Shown in pieces: positions 1-64,000 of a stretch of 64,000 nt of DNA; position 1 is the stretch's first letter; every line of letters starts with the position of its first letter. The DNA is from Chlorokybus atmophyticus (taxonomy: Eukaryota; Plantae; Mesostigma and Chlorokybus algae). Where the stretch lies: assembly GCA_009103225.1 (NCBI GenBank), contig RHPI01000772.1:561312-625311 (forward strand), in the 5' to 3' direction. The position numbers and the translations under genes were made by a program. The notes beneath the pieces are model-generated. The model searched no databases. It had not been told where the DNA came from and worked only from the letters and a program-made list of their open reading frames with translations.

Positions 1-3056
<3,056 letters not shown>

Positions 3057-3592
3057 GTAACTGTCGACGCACCCCACACTCTGCCGGCGGCCCGCACAGG
3101 CTCCGGGCGTTGCAAGCAGGCAGTCACTGTGTCGCATCAGCGCCCCCCGGCCCCCAACTCAGCATGCACAGACAGCCACCACCGCACCCTTCGCCCCAAA
3201 CGCCACCAGCGCCCAAACCCTCTCCTTTCCCCACCCACACACCGACACCGACATAAAGAATGAATGATGGCGGCCGTGACATGCCCCATGGCACGCGCGG
3301 TACTGGGGCTGTACTGTATTATCCACGGTGTGTTGTACAGTCTACCCTCGCTGTTAACATAGTCGGAATATGGATTAACCTCGCCATAAGACTAAACTCT
3401 CAGGGGGCCCTTGCTAAACAGCTACGGGCAGAAGAATAGTCTTAGCTGCGTAGGGAAGGTTACAGTACACGTCAATTGACACGCAATATGCCAAAACGAG
3501 AAGAAATCACGGATATATGTGTAGATAGGCTTTTCTGAGAAGTAGATGCAAGACAAGCAAGTGCAAAGCAGCGCAACGCAAGCAGAAACAAG

Positions 3593-3738
3593 GGGCAAGG
3601 CAGGGCTTTATTCCATCAGCATGGGCATACACGCTAGCTATATGCTCTGCTAAGTGCATGCGTGCAAGAAGGGCGGTGGTGTGGGGTGGGTGAATGAGGG
3701 CAGGACAGGGCAGCAAGCACAGCAACCAACCTGAAGCA
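3593..3738. repeat. Degenerate dispersed repeat, copy A; related segments at ~20985-21005, 28942-28969 (inverted), 33243-33388 and 51520-51548
   Basis: Shares AACCAACCTGAAGCA (3724-3738 = 33374-33388) and GCTAAGTGCA (3649-3658 = 33320-33329) in the same order with the 33.3 kb copy. Confidence 0.5.
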
Positions 3739-6255
3739 ACACGTGCTGTGTATATGAGTTTATTTGGTTCCATTGAATGCAAGGGCAGCGGCCGGCGAGA
3801 AGTACTGATCGTGCATGTGGATGCCTAATGTGCAGGCTGGAAATTGACCCGCCTCACACCATACATATGATGACGACTTTGGGTATCATGCTTGCATAAT
3901 GAACGCAATGCTAGTATATACAATGTGGCGTGGAATGACGCATGCATAGAACATGCAAGGAGTGTGACTGGACAACAACATGCAAGCAACAACCATCATC
4001 AGCATGTTACCACCGGGCTCATTTACTCTACTTGAACTACCACTAACTCCACCACCCTGTTAGAAATGCAAACATGCATGCAATCCTCATTACCTGTCCA
4101 CATGGATGCTTTTCGCAAACTTCGTATGAACTTTTTTAAGATTCACTTTCACGATCAATGAAGCAGATAGTTCATGTACCTCAAAGGATCAAGTGAAGCA
4201 ATTAGCGGCAAAGTTGAATCATGCTGAATTCTTTGGTTTTATTGGTGAACTGATATTTCACAAGTGGAATAGTTAGTTTATGGTGGCGAGGCAAATGCCG
4301 CAAAAACGATTGAGTTCCCCAGGCCGCTAGCGAATTGCGAGCTTGCACGCAAGGTGAGGGCCGCGCGGCCTCCCACGATCGCAAGCATGAAAATGGTGGA
4401 AGAACATAACCACTAGTTGAGTGTTTAAAGAACTAACCATTACTTTACAAGTGCATTAAGGTTAAAATCCTAACCTGTAAGAGTTATGAGATAGAGCAAT
4501 AAGCAGGGCCAAAGCCGCTTGTTTGAAAGTGAACTATATTTGGTTAACCATGAACTATTGAATACAGCATAACCTCCCTGTCAGAGACCTTAGAGTAAAA
4601 GATCATGCTTTATGAGAGACTTATATTCAGGAACAGACTTTCACCACTTAAAATCTCTTCGTTCTGGAAGCAAGAAACCTCGCAGTAGGAGACCTTAACA
4701 TCATCAATGTTCTCTTACACGGAGGGTACCTTGTGAAAGTGCATTGATAAGCATGGTTTATATGAATCATATTTTACTGAATATAGGCAAGTATTTTACA
4801 TGTATAACATGTCACAGCATTATATAGCATCACATCGCATAAAGCGTGATATCTGTAACGCAACCTTAATGTAAGAGCGTTGTCTCTTACATCGAGGAAA
4901 GAGGCCTTGTTTGTAAGAGGTAAAATGTGAAAGATAAACATGTCTTCTGGAGTGAGGTCATACTGTAGTTCACTTGCGCAATTTATACTATCGCGCAAAT
5001 CGACTAACACATAGACGTGGCCGTGTACAACTGCAACGCGTCAAAATGCGCCTCCCACGACGGCAAGGAAAGTTTGCACGGTTTTTAATTGTTGGGTACA
5101 TGAGAGGTTGGGAGTGAGCTGTTATGTCAAGCACTCCCACTAGGCCATGTGTAACAATTGGGGCCCAACCACTAGACTATGGTAGCAAAAGACACTACCA
5201 TGAATGAGGTCTGTCACAATTTATCCCAATTCGTGACATTCCTCCCCAATTTACCCTATGAGTTCCTCATAATCTAATAAGGCACTAGCCCACGTCACCG
5301 CGTTCGCGGCCGTACCACGATCGGTCTGCCCGCGGCCTGTTGGATCCGACCCAAGAACGGTACTAATTGACCGAACGGCCCATCCTCACCGGGCGACCTG
5401 CTATTGCAGCGCAATTGCTCACGCGGCCTTAGGTTGAACTGGCTCGGCGCGCAGGTTGTGATCCCGCGCCCAGCCTAGGGCAAGCCGCCCCGAATGCTAT
5501 TGTTTTTGCCTTGGATCTGCCTCAGTTCCCTACGGGAATTGAACCTGAGACGTCAAGCTCCAATACCAATGTCACAGCCCACTCGACCAGGTCTTTTATG
5601 GTCGAGTGGGCTGTGACACTATGTAGTGTAAAAAGGTGCTTACATGTTCAGGTTTTTTTAAGATTTATAATATTTCAAGTCCCCACCCAAGAGCTATCAT
5701 AACATGATTTAAGCGTTCAAGTAATATGAGGGATCTTAGTGGGCTAAGAGTGAATTAATGACATGCCTCGCGCCTCGAGTAGCTCATAGCATATGTTAAC
5801 TATTTCAACTAAAAGTGCGGAGCCACTCGCGGTAGGGGCCGATCAAGGGGGGCAAGTAGCTTGGAACCAAAGGTGAGGCTTAAATTATACTCCTATCATC
5901 TTTGGTGACCTACCGTATTTACCTCATTGAAGTCCCCCCCCCGAATACAATTCCCCCCTGCAAAACCAAGGGGGGATTTGTATTTGTGTGATAGAGTTCC
6001 CCCCCCCCCATTTAGTGTTCTCCTTAAAGAGAACTGTATTGCATGTATGCTTGCCTACCGTGCGTGAGTATCTGCATAACTGCCTGCCGTTTGTGCGTGG
6101 TGTGTGTGTGCTGCACAATGGTTGGCGCCTTGATTGTGCCATGTCAATGCGCGCATGCATGCGAATGTGAACAATAACAGACTTATGCATCAAGTCTCAT
6201 AGAAGGCTCATGCATAAGAGACTCACGCATCACTAGCATCGCTGATCTCGCTATC

Positions 6256-8652
6256 TCATACAAGGTTGATGCGCTCATCGGTAGCGCGAGCGTTGCGCTC
6301 ATTGTGTGCGTGCAGCTTTGCTAGCTCCTGCAGCATGCGCTCCTCCTGCTCTTTAAGGGGTAGCTCATCAATGTTCATGATGTCGTCGACATCATCGCGC
6401 TCAATATCCTCCGGCGCCCAATCTGCCTCGCACACACCTGCCTTTCGGAAAACGTTGACAATAGTGTGAACAGACAACTCCTCCCAACACTGCTGCACAT
6501 GTGCACAACGATGACCAGTCAACGTGCCGCATGTAGCCACCCGCCGTATATGAGTGGTTGGCTGGGCCAGCCATCCACAAAGCCCATTGAGCACATGCGC
6601 AGTCAGAGTCAGCATCACTAGTAAACAGGGTAGTTGTTGCTACTGCACATTGTTAACAAAGCTCACCTTCGCACGCAGCATATCCTTGAAAGGTTTGTTG
6701 ACGCCAACATCAAGCGGCTGCAAAATGGGAGTGCACCCACCAGGGATGACTGCTTGATCAACAGAGATGGCGCTGAGGCGTTCCTTCACAGAGTCACACC
6801 TGCATGATTGCAACATCAACACATGCATGCAATGGCAGCAACAGAAGTGATGTGCATGTGCGTGGCATGCACATGGCGTGCATGAAGCTATCAAACCAAA
6901 CCTGTGTGCTGAAAACGAGTCCCAGATGAGCAGTGCTCGTTTACCAAACACTCGCTTTGACCTCTTCCGCATCACCGCATCCACCCACTCCACCGTATGG
7001 GCCTCGTCCATCCATCCCTTCTCGTTAGCCCACACCAGTATCCCCTGCGGCACCACCAAGTCGTTGGGGATAGTCTTGCGCTTGAGAATAATAACAGGTG
7101 GTAGCTTTGTGCCGTCCAAAGCACACGCTAGCACCACCGTCACATTCTTCTTCTCACTTCCTGCCAATGTGCAGACTCATCACACGACGTTTTTCATGTG
7201 TGTATAACATTCAGCATTTATTATACAATTGCATCACGCACTTGTAGTAAATGAGCATTTGTTGCATTGCACCTTCTTCTTGGAGTAAACTATTATTAAC
7301 ATAAATGCACGCAAAAATGTATAGCATTGCCAACACAACACAGCTTTCGTTAACACATGTGCATGCTTACAAGTCGTGCGCATAGTCACGGTTTAACTGC
7401 CTTACTGATTGACTGTCCGACCAGCCATCATATCCACTGTCACGGGTACCTCATGTGACTGGAGGCATATCTGACGCTCTTTCATATATGTGATGTAGAT
7501 GCGATGCCCCTCAACTTTCTCGGCAACATCATGAGGCAGTTTCTGCCCCACCTTCGTATGGCGACGCACGGTGAGATCATGGCGCGCCATGAAACGCACG
7601 ACCCAATTCAAGGACACCCTTAAGGTCCAAATGTTCGCATCGTCATCAGCGCTTTCATTGTGCTCCACAATCAAGTGTTGGGCCTGCAACTGCACAGGCA
7701 AACAACATGATCATGCGCATGCACATTGACTGCCGCATGCCACATACACATGCATGCTAACTGGGTCATGCCACACTCGCAACAGCTGATTGTAATTACT
7801 CTGATCATGGCTTGGGTGACTCTAAGCCCGCGGGAACGTCAATCTACAATGTAATCATACACCACAGCATCCAGCTCGGGATAAGCAACCCCCCTGCCAC
7901 CACCCTTCAATCTGCAGTCGCTAGCACAGGCAGCCATTGTCTCCAACTCTTGGCGAAGCCACTTTCGCAGAGATGGAGCATGGACGCCATGCTCTCTCTC
8001 CGTCTTCCTAATGCCTATATGCTTTGCTATTTGAATGAGCTTGCGCTGTGGAGTTAAATAGCAACTAGTTAGCAGCTAGCAGCGGACACGGCAACAACAC
8101 AACAGTTAATCAGCAGCAACAATGACGATAAAGACACGCGCACACACATTGCTGACAACACAACGTCACGACGCAACACACAGACAATAACGACAACAAT
8201 ACCGTGCAACACACGCACACAGCAACGACACCAACACAGCAACAACACAATGCAGCACATGCACACATCAACAACATTAACACAACAACAACACAATGCA
8301 GCACACGCACACAGCAACAACACGACACACACATGCACATGCACGCACTGCAACGACACACGCACACACACACATTGCTGACTGATTGACACACCTTCTG
8401 ATGGATGCTGAAGGCTCGGCGCTTGTACCGCCGACCTTCACCGTTGGTGCGGCGGGTTGCGTGCACACATTTCCCAATGCCAGTTGGACGGTAGCCTCTA
8501 GCGTCTCGCTGCTCCTCTACTGCGACATTTGCTGCAGCATCGCTTGCCCTTGCAGCTGCTTCAGCTGCAATCGTTGCCGCCTCCTCCGCTTCGTCGGCCT
8601 GCCTCTTCTATCGATGCTGAGCAGCCAGTCTGGCTGCTGCCGCTCCTACCAT
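6256..8652 (-). pseudogene. Spliced pogo-type transposase pseudogene (HTH_psq-like, HTH_Tnp_Tc5/CENP-B and DDE_1 domains)
   Basis: Motifs include RRAFSIHQK, SLNWVVRFMARHDLTVRRHTKVGQKLP, KKNVTVVLACALDGTKLPPVIILK, LLIWDSFSAH and VIPGGCTPILQPLDVGVNKPFKD. There are in-frame stops (e.g. TAG at 8608-8610), a frameshift near 7890, and the first catalytic NMDE motif is eroded. Confidence 0.88.
8070..8390 (+). repeat. Low-complexity CAA/CAC-rich tract (TG-rich on the minus strand) filling the first transposase intron
   Basis: Repeated acaacaacacgcacac-like units are visible and produce the Cys/Val-rich spurious ORFs in the track. Confidence 0.8.
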
Positions 8653-9792
8653 CACCCCGCCGTCAACTACGTCGGCTACCTCGCCGCCGCCGCCGCCTAT
8701 GCTCTGTTTGCTTCACGTATGGCGGGAAGTTCGTGTGAAAAGCAAGCGCGGGGGGTCGCTGATATCATTGTCTCCGCCTGCGAGACGGCGATGTGAGCGG
8801 CATCCCTGCTACAAAATAGAGTTCCCCTATACGAATAGAGTTCCCCCACGAATAGAGTTCCCCCTGGCAAAATCTGGGGGGGAACTGTATAAAAAGGGGA
8901 AACTCTAATGGGGTAAATACGGTAGTAGTTGTTAACTCAACATACCATGGTTTGGGGGTGTACAGTCACATGTGAAGAAGTTTGTGAATCGCTGTATATG
9001 AGGTTTGTGTGTTATTTTATTGAGCCGCCTTACACACTTGATTAGCAGTTAGCGGTAACAGCGCTATAGTTGGCTAGCCCGCTGGTGAACATGACATGGT
9101 GGTGTCTGTGATGTGAGCATGTGAACTGCATGTAGTATGCATGATCATTGGTGCATTACATTGTTAGTATACTCAAAAAGTAACACAGTTAACGTACATT
9201 GCCAATGTTGTAGTTAACGCTAATCGAGCACGAACAACAATTCACTGCGCTTCCTTAGTAAGCAAAGAGTGTTATCGTATGCCAGCTCTTTTTGGCAGCG
9301 CTGAGTTGCAGGCTGTATCGTGACCCTGCAGTGTCCGTCATCATGCATATTGCGGCATGCTTGGAAAGCTGGAGAAGTACAACAATCTTAAGTGCACTAC
9401 ACCTTTACAACCCATCTACATACCGGTATAATAAATGGACATTAAACAATATGTGAGCTCAGTATGCTTCTGCATAACGTTGGATGATGATAGCCGTACC
9501 TCACACCAACAATTCTGTGCCGCAGTATGCCGCACCCAATAACCCTTTTCAGTTTACAACCTAGGCACAACCCCGGCACTGACTGTGACTCCAATCATGG
9601 TAGTCTTCAACTTACATGCACGTCAAGCAGATGCAGTAAAGTGAAAAGAGACAGACACCCAACAAGTGTAGCAGTGCTGCAACTCCAATATATATTGCAA
9701 GTGAACAAAGGACACCAGTTTACACTACTACAGTTGCTCAGGCATCAGGGGGGCTGTGTTTATGTCACTAGAAACATGCGCGCATGCAGCAT

Positions 9793-10811
9793 TTAGACTT
9801 GGTAGCCGTAGTTGATCTCAAGGGTGGGGTCATTGCTGAAGATCTGTGCAGGGTTGCGCTCAATGGGGTCAGCGTAGCGCAGGTACGCTGCGAAGCCGTC
9901 GAGCGTATCTGTGCGCACGCCCGCCAGCAGGTACTTCTGCGGCTGGATCTGGAAGTCGTTGTCTGACGGGAACCTCGCGCGCGCACCCAGTGCCAGGAAT
10001 GGCTGGAGGTTCCTTGTGCGTGCCTTGTACTCTACCTGCGTGACCATGAACACGAACACAAGCTCAACCGGCTGACATGGGTGCGTTCAAGGCTAAAGGC
10101 AGACTTCAGTCAAAAGGTTTCCAAGCAGCAGTCAATCAAAATATGTCGACTACAAGCTTGTAGAACGTAGCCCGTCCACGATAGGCATATCTCCATGTGC
10201 GTGCATAGGCTTTGTGTTGCTTACGTGTGTGTAGAGCTCAGGTGTGACAGACTTGACAGTGCCCTTGGTGACATCAGGCTCAAGAAGATTGAGACGGCCG
10301 CCAACGACCCACGGGAGATACTCGTCGGCGATGTTGAGCCTCTGCGGGGACGCCTCGTAGCCCACATTCAACTGGAAGGCGGTGGCGTCCAGCTTCTCCC
10401 GACCCAACGACTTGTCAAGGTTCCAGCCTGGACAAAACACCACATAAGCAAGGTTCTCAGCATAACTTCTACCAGGTAGGTGTCACGTGCGCTACACACG
10501 GCATAGCACCAGCCAGCGACGTGGTCTTTACCTGCTGAAAGGTTGAGGGCAGTCCAGTCGCCCACTCGGAGCTGCAGGCACGAAAAGACGGCCGGTCAGT
10601 GGGGTAACTTAGCAAGGCACAGAGTGAAAACTCCCACGCAGCTCGACACGACCAGACAGCTGGTAACCTTTGAGTAAGCACATGCAACTTTGTAAACGGG
10701 TGCAACAGCAAGAAACTGCTACGGCGACAAGGCCGCAAAGCAGTAGACTACTGCCCCGACCTTGGACAAGTCCATGCCAAGGAAGTCTGTACGCTTGGTG
10801 TGATGAGCCAT
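9793..10811 (-). CDS. Four-exon protein of unknown function (~175 aa), beta-strand-rich, candidate organellar outer-membrane beta-barrel
   Basis: GT-AG exons join in frame: MAHHTKRTDFLGMDLSK|LRVGDWTALNLSAG|WNLDKSLGREK...PELYTH|VEYKARTRNLQPFLALGARARF...DPTLEINYGYQV*. Exon codon usage resembles that of neighbouring genes. The function is inferred only from alternating hydrophobic/polar segments. Confidence 0.7.
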
Positions 10812-12071
10812 GATGTGTGAAGGCCTGCTACTCCTGCTTTGGCCAACAACAGACTTGCGGGGCAGAGCGGCGAAGACGACGACTAGGCCACGCTCAAGGG
10901 CACGGACACCGCTAGCAACAACAATGCAAACGCCGCCGCTGAGAGAAACGGCAAACACAAATGCGCGACAATGATGCCAGCCGCAACCCTTACTGCAGCT
11001 GCCGCAGCACAGCAAACCTGTAGTTTCGCTACTAAGTAAGCGAAAGCAATCTTGCATGCCAATGGCGAATTCAAGCCGTTTGTGTCAACTAGCAGGATCT
11101 CGCTAATTGGCTAGCTGATCTAAGATTCTTTGGGCGCACAAGCTGACGTCAGCAACGCGTCAGGTCTGCGCCCGAAGCATCTGTCCGTTGTGTGTGTACG
11201 CCAGTTGTACACCCGTCGTTGGATGCTGATAGGGCGCGCGAGCGGCCGTGGGATAAGGTTCCGCCTGCCCGCACGTTAGCTGGCGCGCGGCGTCGCGTCA
11301 GCACGTCAAGATGACGGGATCTCATTATGGGGCTGTTCAACTTGAAGGCCCTTTTGGTTTGGGGGCTCGCCAACGGATAGAAAGAATCTGCGTATAGGAA
11401 ACTGGTGCGTTGCACTCGACCACCCGGTTGTAAGTGTGAGGCCCGGCATTGAGTTCAAGCTTAGCGGTGTTTGGAATATAGGGCTGTTATTAAACCTGGG
11501 TTTGGGCACTTACGAACATAGAACATCACCAAGAACATTAATGTTCTTCATGCGTCCCACTAACAGTATAAAGTTCACATTCAATGTCCTAGTTCCGAAT
11601 TGCATCATAATACGAACAGACTCGCAAGTAACAAACGTTTTCATAATTCCGAGATCTCAAGTACATAATATCTTATATCTTGATATAATTGTAAATAGCA
11701 TAAAATGCGGAAATTGTAATATACATATTTACACACGAACACGCTTTATTCCTTATAATGCAGAACATTACACAAGAACATTGCTGATATCTTATGGTAC
11801 ATCAGCAATTAATAATGATGCACAGTATATCTCTAATCTCATATACATGTACCACATACGTGCTGCTATGTGCTTGTTTGTTTTTAATTGCAAATCTTGA
11901 ACAAAACAATAACCTTTTACGACAAAGTTTGTTCAGTAATGGCCGTTCAGCAAGCAAAAACAAACGTTCTTTGTTTACGGTATATTCACGAACATAATTG
12001 TTCAAACCTAGCCCTATTTTTGTGCTGTACATGGCTATATGACACTGCTTGTATCATCTATACATCCCCCC

Positions 12072-12117
12072 CTTCCACGCTGTGGGGAGAGTAAGGGTAG
12101 GTGCAGGCTTCAAGCAC
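12072..12117 (+). repeat. Exact 46-bp copy of 857-902, preceded by a C run and ending at the N gap (12118-12145); probable assembly artefact
   Basis: CTTCCACGCTGTGGGGAGAGTAAGGGTAGGTGCAGGCTTCAAGCAC occurs at both positions, offset 11215. Confidence 0.85.
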
Positions 12118-13703
12118 NNNNNNNNNNNNNNNNNNNNNNNNNNNNAGCGGCGACGTCTCCAGCGCCCGCCAGCGCTGACCCCCCCATCTTGCCACCATTC
12201 AATGTGTTTAGGCCCTAATTAAATCTCCCGTTTTTTAAGATCCACGGAGGCGTCGAGAGTTTTAATAAGAATTTGTTCAACTAGCAAACAACGGAGCTTG
12301 CAAATTGGTAAAGTCCAACCGCCCTGTATGCACACTCCATCTATGCACATCCACAATGTATGCACATTTTGTACGGGAACACATGCCCTAGTCAAGTTAC
12401 CATACGTAAACACTTGCACGCTCAATCCAAATAAACCCTATAGACCATTTATGCATACATAACTAGAGGACGGACTAAATTCATCTTACATAGAATGTAT
12501 GTTATAAATATTGCACTCACTGTTGGATTTTAATAAGTACAAGACATATGTGCTCGATCAATAACATATAATTGATATCCCGTATTGCAATACATACATT
12601 GTGCACGCTGAGAGGTTTATGCGCGGTATGCACAATATGCCTGGTTGAAAGGAAGCACACCATTCCTAAGCTCCAATTGTGTGCTTTGAATGAGGACGAT
12701 AACGAACGAATTTGCATTTGCATTATTGTAAATGGACCCTCAGCGGTAGGGAACATGTGAACGTTCCCTTATTGGCCCGATGCTATTGACAAACGGCGAC
12801 CTGCTGCAGTTTGCAACTACTGCATCCATAAAACACGAGCCTCGCATTGCCTCATGCAGTACATATATGCCATGGCAGCAATGTCAAACGAGCGAAGCTC
12901 AAAGCAAATCCATGGCATTACATGATGTGTGTTACGAACCATTTTATAATGTGAGACACTATATATTATATGTACTGTATTGTTATAGGAAAGTAGCTTG
13001 TATGATCTACATGTACATTGACATCAGCTAATTTTTCAATAGGTACATCGATCATATATAATGAATGCATCATGACAATTGTCGACATGTGAGGTACGTA
13101 CAGAGTAACCATACCTTACATGGACGTCTCATGTTAGTCATTGCTTTTGACATTATTGCCGGCTTTACTAAATGTTCATATCACATACGACTTGCAAAAC
13201 AACAGCTTCCTGCTTATCATGTTATGAAAGCGAAGCGGCCATTACGCTGCAATGCACACGGTTGGGTGACAACGGAAATGCTGAAATGCTTGATGATTAT
13301 GCTTGTTTGTCGACTCATTTGCACCGCAAATGTTTTTGGATTGAGATATAAAAACACATCACAATAAGATGCAAAGTAACATGGCTTGGTATTGGTATAG
13401 TCACCTATTGACAGTCCATGAATGCACCACCATCACATGCACGTCTGATGCACATGAGGCACATGTACAAGGTAATAGTCACCTACTGGCAGTCCATTCC
13501 ACGCATTCGCCACATTATCTCAAGCACCAGAAAGTGTCAGTGCGAATGCGTTGCAACTCTTGAAGTATTTCTTAAGAGCTGTACAAGATGTAGCTACGTA
13601 CTCGAAGCATGCTGCAATTGTTATTGAGGAGCACATCGTGCAAATATCATGGCATAGCAGCATGTGTTGGTGCGCCAATGCTTTAACTACCAATCTCACA
13701 TGC

Positions 13704-16700
13704 CTAGCTTTGCTTCCAACTACTTGATGAGGTAGACACAATAACCTCCACCTGCAGGTATGCGCATTGCTGGTAAGCATAATGTTGATGACAAACAAGA
13801 CAAAGAGGATGTCAACTCACCTTCTGATTGAGCGGATCATCTTTTGGCAAAAGGGGCTCGATTGTAGACAGCACATCGCGCATAAGAGGTCGTTGCTCCT
13901 TGGTTCGAGATGCGCACCTCAAGGCTACCTCTATAATGCTGCGCGCCTGAAAGCAAATGCCCACAACCAACCATCAGTGAGCCATGCCCAACATGGACAA
14001 TCTGTAAGGCACGAACTCCTGCACGCGGCTTGTACTTCTTGGCCCATACCTGCTCCAGGTTGAGCATTGGCAGTGTTGCATCCAGAACAGTTTCGACCTG
14101 GTTCGCATCATATTTACGTTGCACCTGCCAGGCAACAGAGAACCGTGTCATGAGAAGCCAACATTGCACACAAGCCACTGCCTGTATGCACGGAAATTTT
14201 ACATACCCACAGCATGGTCCACTGTTCGCCTGAGGGCCTGCTCATGTCCAAGGGAGTGCGACCAGTCACGAGCTCCAGGAGCACAATGCCGTAAGCGTAC
14301 ACATCACATGAGTAGTCGACACGACCAAGCTCAGCATACTCTGGGCTCGTGTAACCTGCAGTACCCACCACACGCGTGGTGTGGCTCACGCGGTGTTCAT
14401 TCAAGCACTTAGCCAAGCCGAAGTCGCTGATCTGTACAAGAATACATTGTTGGTTACTCTCATGTAGCAACTCAATCACCAGACACATGGTTTGCAGATA
14501 AACGAAGCAACAAGGAGTAAACCTTGGGGACAAGCGACTCGTCTAGTCTGCACACAAGCAATGCATTAGAGCACATTACAGTAGGACCACACAGCACAAC
14601 CTTCTGGTAAGGGGGCAACACGCTTACAAAATGTTTGCCGGCTTGAAGTCGCGATGCACAATGTGTGCTACATCGTGCAGATACTGCAACCCTCTCGCCA
14701 TGCCAACCGCAATCCGTAACCGTTGCGTCCAGTCCAAAGGTTGCACTGCACAAGTTACACAGTAAGAGACGAGCGGGGTAGGTAACTATGTCATGCGCAT
14801 ATTGCGATGCACAAAAGCAGCCTACTGGGATCATGCATGCTGACCTGCACGGTGCAGCCGGTTTGCCAGATTGCCACCCGCCAAGAGCTCAAGCACTAGC
14901 AGCACATTCTCGTGCTCGGTGCAGTAGCCATGCATGCGCACCAAATTGGGGTGTTGCACACGCATCAATGCCTCCACTTCAGCCAGAAACTCAATTTCAC
15001 CCTGTCACAAACCAGGTGATGTTGTTTGCACCCCACAAATAGAACCAACAATGGACTGATACCAACACAGCCATGCTTACCTGCTGACCGCCCAACTCCA
15101 GGCGCTTGACCGCAAGGCGGGTGCCATTGGCAAAGTTGGCGATGTACACACCTCCAAAGCCGCCCCATCCCTATGAAACACATGATAGAGTGTGACGCAT
15201 GTCACTGCCAGAGGCAGACATTGCACTAAAGATGGCGATGATGATCTAATCAGCATGTATACAAGTGCTTGCAACAAGTGGATGCTACTTACCAAGATGT
15301 TGTCGGCGCTGAAACGTCCGGTAGCTGCATGCAAGTCGCTGTACTTGAAGATCATGGTGCTGCCATCGTTGACAATCCCTGCCTCAAAATCGTGACCGCC
15401 GACAGCTGTCAACAGACGCAGGCAGTAAGACTAGCAGAAACATGTTGTGCAACAAGCATTCAGGACAACCGGCACAGGTGACTTACGCGCAGTAGGAGAA
15501 AGTGGTGCTTTAGCTTCATAGTAGTCGGCATCCTTGCCACCGGCATTCTGTTTTCTCTTGCGCCACCATACAAAGAGCAGCACCGCAGCGATGAGCACCA
15601 CTGCTACTCCTGCATAGCCAACGATATGTTTGGTCGTTTGAAGGTTGACAGCTGCTCAGACCTTACCCACTAACCAACGTGCTTCTTGACGCACGTTGTG
15701 CTACAGATGCACCAGTGCTTACCTGCAATAGCACCAATAATCGCGCCGACAGAGCTGCCTCCACCACCATTGCTGCCGGGTGGTGAGGGTGTTGACGGGG
15801 AGGACGGCCCAACCACAGCATAGATAGCCGCTGCTGTTGGCCCGCCGCACTGCATGCATAAGCCCAGATAGTGTTAGTGCTTAAAAACTGCCGCTGGTAG
15901 GGCTGAAGGGTTACTGACAAAGAGGCTGACCTTCTGTGTAGCATCTCCAGCACAATTGGCGGAGCACAAGTCATCCGGTGATGCCTTTGAGCACTGGAAG
16001 GCTCCGCATATACACTGGTTACCGTTTTGCACAGCAAACTGCGAGGATCCCTGGCAAAGCTGATTGCAACTGTGGTGGGGATTGACATCAACAATTAGCT
16101 ATCAACGTGTGTTCCATGCCTTCATGCAAGCACCATGTCAAAGCCATACCATAAGCCACCCACCTGTCCAGAGTCAAGTCGGCTACATTATCATGAGTTG
16201 TGGTCGCTTGGGTGGTGCCCAGATCGGATGAGAAGGACGAGTTACTGAAGCAGCAGCCCCTAAATTGAGTTTGATAGTCTGGACAGGACAGCGACCATCA
16301 GCATGAGCATAGCAGTCTTGATAGAGCCTTGCACCCGTCACGCCAACACAGATAGGAGGGAAGACACGACGATGAATGATACAGAGCACAACATGTCATC
16401 CTCACCGTTCTCGATGTCCAACTGGCAGAGAGTAGCACCGATGCCGCGCTGATCACTCTGCTGACAATTCCAGTCGATGAATTGACCAGCTTGCACCGTG
16501 GTGACCAAGTTTCCGTATGCATCGGTGATGTTGAGTGGGCTGTCACCGCGCAGCGCCACGCAGTTGGAAGCCCCGCCTGATGGTTCTGTCGCTGCCCAGT
16601 TGGTGTACGCCACCGGAAGATCAGGATCAGCCTCCCAGACATATGTTCCAGGCTGCCCAAAAACGTCTATAAGTGTATAATCGCCCAGGCAACATGCGTG

Positions 16701-19483
16701 TATATATAACCGCGTGCACGCACGAGAATATCATGCACACGTGTGTAGATGAGCGTGTGACCTGAGTGCCTGGCAGTGCAGTGCATAGTGCGACCAACTA
16801 TGCACCTTGTCTCGGTCGTTGAGTCCAATCCACGACATCGTTACAGTACTAGTTTCGTTTGCAGCCTCATCAGCGGCTTGAGAGTTGACTGTAGCAAGCT
16901 TTGCCTGGTACCCGTCGCACAAAAGTCTTCCATCATCGATTGTGTTGGCTGCAACGTGCACAACACATAAGCTACAACCGACTGGTACAAGCCTTCTTTA
17001 ATTTGAACAGCAGTATCACTGAATGACTCTTGCATTGGTCCGCTGGCAGCGAACACTCACCAGTTAGCTTCCCATACTGGTAGCAGCCGCGGGTGATGTT
17101 GCCAGCAATGGGCACAGACCCTTTAGGGCAGCCGTTGCTGCTGGGAAGGAACTCGCAGAGGTATGAAGGCGACGCCGGGAACTCGCAGTACAGATCTCTC
17201 CAGCTGGCCTCTGCTCGGTCAGTTACGATCATGGCAGCACAGTGTTGGTTCCTTAAATACGGTTCACCATTAGCCACATTCCATGCGAAGTAGTCGATGG
17301 GTGTGCCATCTTGCCAGAAGAAGGCATTGTTGACCTCATCGTAATTATAACCAAACCAAAGGTTGGCGCTATTGGTCTTGCCAATTAACCACACCTGCGA
17401 CAACATACACGCAGCCCAGGACAGCTTTTCGGCACATGTCCAGTGCAATGCCTGTGTGTGCGCGCGTGCATGCATGCGTATATGTGTGTGAACGTGCAAT
17501 GAGCTTCATGCATACTTGCAAAACAATGCAACGCACCTGCTGATTCTCTAACTCGTTGCGAATGGACGCCAGAGTGCCACCGGCAGCTGCGCAGGCAGCA
17601 CTGGCTGCACCCTGGTTGAAGAAGGAGATGTAGGTGAAGCATCGGCCACTACGACTCGAGTCGCGGAACAACCCCTGACATGAGCCTGTACAGATATGAC
17701 TGGTTGTAAAACATGCTGGACAGACCAACTGAACAGCATAACCAATGAAGCCATGCGTTGCTTGCTGCCATGTGCTTTATATATAGATAACTCGGCAGCT
17801 GTGTCGGTTTTACTACAGAGTAAACGACTGTGCTTACATGCGCTGCCAAGACTGGTTCCAGTTGTCGTCACAGACGAGACATACACGTCTCCACAAAGCC
17901 CTTCATTTCCGGCAAAGGCGCTGCAGGTATCATAACGTTGATGGAAGGGTGCAGTTTGACACCGCATAAGCAGCACAACAACAAACTCTAAAGCTACCTT
18001 GCAAGTTTAGGCACTTCCTGAACTGAGCGTGGTAGCGGGCCAAGGAAGTAGTTATTGGACAGATCTCTGTAGACGCAACATCAAGCGGTCACTTTATCGA
18101 AGCAGGTCAAGAACATATACTACAAGTCTGCCACTACACAGTTAGCATGCTCACACAGAATTGAGCTGGGTCAACTGTGAAAGCCCCTCCGGAACCAACC
18201 CTGTGAGGGTGTTCTGCTGCAAGAGCCTGCGTGAACAGTCTGTCAATGTAAAGCCCAAGCATGACGGTTTGCAAAGCGGTTAGCAGTAGCTGTGGACGCA
18301 CAGCTCTGATAGGCTTGTCGCAGCGGGAATGCCCGCAGATATAGCGCCTCGAAAGTCATTGTTGTTCAGCCGTCTGTTGCAGTCTAGGTGAGACTGTGTT
18401 CATCCACAACACCAAGCGTCAACAAAAAGGCACAGTCTTACAGCTGTGTGAGTGCTGATCCCAGAGTGGTAGTCGGCAGCGTGCCACTGAGCTTGTTATT
18501 ACTCAAATCCCTGCAAGACAACCAGTGCCTTACATGCTGTCTACAGATCGGCACATACACGTAGCTATCACACTGCAGCGTACAGAAGTTGAAGCCTAGG
18601 CAGACTCCAGATGGCATCATGAAGATAACCTGTAAGCCTGTTTTGCGACAGGTTGCTGGCAAACCACACACGGAAAAATCAGTAAGCCCTATCAACAACA
18701 TGCAACATTGTTTTATAATACAAGTTTAGCGCAATGCTTACAGCGTGGTGAGACTAGTCAGCTGGGCTAGCGACGACGGTACCCCGGAGTAAAAGGAGTT
18801 TTGACTGAGATCACTGCACACAAACACAGGGTATTGTCACTAACACTGTCATGAGAGTCAAATGCATGCTTCACTACTGCTGCATGCTACCGTACAGTAT
18901 CTGGAGGCTTGACAGTTGGCCAATTTCAGGGCGAATGATCCCGCGAAGCGCAAGGTTGTTCAAATTCCTGAAAACGGAGGTTGTGACTTACTACATAAAG
19001 TGCAGAGTTATATGAAGCATGCACAACAGCCAGCATGTTGATATTCCTTACAACTGCGTGATTTGGCTATTTGCGCACGTCACGTGAGCCCATGACCCAT
19101 CACACGGGTTGCTGGAAGTCCAACTGCTGAGCGCACCAGTGGGATCAGATACAATAAACGACTTGAACAACAGGAGAGCAGCACCTGCAAGGAAACAACA
19201 AAAAGGGTCAACTCTGTCAGACCAGACAACGAGCTCCCAATGCATGCACATGACCATTACTCACCAGCATTGGCTTGTGCTGTCGACAAAGAAGACGCCA
19301 ACAACACACAAAGCTGGAATCAGTGAAAGCAATGGAAACTCGTCCGGTTTTCATGCAAGGGCATGTACTTAGCAAGCACAGGAATCGGTTAGGAATGGAT
19401 TAGCCAAAGAGCTAACCTGAAGTATGAGCAGCTGTGTAGAGAATCGCCAATGTACACAAAAGAAGCGCAGTCAGCTTCCCCAT
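13704..19483 (-). CDS. Receptor-like kinase (RLK/Pelle): signal peptide, LRRNT, 6 LRRs, LRRCT, 2 C-type lectin domains, WSC domain, Pro/Ser linker, TM, RD Ser/Thr kinase
   Basis: Signal [22 protein letters not shown]; LRRNT ([18 protein letters not shown]); six ~72-nt LRR exons (e.g. [21 protein letters not shown]); GNEGLCG; CTLD1 (LWFGY..FFWQDG..YFAW..GEP..HCAAM..WRD.YC); CTLD2 ([23 protein letters not shown]); WSC ([43 protein letters not shown]); [26 protein letters not shown]; kinase [54 protein letters not shown]. Confidence 0.93.
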
Positions 19484-21302
19484 CTAGAGGGATGAACCTG
19501 TTACGGCTGCTTTCACAACTCTTAATCTACTACCACATCACCTGTTGCAAGCAAGCTTTACTTGACATAGGCACGATAAGTAAAGCTTTCTTTGTATGGC
19601 GTTCCTGGCTACACAGTGTGGTTAACTTCTCCAAGACGATTCTTGCGCACAGGCCCTTGACATGACTTAAGGTTGAGTGAAGTATAGTTGTCCTGTCCAG
19701 TATCTACAACAAGAGCGAGGAATTCGTGCTCAGCCAAACTGTAAATGCCCATTAAACAGCTTGGTGAACCCAGCATTGTGCCTACATGCATAATTAACTG
19801 ACGAACACACAGGTCTGCTGGAACCGGAAGCAAGAAAGCATTGATGAATGCATGGACCATTGAACAATACGTCAAGCAAGCAAACCAACAATGCCCTGTC
19901 GGTTGCGATTGGGTAAGGACTCTCACTACGACCGCACATACCAGCCATGCAACACCATTGCACGGAGAGAAGGAAAAAGCCCAGCACACAAAGCTTGATT
20001 TAGGTTGCTTTTCAACTCTAAGCCCCCAAAGCTGCGTATGACAGATGGCAAGGTGGCTTCCAGATTTGCTCTAACTTCACCAGCTTGATGTTACAGTCCC
20101 ATAAGCTGCATAGCAGTTGCAACCAGTACACCAGAGAACCGTAAGAGTGGCGCCCCTGACAAGCTGAGTGACAAAGTGCAAAGGTCACGCATGCAGCTTA
20201 GACTGCATTGCATTTACAGCCACGAAGCAACTTGCAATCGACGCAGGCTTTGCACATCTTCTGAACAACAGGCGTCAATGTTCGGAGAGACAGCAGCAGG
20301 GGCAGCAGTGCCAGCTGACTCAGCACGCACATGTGCTAGTACCCTTCTTCGTACATAATTCCAGCACTAGAATTCTACTGCCGCAACACTAACGTACCTC
20401 TCCTTACCGGCGCACATGAACCTCTCACATACCAGCCCCGCCGCGGCAAACCCCGCTGCCGCCGCCACCACCACCACCACCACCACGTCCACCGCCGCCC
20501 AGTGCACGCCCTCATACACTGCGTGCGATATTGCGCGGTAAAACAAAACAGCGGGTGCCCCGCCGCGGAGGGACGGCGCCTGCCCACAGCGCGCGTCCAC
20601 CGCGAAACATGGCTCGTCGCGTCGCGACGCACTCGACTGCTGGGGACGCGGCCTGAGTTGATCAGATGTTGCGAAATAACAGGAAAGCGAGTTAAAAGCC
20701 TCCTCTTCGAGAGCTCAACAAGCACACCAGTCATGTGACAATTTGCGCGCCAAGGCAGCACGCGCCAGAGCAGGGGTGTGGGCAGTATCGTGCTACCGTA
20801 CTGTAACCGGTAGGCCTTGCCCTAGGCCCGTGCAGCACACCAATGCAGTACTATGGACTGCGAGGAAGTGTCAACGCATCATCAAGCATTGCACACGTAT
20901 TACCTTAAGGTGGACATTTGGCAGACCTGTGCATGCACATAGAGTAGATCAGCAGCAGCCATCTACAACAGCAAGCAATACCTAGGTAGGCTGGCCCGGG
21001 CACTTTGACAACCAACATAACACAACATAACACAAGTGAGCTTGTTTGCTGATAGCAAACACAGTGGCTTGGCATCAGCACAAGCTGCAGCTTATCTACA
21101 AATTCAATCATCAACTATAGAAGTGAGTATGTTATGGTATTGAATTAATGTTTTGTGCCGCATGCGCAAATTAACATCACATGCGCAATAAGGTGTTAAG
21201 TATGAAGGTATAACTTTTTGAATAGAAGTTAAACATACCAATAAAGCAAGAACATCAAAAGCTTGACTAAGACACGTTGCACTGTAATCTGATGCTGAAT
21301 AA

Positions 21303-21350
21303 TTATATATATATATAGTTATATATATATATACATATATGTATATTTAT
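21303..21350. repeat. Imperfect (TA)n tract in an AT-rich intergenic spacer
   Basis: Seen directly. Confidence 0.85.
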
Positions 21351-23546
21351 ATTAGAGGGAGTTCCCAGTTATCCTTGCATCAAATGCAATATAACAGACG
21401 ATAGTATAAAATAGTTATCATGCATGAAAATTTTTATATAGTACTAATTGCAATCTGCATTACACAATAAATTTGTAGCTGCTCTGTTTATAAATGCTCA
21501 TTAGAGTTCATCCAGTACCAATATGAGTGCACCATGACTCGTCGGATATGTCAATATTTGAGAAATTTCTGCAATTGTCGCAAGTGCACCAAATAACAAG
21601 TCCCGTATGAACGTAACTACATCCTGTTTTAGTCGTTTTATTCATGATGATGTATATATACAGAATTCTAACAATAATTATCAATTTCATGTTAAAAGCT
21701 ATTTGTCATCAATTGTGTTGCTTGAGGTGTCACGCGAAGTGATGGCAGTAAAGTTTATCCCATAATTATTCTATCTTCTTATAATTTATATACGCATAAG
21801 TCATATAACATGCCCTTTGCATATTTGAATCATGCCACTTCTGCATCATCTCGTAACATTGATGTAGTTTAATGACATTTGTGCATTATAATGCGATGCA
21901 CACGGCCTGTAATTGCAACAATCGTTATCGCGTGCGACAACTCTTGTACAACACGCGCAATAGTAATGATGTATAACACGCTTGCAATTGTGCTGTATCG
22001 CAACATAATAGCTAAAATACCAAGCATGTAACAATGTCCCGCACTATTGTTATGCAAAAAGTAAATGGAGGGGCCCGTATGCATTACATTAACAATGATT
22101 ACATTCTGTACAAGGGCGCTACCTATCAGTAAACACGGCACGTAACAGGTGCGTCGTAAAGTGCCATTATAGTTAAATGGGATTAAAGTTATGACAAGGT
22201 TGAAGTTAACAGTGGCACCGGTATAGACATGTGCCCACAATACACCTCAACCATGAATGGGGTTTGGTATGTAACGGAAAAAGTATAATATATTCATAGA
22301 CACACGTGTTGTACAAAAGCTTCGTTTTTAAGGCTTCCTGCAAACCATTCGAATTAATGGTTGCTGAACTTATTAAGAAGCATAGGAGGGCACCGCACCC
22401 AGAAATGTATGCAGGCTGTTGATATGGTAATCTTGCAAATCATACGCTTGCAGCTACAGTGACGTTGGGTGTGACGTGTGCGGTGTGTGCCATGGATACA
22501 TTAAATGTGCATTGCATGCAATAATTACTGGGAGCATGCAATAAACATGGCATGAGCATAGCATCATATATGAGCGTTTTGAATCAACTAGTCGACACCA
22601 CTATATCACTATTTTGCATAGATCATATCACTCCGTTCGTCGTGCAAATTAGTATATGCGATTTCACCTGCCCACACGGGCTACTGTCTGTCATTGGGTG
22701 TGAGAGGTGTGACGTGTGTGTGGCGTGTGGATTGTGTATTGCAATAGAGTGCAAAGGAGTATGCTGTGCCAGCAAATCACACACACGGCAATGTATTAGC
22801 CTCATGGATCTGGGGGGTGGATAAAAGTCATAATAAGGATTTGTGTGCAAAAGATGCAGAGGGCACTAAAGGCACAAAACGCGTTAATGTGCACGCTTGC
22901 AAGCACACAGGCAGCAAACCAAACAAGGCACAACACAAGCTGATAATGATTAAGAGCACAATTATCAATAGCAACGGGCTGGTCCAGGCCCCTAAAAACT
23001 GCAACTTGCCAACAACACCAACTATGTGTACAAAAGGTTTATGCCTCATGTGTGTCACCGCGAGATAGAGCAGCGTGTGTATAGTTACCATATATGCAGC
23101 CGCAGCGCATCCTTTCTTACACCCATGGATGCAGAGCATGCTGGACCCGCTAAAGCACTTGAAACCCTCAACCAATGCCGCAGATGAATTGCAAGTCAAC
23201 GGGTCTGAGATGGATGGCGTGATTTGAAACACTTGCTTGACGCACAACTCTTATCTGGCAGCGAAACACATGCATGTGGTTGGAGCTACAGCTGATGTTC
23301 TCACATGAGGGCGCGCTGATGGCAACAGCTCCTGAGGCTTGCCAAAGACAATTGAGAACTGTATATGCACCACAACCCGCTGGTTCTCAAAGTGCTCAAC
23401 TCGTTGCACATTACCCACAAGCGCGGCCAAGCTGCTGGCCTTTTCTTACTTTGCAGCTCATGCTCCATTCTGCAAAAATAAGCGCACTCATGCGCTAGAA
23501 AAATGATGCAGCGAGGCTGCATTTGCCTATCACTACTGCCCTTAAC

Positions 23547-26043
23547 CTAAAGCTTGAGATCCTGGACTGTCTCCCACGTGAAGTCAGGATCGTTGCGGCC
23601 AAAGTGGCCATACGCAGCTGTCTTCTGGTACCGCTTGTTGCCTCCGCGCTTCAAGTCCAAATGGTTGGCAATCATGCCGGGACGGAAGTCAAAGTTCTTC
23701 TTAATAATATCCAAGATCTCAGCGTCAGTTTTTGTGCCAGTGCCGTAGGTATCGACAAACACCGAAAGAGGATCTGGCACGCCAATGGCATAGGACACCT
23801 GTCGCCATCAGCAGGTGTGAGTTGAATACAGCCAGTGTACTCGTTAGCGAGTCCAATGAACGCACGCACAGAGTTGACATGTGTGCTTGTCTATAATCTC
23901 ATGCGAACCTGCACAAGCGCTCGGCGAGCCAGGCCAGCAGCCACTACGCTCTTGGCCGCTTGCCGCACGATATACGCTCCTGAGCGATCAACCTTGGTGG
24001 GATCCTTGCCACTGCAGTTATCAATGCAGAATTCAGTGCACTGACACACGGCGTGCTCAGAAGGTGCTTAGCTCAAAAACAATTACAACCATCAGTACTG
24101 AGCACACAAGTTAGACAAACACTGTAGTGTTGTACAGTGGATGAGATTTTCACACTGGCCACCGCACGTTACCACGACCCACCTGAATGCACCACCTCCG
24201 TGAGCACCCCAACCGCCGTAGGTATCAATAATAATTTTCCTTCCAGTGAGGCCAGCGTCACCATGTGGGCCTCCTATGCAGAAGCGACCGGAGGGGTTGA
24301 AGTGGTAGATGGTTTCCGAGTCTAGATACTGGGCTGGCACAACCGGTTTGACAACATGCTCCATCAGGTCCTTGGCAATCTGCTCGTTCGTGACATCTGG
24401 CGAATGCTGCACATTGCAACACGGCGTTGAGCTCACTTGACGCTCAATAGCACACATAGCGTCAAAGATCTATGCATTGATTGCTGAAGGTAGCCACAAG
24501 CACCTGGGTGGAGATAAGAATGGTGTGCACGCGGCGCGGAACCATCGCTCCACCCTCATTCTTGTAATCAACTGTTACCTGGGTCTTGCCATCCGGTCGA
24601 AGCCAAGCGCAGGTGCCGTTTTTCCTAACCTGCAGGCAGTTATGACAGATGTCGTGTGTGTTGTGTAACGATACAACATTCACCCGCAGGCAACCCGCAC
24701 ACAATAATGTAACACTGCATTGTCATGTGACAATGGCTGCACCTCTGTCAGACGTGCGCCAAGCTTGGTCGCGAGCACGTGCGTGAGAGGCATCAGCTCT
24801 GGAGTCTCGTCCGTGGCGTAGCCAAACATGTGGCCCTGGTCTCCAGCACCTATTTCTTCAGGCTTCTTAGTCCCCAACCCGTGGACACCCTGCCCAATCT
24901 CTGGGCTTTGCTCCTCGAGATGCACAAGCACCTGGTGAATTGCGCTACAGTGAGTGATTGGTGCAACAGCTGTTGTTGGGCTTAAGCATCCAAGCATTCA
25001 ACACTCAACACTCAATGATGCGCATCATTTGACTTGGGTTCCATCAAGCCCATGAGCAACGCACCTGGCACTTATCGCAGTCTAACCCCACGTCATCGGA
25101 GGTGAACCCAATCTCCTTGCAGGTCGCGCGCACAACAGCCTCGTAGTCAACCTTTGCCTTTGAGGTGATCTCCCCAAATACCATCACCATGTTGGTCTTG
25201 GTGCAGGTCTCGCAGGCAACCTATCATGCAGAACAGTCAGGATAACGAGCCAACCCATGCATCCGGGCTTGCAACCACATAAAATATACACTACTCATGT
25301 GACAACATGCACACGAGCATGAACGCATACAAATAAGCACGTGACGCATGCTAACAGTATACTGAGCTACAGCAATTGCCATACTGTGAGCAAAACATGC
25401 CGTACTCACTATGTTGACTTGTCAGTGCATCAATCTCAAGAACCATTACTGAAGGCTGGCTTCGGAAAATAGTAACCCGTGAAAGTTCTAGCAAGAATGA
25501 CTCCTTTCCAAAGCAGGAGCAGCGTCAATCACCATGCCACGCTTTCACACTCCTGGCTCTGTCCGATGAACTTGATGTTTGAACTAAATGCAAGCAACAA
25601 CTGCTGTCGCATGTTATATAACCTGTGTAACCTGTGAGCGCAGTTGTTGCTCATCATACGCCGAGCTGCCAGGTAAACAACATGGGCGCCACTGGTGCTA
25701 CTGTTGGAAGCTTACAGGCGTGCATGACGCTTGTGATGACAAGCGAGAATGATGCCGGCCATTGCATGCGAGTCCAGCTACCCACCACATGCAACATCAA
25801 GTAGCATGCACAGCATTGGGATGGGGAGACAGCTGACAATGTGGGCAAGCAGCATGCACAGCATGCCTCGCCACTAGGCTGGCAAGCTACTGAGAAGTTT
25901 GCACACCGCAATGGCCTCACCTTGGCATCGGGGTCCTGCTCCAGGCACGCATCCAGAATGGCATCAGACACCTGGTCACACAGCTTGTCTGGATGACCTT
26001 CGTTTACAGACTCAGACGTGAAGAGGAACGTGTCGAGCACCAT
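23547..26043 (-). CDS. METK: S-adenosylmethionine synthetase (canonical MAT type), 7 coding exons
   Basis: Motifs [91 protein letters not shown] and [15 protein letters not shown] 5'UTR intron donor sits near 26609. Confidence 0.98.
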
Positions 26044-29000
26044 CGCTGCTGCCAACTGCTACTGCCGTTTCCAGAAAGACTGCAGTCACTGAAAGCCAGC
26101 AACAGTCAATAACCAACAGACACTGTTTGTCTGTATGTACATGCCTCGTGCATTGATCGGTAATCTAGACAAAATTACATGCCTCAAACCGCTCCGTTCG
26201 AAAGCTCTTAACTGCTTGACGCTAATGTGTTGCACTTCTTGACGACTGACACTCAGTGTCATATCTCAGAACCTAGCTATGGACGTGTGTAATGCAAGCA
26301 AAGACAAAACTGCCATTCTCTGCAGCAGCCTATTTGGCAATGCCCGCCCACAGGACAGTCTCAACCGCAAGGCCAATGTTGCCAACCACTCACGACGCTG
26401 CGACCGGAACGCAAGTACGCAGCAGGCAAACATCATCCTCCTGCCAATGCACGCAAAGCAGGCTCCGCAAGCACATCACAAAACGCTGGGTGGGACCCAC
26501 ACCGTGTGGTGCAGCTGCCCGCCATGCCCCTGACTGCACCACGGACGGCCAGCTGGCCATCCCCCCAACGAACCACAACACCCATGAGAACACGACAGCG
26601 GTGCTTACCGTGGCGGTGTCGTGGTTGGCGGCGGCGGTGTCGGCGACAGGGTAGGCGGCAGCCTGCCTGATGGCGACAGCGGCGGCGGAGCGGCGGGACA
26701 AACGGCCGCGGCTAGCACAACTGATAAGCTGTTTGAGGCGCGAATATCAGGTGGGGCAGTTTGTTGCAGCAAATATATCGCAACGAACCCTAACTTCAAC
26801 AGGCTGGCCGCCAGTGTGGTCCAATCATCACGCGCTGCAACGACGGCGACGTCATGTGACTGGGAGAATGTTGTGTTGACGGCGTTCATGACTGAACGCC
26901 GTCATCACAAACGCTGTGATAGCCTTAAATTATGATAGGCCTTGATTGCGGGGGAAAACTTATAATCATTACGACTCATAACACGGTATCATGACCTCCA
27001 TAAATCCATTTACCATGTCACTTCACTCTACTAGGACCTGTTCAACATCATGAGCTATCAACAATTAAACGCAGTGTTCGTGATCAATACATACACAACT
27101 ATGATGCATTTGCATGTACTTGATATTTATTACTTCAAACATGTTATAGTATTAATGGCGTGCAAAGAAGGCTCGATTGCAAGATGTCTCACAGCGGGGG
27201 TGAGTATTTTTGAGCGCGTAAGTGTGTGGGCTAGTGGAGCTGCAGGGCAATATGCTGGGTTTAACACATGTGCACATAGCTGCAGATTCGAAATGCGAGA
27301 GTGGCAGCAACGCCACAATAACTGCTGTTTGGCAATCAAAGAGTGAAGGACCACCCATTTCGTTTTACCCTCAGCTTCAACCTCTCAAACAGTATGGCCT
27401 TGCTGCCACCCTCGCACTAGTTAGCAAGGTCTAACACTGCAGTTACGTGCACATGTTACGAACCCAACATATTGCCTTACAGTCTCCACCGACCCCCACG
27501 CTTACATTCGAAAGTACGCACCCCCTCTATGAGACACATCCTGCAATCGAGGCTTCCTTGCACAACAGTTGTGGACGGCGACAGCTCTCGACACGCACTT
27601 CTCCCTCGCACACTTTAAGCGCCCCCGGCAGTATCCAAGTTGCTTGAACCAGTTTACGCTTAAGCTCAAACACCCTAGCAGCCCATTGACTAGCAGCAGT
27701 AATAAGACCCATCGACACCAACGCTGCAATCGAGCAATGAAAAGGGAGTGAGGGGGGGGGGGGGGGCGCGGCCGACATTGTCAGCTCCTTCAAGCAAACC
27801 CAAAGGCAGCGGTCGGCAGTAAGTTGCAAGTAAGCGGGCTGGCGCGGAAGCGGCCGTGTTACACCTTAGACTGCCGAAAGTCACCATCAGTCTAGGCAAA
27901 CCGCGTGCATGCACGCGGCCTTGAGTGAGAGCTAGACTCAAAAGAGTTGTTTGCCCGAAGTCTTATGTATACCCGCTGTTTCTACTTTTTACCATGTTCT
28001 TGTGTGCCTGCTTTTTCTTGCGCACATTAATGCTAACTTTGTGGCGTGGCCAACACCCTATTGCCTGCGAACTGCATCACCGCCTTCAAGGTTGGAAAGT
28101 TTCCAACGCAGTTCTCAAGTACCGTGAGCTCTTGCATGCCTTGCAAAATCGCACTTTTAACTGTTTGGCATTCATTGGTTCTTGATGGCTAGTGCTTGCA
28201 ATACATAAATTTTCTTCATTTAGCTAAACAAACGAACACAAGTTGATTGGATTATAAATGCGATGATGAGATGTGCTCATCTGTTCGGTTGTGATGTAAA
28301 TATATAATCGTTTCTGCACATAATAGCACGACAAGAATGTATGTGGAAATTGACTCTTCATTAACTTGCATTGTAGAGCTCAAGTTACAATGTAGTCACA
28401 TTGGAATGCTAACTCAGCAACAATTATCCATGTTTATAGCTACCCGTGCACGGATTATAATATTTGCATATTACACATTGTTGTTCATTTCAGTATGGAT
28501 TGCACACAACGAGCAAGTTGTTATCGCAGCACGTAGTTCAGCACCTCACATCATACAAGTTCAAGTGACACTAATATGTCATGCAGATGCGCGTGAGTTG
28601 CCTCAGGAATGTGACGAGTAGTAACGCCTCTTTTAGAGCCGTATGTATTGCTATTTGTGGTAGCCATACTCGTCATTGTTTGCATCGCTATCGTCAATGT
28701 CGTTGTGTTTGGAGGGTAGAGTTTTGGGTGTGGGTACTTGTGTGGTTGTTTGTTACGCTTTGTGGAGTCCGACCTTCCAATGGCATCACCTAGGTACGGT
28801 CAACTAGCAATGGTTCAGGTTGCTACGTGCATCAAGAATGCGTTGGTTGTCATGCTGCAGTGCGTTGTCTGCTGCTGCTGCTGCTGTGTTGTCGTCGTCA
28901 GTCAATCAGCGCTGCCCCTACTGCCATTGCCTGCACTTACTTTGCATTGGGCCCTGAGCCAGCCCCTTGTGGTGTGTATAATTGAATATGTATTGAATAT

Positions 29001-29295
29001 GTATTGCTTGTGTACTGGCTTGGCTTGGGTGTGCAAATGCTGTTGTTGTTGTTGCCAACCAAAGTTGCACTTACCAATACATCATGGTGAGGATGGAGGA
29101 TGGAGGCACTAGTGAGATTGCGTACCAATGTAAACAAGCACTGCGGACAATTTCAGGGCTGCGCTTGATTGCTGTGTCATTATGTAATGCCAATGATAGG
29201 CAGCATGGAGAAGAAGACATGAGCAAAGAATATTTGTTGATTAACTGCAACAATTGTACTTGACAATGTGTCAAATACACTTGTTGTAACAGCCT

Positions 29296-32200
29296 CTATT
29301 CCATTTTGAACTGTTTCAGCAGGCCAAGTCTTCGCAGACAAGCCTGTGACACGACCTTCAATACGTGAAGCGCCACAAAACATAGAGCGACGAGGGTGGC
29401 GAATATAACTGCCAACATAAAAGATGTTATACAGATGTTGCGCGCGTGTGTGACTCCAACACAGGTAGTGCATCTCACCTATTACAAGGGCTATTGTGAA
29501 CGCAGCGGCGCGGTAGCGATCATAAAAGGGGAGATCTCTTTCATAAGTTACGTTGTCCTTGCAAGGCCGCAACCGCCAGTTGGGTGCCGGCTACATCCAC
29601 ACGAGTTGTTACTCTAAGTGCAAGCAGCTGCCAAGCTCCCATCTCGAGTGCTAATGTCATAACTCACAAGTACCTGCAAATGACTCAATGGTAATGTCCA
29701 ACTGTCCGCTAAGCCATCAACTCCTCTTATATCCATACGGACCTTGACAGGCTCCTGCAGGCCACAAGGGATGAGCTGTTGGTATCACAAGGACGTTGTG
29801 CAGTGGGCAACTCAAAGCACCACACAATACAACCATATTTGTTGTCAGCAGAACCAGTGAGAAGCAATGTGAGAAACTCGTAACACAAGTTACCTTCCAG
29901 TCTATGCTTATGGTTCCAAAATTCAGACTGAAATATGGCAAGCCCTGCCGATACGGGCACAGCAGCAGGTAGTCGCGGGCAAATGGCATGAATTTGTCAA
30001 ACGGCCATCTGCAATAAGCAAATTGTGCGTTATGGCACATCTTCATTAAAGGTCTAGAGCAACACGTAACGGTACTGCACTCAGCGTTGAACACAATCCG
30101 CGCATGCATATGGCAGTACTTGAAGTGTGTTGCAGCAGAGTGGGTCATCCCGCTGCTGGTCAACTCGTACAGCGGGTACCCGGCCGCACAGTCCTGTCTG
30201 CTCAACTCCGCAAAATGCACATCTCCTGCAGTGCAAACAGTACGCTTCAGCTGCACAAAACTTGCAAACCCAACCACGCGCACATGCACGCGCACACATG
30301 CTAGCAGACACACATGCACATGCATACACGGCCAGTAATGCAGGCAGCACGAGTGCGTCAGCTTCTTGCAACACCAACAGGCTTGGTGACTTTGCACTGA
30401 ATACAACAACATACCTACCACTTATCATGATGAGGCCAGGCACGTCAACAGCTGCGAGCAGGTTGTACAGCCGCTTCCTTGCCTTGGGGAATCTCCCCCA
30501 GCTTTCTGCACCGAAGAATGGCCGCAGCAAGAAATGGTGCGTGGGAATGACCTGCGCTGCAACGAGTCAATGCTTGCGCACGTACAACTGCACATATCAA
30601 AAAGGTGCTGGCAAGGTGCAACCAACAAGCTTTCCATGTGCCATCAACAGGACAGGACAAATCTAAATCTGCGAGCAACACCACCAAAGACGTGTTACCG
30701 GCAACCCAATCATGTATACAATAGGTGAAACAACCAGAGTATGCAAGCCACCCACATTGCAAACACTGAGAGACAAGTAATGAGCACAATCAATTAGTCC
30801 AAAGCTTGTGACCTGAGTAGAAGAACACAACAGGTGAATCTGCGCATCAGTGTTTCTCAGCTCGTCCTCCAGCCAAGTCCATTGCGTCTCGCCAAGCATG
30901 TCGCCCTCGAGGTTGGCCTCCGGCGGCAGCTCGTCGCGCTCCATCCGCAAGTCGAGCATCAACACCTACCAACAGCTGCACGGTCAACTGTGTCTCTGTT
31001 GAAGGTCAGAGAAAGGACACACCGACTAGACCACTCCTGTATGACACACTGCACATAGCGACTTTAATACCTTGCTGACACTGAAACAACCATGTTCAAG
31101 AAATAAATACCACATAGACGAATGACGTACATCTGCTCACGCCATCGTGGGCGCAAGTGTTATACTGCTGAACTTGAGGCTTGGCTGATGAAATAATCAA
31201 AGCACTCACCTTGACTCGTTTGCCGGGAGGCCCATACGTGTAAGCGGCGTATGTGGCCGGATTCGTGTATCGCGGGCTGTTCTTCGGCTCATCCAAAAAG
31301 TCCAGCATCAGCTTTCTGCTCTCCTCCTGCGTGACTGTTGTGTCGCTGATGCTGACTGAAGAAACCACATATGCACGCTCTCGACACCTCATTCAACTAC
31401 ACTCGCACCTTCATGAAGAACTCCTTGCCTCCGTCATTAATACCATAATCATGGTCGTCCCATGTGCCGAGCACGGGCACGCTTGCAGCCAACTCAGCGT
31501 AGCCAGGATGTTCCTTCTGCACGCGGTAACGCATGGCCTGCCAACAGATGATGGATGCATTACGCTATGTTGACTGATGCAAATATGTACGCGTGCATGG
31601 ACATATATATATAAAGTTGTGTCAAATTGTGCGAAAAAGTACCATGTCCTCCAGTGGCTGTGCTAGAAAGCGCGGCGTACCAGACAGCAGCGGGCCCAAA
31701 CCCTTCACCTGTGCGGCAATCACTGTCAATGCAAGCTTTGGCCAACAATGCCATTAGAGTTGACTTGTTGCAGTGCAACAGTGTTCAAAGACCAGTAATG
31801 GCGATGCCGACTACACTGCTGGATGAATGCCAGATAAGTGCCTTCAACTCTTCCTTCTACCACCGCATGTGAATTGGACTCCTTCCATGCATAATAACTT
31901 ACAACACGTGCAACCTTTGTGTAACTAAGAACCTCCACTCTCTGAACTAACATGCAAGGTCAGGTTATGTACAACGACAGCAGGGCCCAGATGGTTCGGG
32001 ACATATCACAAAAGTTGTAAACCAGCACATGCATGCGCTGAACTGCAAAACAGCTGTTACCACAATCCACGAAATGCCACACTTGCCAGCGCGAAGCGCA
32101 CAAACCAGGTTGAGCGCATGCAAAGAGATGAGCACAGCGCAGCTACTTCATTCCGTCCCTCTGGCAACTGAAGTGAGCTGAAGCTAACTGCATGCAAGTG

Positions 32201-32518
32201 AAGTGACTGCACTGAAACTGAACAGAGGTGAAGTGAAAGTTAGGAGCTGACCTTCTTGTCGGCGTAGATGTTGTCACCAAGCCACATCCACAGCTGCGGC
32301 TTGTAGTCAGCGATGCCAGGCCATAGCGGCTGCGGCAGGTCGTGCTTGCTGCAGCTGCCAAAGGCTATGCGTTCCAGCGGCGGGTCATCCTCCCGACCCC
32401 TCCGCCCGTACACATTCCCGTCGGCGTAGCTTCCTGACGATGTCAATGCCGACTCACCCAGGCAGAAGCACAGCAGCACCGCCGCCACCCCCGCCGCCGC
32501 CGCCGCCGCCGCCGCCAT
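29296..32518 (-). CDS. phoD: PhoD-like alkaline phosphatase/phosphodiesterase with N-terminal signal and C-terminal transmembrane helix
   Basis: Motifs RIAFGSC, WMWLGDNIYAD, GTWDDHDYG.NDGG, DMLGETQWTWLE, AESWGRFP, SGDVHFAE and ELTSSGMTHS. The last exons give AAAFTIALVIVIFATLVALCFVALHVL. Confidence 0.92.
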
Positions 32519-34380
32519 GCTCGCAGCGCAGCGACGCCAACAACAACAGCCTGCGTCGCCGGGGCCGTCCGTGACAGTGTCACTGGGCAGAAAGTTGGCG
32601 GATTCGGAAATTGTGCTGAGAGTTCATGGCAATCATAAAATAGCCTAATGTACAGTACACATCATGTACGAGCATTTTTATGCAAAGGAGAACATTCATT
32701 ATGTTGAGTGCTACCAATGGTAGCCTACCACACAAGAGTTCATGTTATGATTTGACTATGATAACATTTGAGGGATAGAACTTTAAAATGCGAGTCTATA
32801 GTATGTACCATAACAGCTATATTATATTTCATGACTTGACATTATGCAATGTATTACTCCCTCAAACTTCGGTATTGGCATTGATTTGTAACAATTGATA
32901 ACCTCGTTAATCATCAATTACTCATATCGTACTCAACATTCAACGTTCGACACATGAGTTGCAACAAAGCAACCTTAGCATATATATCAGATGCTTACGA
33001 GCAGCCATTGCAATGCAGCAGCAAGCATAAATTGTAATGAGGGGCAAGGTAGAGCAGAAAACACCAACGGGATCAACCAGAACATAAACTTAACTGTCAC
33101 AGACACGGATAATATTACCCTCCTGGGCAGCAACAAGGTTGAGGTGTGTTATAACATAAGGTATGAGTCGTGTTGAATCAGTAGGACACAAGCACTCAGC
33201 AAGCACGATACCAGCTAGCAACAAGTAGATATCAGGCAAGCTGGTAGGCAGGAGACGGGCACTTCAATTAACACCAACAGGGGCTTATATAAGCTAAATG
33301 CTATGTATACGCTATGTGCGCTAAGTGCACGCGGGGCGGGGCAGCAGGCAGTAGCGGCAAGTAGCAAACGTATAACCAACCTGAAGCACACAAGCATGTA
33401 GCAAGAACAACATGCAGAGGGTAGGGAGAAGACAAGGACAAGTTAGGTCTGGGTGACCATCAGCACCATGCACGCACGTAACTGTAATGACAAGTTCTTT
33501 ATGTTAAATTTATTAACCAATCTACTGCAGTAGATGCATGCCAACATGCTAGGATGCATTGATGCATGGTGTGATACGAGCTACTTACATTGTTAATATG
33601 GTTTGCAATGTTACCATTACATTCAAAATTACTCATTAGCACTATTTATTCATTTTAAACATCAAGCTCATGACATATATATTAACCTCATGTTACCATA
33701 CCTAATGGCACAATCTGTGTGTTGCATGTTGTACGATACATGGTTGTGTATATAAATGGTTACAATTTGCCGCTTGGTTAATCGCAAACAAGCAATTGCG
33801 TAATGCATAATGTATTGCATGACATGATGCTCATCACCATTAATATAAGACATTACGTAGATGACCATGGAGGGAACACTGTTATATACAACTCATATGA
33901 TACACCTTAAATGTACTAACGAGCATGTAAACCGTAGGCTTGACTATTTACTACATAACGTTTACGTGCTATATCGCAAATGTATCAACATTGTTCGAAC
34001 ACAGCAACTTTCAAACTTGCTGATGATTCAATCTTGTTAAATATGTGTTGCAGTGCTCTGCATTTTTACCACAATTGAGGCGTTTCCAGCACTTGTTTGA
34101 TTCAACCATGACATCTGTATGCACGTTATCACTCTTGCGGATCATCTTCTTAAGTGCGAACTCACGACCAACTCTGTGCCATAAGCAACCTGTCACCTCG
34201 CATCGCTGATTGCTGAACGTATGAATAGCCTTACAAACAATGATATAGGTCTACTTGACAACAGGCACTCTAATGCTACCGCTGCCGCTACCTTGGACCC
34301 GAAACGCTGTGGTTGTTACAACCTAAACCGCTAACCCTGACCCTCAAAACTGCAATTAGACATACAAATAGTGCTGCTAC

Positions 34381-36490
<2,110 letters not shown>

Positions 36491-37283
36491 CTTCGGCCTT
36501 TGCTGCTGCTATGCAGAGATGAGTAGTTCAGTAGCATGCCCATGATGACATACGGTTATGTACATGCGTAATGTGACAATAAAGTGAAACTGTGCTTCAA
36601 ATGAAATACATATATATTGACACGCACGGGTTCCTCAGATTGCCACCTCATCCTAAGCATTGTCTATTTCATACAAGCACGAGCGAACAGGTGGCTGATG
36701 TCGCACATTACTCTGTGCTGAGGTAATACGTTTACTGTCTTTACACAATAGGTACATGCGCTGCGGCTTTCTTCTGCACTATGTCAGAGTTGTACTACAG
36801 CACCATACAACCGCAGGTCAGCAGGAGATGAGTTGTTGTGCTGCCTGCAAGGCCAATAAGCGCACAAGGACTACCACAGTGCGACACTCATGCAGGCACC
36901 AGGGAAGCGAGCATGCAAACAGGATGCAAAGAAAACGGAGAGCGTTCTTGTGCGGCGACGAAAGCAAACCAAGAAAGTATAGATTTTCTAGACAAGCACC
37001 TGACACAGCATGTGATCCTTGCAAAGAGGGTTACATGCTGTGTCAGACGGTCTGGGCACGCACCTGGAAAGCCGTCTGACGCCATGCGCCGAGAGGCGCG
37101 GCTGTCGCAGGGGCGGCGCCGAGCATTGCCATAACAACGACAACGATGAACAACCACAGCGGCAATGCCGTCCGCCGCAGGAAGCTCCTCCTGCTTCACC
37201 GCCGCGAACTCCGCCTCACAAGGTCGCCAACAACAACCACGAAGAGCAACATGAAGCTCAGCTGTGTTGTGGGCTTAGTTGCC

Positions 37284-39195
37284 ATGGTTGCGGCGATGTC
37301 GTCGGCGGCTATGTCCGTGGTGAGCGGGCTGTCGTCGTTGTCGTCGCGCCGCCCTACACAGCGTCGCTGCCACAGCGCCTTCTCGTCCTCGTCCTCGTCC
37401 TCCTCCTCCTCCGCCGCCTGGCGTCCACGACAGCAAGGTCCGCTTGCCTTGCCAGCTTCACGCGTAAGTATGGCCCCACAAACCCTTGCCAGGCTTTGCT
37501 TGCTTGGCCTTAAGCTCAAACACAGTTGTGCTGCATGCTGGCACAACTGTGCACTGCTCCACCAAGATTTGGTGCCGCATGGCCGAATGAGGAACGTCGA
37601 CTATAGACTGACTGGACACTTCCCCGCTTCCTTGTGTTGCATGCTTGCTTGTTTGCGACATGCTGCTTGCGAGAACTGCTGCGCATGCAATAGGATGAGT
37701 GATTTCAATTGGCAGACTGCTTGGCATATGCTGTCTGCATTGCCTCATGTCGATTGGCAGCTGTTCAACGAGACTTGACTCAGGCTTTTCGGGTTGCTTG
37801 CAGGCGCTGCACCAGGCTGTGAGGTGCGAGGCGGACACCTCTACCAGCAGCACAGGTTTGCCGTCACGCACACAAACGTATTACGTTTAATAATATCTGC
37901 TTGAGGTGACATGCACATCTGCACTCACCACATGCACGCACGCACGCATGGTCACACAGTCACTCCCTCACCTGCTTTAGCCAGTCGTGTTGTTTGCATA
38001 CTGCCATACTTACTTCATGTGGTGCAGCTGCGGCTAGCCGCAGTAGCGGCAACACTGTCGACACAAGCAAGGCGAAGCAGCTCATACGGACAGCAGAGCA
38101 GACGCACAAAGTGGACACCAAAGAGGTCAGTTTTACAGCTTTATTCTTACACATATCTCCACAGAACCAGAAGTTAGTGCAAGATGCGCACGCTTTCTGA
38201 TAGTACACTGGTGCCATGTTTGCCAAAATGCATCTGGGTGTCCGGGTGTTTCACGATAACCCAATGTGGCTTTGCATGTGTGTAGCTGGCGCGCGCTCTG
38301 TTTAAGTTGCGGCGCGCTGGTGCCAGCACGAAGGAAGGCATGCTTGAGAGGCTGGCTGGCAGCAGCTCACCCGGCAACACGTGGATGCTTCTTTTCACCG
38401 TCAAAGCTGACAAGGTACAGCTGTTTAAGTAAACGCACGCACGCATGCGATGTGCATTCCAACTGCATGTGTAATGCGTGTCAAGATGATGTCTTCGCAG
38501 TTAGTTCTTGTAACACTTCGCATTGACACCCACGCATGAGCGCTCGCACACGTGCGCAGTCATTCTGGCGTTGTGAGGTCGCTCACTGCAAGGAGTCGCC
38601 CAAGTCATGCTTGACGATGTGTTGCAGGTGAAGGCTGCGCTCAAGGATATCAATGAGGCGGATGGCAGCTTTTTCCCGATCACGGGTGTGCAGCGCTTTG
38701 ATGCTCAGGTGCAAACACGACAGGCTGGCCTCTATGGGTCACTGTCTGTATGTCTGTAAGACCAACACGTATATTCTCAACAAATTCTTAGGCTCTGAGT
38801 TGACACCTTGCCAATCTGCTCACAGTTCAGGTGTGCATGCACGCGCAGCATGTTACACATGTCAATGTTGTTGTTCTGGCTGTCAGACCGGTGAAATAGA
38901 GAACGGCGTGTACTTCGGGCCTGTCGGGAATTTGCGGTTCAACGGCAATTTTGAGTGGAACGAGAAGACTGCCATGTTGGCGTTTGACTTCACCAAGCTG
39001 TCGCTCAAGCTTGGCCCGTTGGGTCCCTTTTCGATCAACCTCGGAGGCTTCCGGGAGATGCCCAAAACAGAAGGTCAGAAGGCAAAACCCGGACCGTTTT
39101 TCATTTTCAACTATGTGGATGACGAGATCGCCATCGCGCAAGGAAAAGCTGGAGGCCTCGCCATCTGGGTTAGATGCGAAAATGTCCAGCGGTAA
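37284..39195 (+). CDS. Plastid-targeted fibrillin/lipocalin-like protein of a conserved green-lineage family (start ATG at 37251 or 37284)
   Basis: Ser/Arg/Ala-rich transit peptide ending near VRC|EA. Exons read AKQLIRTAEQTHKVD, LAGSSSPGNTWMLLFT, FFPITGVQRFDA and IENGVYFGPVGNLRFNG..AFDF..PFFIFNYVDDEIAIAQGKAGGLAIW. From memory this resembles Arabidopsis At1g18060; no search was run. Confidence 0.8.
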
Positions 39196-40118
39196 GTGCT
39201 GAAATTGGACTCAGCTAGAGGCGTTTTGTTATAATGATAAGAAAAACTGTACAGCTATTTGACAGACAAGAGTGAGGGTGAGAGCAGTGTCTTGGCCATC
39301 CATCAAGCAAAAATGGGAGCATCTGTAAAACCCCTTCGGTAGTACACGTGGTCTCGCTTGTGATGGCATGAAAGCACACATGTTGAGCGCAGCATCCCAA
39401 TCAGCTGCAAGGTGCCATGTTAAACCATTGAGTGCCTAGGCAAGGATCGTGGTCAAACTGTAAGTGACTCGCATGCACACAACCAACAGCACTAGGCTAG
39501 CAAGAATGCATAAGCATGCATGGACATCAAGCCAAGAACGATTGGCAACACTATCAAATCTTGCTGACAAGTAGCAAACCAGTTAAAGACATAGTGAAAC
39601 AGGTTCTAGCGTCTAGGTTTGGATGCAAATGGAGCACTACAACATTGCCAAGTAATCAGAGAAGACGTCACCAAGCAATTCATAAACAGTAAATGCATTC
39701 TAGCAACGGTATTAGAAGAGCCACTATTGTGCTGCATGTTGGTTGAGCTGAGCTTAATCTCTATTGCGCAATGCACGCAAAAACTGAGCTTGCACACAGC
39801 TCCAGTTGCCTACTCCACGTCACAATTGGCCGCCAAGCTGCTTGTAATTTGATCAAAGGGCGCTAGCTAACTTGACCAGCAATAAGTGTATGTGCACAAG
39901 CAACAGTAGAATCCTCTGTGTGTATCTGCAGCGTGGGCGGGTGTCCATGTCGCTGCTACAAACGCGCTGCGGCACAGGCAAGCTGCACTTCCACAAGGTG
40001 CAGCTTGCCAGCTCAACGACAAACTGCAGATGTCCGTATGCCAGCGTGTAATTCTGACCAGGCAAGCCAGCTGGTGTTTTCCTCGCATGGGAAAGCCTTC
40101 GCAACGCACAAACTAGCA

Positions 40119-43100
40119 TCACATCAGGCTTGTGCTTACAGCCAGGTCCCGCAGGTTGCCCAGAATCCGCTCTCTAGTGGTGCCGATGTCGTGCGCGATC
40201 CTCAGCTGCTCATCCGTAGTGAGCATCTCATACTGCTCGAGCAACTCCCCATCAACGATATTGCACGGCGTGTTGGCAGCACCTTGCAACGCAGCCGCGC
40301 GGTAGCTCTGCGGATTGAGTCCGGCGACGTGATTGATTTGAAACACCAGTCTGAGATGGAGCTCTTGGAGCCGTCTGAATGTAATCTCGTCAATCGGCGC
40401 GAAAAAATTGACGGATCCGTCAAGCGCGACGAAGAACGCTGCGTGGCGGTTGGCTTTTGCGGCAGCGGCAGTGGCGGCAAGCTTCAAGCGTGCAAACGCC
40501 GGCACGCAGCTGCCAATGTGAAAATGCCCTCGCGGAATAAGCTTCTGACCCTTCCAGCTCTCGACGCTGCGAGGCGCGTAGGAGAAAAGGCTCACGTTGC
40601 CACCTCCAGTGGACGCGACAAGCGACAGCGCGGACCCGTCGATGATGTAATCTGTTGCTAAGATGTCCAACGGTTCGAAGTCCTTAGATAGAAGCGTTAG
40701 CTGCCGACCATCCTCGCGCCAACACAGGAAGTACAAGCTCTTCTTTACATCTCCCAAGAGCACAAAATTCTTGACCTGTTGAAAGCACATCAATTCAGCC
40801 AAAGCTTAATGTGCGATGGTATGAATTGACTGCTGGACTGCAAGCTTCGTTGTCTGCTGTCCAGCGACGTGATCAATTATGACGTTATAAATTATCGCTG
40901 ATAGCTCTTGGTGTGTTATGCAATCATTAGAGAAACGAAGCTATCCCTTACCACGCTGATGGATGTGACATAGATCGGCGCATCGAAAAAGCCGGCGCCT
41001 GTTAGCTCAGTGCCATTCCAGGTGTGTACAATGATCTTGGGCCCAATGGCAAGCAGCAAGTAACCATCCAGAGCTGCCAGCGCAGACAGTGGTCCTTTAA
41101 ACTCGTGCGCAAACAGCTGCTTGACCTGCAAAACCACATGCATGCTTTGTGCCAAGCCATCGCTTGCAACAATTTGCCATGCATTGATGTGGGTTGATGT
41201 GGGTTGATGAACCTACAGTGATGTCCGGTTTTGAGGACAGTGCGCCGCCATCCACGCTCGTGTTGTTGCGCGTGACTGATAACAGTATCAGACGCCCTCG
41301 GCAAGATGCATCCTCACCCGCTACAACTGCTGTCCCGACGGCAATCAGCGACACCATTGTACCAATGGATATGTCCTGCCATGCAGCATGATGCAAGTTT
41401 ATTGCTGGGATACTCGTGAAACACAAAAAGTACCTTATGCATGCAAACCCCATGTGGTGGCATGCGCAAACTACTTCGTTTTTGTCCCTGCACGCAGCAA
41501 GTACCTTTATGCTGACTTGTTGCAGAGTGAGAACATTCTCTGCCGGCTCCATCGGCTGCTGCCAGACTGATTCCCAGTTGTCGGGGGTAAACACTCTGAT
41601 GTCAAATTGCTCCTGCAGGACAGCAAGCGCTTGTTGCAGACCTGTGCTGAGTGTGACTCATTGCAAAGCATCAACCATGCCCACCTGCTCTGCTGAGACA
41701 GTTGTCACAGTCGGCGCCTCCTCGTCATCTGATTGAGGCTTGGGTGAAGGTGCAGGTGGACGAGTATTCGGCTTTTGCGATGTGGCAACAACGTATGTTT
41801 GCGACTCTAAGTGATGTGCAATGCTGCGCGCGGTGCACCGTAACGGGATCTGCACACACACAAACTAATGAAGAAAGCTTTCCTTGCAGACATGAAAAAT
41901 AGCTATTGAGACCCAGCAAGCAACGGATTGTGACTTCTCACATGCGTGGAGATACTGGTCGCATGCGCGGCAAGGCAGTGTGTGTGCATTGCAACAACAC
42001 AGCCCATCATACCTTGCGATGAGTCCAGTCGGCCTCAAAGTTGACAGTTGGCAGCTGACAAATCTGCAGTTGGCCCTCTGGTGTACTGTAAATAAAGCCG
42101 TGCGGACAGTTGACATTGTGAAAGGGCGTGAACGCCGTCATCGCCACATCAGACTGCAACAAAGCAGTCTCAGTTAGTTTGAGCAGAGGTTGAACCCCGT
42201 CATGCAAGGAAACACCACATCATGCACGCACCTGAGGAAAAGTGTGAATGCGTCCACGGTTGACCATTGCCCAAACAGCGTTTGGACCACTTATGAGCAC
42301 GCCCTGCGTGCTGTTGATGCCATGGAAGGCCACCATTCTTTGTTCTGCAAAGCCAGCAGCTGCAGCCTGATCTGGCCTGTTGTACGTGATTGGCTTGCGT
42401 TCCAATCGAAGTTGATCTGCTCCATTGCTGTCCTCACATGTAAACATCTGCACAATGACAGTGGCTTAGTAGCACGTTTCATGCAACTACTCTCTGCATG
42501 CAACCAGCACAGCACAGTATGAGTCCACTTGCAAGTTGCCATATGCTGTGGTGCACATGTGCACAGTAGTGTAAGCAGTACCTGATACACAAGCAGGCCG
42601 CCATCGCTCAAGCGGGCAAGCAAGTACGGCCTTCCAACAACACCCTGATGGTCAAACACCGCCATGCACAGCTCAACAACAGACAACGACAGTGTCCCTG
42701 CTGATGTCTCTTTCTTCGCTGTATCCTCTCCGAGATTAGGTGTAGACGGTGCCGCGACGTCCGCGTGCGCAAGTATTCGCACGCTCGACGGGAACGCCGC
42801 GCATCTGAAAAAGGTGTCAAACGATGGAATGGTTCGCAGCTCCATCCTGCCAGACTGATAGGCAATTGCCAACACTATGCCGACAGTTGTCGCAGACAGC
42901 CACGACCCCTGTTCTGCGTGGTAAAGGGTGCATGCAGTTATGCTCTGTGCCTCATCGCCGTCGAGAGGGACATCTTGTGCCACAAGCTTTTCTCCATTCT
43001 CTGCGTGTGACAACAAGCGAGGTCACTTACTCTGCCTGCTTGGCAATAACAGGCCGCATATGAAAAATCTGATGTGTAAGGAGCAGCCTTAGCTGCACAG

Positions 43101-46100
43101 AACGCACCACATCTGAGAAGGCGGATTGAACCGTTTGATAGCCTGAGAAGCACGTACGGGTCGATGATCGAGGCTGAGGAGATGACAGTGTCCTTGACTT
43201 GGCGCGAACCAAGCTGCTGCAGGTAGGCTCCTGCGGCGCCATGGAAGTCCGTCGCTGGTATTTCTTGGAGCAGTTTGGGACCATCCAGCAACCGAAGGCC
43301 TGTTCGATACACTTGGACCAACCGCGACCTGCAAAATGACTAGCATTGTACGTATGTGTGATGGTGGTATGGACAGCTCTTTGAAAGGAAAACGTTGTTT
43401 GTTGCTTGACGAGGGGGTACCTGTCACAAATGCTTGATACAGCAAGGGTGGGGCCTTGTCGCCAGAACTCAACTGTTTCTGGTACTTCAGATAGCTCTTC
43501 TCCAGTCTCAAGCACCTGCCATGAACGCAACAACATGACCACCTGACACTCAGCATGCCAACAGTTGAAGCACCAAACACATGCTCACTGCTTATGTGAG
43601 TGAACACCATATGGTTCAGACACAACCACAAAGCGGCACACAAAAGCTATGCTTACGCAGTAGCCTTGTGGCTTTATGCAGCGACCTTGTGGCCTTGCTC
43701 AGTGTCAACTCTAAGATTGACACTGAGCAAGTTGCGGAATGCGTTCACGCCATACAGACGCTTGGACAGACACAGCGCTCATCAATAAACAACAGATAAA
43801 TGCGTGACACTGCTGGCCAACAGGAACTTTGAAGTGACTTGGTACCATTGTGCTTGACGCAAGCGAGATGAACAAGAACGCATGCGCTTCAGAATCGTCT
43901 GTCATGGCGGCTCCATTGTAGTGTACAGCCCACATGCCATTGATAGCTGGAAGCTCCACCTGCACAGGCAACCACAACCGGTCACAATTGTGAACAAGGT
44001 CGTTGTCTCCAGCCGCACATGCACTGCGTGGCTACCTGCGTAACTACTTCTGGGCGTACGCTTCTTTGCAAGACAACCAAGCTGCCGTTCTTGCCATGGC
44101 CACTGCACGTAACCTGCAGCGCCAGGCAACATATGCATTTAGCAGAAGTTGCATACATATTTGTTACGGCCAAAATCCATTTGACTAATGGCAGCGCACC
44201 ATTTCCACTCTGTGTGGTGTTGTTGATGAGGGCATTACGTCAGTTCCGCTTATGCTGGGAACTGATGTGCACGCAAAGCTGCGTACAGGGCCGTGGTTGA
44301 CAAGGTGATCTGTTATGCGGAAAGTGTACTTGTGCGCAGCTGCAGTTGTCAAGGTATCCGTCTGATACAAGGAGAGCTCTTCATCATGTGCAATCTCCTG
44401 CTCCTGCTCTTCCTCTGCATGCCGCAAGCAACTATCAAACATCTATAAAACATTTGCAAGCGCAAATTAAGCTGCTGCTCCAGACAGGCGTCGGCCATTG
44501 CCAAATTGGAGCAGATGATGGCAAGTGCTTAGCAACAGGAATTGTAGTCACACACCTGCCAGCCTTTGCCGCTTGGCTGGAGGCTCGGGATGCTTATCTG
44601 AGGTCTTATTTGAGAAATGCACGAGCATCGAGTTGCCCACACGGCTGCCGAGGAATAACAGGCTGTCCGTGATTGTGCACAATGCAGAGGTAAGAACGGA
44701 TGCACCTGCGCTCGTCAAGTCCAGATTCCTAACTGCCCTGTGTAAGGAGTAAACGCATACTGAAGACAGGGTTACGATATGCAATCAATGCCTTGTTGCA
44801 CCAACCTGTTGTTCAGAACAAGACTCAGAACGAACAGGGCGCCTGTCTTTAACGACAACAACGCGCTGTCTGGCGAAAGCCACGTCGCATGAGCCGCATC
44901 CAACTCCACCGACATCGGTGAGCGTGGCATGTCACCCGGACCAACCGGCCAGTTCGCATTCTCATTCAAGGCAAGAGCAAATGCTGAAGTCTGCATTGGG
45001 TGCCTCAGCATCAGCATACATGAACGAGCAGCTCAACAACACATGAGGAACGCAAAGGGTTACCTGACTGTAGTAGTAGAGGACATTTGACGACAGCGCT
45101 AATGTACCGCCAATCGGAGCAGGCACAGCCACCAGCTGGCGTGCATCATATGCAAGTTCCTGTAGAATATAACACAAGTTTCAACCAGCCTGTGTAAATG
45201 TGCCTTACCGAGTAGTGCCTAGTATATGCATCGTGGGGAAACACCCCCTGAAGCGTCAGCCACACCTGAGCGGACCATATGACTGGTTGCAGCTGCTGGG
45301 AGAGGTTCAGACTTAGTGTTGTCAAAGAGCACGTGTTCTTGCGGTTGGCGAGGTTGCCGGCCCAGGTTGGGTCGCTCTCGTGCAGTAGAGTGACAACTGG
45401 TTCAATGTATCCTGCCGAGGATATGCAGTGAGTAAACTCTCGTGACCTGCATTGCACACAAGCAGACAGTCATGCCACACATGCTATCATAGTAGCAAGC
45501 ACAGTAGATGAACTACAATCCTTACCATGTAGAAACTGAAAGTCCTTTACATTGAATACGCCCAGATTCTTCAAGTTGACAAGATACGAAGATGCAATGG
45601 AAGCTGCCCCGCAGACTGATATGCCACCGACAGCATCATCTTCGTCTTCAAGCGCACCAGCGGTCTGTTGAAAGTACAAAGACACAAGCCTTTAACAATT
45701 CTCCATGCTGCTGGTGTGGATGCTGGCAGAAACCTTGGCAAGAGGACTACATACGGCTGGAGCATACACACACTGAACACAGCAACATGGTGAATGCTTG
45801 CATGAAACCCGTACCTGAGCTCTGAGTATCAGAAGATGACTATCGTACAGTAGTATTGCCGCACAGCGACCTTGCGGGTCCGCACGCACAACTGGCGGGA
45901 GTGGAAACTGCGTCCGGCCACCTTTGAGAGACTCATGTGCTTCACCCTCATAGCAGTGCATTGAACTGTACAAGCAAACACATAAACAGTAAATGCCTGC
46001 ATGGGGACGATAGCAAGCTACTGCTGATAGCAAGGCTAAATGCACGTGCCGATAACTGAACCTGCAGCGCAATGCTCGAATATCGTCGTCCCACTCCAGC

Positions 46101-46876
46101 ACCGACACCTTTGCGTCGCGTAAGGCCAGCATAATGGCATCTCTCTTCTGCCGCTCGTTGTCTGGCTGCTTTGGCAGCACTGCCAGGCTCTCGACAGTGC
46201 CGTGCAACGGGAAGGAAGCTGCTAGCTCCAGCCATGCTTTCGTTCCCTGTACAGCACACGCAAACGGTAGCAATGAACACGTGTGCGGCATGATGGTCAA
46301 CATAGTCAGGTGTCGAGGCAAGGACGACGGAGCTTGCCAAGGCTCCATAGCAAGTTGTGCGGAAGCTGACTTGCCACAAAAGCAGCGTGCTCTCAAGTAT
46401 GCATGCACAAGAAACACATGTGAACTTCGACTGAACCTCACGCAACGCTGACTACAACGTTGGTTGGAAGCGGACTTGCCACGAATGCAGCGTGCTCGAG
46501 TATGCATGCACAACAGGCGTATGTGGTCAGCTTCAACCGAACCTCACACAATGCATTATTAACAACTTACGTAGAATACCAAACTGTTATGTATGCAAGG
46601 CATGGCTAGCAAGCAAAGTGTGCAATTGACCATGCATGCGTGCCAGTAATGTGCCATGTATAAGCCAGTTATATAATAATGAATTGTAGACACGAGCATG
46701 TTCCCAACCTCCGACGTGTGTATGGTGTAGATCTCAAGCAGGGACCCCTTGACGACCACCAAGTCGGGCAGCTTGTCGTCCTCGTCCTCCTCGTCGTCGT
46801 TGTGGGTCAGGAAGGCGGCGGCGCATTCAGTCACACCGGTAGGCTGGTGTAACGCCTTAAACGCAGCAAAGCTCAT
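40119..46876 (-). CDS. CPSF160: Cleavage and polyadenylation specificity factor 160 kDa subunit (CPSF1)
   Basis: N-terminus MSFAAFKALHQPTGVTEC; LHGTVESLAVL, DAKVSVLEWDD, VRADPQGRCAA, YIEPVVTLLHE..TWAG, LFLGSRVGNSML, CSGHGKNGSLVVLQRSVRP, LLGDVKKSLYFL, LNPQSYRA..IVDGELL..YEML. Confidence 0.96.
46361..46552 (+). repeat. Diverged direct duplication (period ~105 bp) in CPSF160 intron 1
   Basis: GGAAGCTGACTTGCCAC..GCAGCGTGCTC..AGTATGCATGCACAA..GAACCTCAC at 46361 recurs as GGAAGCGGACTTGCCAC..GCAGCGTGCTC.AGTATGCATGCACAA..GAACCTCAC at 46466. Confidence 0.8.
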
Positions 46877-47512
46877 AGTTTGTAGACAAACCAGCACCAC
46901 GCATCCGCTGCCTGCCTAACCCACGGCCGACCCAGCCGCCCACATGCTGGACGTTGCCGCCACCGCCAGTGTGTCCCGCAGCAGGAGTAACATGTTCATT
47001 GGGTCCAGGACGGGTCCTCCGCCTGGACTCGGGATAGGACCTTTGAGCAGGGCTAGAAGAAGGACCCAGTTGAAGCCGGATTGAGTGATTCCGCTACGGA
47101 GCGACGCTTCAATGCAAGGCGAGCTGGAATGGACGTTTAGATCTCGCTACCCGATTCTCGGTCTAGACCTCGGTCAGTGCTTCCAGTTAAACCTGCTTTC
47201 CAAGTCGCAGCCGGCATTTTAACATGTGGTATCAACCGTACAGTCCGCGCGAGACTCTGCTTCATTCTGTGGTTAGCAACTCCCCGTAACGGCTTGATAA
47301 TTCGGTTAGCAAGGGAGGTGCCAGCAAATGCAGATTTGGACTACGGTTTGCCGCCTAACAAACTTTCGGCAAAGACAGGTGGTGAGATCAACATCGAAAA
47401 AGATTGGCATGCCACCTGGCAGGTGGGAGTGGCGGTAGGGTTGGCGCCGGCGGCGGGGGCGGGGGCGGGGGCGTCGAGGTGCTGGCCGTGCGGTGGTGAG
47501 GCTCCCTCCACC

Positions 47513-50500
47513 ATGCAGGTGGTTGCGGGGTGCGCGGCGGCGGGGCCGGTGGTGGCGCCCGCTGCCGGCCCGAGGTTGTTAGGGCAGTCGCTGGCATGCG
47601 CCAGCAGCCCAGCCAGAGTGGGGGTACGGGCGGCGCTATCGTCCTCCTCCTCCGTATCGTTGTCGAGGTCGTTCTTTGGTAAAGATTTGCTGCGTGCGAG
47701 TGGCGATAGGATGGTTCGACGCCGCCGTGCCCCGCTGCTCCCGCCTATTCAGGCAGTCGCTCAGCCTGCAGCAGTTTCCAGTGACGGCGACGGCAATGTC
47801 AGAGACCCCCTGATAGACACTCAGCCCACTGCGCACAGTGTTCCTGGCTTCAAGGCAGAGCGTCTAAAAGTCTTTGCATCTATCGTTATTGGGTACGTTG
47901 CTGCATGATGCATTGCCATGCATGGCGCTGCTGCTCGCAACGAGTTACTTGGTCATGCTGCATTGCGTACTTGTCTGGGCCTTTGATCTCAACTTGTTGC
48001 CTTCAGTGCAACTGAGGACATTGCATGCCGACTGCATTATGCGCAGGCACTGTACCATCATCTGCATATTTGGTCTGTGGAGCTTGCACAAAAGCATTGG
48101 TACATGCCAGTAGTACAGCACATAGTCACAGTTACCACCTAGTCACTGCACAAACCTCCTGATTGAAATTGGAAAGAGTACTTTGCAAGTCCATGCTGAT
48201 GGTCTAGGCGCAGTGAAGTTGCTCAACATGTCTGTTGTCGCAATGTGCCATTGTGCTCGTTGTGCGTGTGATGCTTCGGTCCTGAAGTCCAGTTCCTTCG
48301 CTGTGCTATCCTTAATCAGTGTGTGCTGTGTTCTAAGCATGCACCTCATGCATGCGCAGAACACACGTGCTCGCTTACAAAGGTCCATAAACAATCTCCA
48401 CCCCTATTGTGTAGCTGATTGCAAGTGGACTATGTTGACAGGTACTCGTGCTACTACATCACGCGCAACAGCCTGACGTTCACTGCACCTGCTATGGTCG
48501 CTTCCCCTGATCTCAAACTAGACATCACCTCCATCGGTGTCATCACCTCCATCTTCCCCATGTTTTATGGTTTCTCAAAGTTCCTCTCAGGTAGGCAGTG
48601 TCACTTGCATGGAAGCAGCCTCATTAGTTGTATAAGATAGGCACTGAGGTCAGTATGCTCATTGCAGACCTGCAGTCATTGCCGGTAATGGTGTATCAAA
48701 GAGGCACTGCTGCAGCTTGCGCTGTTCTGTCAAGGAGAGTTCGGCAACATCAGCTGACCTAGCATTGGACCGTTTGCAGGTGTCATCTCGCAGAAGGTGT
48801 CATCGCGACTCATGTTGGCTGGTGGTTTGTTCCTTACTGGAGCCATCAATGCTGGATTCGGTTTGGGCTCTACGCTGGGTTGGTTCTCTGTGTTCTGGGG
48901 TAAGTCAAGGACAAGCTGCCCCATGCCATGGATGCAACAGAGCTTGTTCCGTTTAGCGGGTTAAGTGATGTGTGATTTCCTTCCCCAGCCATGAACGGTC
49001 TGCTTCAAGGCTTTGGTGCACCCAGCTGCGCCAAAATCCTGACGTCCTGGTTTGCAACCAAGGAGCGCGGCACATACTGGGGAATGTGAGTGCTGCGTGT
49101 CATGCAAACCCTCTTTGTCACAGCTGGTGCATCAACACGCTGCCCGACCCATTGACAAGCAGTTGGCTCTCGCATTGGTGCTTGTTATGCCAATCTGATT
49201 GTGCGCATCTTGCATCTACAGGTGGAATATAGCACACAACCTGGGTGGCTTCAGCGCACCCATCATTGCAGGAACGTGCGCAAAGCGGTATGGGTGGAGA
49301 TGGGGAATGTGGACGCCTGGGCTGGTGCGCATGTGCTGAAGGCATTGGTGTCGTTGTCTGGTTGTGTCGTAGTCTTTAAGGGAACTGTCTGTCGCAAACT
49401 GCGTTACAAACCTGCATGTGGACCAGTGTACCTGAAGCGTGTCTTCCGTATGCAGATTGGGCTTGTCGTTGGAACCCTTCTGCTTTTCTTTACCAAGGAC
49501 TCGCCTGAGAGCGCCGGTTACCCACCTGTTGAGCACGTCATGGTAAGTGCAAAGGAGTGGCAGTGGCAACCTGTTGGTGTTCGCCTGAGGCAGCGTGCTG
49601 AGTTTACAACACCCAACAGGCAAAGAATAAGGATGGAACCAAAGCAAAGGATCCCGAGGATGACCTCAGCCTGCTTCAGAACCTGTGGCAAAACGTCCTG
49701 TCTAACCCCTACATCTGGGGCTTGGCGCTCACATACTTCTGCATCTACCTTATCAGACAAGGCATTACATCGTGGTCAGTTTTCTACCTCATTGATCAAA
49801 AGGTGGGTTAAGATCAATGAAAAGACATACTGTTCACAGTTATGAGGCATGGCATGCCATCTTTTTGAACACCGTCATCTGATCCATACATATTCTGTAG
49901 GGAGTGCCCGATGCTGCTAGTGCCGCAGTCCGAGTGTCAGGTCTCGAGCTTGGCGGCCTCACTGGCAGTCTTGTGGCTGGGTTCTTGAGTGACAAGCTGG
50001 CAGCAAACTCCAAGTCGGGGACGGTCGGCAAGCGCCTGCAAGTTGTGATGGCGTACACAGTTGGCATTGCTGCCATGCTGGCAGGTGCGTTGTTCGCCAC
50101 ATTGGCATGACATGCGTGTATGTTTCCTCGTGGCAACTAAGACTAAACGCTACCTTGGTTATTACCAACAACCAAGAAACTAACTAGCTGCGTGAACAGC
50201 ATTCTGGGCGGTGCCCGCTTCCGCATGGGGCCTGCAGATTGCCATTGTTTTCATGATTGGCTTTTTCCTTTACGGCCCGCAGGTGCGCAGCAAGCTTGCT
50301 GACTTTACCTGCGTCGTAGTGCTTGCCGTGTAATCCCCACAAGTTGTGTGCAAGCACTGTAGCTGCTGTGTGCAGTCAGTTCATTCTTCAACCCTACTTG
50401 CTGTCGCAACAGACACACTGCCACCTGCCGGTCCTGATATTTCTGTGCTGCAGATGTTGATTGGGCTTTGTGGTGCTGAGCTGGTCGGACGGAAATCCGT

Positions 50501-50889
50501 GGGTGCAAGCGAGGGTTTCCTTGGTTGGGTTGCGTACTTGGGTGCCGCCAATGCTGGCGTCCCGCTGTCTATAATCGTGAAGAACTACGGCTGGCCTGCA
50601 TTCTTCAAGACATTGTTTGGCGCCTGTGGCGTTGCACTGTTGCTTCTGGCACCAATGGTAAGATACGCCTACCACAACTCACAGAGCCAATCTGTTGTTA
50701 CGAGTGTTGGTTATGCTTGCACAAGCTTGCATGTCTCTAGAAGCTGGACATGTGGTGTTGGACATTCTGTGAGTGATGGCCTTCAGCTGTCATCGTTGCA
50801 CTTGCTGAGCTCATTGTGTATGGCAGACCAATGCCAAGAGCTTTGTTGAGCGAGAAGCAGCGAAGCAATCGCCAGCACTGGCGACATAA
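47513..50889 (+). CDS. uhpC: UhpC/GlpT-type hexose-phosphate transporter (MFS, OPA family) with predicted plastid transit peptide
   Basis: A ~100-aa Ala/Ser/Arg-rich N-terminus precedes YYITRNSL, YGFSKFLSG, NGLLQGFG.P..SW F..KERGTYWG.WNI.HNLGG, KDSPES.GYPP, VL.NPYIW.LA..YF.IY.IRQG..SW, E.GGL.GSL.AG.LSDK and GFFLYGPQMLIGLCGAE..G.S.GFLGWVAYLGAA.AG.P. Confidence 0.94.
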
Positions 50890-52049
50890 GACCAAGCACA
50901 CGCCAAGCACTTTGTACACTTGTACTAAAATGGGACAGTTGTATCCTTACCACATTTGCTCGCCACACAGACTCGTAGTGAATAGGAACAGGCCGTGTGC
51001 GGTTATGTGCATATACTCGTGTTGATTGATTATGGTGCCTCAGACTGTGCACACTGCGTCTGCTCATGGCTGAGATTGTTGGGCCTCGCTTGCCCTGAGC
51101 CTTAAGAAGCTCTACGTGCTGGTTCCAAGTATAAGGCTTTCCTGATGAGTCGTCCGCTCAAAGCTCACAGTCTGTTGTGTGGGATTGGTGTCCTTACTAA
51201 TGTCACTTTTTCTGCAATCAGTCGTCAATGAGTTTGGTACCAACATTATTCGCTGCATTTTGTTCTAGTCTATGTAAGGGCCCCAGTGGCCTGCGTTGCA
51301 TGCGTTGAATGGCAACCACAACATGTAACTCACTACCATAGAGACGATGTGGCATAGTGGTTCATTATGTCATTTGACTCGTAGCCGCCCGTTTTGTGCA
51401 CGACACAGGGTATAGCAAGGAGGTGAACAAAGCATAGACAGCATAACACAACAGCAACAAGGAAAGGGCACGGCTCAAATCACTACACCACCAACACCAA
51501 CACCAACACCAAAACTAGTCAAGGGGCTGGTTTTATATGCCAATGCAACGGTAGGGTAGAGGCAAGCAGGCTGAAGTTGCGCCCAGGTATACTGGTGCAA
51601 CGCAGGACACATAGTACCATACCCCTTATATACATAACAATGTCGACCAGCAGCCCAAGCACCTGTCCTGCACATGCATAAAATCCTTCGTACAAACGCC
51701 TTTGCATGCAACCCAAATAAGTGCCAAACAAGCTGCCAACGGTCTGACCGGGGGACTTCCCGGCGCGAAGCAGGACCAGCGGCCGGAGAAGAAGCTCGCT
51801 GTTCTTTCTTTCAGGGGGGGTCTCCAGCTTAACCCACCCCACCCTGGCGATAACCATATGGCGAGGGCTGGGAAGGAGCTCGCTGTTCTTTCAACAATGT
51901 GCCTCGCTGTATACGCTGTCTCAAACCACTAGCCTGATTACCTCGGCCCAGACTACAGTAGAGGCTCTACTGTAGAGCAGACCAAGCCAGACCCCCCAGG
52001 CAGGCTAGTTGCACATGCAGCGGCGGTGGCAGTGCGGGGAGGGGCGGGT

Positions 52050-55000
52050 ATGGGTGCCGCGTCCCGCGCCGCGGAGGAGCTGCGCGCTCTCGTGGCGGAG
52101 GCCGAGGAGGGCGTGGGCGCCCTGCTGGCTGCGCTGGGATGGGCCGCTGCGGACGTCCTAGCGAATGCCGCAGCCGACAAGACACTCCTGCCCTGCAGAG
52201 TAGCAGGTGAGGAATGCATGCGCTTGGTTTGTGTTGTGCCTTTGTGTGCTGATCTGTTTTGTTTGTTGGTATGGCAAGGAGGACTTAATCATGCATGAGC
52301 GGGTCATGCTCGTCATGTGTGTAGTGTATACGTCAAACGGACAAACAAACAAACAAAAAGGAAACAACCGTAATTGCTATGCAGTGCTGAAACTACTGCC
52401 AGGTTGGAGTTCAAACAAACGCACTTGCGTACCATGCCTATACCCTTGCATGAGTAATTGCCTCACCGACTGAATCGCAAAAACTTTTTGCGCTCACAAG
52501 TATACCTTGCGATTCAGTTGGTGACGCTGTTCACATTGTTGCAGGATCAATGTCCATATTCATTTGGTTGTTGTCACATCCAATTCTGCGCATTGGCTCA
52601 TCAAGCATCTTGGTATTTTGTCTGCTGCGAGAGTGAAGGGGCTGTCAATAGGTTGATCCTATTGTGTTTGTGTTTGTGTTTGTGTTCGTGGTTGTGAAGC
52701 GACTGAGGCAGCAACTGGCTGCTTACGCATGCATTGTCTCTTTACACGCAGGCCAAATGCTTTGTTTGCAAGCCAGATATTAGTCAAGTGCTGACTGACT
52801 TCTGTGACTTGCAAAAGTCAGACAGCACTTGACTAGTAAAGTGTTAGCTCAATTGGTCACTGGTTTCTGTGTTTATGCGTCGGTCTGCGTGCTTGAGCAA
52901 TGTCGATGTTGACGTTGTATTACAACTGAATGCGCACAGCTGTTGACACAGCCGGAACCCCAGCTTCAAGTGTTGATTGCTTTCACCCAATGTGAGCTGT
53001 TTGCAACAATGCCATACTGATGTCTGATATTGCCGTCTCAGGCATTCGGCACTCAATGCCAGCGACAGCAATCTCAGAGCACAGCATTAGATGCCAGTTA
53101 ACGGCGCGGGGGATATCCCCGCAGCAGATTGAAGCGCGGCCACCCAGCGCCACTTTTCTATACCAAGATGCTCCTGGCGTGGTATCTTCAGTGCAGCCTC
53201 TGCCTTTGGTGCACGCAACTGCGGTAAGGGGAGACTGTTGGTGGGTTTGCGTGCATGCACGGCCGTGCTTACATGTGCGTGTGTGCAATAAATGTATGTA
53301 TGTTCGGCCAACAGTGCGTGACATCGCGCACGCAGCTAGATCCTTCTACTGCTCATGTCATCACGTCATGGACAAGCGACCAAGTCTCCACTAATGTTGG
53401 ATGTATGTGTGCATGCGCGCGTGTGTTTTTGTTGCCAACATGTTGGCCCCTATGCAACAGCGTGAGGATCCTTCGAGCATCATGGAGGTAGGCGGCATCA
53501 GCATCATCGTGTCGCGGCGAGCGCGTCGTGTCCACGCATATCCTTGCATTCGTATCCAACAATGTAGTTCACTTGTTGCAGTCTGTTTGAGTTGTTGTCT
53601 GCTCTTACTTGTGGCGGCTGCAACGGTCACTTTCCCTTCCAACTTATGCATTATATCAATTACTCAGTGGTCCTCAGCCACACGCTCGCTCCTTCACTCT
53701 TGTACACATGCACTCAACTCAACTCAACCATCCAATGAGTCATGTGTACATTTCTACATGCTGATCAAGAAGTGCTTTGCCTTGACACTTTTTGCCTCAA
53801 CTCCTTTGTACAGCTTGCTACTGCACCCGGCGATATCCACTCGCCACTTGTGTCCTCATGTGAGGACGAGGCGGATATCCTGCCTGCACCACCGATATCG
53901 CGCTGGCGCGCTCAGCAGGCAGTGCAGCGATGGCGGGCAATACCTCGCCGATATCTGCTGTGCGCAAGTATCGCCGATATCAGTGTCCGTCAGCTGACCG
54001 TCTGGGTTGCCGATATCTGTGCGGAGTTGAGCCTACCATCAGCGATACCAGAGCTGTATCGCTATGTGCGCGATTTTTGCATCTGGTTTTCTCACAAACG
54101 GTATCGCCCTCCTGATGATATCGCCACTGCATCGGAGGCTGTTTACTCCTTCGAGCGCGGCATGCGATTGCTCATAAACAACAATGTTGGAAGCAAAGCA
54201 CGCGAGTTTGTACTGGCTTTGTGGAGGAGATTTGCGTTGGCTGATAGTGGCTATGACATCGCAGTCAAGGCTGCGAGAGATGCAGTGTTAAAAGAAACTG
54301 CTGCTAATGCTGATGAAGAGACCTCATTGTCAACTGCTCAGCCTGATCCAGCTGTGTATCACAAGGCCATGATGGAACGCATTGAGATCGAACAGCGTTT
54401 GCTTGAGCGACTGCAACCTCAAGCTATGCCTGTGGCGCGGTAAGGTGTGGTCTTATGTGTGCATGTGGATGCGTGTGCGCATAGATGCAGTATGCATACG
54501 CGCGTGTACTCACACGCACACACGCATGCGTGCGTGGATATGTGTGAGCAGGTATGCATGGGGATATGTATGCGAGTTGAGTAACCAAGAGTTGTTGTTA
54601 TCTCAGCTGTCAGGAGCATGAAGCCTTCAGCACGCATGCTCAAGCAGTAAGAGCCAGCCGATCAGACTACAATCCAGTGCCCGAGTTTGACAGCTTTGCC
54701 CGGCTTGAGCAGGTTAGAAACCATGGCCAAGCGATAGCGTGGTATGTGTCCACATGCATGCATGTGTGTGTGCGTGCATGTGTGCGTGTGCGTGCGCATG
54801 CTTATATCGGTGCGTGTTTTCACATGCCAACCCAAACATTGTGTGACAGAGAGACATGGCAGAGCGGCAGAAGTCAAAGCTGGAGAGGCTTGCAGAGATG
54901 CGAGACTACAAGCGCAGGCGACAAAGGCATCGCAAAGCCGGTGTCACACGAAGGACACCAACAGAGGTAGTAAGCGCGTATACGTGTGCTGTGGGCATTG

Positions 55001-55842
55001 ACAGTTCTGCATGTGGGCGTGCGCGTACATGTTGCAATTTGATGCGACATACCTGTTGCGTGCATGGTTTTGGACTTTGCTGAGAACAATCAAACCTGCT
55101 CACAGGTATTGCGCACAATTATTGACGATCGCATGCACGAGCTGGAGTTATTGGCGGGCGGCATGCCTTCTGCCAGCCAGCATGGCAGGAATGCTGCGAG
55201 TGAACAACCTGAACGCAGTCCAACCGCTAGCACTCAGCCTACTGAGAGTGGTTGGCTACACCGTGTCAATGGTGTCGATGGGAGTCGAGAGTCACATCGC
55301 AGCAGAACAACAGCGGATGAAAGGTACACTTGTACTTGCTCACGCAGCAGGCAAGCGTTTTGATACAGTTTTGAGTGAAAATGTAAGTATGGGCCTGTTA
55401 TGTGTTTTGCATTGCTGCTGTCCGTTGTTGGTCATGTTCAGTTGACATGCCAACACTGACTGTGTGTATGCAATGTGCGTTCTTGCCTGCTTTATGCTAC
55501 AGACATGGACAGCAGTTTGGCTCTCGTGACACTGCGCACAAGGAAATAAAAAGCAGTCACAAGCATGGCGAGCACCGTGAACACAAGCATGATAGGTTGT
55601 CTGGCAAGCAAGAAGCAGCGGACAGTTCCAAGAGGCGGCGCAAGCATGATCACGACTCTGACAGGCAGGCTTGTGAGGATGATGATGGAAGGAGGCGAGA
55701 GCAGCGGAGAACACGCTATGACCGTCACGATGATGTGGATGAGCAAAGGCAACACAGTAGGCACCGCGACCGAAGCAGACAAACGAACTTCTTGCGTTCG
55801 GACAGCAAAGAGGTGGATGCTAGTGACAGGTGGCAGCCATAA
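52050..55842 (+). CDS. SNRNP48: U11/U12 snRNP 48 kDa protein (U11-48K)
   Basis: Exon 1 (52050-52206) splices to 53042 to form a CHHC-type zinc finger, CRVAGIRHSMPATAISEHSIRC. Later exons give LAEMRDYKRRRQRHRK..VTRRTPTE|VLRTIIDDRM (family-typical ERDYKRRR..R.P..VLR.II motif) and an Arg/Asp/Ser-rich tail. The internal exon structure at 53224-53813 is ambiguous. Confidence 0.82.
53538..53559 (+). promoter_or_regulatory. Tandem U12-type 5' splice-site motif (USSE-like U11 snRNP-binding splicing enhancer) in an SNRNP48 intron
   Basis: ATATCCTT (53538-53545), GCATTC, GTATCCAA (53552-53559), starting 77 nt downstream of a strong U2-type acceptor (..ATGCAACAG|53461). The host gene is the one in which USSEs are known. 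Confidence 0.72.
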
Positions 55843-56683
55843 AACAGCAGGAGAATCACTAGCTAGCTTGCTACTTGGGCTGCTCTGCTCAAGCCAGATG
55901 AGTGAAATTGTTTGCTGGTCGTGATTGCCAGTATTGCACCTGACAGCGTGTCATATGGCGTATGGTGCCAGCAGCTCCATCTGTGTGCAGAAATCCGAGG
56001 TGCTATTGCACATACGCGTGACAATGTATGACATCACAAAGCATTGCAACTGACTGTGCGTAAGAAGGTCAGAAGGTTAAGCAATTAACTGCACGCACTG
56101 CAACGGCATATATACAAGCAATAATTCACATAATGGGTTGGCCCAAGCCCCTAGACAACAGCGAAAAAGGTATCACCGTCAGTATGTGAGGCTGTTGTGT
56201 ATGTGCATTGTGCATGTGCAGTACATGGCCATTGTGCCATACCATGCATGCCATTGCCAACAGCAACCAGTCATACAGCACCACCGGGCTAGCACACATT
56301 GACTCTATGCCATTAGCACAATCTCGTACATCTCTTTGGCAATTACTTGGTTACCGACTCCCAATGAGACATGCATACATGTGCGCAAAAGGACGCCAAC
56401 ACAGAAGCGGTCTGGTCTGACATTGTGGTTGAACAGAAGACTTGAACTTCTACACTGCAGATGCTGAACCAGAGACGTGCTCTTGCTTGCCTTGTCAGCA
56501 GTAGGCTGCGACTGACTACTGTTGTTAGCTGACCGGATCACATCGTGACCAAGCGAACACCAGTGCACCCTACATGATGCATGCAGCACGGCGCAAGAGT
56601 GGTAGCGACTGCAACAATGCAGCATACAACACACTGTACAATAATAACCAAGCAATTGGGTTGCCGCTGTTATTGAACTGCCA

Positions 56684-59517
56684 CTAGCTCTCAACCATAT
56701 CATGGTCCTGGTCCTGGTCATCATCATAGAACTCATCATCGCGCGTGACCGTCTTGTCCCTCTCGGCGGGTGTGACGCGGACGTCGGGATCCCCTTCATC
56801 ATCGTCATAGTCCGGGATCATAAAGTCAGGAGGCACCTCCTGCATCTGGACGCTGGGTGCATGCGCGAGGTGGCGTAGGTTCTCAAACACCTGCTGCTTG
56901 ATGTTGTTCATGTAGGACTTGCTATTGAGGTTCTCCATGGTGGTGTTGACGGGGATGCGCAGTTGGTAGTCGGGGCCGTAATAGTTGTAGTAGTCGTTGG
57001 GCGGGATGTCATTGGGAAGCGGCTGCGAGTCCAGGAGCACCGCCGTCTCATACGCCCAGCAACGCGCCACATTGTTTTTTGTGTACCCGCCGCCACCCGT
57101 CACCAGCAACGGTATGCCAAACTTCTTCACAAACTTGACGCACTCGGCATGACCTGCAGCCATCACATCTTCAGTCAGCAAAACACAGTGGTTACAACAA
57201 GCAATCAAATGACTCGCATAAGAATCACAACGCATCCAAGAATCAAACACCGCACTTGCAACGAGAAGCTACAACCAGTCAGCCAACAACGACACTATTG
57301 ACTACATCAAACTACACTGCTTCACTTTGCTAGTCTAGTACTGTCGCTGTTATATATGCGACAAGCAAACAATGCCAATGGACTGATCATACACACACAC
57401 CCTCGCAAAAACACTTAACCAAGAGTTCAACAGATATGTTGAACAGTGGTGTTACTAATCACCTTCAATGGTGAGGTTGAAGACGCCAAGACGGTCGCCA
57501 GCGAGGGAATCTGCGCCACACTGCAGCACGATGGCGCCTGGTTGATACATCTCTATGACTTTCCGAATGATTGGCTGGAACAGCTGACGGAAGCTCGCGT
57601 CATCGATACCGTCCTTCAGCGGCACGTTGACCGAGTAGTGCTTGCCATTCTTCTCACCGTGATCCTTCACGTCCCCCGTACCAGGGAAGAAGAAGTCCCC
57701 ATACTTGTGGAAACTTACTGTCATCACCCTGTCGGTCAAGTAGAACGCCTCCTCGACCCCATCACCATGGTGCACGTCGATGTCAATGTACAATACGCGC
57801 GCATGATACCTGCACATGTGGCAAGCACGCCACAACGGTGAGACCACATACATGCGTGCACATGCCAACCAGCAGTTATATGGCATACTTAAGCAGCTCC
57901 AAGGTGGCCAGCACGAGGTCATTAATGTAGCAGAAACCGGACGCCTCGGACTTTTTCGCATGGTGCAGACCTCCAGCCCAGTTCACTGCAATATCGCTGA
58001 TGCCATGGTTTAACCTGATTGCACCATCTGCAGCACAAAACACCAGGATGTCAACACCAGAAAGACAATGGCATCATACAAATCGTCATTGTTAGACCTA
58101 CCTGTTGTCAGTAACACAGTCGCAGAAATAGCTTACCTATGGAAGCACCCGTGTAGATCTGACAAAATTCAAACAGCCCCTCAAAGACAGGACAGTCGTC
58201 TCCCAGGTTGTCTGCAGTTGCCATCAAAACATATGTTAATGGCGGACAACCAGCGTACTTGTGCGCGCGGCGGGGGGGGGGGGGGGGGGGGGGGGGGGGG
58301 NNNNNNNNNNNNNNNNNNNNNNNNNNNNNNNNNNNNNNNNNNNNNNNNNNNNNNNNNNNNNNNNNNNNNNNNNNNNNNNNNNNNNNNNNNNNNNNNNNNN
58401 NNNNNNNNNNNNNNNNNNNNNNNNNNNNNNNNGGGAGGGGGGACTGCATGCAAAATCCTCTTACATTGTTGTAGTTGTCGCAAGAACTCGGACTGGGTCT
58501 CTGGCGTCACGCGTTGCAGAAAGTCAACATAATCTTCCGAATGGAACTGCGCAAGCTGCACAGGGTATGCACGTCGTGGCCGCTGCGGTGAACAACAGTT
58601 TGTCAGGCGTTGGAGGATGGCGTGCACAGTGATGGGTGCTTGATACACAGGCAGATGCCACTGCCCCCACTTACATACACTTCTAGCTTCTTGTGAAGAC
58701 CATACGCCAGCATGAGCTTGTACGTCATGCAAAGCCTGTGCGGCTTCATCGGGTGGTTCGGCCCATAGTACACATCACCAACGCTAGCTGCAACGTGCAA
58801 ATAACACGTTCAGTAGCGGGATGCGAAGCCTCACCAGAGCACTACTCTGGGCGGCCAGGGGATTGACTGGAGTCAGCTTTGCAAGAATGTAAATACTACT
58901 TGCAGTAGGCTGTTGACGCATGCAACGCCAGTTGATCGATGGTAACTGCATGCAACAACTTGCACAACAGGATCGATGCTGAAGTCATACACATGCAAGA
59001 GCATGCGCGAAGAGTGACGCCAAACGGCAGCAAACAAGTGGCTGCGCAATATACAACTCGAACAAGTGCAAACGTAACAAGTGTTGGAATAGTAGTGCAC
59101 AAGAATACATCAGGCCTTAGTCTGCCACTACCCTGTGCAAACAATGATCCCAGTGCCCATCGTGACCTGGACGCTTCTGGCACAATACGCCGCAGAAGAA
59201 AGGGTAGACAGCCCTTTTCATTTCACAAGACAGCTTAACATGCATGTTGGATGGGGGAAAACAGAGCAAACAGCTTCATACAGATAGCTGTGCTTGCTTG
59301 TTGGACGAGTGCCAGGAGCTGATAGCAACATCGCAAGCAGATGAAAACTTTTTACGACGCATGTCACAACAGCAACATATATTGACAATGGAAACCACAA
59401 TCGGGTTATGCACAATCCAAAAGTGCGCAAGCAGGCAGGAGACGCTCTACAGCATGAACCATTGCCCACACAATTACCATCATAAAAGTAGCAGATGCGG
59501 TCCTTGGCGATAGGCAT
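56684..59517 (-). CDS. HDA9: Class I (RPD3-type) histone deacetylase, HDA9/HDAC3 clade
   Basis: Motifs [100 protein letters not shown] and [18 protein letters not shown]. Confidence 0.96.
58272..58442 (+). repeat. Poly-G run spanning an assembly gap (N 58301-58431) in an HDA9 intron
   Basis: Seen directly. Confidence 0.9.
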
Positions 59518-59816
59518 TGCGGTATTAAAGGTGGGGGAATAACTACAATATGAATACTACATGCAAACAGTCAGCTGGGTGACAGACCGCTGTCCAAGCG
59601 CACAATCCCCGCTCTCCTCCGCCGGCACCGCATACTGGACCCAGACCCCACGACGTTGCTACCGAGTTCTCACCGACCGCAGCTCGCTGCTCAATCTACC
59701 GAACCGTCAGCATGATTGTCAGACAGAAGACAACAACCTCAAGTACAAGCGCACCCCCTTCGCCGCCGCCGCCGCAGCCGACAACACCAGCGCCAACAAT
59801 GCTGCCTTCCATTGAT

Positions 59817-60036
59817 AAACCCTAATTGAGTTTTAGGTTTGCTCCCTCGAAGAACACAAACCATCCAGTATGCCGCTGCTGCTTCGCAGTCAAGCAGCGA
59901 TGCACTGTTTGTCGTTTATAGTCAGCTCCGGTTTGTACATGGATTTGATATCACTTCAATTCTGCCGGGCAGATCGGCGATATCTGTTCGTCGCACAGGA
60001 AACTCGGTTAGCAAACTGCAGAGACCAATTAGGGTT
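59817..60036. promoter_or_regulatory. Two oppositely oriented telo-box-like motifs in the HDA9/NAA15 bidirectional promoter
   Basis: AAACCCTAA at 59817-59825 and TTAGGGTT at 60029-60036. The telo-box is an established plant cis-element, but its function here is inferred. Confidence 0.45.
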
Positions 60037-60170
60037 CCAGCGGCGGCGACATCGGCGGCGAGGTCGGCGACGTTGGTGGTGTTGGCAATGGCGTGCAGCG
60101 TTCGGCGCCGTCGATACATGTAGCGTCGGCTAAGGGACATCTTTAGCTTTGCTTACCGGTTCCTGTAGCG

Positions 60171-63100
60171 ATGGGTGTCACGCTGCCTCCCAAAGAGGCT
60201 GGCCTCTTCAAGTCCATTGTGGTAAGGTCACAGACACAGGTTGACTTGTTGCTGGCCTTTGAAGTAGCATCTACCATGTTGTGTGTCTTTGTCAACTTGC
60301 ATGCAGCAATGGTGATTACAGCATTGCCATTCAAAGCCGCATGCAAAGACCGCAAAGAGTGTGGCATGGCTCGTTGCACAGTCTTTCTACGCTGGGTGAT
60401 TGCAATGTCGCATGCATGCACCTGTCGAACGATTGGTTGTGCTGGCACGGAGTAAAGAGCCCGGGGGGGGTGTTGGTGTTCGCCTGAGGCAGCGTGCTGA
60501 GTTTACAACACCCAACAGGCAAAGAATAAGGATGGAACCAAAGCAAAGGATCCCGAGGATGACCTCAGCCTGCTTCAGAACCTGTGGCAAAACGTCCTGT
60601 CTAACCCCTACATCTGGGGCTTGGCGCTCACATACTTCTGCATCTACCTTATCAGACAAGGCATTACATCGTGGTCAGTTTTCTACCTCATTGATCAAAA
60701 GGTGGGTTAAGATCAATGAAAAGACATACTGTTCACAGTTATGAGGCATGGCATGCCATCTTTTTGAACACCGTCATCTGATCCATACATATTCTGTAGG
60801 GAGTGCCCGATGCTGCTAGTGCCGCAGTCCGAGTGTCAGGTCTCGAGCTTGGCGGCCTCACTGGCAGTCTTGTGGCTGGGTTCTTGAGTGACAAGCTGGC
60901 AGCAAACTCCAAGTCGGGGACGGTCGGCAAGCGCCTGCAAGTTGTGATGGCGTACACAGNCACAGGCACACACCAACAGAAAAAAAACAGTATGCGAGGT
61001 CATCATGTTTGGCGTGATCCGTTCTGGACATCCATGAAGAGTCTAAGCTATGTGAGATGAACTTGTTCCAACATGTTTGCGCATGCAAGCGTTACTTGGG
61101 TTGGATCAGCAGCCATGTCTTGCATGCTTGCCAGTCACAAGTCATTGCAGAAGAGAGCTTCGCGTGACTGATATTGCAGTCCCTGGGTTGACCTGGTCAG
61201 TGTCTGAGTTGGGGAGCAGCTTGTCTCTCATGGTATCGTCTTGCAAGCTTGCACGGCAGTTCCGTGTGGTTTGCAAAACCAATGCCATCGTTTTGCATGG
61301 CAGAAATTCTACGAGACCAAGCAGTACAAGAAAGGACTGAAGGCAGCCGACCAAATTCTCAAGAAGTTTCCAGATCATGGAGGTCAGTATTGGACAGACG
61401 TTGTTTACCAAGTACAATGTGCATGCAAACGATCGCATGGAGCACCATTGGTCGCAGGACGCAGGAACTTCACTATTATACAATTACATACACACATCTT
61501 GATTGCGCATGTGCAGTCGGCGTTGTAAGCATTGCCACGTGGTGTGCATGCCTTGGTGGTGGTAGCAGCAGGTCTTAGGGTGGCTGGACAGTTGTTGATA
61601 AGTCATTGTTTGGCAAGGATGGTTGAGTATGAGTGCAACTTGCATGCTTCTCTGCAAGCACTTACTGCCTGAGCAACAAGCCTAGGTGCAAAGTGCTACT
61701 TCAGCCAGCAGGCCTGATAGTTTGCATGTCTTGGTCAGAAACGCTGGCCATGAAGGGCTTAACGCTCAACTGTCTTGATCGCAAAGCTGAGGCGTATGAG
61801 CTTGTGCGCAAGGGACTCAAGGTACGCGCAGATCACACTACTAGTGTGCAGCTTGGGTAGTACAAGGGGCCCAACCATGTCCTGGCACAGTTAGTAATCA
61901 GCATTTCTGCCTCTCGCATGCCATTGTCCTGACTACACTTGCTATGTTAACAAACACTGTAGCATGGAAACATTTGCAATGTAGGCTAGGCATTACGCCT
62001 TGATGCAGTGTTGTGTGTTTGCAGCTGGACTTGGCCAGCCATGTCTGCTGGCATGTCTACGGCCTTCTGTATCGATCAGATCGTGATTATAGGGAGGCTA
62101 TTAAATGCTACCGCAATGCCTTGCGGTTGGACAAGGAAAACATACAGATCCTCCGGGATCTGTCGTTGCTGCAGGTACCAAGTGTAGTGTGGCAGCACTT
62201 GCTGCTGGCAGACAGTAATCTATCAGCACATGTGTGTGCCCCACTTACTGTTTGCTTTAATCACAGGTCCAAATGCGCGATAAAGCTGGGTTTGTTGAAA
62301 CAAGACGGCAGTTGCTGACGCTGAAACCGAACAACAGAAATAACTGGATCGGGTTTGCCATTGCCCAGCATCTCAATGACCAGTACGTTGCAATTCCCGC
62401 GTGTCTATTGCACCACGATCCCAATGCGCCATAGAAGTTTGCTTGTTCCCGCTATGATCAAACTGCAGTCAGTGTTGGTATACAGCTCTTATGCCATGTT
62501 GCGTTGATTAGGCAAAGTGTTGCCACACAAATATTGGACGCTTATGAAGGCACCTTGGATGGCCCTCCGGAGCAGGAGCGCTACGAGCACAGTGAAATGC
62601 TTTTGTATAAGGTAAATGCGAGACAGTCATCAAACGCTGCGCGTGTGCCGTACATATGCTATGTGCTGACCTCCGCTGGATACCACAGGCGATGCTGTTT
62701 GAGGAGATGAATGATTTGGAACTGGCGCTAGACATCTTGACGCAAAACGACTTCCTGATTGTGAGTGGTGACTGGCGTGCCTTTGTATGCTCAAAGTCTT
62801 AGATTGAACTAGGTCAAGCTTGTCTTTGTGTACCCGTGCAGGCTGACAAGCTGTCACTGCGAGAAACTCGTGCAAAACTGCTATTGAAGCTTGGTAGAAA
62901 TGAAGATGCAGAGAAGCTGTACCGCGCGCTGCTCAAGATCAATCCGGACCACTACGGGTCAGCGGCTGTTGACCTGTAGTGTCTTGAACAATATTAGTAT
63001 TGTTGTGATTGCAGCCATCAGGGATCCGTTGTCTGAAGCGCAACACATCTAGGTACCATGATGGACTACGAGCGTGCTTGCATCTAGAAGCTGGGCCTAG

Positions 63101-64000
63101 CGGCGATTTCTCGGAGGATCAAGTCACCCGGTTGAAAGAATTATATGCTGAGCTCAAAAACCTATACCCCAAATCTTCTGCGGTCAAGGTAAGTGTTGGG
63201 GCAAATGGCATCAACTAGTGTTGTCAAGGAGCTGACAGGATATGGTGCCGTTTGCCTCAGAGGATACCGCTTGACTTCCTGTCTGGGGAAGACTTTCGGA
63301 TAGCTGTGGACGAGTATGTTCGACCTTTCCTGAGGAAGGTATGTTGAGTACAACTCTTGGCTTGTCTACAGTCTTGTTTGAAAATAGCCGTTGCCAACTG
63401 CCATTGTTGAGAAGACCCAATGTTAATGTTGAGTGGTGCACAGGGTGTGCCGTCGCTGTTTTCCGATGTTCGATCCTTGTACGCGCGCGCAGATAAGGTA
63501 CAATATCAATACAGGATCTATGCATGTCAACAGGGAGGGAGACGTGTACGTCAGCAATTTCTGTGTTGTGAGCTAAGCATGATGTAATATGACAACAGGC
63601 TGATTTCTTTGAGGAAGTGCTCACAAGCATGGATCGCTCCCTGTCAGAAACCGGCCAGTTTCCTCACAGTCATGGGTATTTCAACTAAATTCCATGTCTG
63701 CTCTCTCCTTAGTTATTTTGCGTCGCACAATTGAGAGAGTGTTGCATCTGATCTTTACTTCCTCAGGAGTACTGTGGAAAACGGTCCCGACCCTGAGTCG
63801 TCAGCTCTATTATTCACATTATACTTCCTGGCTCAGGTAACAGTATTATGTCGCCAGCTGGGAGGCGTCTGTCTGTTGGCCACATCTTTGCAACATGGTT
63901 TTCTTTCCTCTGCAGCACTTTGATGCACGACAACAGCCTGCACTTGCACTTGAAAAGATTGACGCAGCCATTGAGCACACACCGTCCTTTATTGATGCCT
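60171..64000 (+). CDS. NAA15: N-terminal acetyltransferase A auxiliary subunit (TPR protein); 5' part only, runs off the window end
   Basis: [17 protein letters not shown]|[26 protein letters not shown]|[62 protein letters not shown] and [14 protein letters not shown]. Confidence 0.96.
60471..60959 (+). repeat. Exact 489-bp copy of uhpC 49572-50060 inside NAA15 intron 1, bounded by a G run and an N; probable assembly artefact
   Basis: The copy includes the uhpC intron and shows no differences by eye. Offset is 10899; the left flank is CCGGGGGGGG and the right flank is N at 60960. Confidence 0.88.

What the first reader, a model, noticed from the sequence alone, without database searches (positions are those of the whole stretch)
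13704..19483. Receptor kinase with a four-part ectodomain: LRR, two C-type lectins and WSC
Seen: one frame-consistent spliced ORF with signal peptide, LRRNT, 6 LRRs, two CTLDs, a WSC domain with its full Cys pattern, a TM helix and an intact-looking RD kinase. Knowledge: land-plant RLK classes usually carry LRRs or a lectin (the C-type LecRK has a single CTLD and no LRR). WSC domains are carbohydrate-binding modules of fungal wall-stress sensors, and LRRs typically mediate peptide or co-receptor binding. I know of no named class with this combination. The CTLD sugar motifs are non-canonical (EPY/WRD and EPS/FID instead of EPN/WND). Inference: an algal glycan or cell-wall surveillance, or microbial-pattern, receptor that integrates carbohydrate and protein ligands, and a possible record of early RLK ectodomain shuffling. 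This is the best candidate for an undescribed system in the window.
Basis: partly seen in the sequence, partly recalled or inferred. Interest (0 to 1): 0.85.

Follow-up and report, generated by a model that had tools for sequence, protein, structure and literature searches.

The report
Algal LRR–lectin–WSC receptor kinase gene
This is a real, expressed gene of the early-branching green alga Chlorokybus for a cell-surface receptor kinase whose outer part joins leucine-rich repeats, two C-type lectin-like domains and a WSC domain; the gene is already in the public annotation, I found the mix only in it and one paralog, and its ligand is unknown.

Summary
A 28-exon gene on the minus strand has its CDS at 19483 to 13704 and encodes 1049 aa. 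All 27 introns are GT..AG. Spliced contigs of 3321 and 3333 nt from two separate studies cover the gene without a mismatch.

My model is identical to the public model jgi/Chlat1/6757 (Chrsp50S06449) of Chlorokybus atmophyticus. Pfam on the whole protein finds LRRNT_2, LRRs, two Lectin_C domains, WSC (just above its cut-off) and Pkinase. There are seven LRRs, not six. A signal peptide, one TM helix and all catalytic kinase motifs are present.

One diverged paralog, Chlat1/903 (40% identity), has the same domains in the same order. No other protein in three large searches combined CTLD, WSC and kinase. The Chlorokybus kinases form their own clade within plant RLK/Pelle kinases.

Both CTLDs lack the Ca2+/sugar ligands (EPY/WRD and EPS/FID against EPN/WND), so lectin activity is doubtful. 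The order WSC, Ser/Pro/Gly stalk, TM recalls yeast Wsc wall sensors. Animal polycystin-1 also combines LRR, WSC and CTLD.

Function is untested. A review cites a published count of 11 RLKs for this alga. This scan already noted the same architecture on another piece of this genome (s1-194284).

Verdict: real, a new variant of a known kind, of moderate interest.

The parts
13604..19483 (-). Whole gene as supported by transcripts: 28 exons, CDS 19483..13704 (stop codon 13706-13704), 3' UTR to about 13604 (X1) or about 13547 (X2)
   Evidence: Identical to P0001 = jgi/Chlat1/6757.
19417..19483 (-). Exon 1: start codon and signal peptide ([22 protein letters not shown])
   Evidence: In-frame TAG directly upstream of the ATG.
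19265..19279 (-). Exon 2: 15-nt micro-exon (residues AQANA) between two phase-1 introns
   Evidence: 10 letters lie between the joint 19189/19417, and the X3 piece 19105-19189 has 1 other letter. This fits a canonical AG|15 nt|GT exon.
19052..19184 (-). Exon 3: LRRNT_2 cap (residues 28-72)
   Evidence: Pfam LRRNT_2: 45 bits on the exon alone and 40.8 bits in the whole protein.
17998..18967 (-). Exons 4-10: seven plant-type LRRs, one per 69-72-nt exon, all introns phase 2
   Evidence: Strong matches to plant LRR-RLK ectodomains in the PDB.
17838..17920 (-). Exon 11: LRR C-terminal cap motif (FAGNEGLCG) and linker
17061..17685 (-). Exons 12-13: CTLD1 (residues about 266-400) plus linker; module bounded by phase-1 introns; motifs EPY and WRD
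   Evidence: Pfam Lectin_C. AlphaFold pLDDT mostly 85-92 in the model blocks for this domain, with dips to 62-82. Foldseek to single CTLDs: TM 0.67-0.77 normalised to the target. Motifs.
16406..16948 (-). Exons 14-15: CTLD2 (residues about 419-553); module bounded by phase-1 introns; motifs EPS and FID; about 20-residue loop insert
15931..16278 (-). Exons 16-17: WSC domain (residues about 557-641; last Cys 642 lies in exon 18)
   Evidence: Pfam WSC 31.3 bits against a cut-off of 27.8. Weak PDB matches to a 661-aa chain (9n3u; molecule not named), the 118-aa chain 7pz2 and Kremen. AlphaFold confidence here is low, pLDDT 40-74.
15487..15849 (-). Exons 18-19: end of WSC, Ser/Pro/Gly-rich stalk, TM helix (about residues 677-698), basic stop-transfer and juxtamembrane segment
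13821..15405 (-). Exons 20-27: RLK/Pelle-type RD kinase domain (residues about 759-1020)
   Evidence: Pfam Pkinase 158 bits. PDB: RIPK and BAK1 about 207-209 bits, IRAK4 145 bits. Tree.
13604..13751 (-). Exon 28: C-terminal tail (15 residues), stop codon 13706-13704, 3' UTR

Best explanation
Shown: this is an intact, transcribed gene of Chlorokybus atmophyticus for a type-I single-pass receptor kinase. From the N-terminus it has a signal peptide, an LRRNT cap, seven plant-type LRRs with a C-terminal cap, two C-type lectin-like domains, a membrane-proximal WSC domain, a Ser/Pro/Gly-rich stalk, one TM helix, and an RD kinase of the plant RLK/Pelle (IRAK-like) family with all catalytic motifs. 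It belongs to a small Chlorokybus-specific family with at least one paralog of the same architecture.

Inferred mechanism: an extracellular ligand or a mechanical change in the wall or mucilage matrix is registered by the ectodomain. The WSC domain is the most plausible polysaccharide-binding part, and the stalk transmits force as in yeast Wsc sensors. The CTLDs have lost the Ca2+/sugar site and more likely act as protein-binding or non-canonical binding or spacer modules. The short LRR block could recruit a partner receptor or a peptide. The signal would then pass through activation-loop phosphorylation of the RD kinase.

My odds: real single-gene receptor kinase about 0.95. Sensing of the alga's own wall or matrix as the main role about 0.35-0.4.
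For: - Gene and transcript: spliced contigs from two studies span the whole CDS with 0 mismatches, and all 27 introns are canonical.
- The model is identical to the public model P0001.
- Domains: whole-protein Pfam hits all exceed their cut-offs.
- The CTLD folds are predicted with high confidence and match solved CTLDs.
- The kinase is closest to plant RLKs and less close to IRAK4.
- TM helix and signal peptide.
- The paralog P0294 keeps the same domain order and nearly all domain cysteines at 40% identity overall and 56% in the kinase. This argues that the combination is maintained.
- WSC domains bind beta-glucans (PMC7816849).
- Yeast Wsc sensors have the order WSC, O-glycosylated Ser/Thr stalk, TM (PMC10139151). 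Here the same order is seen at residues 557-698.
Against: - No ligand, localisation or kinase activity has been measured.
- The WSC score is only just above the Pfam cut-off in this copy (31.3 against 27.8) and its AlphaFold model is poor.
- The CTLDs lack EPN/QPD and WND ligands, so the 'lectin' part of a glycan-sensing story is weak.
- The stalk is short (about 30 residues) compared with what I recall of yeast Wsc1 (own knowledge, not tested).
- Nothing distinguishes self-wall sensing from sensing of foreign glycans or of cell-cell contact.
Confidence: 0.6

Rival explanations
1. It is a microbial-pattern (immune-type) receptor. WSC and/or the CTLDs would recognise foreign glycans such as fungal or oomycete beta-1,3-glucan, and the short LRR block would recruit a co-receptor, as in land-plant PRR complexes.
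For: WSC3 of Serendipita binds long beta-1,3-glucans (PMC7816849). The family is lineage-specific and duplicated, and the paralogs have diverged strongly in the ectodomain: about 31% identity there against 56% in the kinase. Recognition receptors often show this pattern.
Against: There are only two members, so there is no expansion typical of PRR families. No SERK-clade relationship was found. There are no expression data under microbial challenge. The CTLD sugar sites are degenerate.
Confidence: 0.2
2. It is a cell-cell or cell-matrix adhesion and developmental receptor in which the CTLDs and LRRs bind proteins rather than sugars. It would function in the sarcinoid cell packets of Chlorokybus.
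For: Both CTLDs lack the canonical Ca2+/carbohydrate ligands in both paralogs. Many CTLDs are protein binders (general knowledge). In polycystin-1 the LRR, CTL and WSC domains are discussed as adhesion or ECM-binding and Wnt-binding modules (PMC9672506).
Against: No partner is known. The presence of WSC still points to polysaccharide.
Confidence: 0.15
3. In evolutionary terms it is simply the Chlorokybus co-ortholog of the land-plant C-type lectin RLK (At1g52310 class) that secondarily gained LRRs, a second CTLD and WSC.
For: By language-model features, the ESM-Atlas neighbours nearest to residues 266-1049 are the C-type lectin RLK clusters, score 0.96. A review states that kinase-associated C-Lec traces back to the earliest streptophytes.
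Against: That atlas score mostly reflects shared domain content. No Lectin_C-bearing land-plant RLK appeared among the 120 best hits of a CTLD+WSC+kinase query whose length window (431-1372 aa) includes them. In my tree the Chlorokybus kinases form their own clade. C-LEC kinases could not be sampled, so this remains untested.
Confidence: 0.15
4. It is a gene-model or assembly artefact that fuses two neighbouring genes.
For: None found. Short-read contigs are assemblies, not single molecules.
Against: The same full-length spliced contig occurs in two studies. The frame is continuous across 27 canonical introns. An independent paralog has the same architecture.
Confidence: 0.02

Closest known systems
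Chlorokybus paralog jgi/Chlat1/903 (Chrsp107S01328; P0294)
   Same: Same order of LRRNT, LRRs, two CTLDs, WSC, TM and RLK/Pelle kinase. Nearly all the cysteines of the CTLDs and WSC are conserved. The two kinases are sisters with 100/98 support.
   Different: 40% identity overall. It has one extra LRR, a longer insert before CTLD1 and a more canonical WSC (59.9 bits). Its degenerate CTLD motifs differ: QPS/FDD and EPW/FVD.
Land-plant LRR-RLKs (e.g. SERK/BAK1, LRR-II)
   Same: LRRNT_2 plus plant-type 24-residue LRRs, a short LRR block, one LRR per exon, TM, and an RLK/Pelle RD kinase. BAK1 kinase is among the best PDB matches at 207 bits.
   Different: Land-plant LRR-RLKs have no CTLD or WSC between the LRRs and the membrane. 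The kinase does not group with the SERK/NIK clade.
Land-plant C-type lectin receptor kinase (At1g52310 class)
   Same: CTLD plus TM plus RLK/Pelle kinase. Nearest ESM-Atlas clusters by features.
   Different: Kinase orthology was not tested.
Fungal Wsc1-3 cell-wall-integrity sensors
   Same: An extracellular Cys-rich WSC domain followed by a Ser/Thr(Pro)-rich stalk and a single TM helix (PMC10139151; residues 557-698 here).
   Different: Fungal sensors have a short non-catalytic tail that signals via Rom2/Rho1. Here the tail is a protein kinase, and LRRs and CTLDs precede the WSC.
Animal polycystin-1 (PKD1) extracellular region
   Same: It is the one named protein I know that combines LRR, WSC and C-type lectin domains in one ectodomain (PMC9672506).
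   Different: Different domain order. It also has PKD repeats, REJ, GAIN/GPS, 11 TM segments and no kinase. No specific sequence relationship was tested. The combination most likely arose independently.
Mannose-receptor family (MRC1, PLA2R, DEC-205, Endo180)
   Same: Tandem CTLDs. They are the best sequence and structure matches for residues 266-556, at about 25-30% identity.
   Different: They are animal endocytic receptors with 8-10 CTLDs plus CysR and FNII domains, and no kinase, LRR or WSC. The similarity is at the generic CTLD level.

Membership tests
RLK/Pelle (IRAK-like) protein kinases | Kinase domain more similar to plant RLKs than to other kinase groups | tested here: met
   PDB: RIPK and BAK1 207-209 bits, then PBL2, SymRK, Pto and BRI1, against IRAK4 at 145 bits. 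The best database hits are all plant RLKs at about 40-45% identity.
RLK/Pelle (IRAK-like) protein kinases | Intact catalytic motifs (Gly loop, VAIK Lys, alpha-C Glu, HRD, DFG, APE-like) | tested here: met
   [33 protein letters not shown] and TSPEY read in P0001. Pkinase 158 bits over model positions 4-259 of 263.
Receptor configuration (type-I membrane RLK) | Signal peptide, ectodomain, a single TM helix, cytoplasmic kinase | tested here: met
   Hydropathy shows one strong helix at about residues 677-698 followed by WWRKRK, and a hydrophobic N-terminus. No dedicated SP/TM predictor was available.
Plant LRR-RLK | LRRNT_2 cap plus plant-specific LRRs | tested here: met
   Pfam LRRNT_2, LRR_8, LRR_1 and LRR_4. 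E-values of 1e-98 to 1e-30 against plant LRR-RLK ectodomains.
LRR-RLK subfamily II (SERK/NIK) | Kinase domain inside the SERK/NIK clade | tested here: not met
   The SERK/NIK clade is 100/100 and excludes P0001. P0001 groups with the other Chlorokybus kinases at 100/97 (36 rows, midpoint root, no outgroup).
C-type lectin-like domain (Pfam Lectin_C) | CTLD fold with the conserved cysteines and WIGL core | tested here: met
   Lectin_C 83 bits in 2 stretches. AlphaFold pLDDT mostly 85-96 across the two domains, with a few lower blocks. Foldseek to single CTLDs gives TM 0.67-0.77 and rmsd 2.3-3.2 A.
Ca2+-dependent carbohydrate-recognition CTLDs | EPN or QPD motif, the Glu before the Cys, and the WND motif | tested here: not met
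   CTLD1 has EPY, QHC and WRD. CTLD2 has EPS, SNC and FID. The consensus of 26 other tandem CTLDs is GEPN, E(D)C and WND. The paralog is also degenerate.
WSC domain (PF01822) | Score above the Pfam gathering cut-off with the conserved Cys pattern | tested here: met
   31.3 bits against 27.8 over model positions 8-82 of 82. The paralog scores 59.9 bits. The cysteines at 596, 600, 614, 616, 630, 634 and 642 are conserved between the paralogs. The fold model is of low confidence.
Fungal Wsc-type wall-integrity sensors | WSC, Ser/Thr-rich stalk, TM, and a short cytoplasmic tail that signals through Rom2/Rho1 | tested here: not met
   The extracellular order is the same, but the cytoplasmic part is a 350-residue kinase region. 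It works like a Wsc sensor at most; it is not a member.
Land-plant C-LEC RLK (At1g52310 class) | Kinase orthology with that class | not tested
   No C-LEC sequence could be obtained. The only evidence is a feature-based lead and their absence from the top 120 hits.
Polycystin-1 | PKD repeats, REJ, GAIN/GPS and an 11-TM channel-like region | tested here: not met
   None of these appear in the Pfam scan of P0001. Only the LRR+WSC+CTLD co-occurrence is shared.

The most novel reading that the evidence does not exclude
Chlorokybus independently built a wall-integrity or matrix mechanosensor. It would have done so by inserting, through phase-1 exon shuffling, two CTLD modules and a fungal-style WSC+stalk 'anchor' between the LRR block and the membrane of an early plant LRR receptor kinase. 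If so, this would be a hybrid of the fungal Wsc sensing principle with plant RLK/Pelle signalling. It would also be a convergent counterpart of the LRR-WSC-CTLD ectodomain of animal polycystin-1.
Probability: 0.25. Interest if true: 0.6.

Novelty: new variant of a known kind. Interest (0 to 1): 0.4.

Why it matters
Chlorokybus, together with Mesostigma, is the earliest-branching streptophyte lineage. Its handful of receptor kinases therefore shows what the plant RLK toolkit looked like before its large expansion.

A receptor with plant LRRs, CTLDs and a membrane-proximal WSC domain on one RLK/Pelle kinase shows that ectodomain modules were being recombined very early. The clean phase-1 module boundaries fit exon shuffling. 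The protein is also a concrete candidate for how an early streptophyte monitors its wall or mucilage.

The finding does not open a new class of system. It is a lineage-specific member of the receptor-kinase family, already present in public annotation, and its ligand and role are unknown.

Tried and rejected
1. A whole-protein Pfam scan could not be run from the window directly because the gene is spliced. I scanned exon pieces first. I then recovered the full protein as P0001 with an exon-13 search of the 1.84-billion-protein representative library.

2. I searched for the same ectodomain elsewhere. Region 266-650 gave only generic multi-CTLD animal proteins. Region 735-1035 gave only ordinary plant RLKs. 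Part 266-1049 gave one paralog and nothing else with Lectin_C or WSC. All three searches have length windows and word filters, so absence is not proof.

3. P0076 and P0137 are long proteins that hit exon 13. I checked them as possible polycystin-like proteins. They are AIR9/fn3 proteins and not relevant.

4. The look-up of encoding contigs for the paralog found nothing on record. Intron positions of the two paralogs could therefore not be compared.

5. I first read an apparent T/A mismatch or non-canonical splice at the 15-nt micro-exon. I resolved it as an aligner effect: the last 5 nt of the micro-exon were laid on the intron end with one mismatch (X3 piece, 1 other letter).

6. The ESM-Atlas search of WSC+TM+kinase found no large WSC-kinase cluster.

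7. Gong & Han 2021 (Plant J) is not held in the library. I could not check whether that paper shows this exact architecture. Full-text searches for WSC together with RLK and algae found no description.

8. Horizontal transfer of the CTLD/WSC part was considered and not pursued. Identities of about 25-30% to animal CTLDs are at the generic domain level, and the modules sit in a typical intron-rich algal gene.

Full report
**1. What is in the sequence**

The region 13.3-19.8 kb has many short open segments on the minus strand. They read in order as signal peptide, LRRNT, LRRs, two CTLD-like stretches, a Cys-rich WSC-like stretch, a hydrophobic helix and kinase subdomains.

I searched public runs with the 5961-base stretch 13600-19560. 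Five runs held it or part of it. Laying four of them gave these results:
- One spliced contig per run in X1 (3321 nt, study P1) and X2 (3333 nt, study P2).
- Both contigs have 0 other letters.
- The table reports 26 joints in all, 15 of them listed, whose ends read CT..AC on the plus strand. That is GT..AG for a minus-strand gene.
- X3 (study P1) holds two shorter spliced contigs over the LRR exons.
- X5 (study P3) holds only unspliced pieces, which is genomic DNA.

The runs are labelled 'RNA?' as a guess. The removal of canonical introns shows that these contigs derive from RNA.

I used the listed joints, the record coordinates of the pieces, and canonical splice sites near them. This gave a 28-exon model that is in frame throughout. 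The CDS runs from 19483 to 13704 and is 3150 nt, encoding 1049 aa. The introns are 68-153 nt long. An in-frame TAG lies immediately upstream of the ATG.

One apparent oddity was ten extra letters at the joint 19189/19417. It resolves into a canonical 15-nt micro-exon at 19279-19265. The aligner laid its last five bases on the intron end with one mismatch. The X3 piece 19105-19189 shows this as '1 other letter'. That accounts for 27 introns against 26 reported joints.

**2. Identity**

A search of the representative library with exon 13 returned P0001. It is 1049 aa long, and exon 13 lies at residues 316-426. P0001 is identical to my model.

P0001 is EukProt EP00898 Chlorokybus atmophyticus P006395, which is jgi/Chlat1/6757/Chrsp50S06449. 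It is a singleton at 90% identity. The gene is therefore already in the public annotation of this early-diverging streptophyte alga.

**3. Domains**

Exon pieces alone already hit LRRNT_2, Lectin_C (both CTLDs), WSC and the kinase families. On the whole protein:

| Pfam family | Bits | Note |
|---|---|---|
| Pkinase | 158 | |
| Lectin_C | 83 | two stretches |
| LRR_8 | 52.9 | |
| LRRNT_2 | 40.8 | |
| WSC | 31.3 | cut-off 27.8 |

- Hydropathy gives one strong helix at about residues 677-698, followed by WWRKRK, and a hydrophobic N-terminus.
- The kinase has GWGGFGG, the AVK lysine, [11 protein letters not shown] and SPE. It is an RD kinase with nothing missing.
- There are seven LRRs (exons 4-10), not six.
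- An AlphaFold model of residues 262-655, built on a 28-row alignment, gives both CTLDs mostly high confidence (pLDDT mostly 85-96, with a few lower blocks). The WSC part is of low confidence (pLDDT 40-74).
- Foldseek matches single solved CTLDs (mannose receptor CRD4, CD23) at target-normalised TM 0.67-0.77 and rmsd 2.3-3.2 A.
- By sequence the WSC part weakly matches the PDB chains 9n3u (661 aa, molecule not named), 7pz2 (118 aa) and Kremen.

**4. Are the CTLDs lectins?**

I aligned P0001 against 26 tandem-CTLD segments whose consensus is GEPN ... E(D)C ... WND.
- CTLD1 reads GEPY ... QHC ... WRD.
- CTLD2 reads TEPS ... SNC ... FID, with a loop insert of about 20 residues.
- The paralog reads QPS/FDD and EPW/FVD.

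It means that several of the five Ca2+/sugar ligands are gone in all four domains. Canonical Ca2+-dependent sugar binding is therefore not supported. This leaves WSC as the only module with a reasonable expectation of polysaccharide binding. WSC3 of Serendipita binds long beta-1,3-glucan (PMC7816849).

**5. Relatives**

I ran three searches of the 5.8-billion-protein collection.
- Residues 266-650 found only generic multi-CTLD animal proteins of the mannose-receptor family, at about 25-30% identity.
- The kinase region found thousands of plant RLKs at no more than 45% identity. None carried Lectin_C or WSC.
- The part 266-1049 found one protein with the same content. This is P0294 = jgi/Chlat1/903/Chrsp107S01328, 1165 aa, scoring 476 bits.

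Pfam on P0294 shows LRRNT_2, LRRs, two Lectin_C stretches, WSC at 59.9 bits and Pkinase. The pairwise alignment is collinear over the whole length at 40% identity. Nearly all the CTLD and WSC cysteines are conserved. The kinase domains are 56% identical.

A maximum-likelihood tree of 36 kinase domains places P0001 and P0294 together (100/98). They sit inside a Chlorokybus-only clade (100/97) with the two kinase domains of P0297. That clade lies outside the sampled SERK/NIK, PSKR/PSY1R, PERK, ALE2/RLCK-VII, CRK, L-LecRK, LRR-VIII-2 and CrRLK1L clades. The tree has a midpoint root and no outgroup.

I could not bring a land-plant C-LEC RLK sequence into the session, so that relationship is untested. 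The ESM-Atlas feature search names C-LEC RLK clusters as nearest, but this largely reflects shared domain content. No large WSC-kinase cluster turned up.

The kinase's best solved relatives are RIPK and BAK1 (207-209 bits), against 145 bits for IRAK4. The LRR block matches plant LRR-RLK ectodomains very strongly.

**6. Gene structure as a record of assembly**

Each LRR is a separate 69-72-nt exon flanked by phase-2 introns. Three modules each begin and end at a phase-1 intron:
- CTLD1, exons 12-13, 483 nt.
- CTLD2, exons 14-15, 390 nt.
- WSC plus stalk, exons 16-18, 381 nt.

The micro-exon is also flanked by phase-1 introns.

Symmetric phase-1 modules are the classical signature of exon shuffling of extracellular domains (general knowledge). 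The internal introns of the two CTLDs are at different positions, so the pair is not a recent simple tandem copy.

**7. How it most likely works**

Shown: a type-I membrane protein with a composite ectodomain and a catalytically complete RD RLK/Pelle kinase. It is expressed, and its architecture is conserved in a diverged paralog.

Inferred: ligand- or force-induced activation of the kinase. The membrane-proximal order is WSC, then a Ser/Pro/Gly-rich stalk (residues about 650-676), then TM. This is the extracellular plan of yeast Wsc wall-integrity sensors (PMC10139151). My preferred reading is therefore a sensor of the alga's own wall or mucilage, at about 0.35-0.4.

The alternatives are a receptor for foreign glycans (about 0.2) and an adhesion or developmental receptor with protein-binding CTLDs and LRRs (about 0.15). 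None of these can be separated with sequence alone.

**8. Comparison with what is known, and novelty**

- Receptor kinases with LRRs, and receptor kinases with one CTLD, are established classes.
[quoted passage not shown] That paper itself is not held.
- I found no paper that describes a WSC-bearing RLK or this four-part ectodomain.
- The co-occurrence of LRR, WSC and CTLD has a named precedent in animal polycystin-1 (PMC9672506). That protein is otherwise unrelated in architecture.
- This scan has already noted the same architecture on another piece of this genome, presumably the paralog, and its follow-up reached the same conclusion (s1-194284).

I therefore class it as a new variant of a known kind: real and well supported, lineage-specific, already annotated, and of unknown function.

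**9. Limits**

- The transcript contigs are short-read assemblies, not single molecules.
- The protein searches have length windows and word filters.
- Absence from Mesostigma and other algae is not demonstrated.
- No signal-peptide or TM predictor was available.
- The WSC fold model is weak.

Noticed in passing
window 19265-19279 (-): A 15-nt micro-exon coding AQANA directly after the signal peptide, flanked by phase-1 introns of 137 and 80 nt. It is present in the spliced contigs of X1, X2 and X3.
   Followed up: yes
window 15723-18967 (-): Regular module structure. Seven LRRs each sit in their own 69-72-nt exon with phase-2 introns. CTLD1, CTLD2 and WSC+stalk are each bounded by phase-1 introns. 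The internal introns of the two CTLDs are at different positions.
   Followed up: partly
P0297 (jgi/Chlat1/5761/Chrsp387S05503), not in this window: An 804-aa Chlorokybus protein with two tandem kinase domains and no ectodomain found by Pfam. Both of its kinase domains fall in the same Chlorokybus-specific kinase clade as this receptor.
   Followed up: partly
window 11500-13500 and 21000-22500: The gene is flanked by AT-rich stretches (GC 0.32-0.43, against about 0.5 in the gene) without long ORFs. They are presumably intergenic.
   Followed up: no
window 17440-17500 and 16700-16790 (-), introns 12 and 14: Introns contain CA/TG- and CACG-rich low-complexity runs (for example CACACACATATACGCATGCATGCACGCGCGCACACACAGG).
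   Followed up: no
run X5 (organism B, study P3) on window 14892-19560: Unspliced low-depth contigs, all in the 99%-or-more likeness class with no other letters listed, come from a run labelled as a different organism code than X1-X4. This could be the same strain under another name or a very close relative.
   Followed up: no

Follow-up and report, generated by a model that had tools for sequence, protein, structure and literature searches.

Can a tandem pair of U12-type 5′ splice site motifs in an early-branching streptophyte alga limit the minor spliceosome in the way described for animals and land plants? In animals and plants, the minor spliceosome is described as limiting itself through tandem U12 donors, which occur in the genes for U11-48K and 65K. 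The element concerned, the USSE of Verbeeren et al. 2010, lies in SNRNP48 or RNPC3 and consists of tandem U12 5′ splice site motifs that are not used as donors; U11 binding to them activates an upstream U2-type 3′ splice site through exon definition, the resulting isoform is unproductive, by way of NMD or nuclear retention, and both the element and its distance to the 3′ splice site are conserved (PMC5473595, PMC3584512 and PMC8329584, on whose descriptions our comparison with the USSE rests).

A first-pass annotation had proposed a USSE-like switch in a 64,000-nt stretch of Chlorokybus atmophyticus DNA (the window). The two motifs, ATATCCTT and GTATCCAA, were indeed found in the sequence at the positions that it gave (53538-53545 and 53552-53559), separated by the 6-nt spacer GCATTC. 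Both lie in Chrsp50S06461, a + strand gene whose product has a CHHC zinc finger. They are on its sense strand, and it is the one gene in which such a pair would be expected. We hold with moderate confidence that the tandem pair closes a 91-nt exon in what is probably the U11-48K gene, in a USSE-like feedback whose element is a genuine U12 donor.

Transcript structure around the tandem motifs

Transcript contigs from two different studies (X1 and X2) and from a diverged sister strain (X3) were aligned over 4,601 nt of the locus. Together with the sequence and the frame test, they gave the following map:

52050..52206, + strand: start-codon exon, encoding the N-terminal helix and the first Cys (C49) of the CHHC finger
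53042..53223, + strand: second exon, encoding H56, H66 and C70 of the CHHC finger; phase 0 at its end
53224..53460, + strand: U2-type GT-AG intron of 237 nt, GTAAGG...CAACAG; joint 53223/53461; U1 match 6/9
53461..53551, + strand: 91-nt internal exon, which shifts the frame when included and is a poison exon for the long ORF
53488..53493, + strand: U1-type donor GTAGGC inside the 91-nt exon, read from the sequence; an in-frame 27-nt exon if used
53538-53545, + strand: first motif, ATATCCTT, a perfect U12-type 5′ splice site consensus (8/8); exonic
53552..53559, + strand: second motif, GTATCCAA, a 5′ splice site in use, cut TTC/GTATCC
53552..53813, + strand: GT-AG intron of 262 nt, probably U12-type; joint 53551/53814
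53779..53786, + strand: distal GCCTTGAC, at 28 nt from the acceptor, with a pyrimidine-rich stretch after it
53794..53801, + strand: branch-site-like GCCTCAAC (contains CCTCAAC), its A53800 13 nt upstream of the acceptor; best match to a branch site in the gene
53814..54439, + strand: large coding exon of 208 codons, phase 0 (contigs and frame test)
54607-54712, 54850-54966, 55106-55323 and 55503-55842, + strand: remaining coding exons, encoding the Arg-rich C-terminal part; stop codon at 55840

An X1 contig ran unbroken through the first two exons and on into 53461-53551. The joint 52206/53042 was present in X1, the translation of the start-codon exon matched the annotated protein P0001 identically, and the second exon was bounded by contig joints on both sides (52206/53042 and 53223/53461). 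The acceptor at 53461 pointed out in the first-pass annotation was confirmed: an AG occupies 53459-53460, so that the exon starts at 53461, and the joint 53223/53461 documents its use. Downstream of the 91-nt exon the ORF is coding, since its frame was kept through six indel events relative to the sister strain, and the joints of exons 54607..55842 were found in X1, X2 and X3, in addition to the translation. Unspliced contigs were limited to the two introns that flank the 91-nt exon; a low-depth X1 contig (53227-53464) covers the 53224..53460 intron, and a retained-intron contig (53522-53843) represents the unspliced form of the 53552..53813 intron. The public annotation skips the 91-nt exon (53223/53814).

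The joint 53551/53814, with GT..AG borders, was found in X1, and in X2 the 17-mer 53535-53551 was fused to 53814. The second motif is therefore a working donor and not a silent enhancer, and the USSE property that the motifs are not used as splice donors is absent here, as seen in both X1 and X2. The first motif, 14 nt upstream of the donor in use, is kept in the spliced RNA, as seen in the X2 loose end CGCATATCCTTGCATTC, which is fused to 53814. According to the earlier annotation, no matching U12 branch point or acceptor was evident nearby; this view is not borne out by the 53551/53814 joint or by GCCTCAAC, with its A 13 nt upstream of the acceptor. The same annotation would have given up its reading if the first motif were the donor of a true U12 intron, and our data come close to that situation, except that the donor is the second motif (53551/53814).

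Which spliceosome removes the 262-nt intron was judged from its signals. The donor, GTATCCAAC, has an intact core from +1 to +6 and deviates from +7 to +9 (U12 5′ splice site match 6/9); GTATCCAA carries AA, not TT, at +7/+8, the positions of a U12 donor that should pair with U11 and U6atac. At the other end, GCCTCAAC differs from the consensus TCCTTAAC by 2 mismatches, at a distance that agrees with the ~10-15 nt from the 3′ splice site typical of U12-type branch sites. In the sister strain a perfect TCCTTAAC occupies the same place, 15 nt before the acceptor; this comparison uses the X3 loose end ...TTCTCCTTAACCT, which abuts 53802, was aligned by hand and provides 30 nt of the intron end, out of 95 unaligned letters in a contig of 168 nt. 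In that loose end GCCTTGAC is disrupted; in the window it might serve as a U2-type branch site when the exon is skipped. On these sequence features, the 53552-53813 intron is probably U12-type.

A canonical USSE would require that the two motifs do no more than bind U11 and enhance the 3′ splice site upstream of them, and that the major spliceosome cuts 53551/53552 at the GT of the second motif. The tandem arrangement, the used upstream U2-type acceptor and the unproductive product described below would all fit the USSE as described, the second motif is weak as a U12 donor in its +7/+8 positions, and the distal CTTGAC with its pyrimidine stretch could serve U2. Nevertheless, TTC/GTATCC has a U1 match of 3/9, the lowest in the gene, whereas the 6/9 donor at 53488 is left unused; moreover, the cut is exactly where the U12 consensus places it, and at 13 nt, a distance typical of U12, there is a branch-site-like motif that the sister strain has in perfect form. 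We consider this explanation improbable and retain the reading in which the second motif is a genuine U12 donor.

How often such a pair would arise by chance depends on what is counted. A single RTATCCTT is unremarkable (4 in the window vs 2.06 expected). When the full 64 kb was dinucleotide-shuffled 1000 times and both strands were counted, 22 shuffles had a perfect 8-mer with an RTATCC core within ~25 nt, and, from the window's own density, a perfect 8-mer is expected ≤30 nt upstream of a given donor with a frequency of ~0.001. ATATCC and GATATC strings are over-abundant locally in Chrsp50S06461. An Rfam search of the window gave no match. RNA folding of 53440-53620 was less stable than in shuffles (z +1.57), and we therefore make no argument from structure.

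Reading frame and isoforms of the 91-nt exon

The frame test showed that inclusion of the 91-nt exon leads to a frameshift and a stop at codon 159 (TGA 53861-53863), which lies 576 nt before the next exon junction (54439). The long ORF of 581-590 aa is open only when the exon is skipped or when the 53488 donor is used. Both possible U12-type donors, which would close exons of 77 and 91 nt, break the frame, whereas the U1-type donor and skipping keep it.

Neither of the productive junctions, 53223/53814 or 53487/53814, was found in the contigs, from which rare variants are lost and ratios cannot be read reliably. The out-of-frame form was the sole spliced form assembled, in two data sets, and the 53461 acceptor looks dominant, not rare, in the contigs. 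It is odd that a decay-targeted isoform should be the only one assembled, and this counts against the feedback reading.

The first-pass annotation had also built its poison configuration on other splice sites in this region. The 27-nt exon on its own is in frame, as it stated, and a GT is present at 53488 (GAG/GTAGGC), but no contig contains the corresponding joint. Likewise, a GTATGT donor follows 53402, but the candidate exon 53336-53402 was found in no contig. Joining that exon to 53461 does place a TGA in frame at 53463-53465, and both the 67+27 and the 67+91 combinations stop at codon 136; the 67-nt exon was dropped as the poison configuration, being absent from the contigs. Acceptors at 53770 and 53773, either of which would bring the 91-nt exon into frame, were rejected as well, with no contig and no U12-like branch site. 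An AT-AC intron running from ATATCCTT (53538) through TCCTTCAC (53690) to an AC at 53706-53707 had no RNA support. A similar, seemingly complete order of ATATCCTT...TCCTTCAC...AC has arisen by chance at 6680-6800, a stretch that by eye is the opposite strand of a coding ORF.

An ordinary U12-type intron without feedback would also have GTATCCAA as its donor; ATATCCTT would then be a relic, would match by chance or would serve now and then as an alternative donor, and the 91-nt exon would reflect noisy splicing. Such an intron agrees with a second motif that is used as donor and has a matching branch site, and with a 53461 acceptor that looks dominant in the contigs and not switch-like; the local excess of ATATCC and GATATC makes a nearby look-alike likelier, and the arrangement at 6680-6800 looks complete by chance. 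On the other hand, a perfect 8-mer so near a given donor is expected at only ~0.001, the motifs lie in the very gene family that is known to be regulated by tandem U12 donors, and the frame is broken by both U12-type donors and kept by the U1-type donor and by skipping. All in all, we find an ordinary intron unlikely, though not far-fetched.

The feedback that we favour instead would operate as follows. GTATCCAA would be the real 5′ splice site of 53552-53813, an intron most likely removed by the minor (U12-dependent) spliceosome, and ATATCCTT, a perfect U11-binding consensus, would be left in the exon 14 nt before the cut. The exon would be defined by U11/U12 at the pair and by the upstream U2-type acceptor at 53460, which is in use and lies 77 nt upstream of the first motif. 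Its inclusion would shift the frame to the stop at 53861-53863, no full 581-590 aa protein would be made, and for the 91-nt isoform either NMD or nuclear retention would be expected. A productive mRNA would need the major spliceosome, either to skip the exon (53223/53814) or to use the U1-type donor at 53488. With the inclusion isoform unproductive and the productive form dependent on the major spliceosome, more active U11 snRNP would thus result in less U11-48K. Of this scheme, the motifs, the three junctions, the frames and the unspliced forms of both flanking introns are observed; we infer the U12 dependence, the binding of U11 at both copies, the fate of the isoform, be it decay or retention, and the feedback. 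Because tandem U12 motifs, a used U2 acceptor and an unproductive exon occur together, a USSE-like negative loop is a reasonable reading. Of the switch first proposed, the tandem motifs, the used upstream U2 acceptor and an unproductive exon, of 91 nt, hold, but the second motif is a donor and not a pure enhancer.

Identity of the gene

The protein encoded by Chrsp50S06461 contains a finger of the form C49-x6-H56-x9-H66-x3-C70 with H-x-M-P (residues 49-70), whose first spacer is x6, not x5. A helix is predicted at residues 3-42, followed by the finger as in human SNRNP48, at modest pLDDT, and the last 229 residues contain 41 Arg, in line with the Arg-rich C-terminus described for U11-48K; the N-terminal helix before the finger and the Arg-rich C-terminal half thus reproduce the U11-48K layout. 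In a protein atlas based on language-model features, 27 of the 30 matches of residues 1-113 were PF05253 zf-U11-48K clusters, and the matches of the whole protein also fell in zf-U11-48K clusters.

Homology searches were silent. Pfam gave nothing for the separate exons, the annotated protein or the finger alone (E up to 10); a PDB sequence search with residues 30-120 returned an irrelevant weak match only and no U11-48K; word-index protein searches found nothing beyond the protein itself; and HMMER with residues 114-321 against 1.84 billion representatives recovered only the protein itself. Exact look-up of the annotated protein on contigs gave no record, a metagenome scan no relatives, and the protein atlas no usable match for residues 114-345. 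In AlphaFold without an alignment, residues 1-330 reached a pLDDT of 42.6 and residues 1-113 one of 67.8, and Foldseek against the PDB was uninformative.

PF05253-type fingers are also present in TRM13 and GTSF1. The gene might accordingly encode another CHHC-finger protein, or an unrelated one, with motifs unlinked to minor-spliceosome homeostasis. The sharing of the finger would allow this, as would the lack of a Pfam match even for the finger alone and of a PDB sequence match to U11-48K, the failure to find a homologue of residues 114-321 among the 1.84 billion representatives, and the uninformative fold search. Against it stand the zf-U11-48K clusters of the atlas and the U11-48K-like order of a single N-terminal finger after a long helix and an Arg-rich tail; a protein of 581 aa with one finger is not GTSF1-like, nor is it TRM13, because Pfam finds no methyltransferase domain. 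We regard a different identity as very improbable. Chrsp50S06461 is probably U11-48K, on the basis of the CHHC motif, the domain layout and the language-model features, not of significant homology.

Comparison with known systems

Like the USSE, the Chlorokybus locus combines tandem U12-type 5′ splice site motifs (8/8 in ATATCCTT, an imperfect 6/8 in GTATCCAA) in a probable U11-48K gene with a used upstream U2-type 3′ splice site and an unproductive product that carries a premature stop. The U1-type donor between acceptor and tandem recalls the human mini-exon layout, and a first motif that stays in the RNA recalls the human long isoform, which is held in the nucleus. In contrast to the USSE, the second motif in Chlorokybus deviates at +7/+8 and acts as an actual donor, which has a branch site and an acceptor of its own, and the poison exon, of 91 nt, has its end at the element and not upstream of it.

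We tentatively suggest, as a possibility short of probable, that the Chlorokybus element is a USSE still working as a true U12-type donor, that is, a poison minor intron in the U11-48K gene. In that case a genuine U12 intron, whose splicing would already have limited U11-48K in the common ancestor, may be the origin of the tandem enhancers that are silent in animals and land plants. If true, the range of the circuit would be extended on the green side to an early-branching streptophyte alga, the step from a real minor intron to an enhancer that purely binds U11 would have a plausible intermediate, and the 91-nt exon with its 262-nt intron would offer a compact natural test case for the competition of U11/U12 and the major spliceosome for one acceptor.

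With ordinary U12-type GT-AG introns the 53552-53813 intron shares the RTATCC donor core, the poor U1 match, the branch-site-like motif 13 nt from the 3′ splice site and the presence of an unspliced contig. It differs from them in a donor without TT at +7/+8, in the second, perfect donor motif 14 nt upstream, and in the out-of-frame mRNA that its splicing produces.

A parallel can be drawn with Srsf10, where the making of a productive mRNA depends on which sites of one region, minor-type or major-type, are spliced; we know of no tandem U12 donors in that system. Srsf10 is regulated by an SR protein and not by a component of U11. An autoregulated minor intron is described for Srsf10 (PMC7244321). 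A genuine U12-type splicing event in the gene of another minor-spliceosome factor resembles the proposed Chlorokybus switch in that its isoform is targeted for decay and the machinery, by being active, would reduce one of its own components; it concerns another gene and another lineage, and no tandem donor pair is described for it. The Chlorokybus locus is a likely self-limiting switch, akin but not identical to that of animals and land plants.

Identity of the host gene

In the annotated protein of the locus (P0001; jgi/Chlat1 Chrsp50S06461, 559 aa), the only Cys and His residues within the first 80 positions are arranged as C49-x6-H56-x9-H66-x3-C70, with H-S-M-P after the first His. Because the first intron interrupts this CHHC finger, single exons were silent in Pfam; neither the whole protein nor the isolated finger gave a Pfam match up to E = 10. 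Protein-language-model searches placed the whole protein nearest three PF05253 zf-U11-48K clusters (best 0.93, 196 shared features), and 27 of the 30 matches to residues 1-113 were zf-U11-48K clusters (best 0.91, 195 features). Modelled with AlphaFold from the sequence alone (pLDDT 67.8), residues 1-113 are predicted to form a long helix (3-42) that precedes a hairpin and a helix over the finger; in human SNRNP48, a PDCD7-binding helix at residues 8-32 is followed by the finger (bioRxiv 10.1101/2023.12.22.573053). U11-48K proteins carry the CHHC finger N-terminally and have an Arg-rich C-terminal half (PMC4892727), and the last 229 residues of the locus protein include 41 Arg. A PDB sequence search with residues 30-120 did not retrieve U11-48K, a protein-atlas search with residues 114-345 gave no usable match, and protein searches and a metagenome scan found no sequence relatives. 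All in all, the gene is probably U11-48K, short of proof. Converging on its 3' end from the minus strand are ORF pieces (56684-58043) that resemble, by eye, a class I histone deacetylase.

Splicing and reading frame around the 91-nt exon

Four runs, all consisting of contigs, were compared with 51800-56400 (4,601 letters). Their RNA label is a guess; since the contigs skip GT..AG introns, they derive from spliced RNA. Runs X1 (2021 study) and X2 (2013 study) showed zero differences from the window, and the exons of X3 were 4-13% divergent; X3 probably represents a cryptic Chlorokybus species (PMC8611356), a tie to that study that we infer.

Splice junctions joined in the contigs
52206/53042, + strand, RNA contigs
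53223/53461, + strand, RNA contigs
53551/53814, + strand, X1 and X2 contigs
54439/54607, + strand, RNA contigs
54712/54850, + strand, RNA contigs
54966/55106, + strand, RNA contigs
55323/55503, + strand, RNA contigs

A 768-nt X1 contig spans exon A (52050-52206), exon B (53042-53223) and the 91-nt exon (53461-53551) unbroken, and a second, separate X1 junction contig links 53551 to 53814. An X2 contig beginning at 53814 carries 17 additional upstream letters, CGCATATCCTTGCATTC, unique in the window at 53535-53551, so that this joint is supported by two studies. The first-pass annotation had proposed junctions at acceptor 53461 and at a candidate exon 53336-53402: acceptor 53461 is used, joined to 53223, but the 53402 and 53336 junctions are absent from the contigs. 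Among the runs on 51800-56400, no contig used exon 53336-53402 or donor 53488, or joined 53223 directly to 53814; rare variants drop out of contigs, whose depths cannot rank gene parts, and no ratios were drawn. By hand arithmetic, the summed X1 contigs match the binned depths at 53186-53955, with no further X1 contig hidden there.

Unspliced X1 contigs (53227-53464 and 53522-53843) were limited to the introns on either side of the 91-nt exon (53224-53460 and 53552-53813); the gene's other five introns, the first one and the four further downstream, had none in X1. This confinement makes genomic contamination unlikely, and the two introns resemble detained introns bordering a regulated exon.

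Reading frames of the alternative joins
91-nt exon 53461-53551 included: insert 91 nt; stop at codon 159 (TGA 53861-53863, 576 nt before the next junction)
91-nt exon skipped: insert 0; ORF open, 581 aa
27-nt exon (donor 53488): insert 27 nt; ORF open, 590 aa
ATATCCTT as donor: insert 77 nt; premature stop
Exon 53336-53402, any combination: insert 67 nt or more; premature stop
91-nt exon joined to AAGAAG acceptor 53770 or 53773: insert 135 or 132 nt; in frame, absent from RNA contigs

Inclusion of the 91-nt exon thus causes a frameshift and a premature stop. The frame test also bore out two earlier predictions, that the 27-nt exon stays in frame and that joining 53336-53402 to 53461 brings a premature stop. 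The skip model is identical to the annotation except for 22 residues. Codons 54647-54712 (22 codons) are left out of P0001, which takes a donor at 54647 (GCA/GTAAGA), and lie inside exon 54607-54712 in contigs of all three runs; with or without them, the frame is kept. Indels of the downstream ORF relative to X3 (+3, -1/+1, -2/-1, +6, -9, +9) all preserve the frame, which indicates that this ORF is truly coding and, therefore, that some in-frame join must exist. The main puzzle is that the single assembled spliced form lies out of frame.

The tandem motif and the intron at 53552-53813

The tandem motifs of the first-pass annotation were found letter for letter: ATATCCTT at 53538-53545, spacer GCATTC, and GTATCCAA at 53552-53559. 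The window also contains the annotation's acceptor (AG 53459-53460), its GT at 53488 and its GTATGT following 53402. These motifs and sites are real but had been incompletely read. The annotation saw no matching U12 branch point or acceptor nearby; acceptor 53814 is joined in RNA, and its branch-site match is the best of the seven introns (GCCTCAAC, A 13 nt before the AG; at least 3 mismatches in the others).

RTATCCTT occurs four times in the window against 2.06 expected, so a single copy is nothing unusual. Of 1000 dinucleotide-preserving shuffles (whole window, both strands), just 22 yielded a perfect 8-mer with an RTATCC core no more than about 25 nt away. At the window's own density, a perfect 8-mer has a chance of about 0.001 of lying at most 30 nt upstream of any given site. 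The first motif is kept in spliced RNA, where it occupies positions -14 to -7 relative to the cut (X2 loose end). Folding against shuffles revealed no notable RNA structure around the motifs (z +1.57), so the first-motif region should be accessible; motif quality, position and host gene are what suggest a function for it.

The used donor, TTC/GTATCC, has the lowest U1 complementarity of the seven RNA-supported donors (3/9; others 5-7), an intact RTATCC core and a 6/9 match to RTATCCTTT; bypassed 64 nt upstream is a U1-type donor, GAG/GTAGGC (6/9, hand count). The 30 letters of X3 abutting 53802, CTTTTCCGTTGATACTGTTCTCCTTAACCT, correspond by hand alignment to window 53775-53801 and contain, at the matching position 15 nt from the AG, a perfect TCCTTAAC; the window's distal GCCTTGAC, 28 nt from the AG, is disrupted in X3. 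Against a U12 type, donor positions +7/+8 are AA and the window's branch site carries a T-to-C change. On these signals, the intron is quite likely to be U12-type.

Within 53779-53801, GCCTTGAC and GCCTCAAC stand 15 nt apart, much as the two donor motifs are offset by 14 nt; X3 retains just the proximal one, in perfect form. On the + strand at 6660-6800, the series ATATCCTT (6680), TTCCTTCAC (6781) and AC (11 nt further on) looks like an AT-AC intron. Judged by eye, this stretch is instead the opposite strand of an ORF similar to a DDE (pogo/Tc5-like) transposase, which warns that U12 signals that look complete can arise by chance. Of the window's 17 copies of the palindrome GATATC, 8 crowd into about 1 kb at 53112-54117 (binomial tail 8e-11). 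Most of these are part of GCCGATATC or GATATCGCC, and they take up all three codon phases of coding exons; two of six comparable sites are unchanged in X3, and a role as a strict functional motif is doubtful. RTATCC occurs 19 times on the + (sense) strand, with five copies within 53113-53875, including ATATCCTG at 53875.

A proposed USSE-like poison exon

The locus combines a U2-type acceptor (53460), a 91-nt exon and a terminal tandem U12-type pair whose second copy serves as donor. The USSE-like switch proposed earlier stands in its tandem pair, used upstream acceptor and frame-breaking exon, but not in the role of the second motif, which is a real donor. The reading we favour is a USSE-like poison exon with a tandem element that contains a functional donor, probably of U12 type. 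U11/U12 on the motif pair, with the upstream acceptor, would define the exon and lead to removal of the intron; the 91-nt product would be degraded or held in the nucleus, and productive mRNA would come from major-spliceosome skipping or donor 53488, a route that may employ the distal CTTGAC together with the pyrimidine run that precedes the shared AG. Such a loop would limit U11-48K. This whole chain has about an even chance of being correct; the narrower claim, that a genuine intron uses the second motif as its donor and that the exon disrupts the frame, is very likely.

Minor splicing has been linked to self-limitation elsewhere, in an AS-NMD U12-type intron of Drosophila dUrp (PMC3584512) and an autoregulated minor intron of Srsf10 (PMC7244321). 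The USSE, reported in animals and plants, is a tandem U12-type 5'ss repeat in non-coding parts of SNRNP48 and RNPC3. Bound by U11, it switches on a U2-type 3'ss upstream without itself serving as a donor; in SNRNP48 it yields an NMD-targeted mini-exon isoform and a nuclear-retained long isoform containing the element (PMC5473595, PMC3584512, PMC8329584, PMC6865273). The Chlorokybus element resembles it in being tandem, in its upstream acceptor, in the U1-type donor between, in the predicted unproductive outcome and, probably, in its host gene. In contrast to the USSE, its second motif is used as a donor. We regard the element as USSE-like in its putative working, and not as a canonical USSE member.
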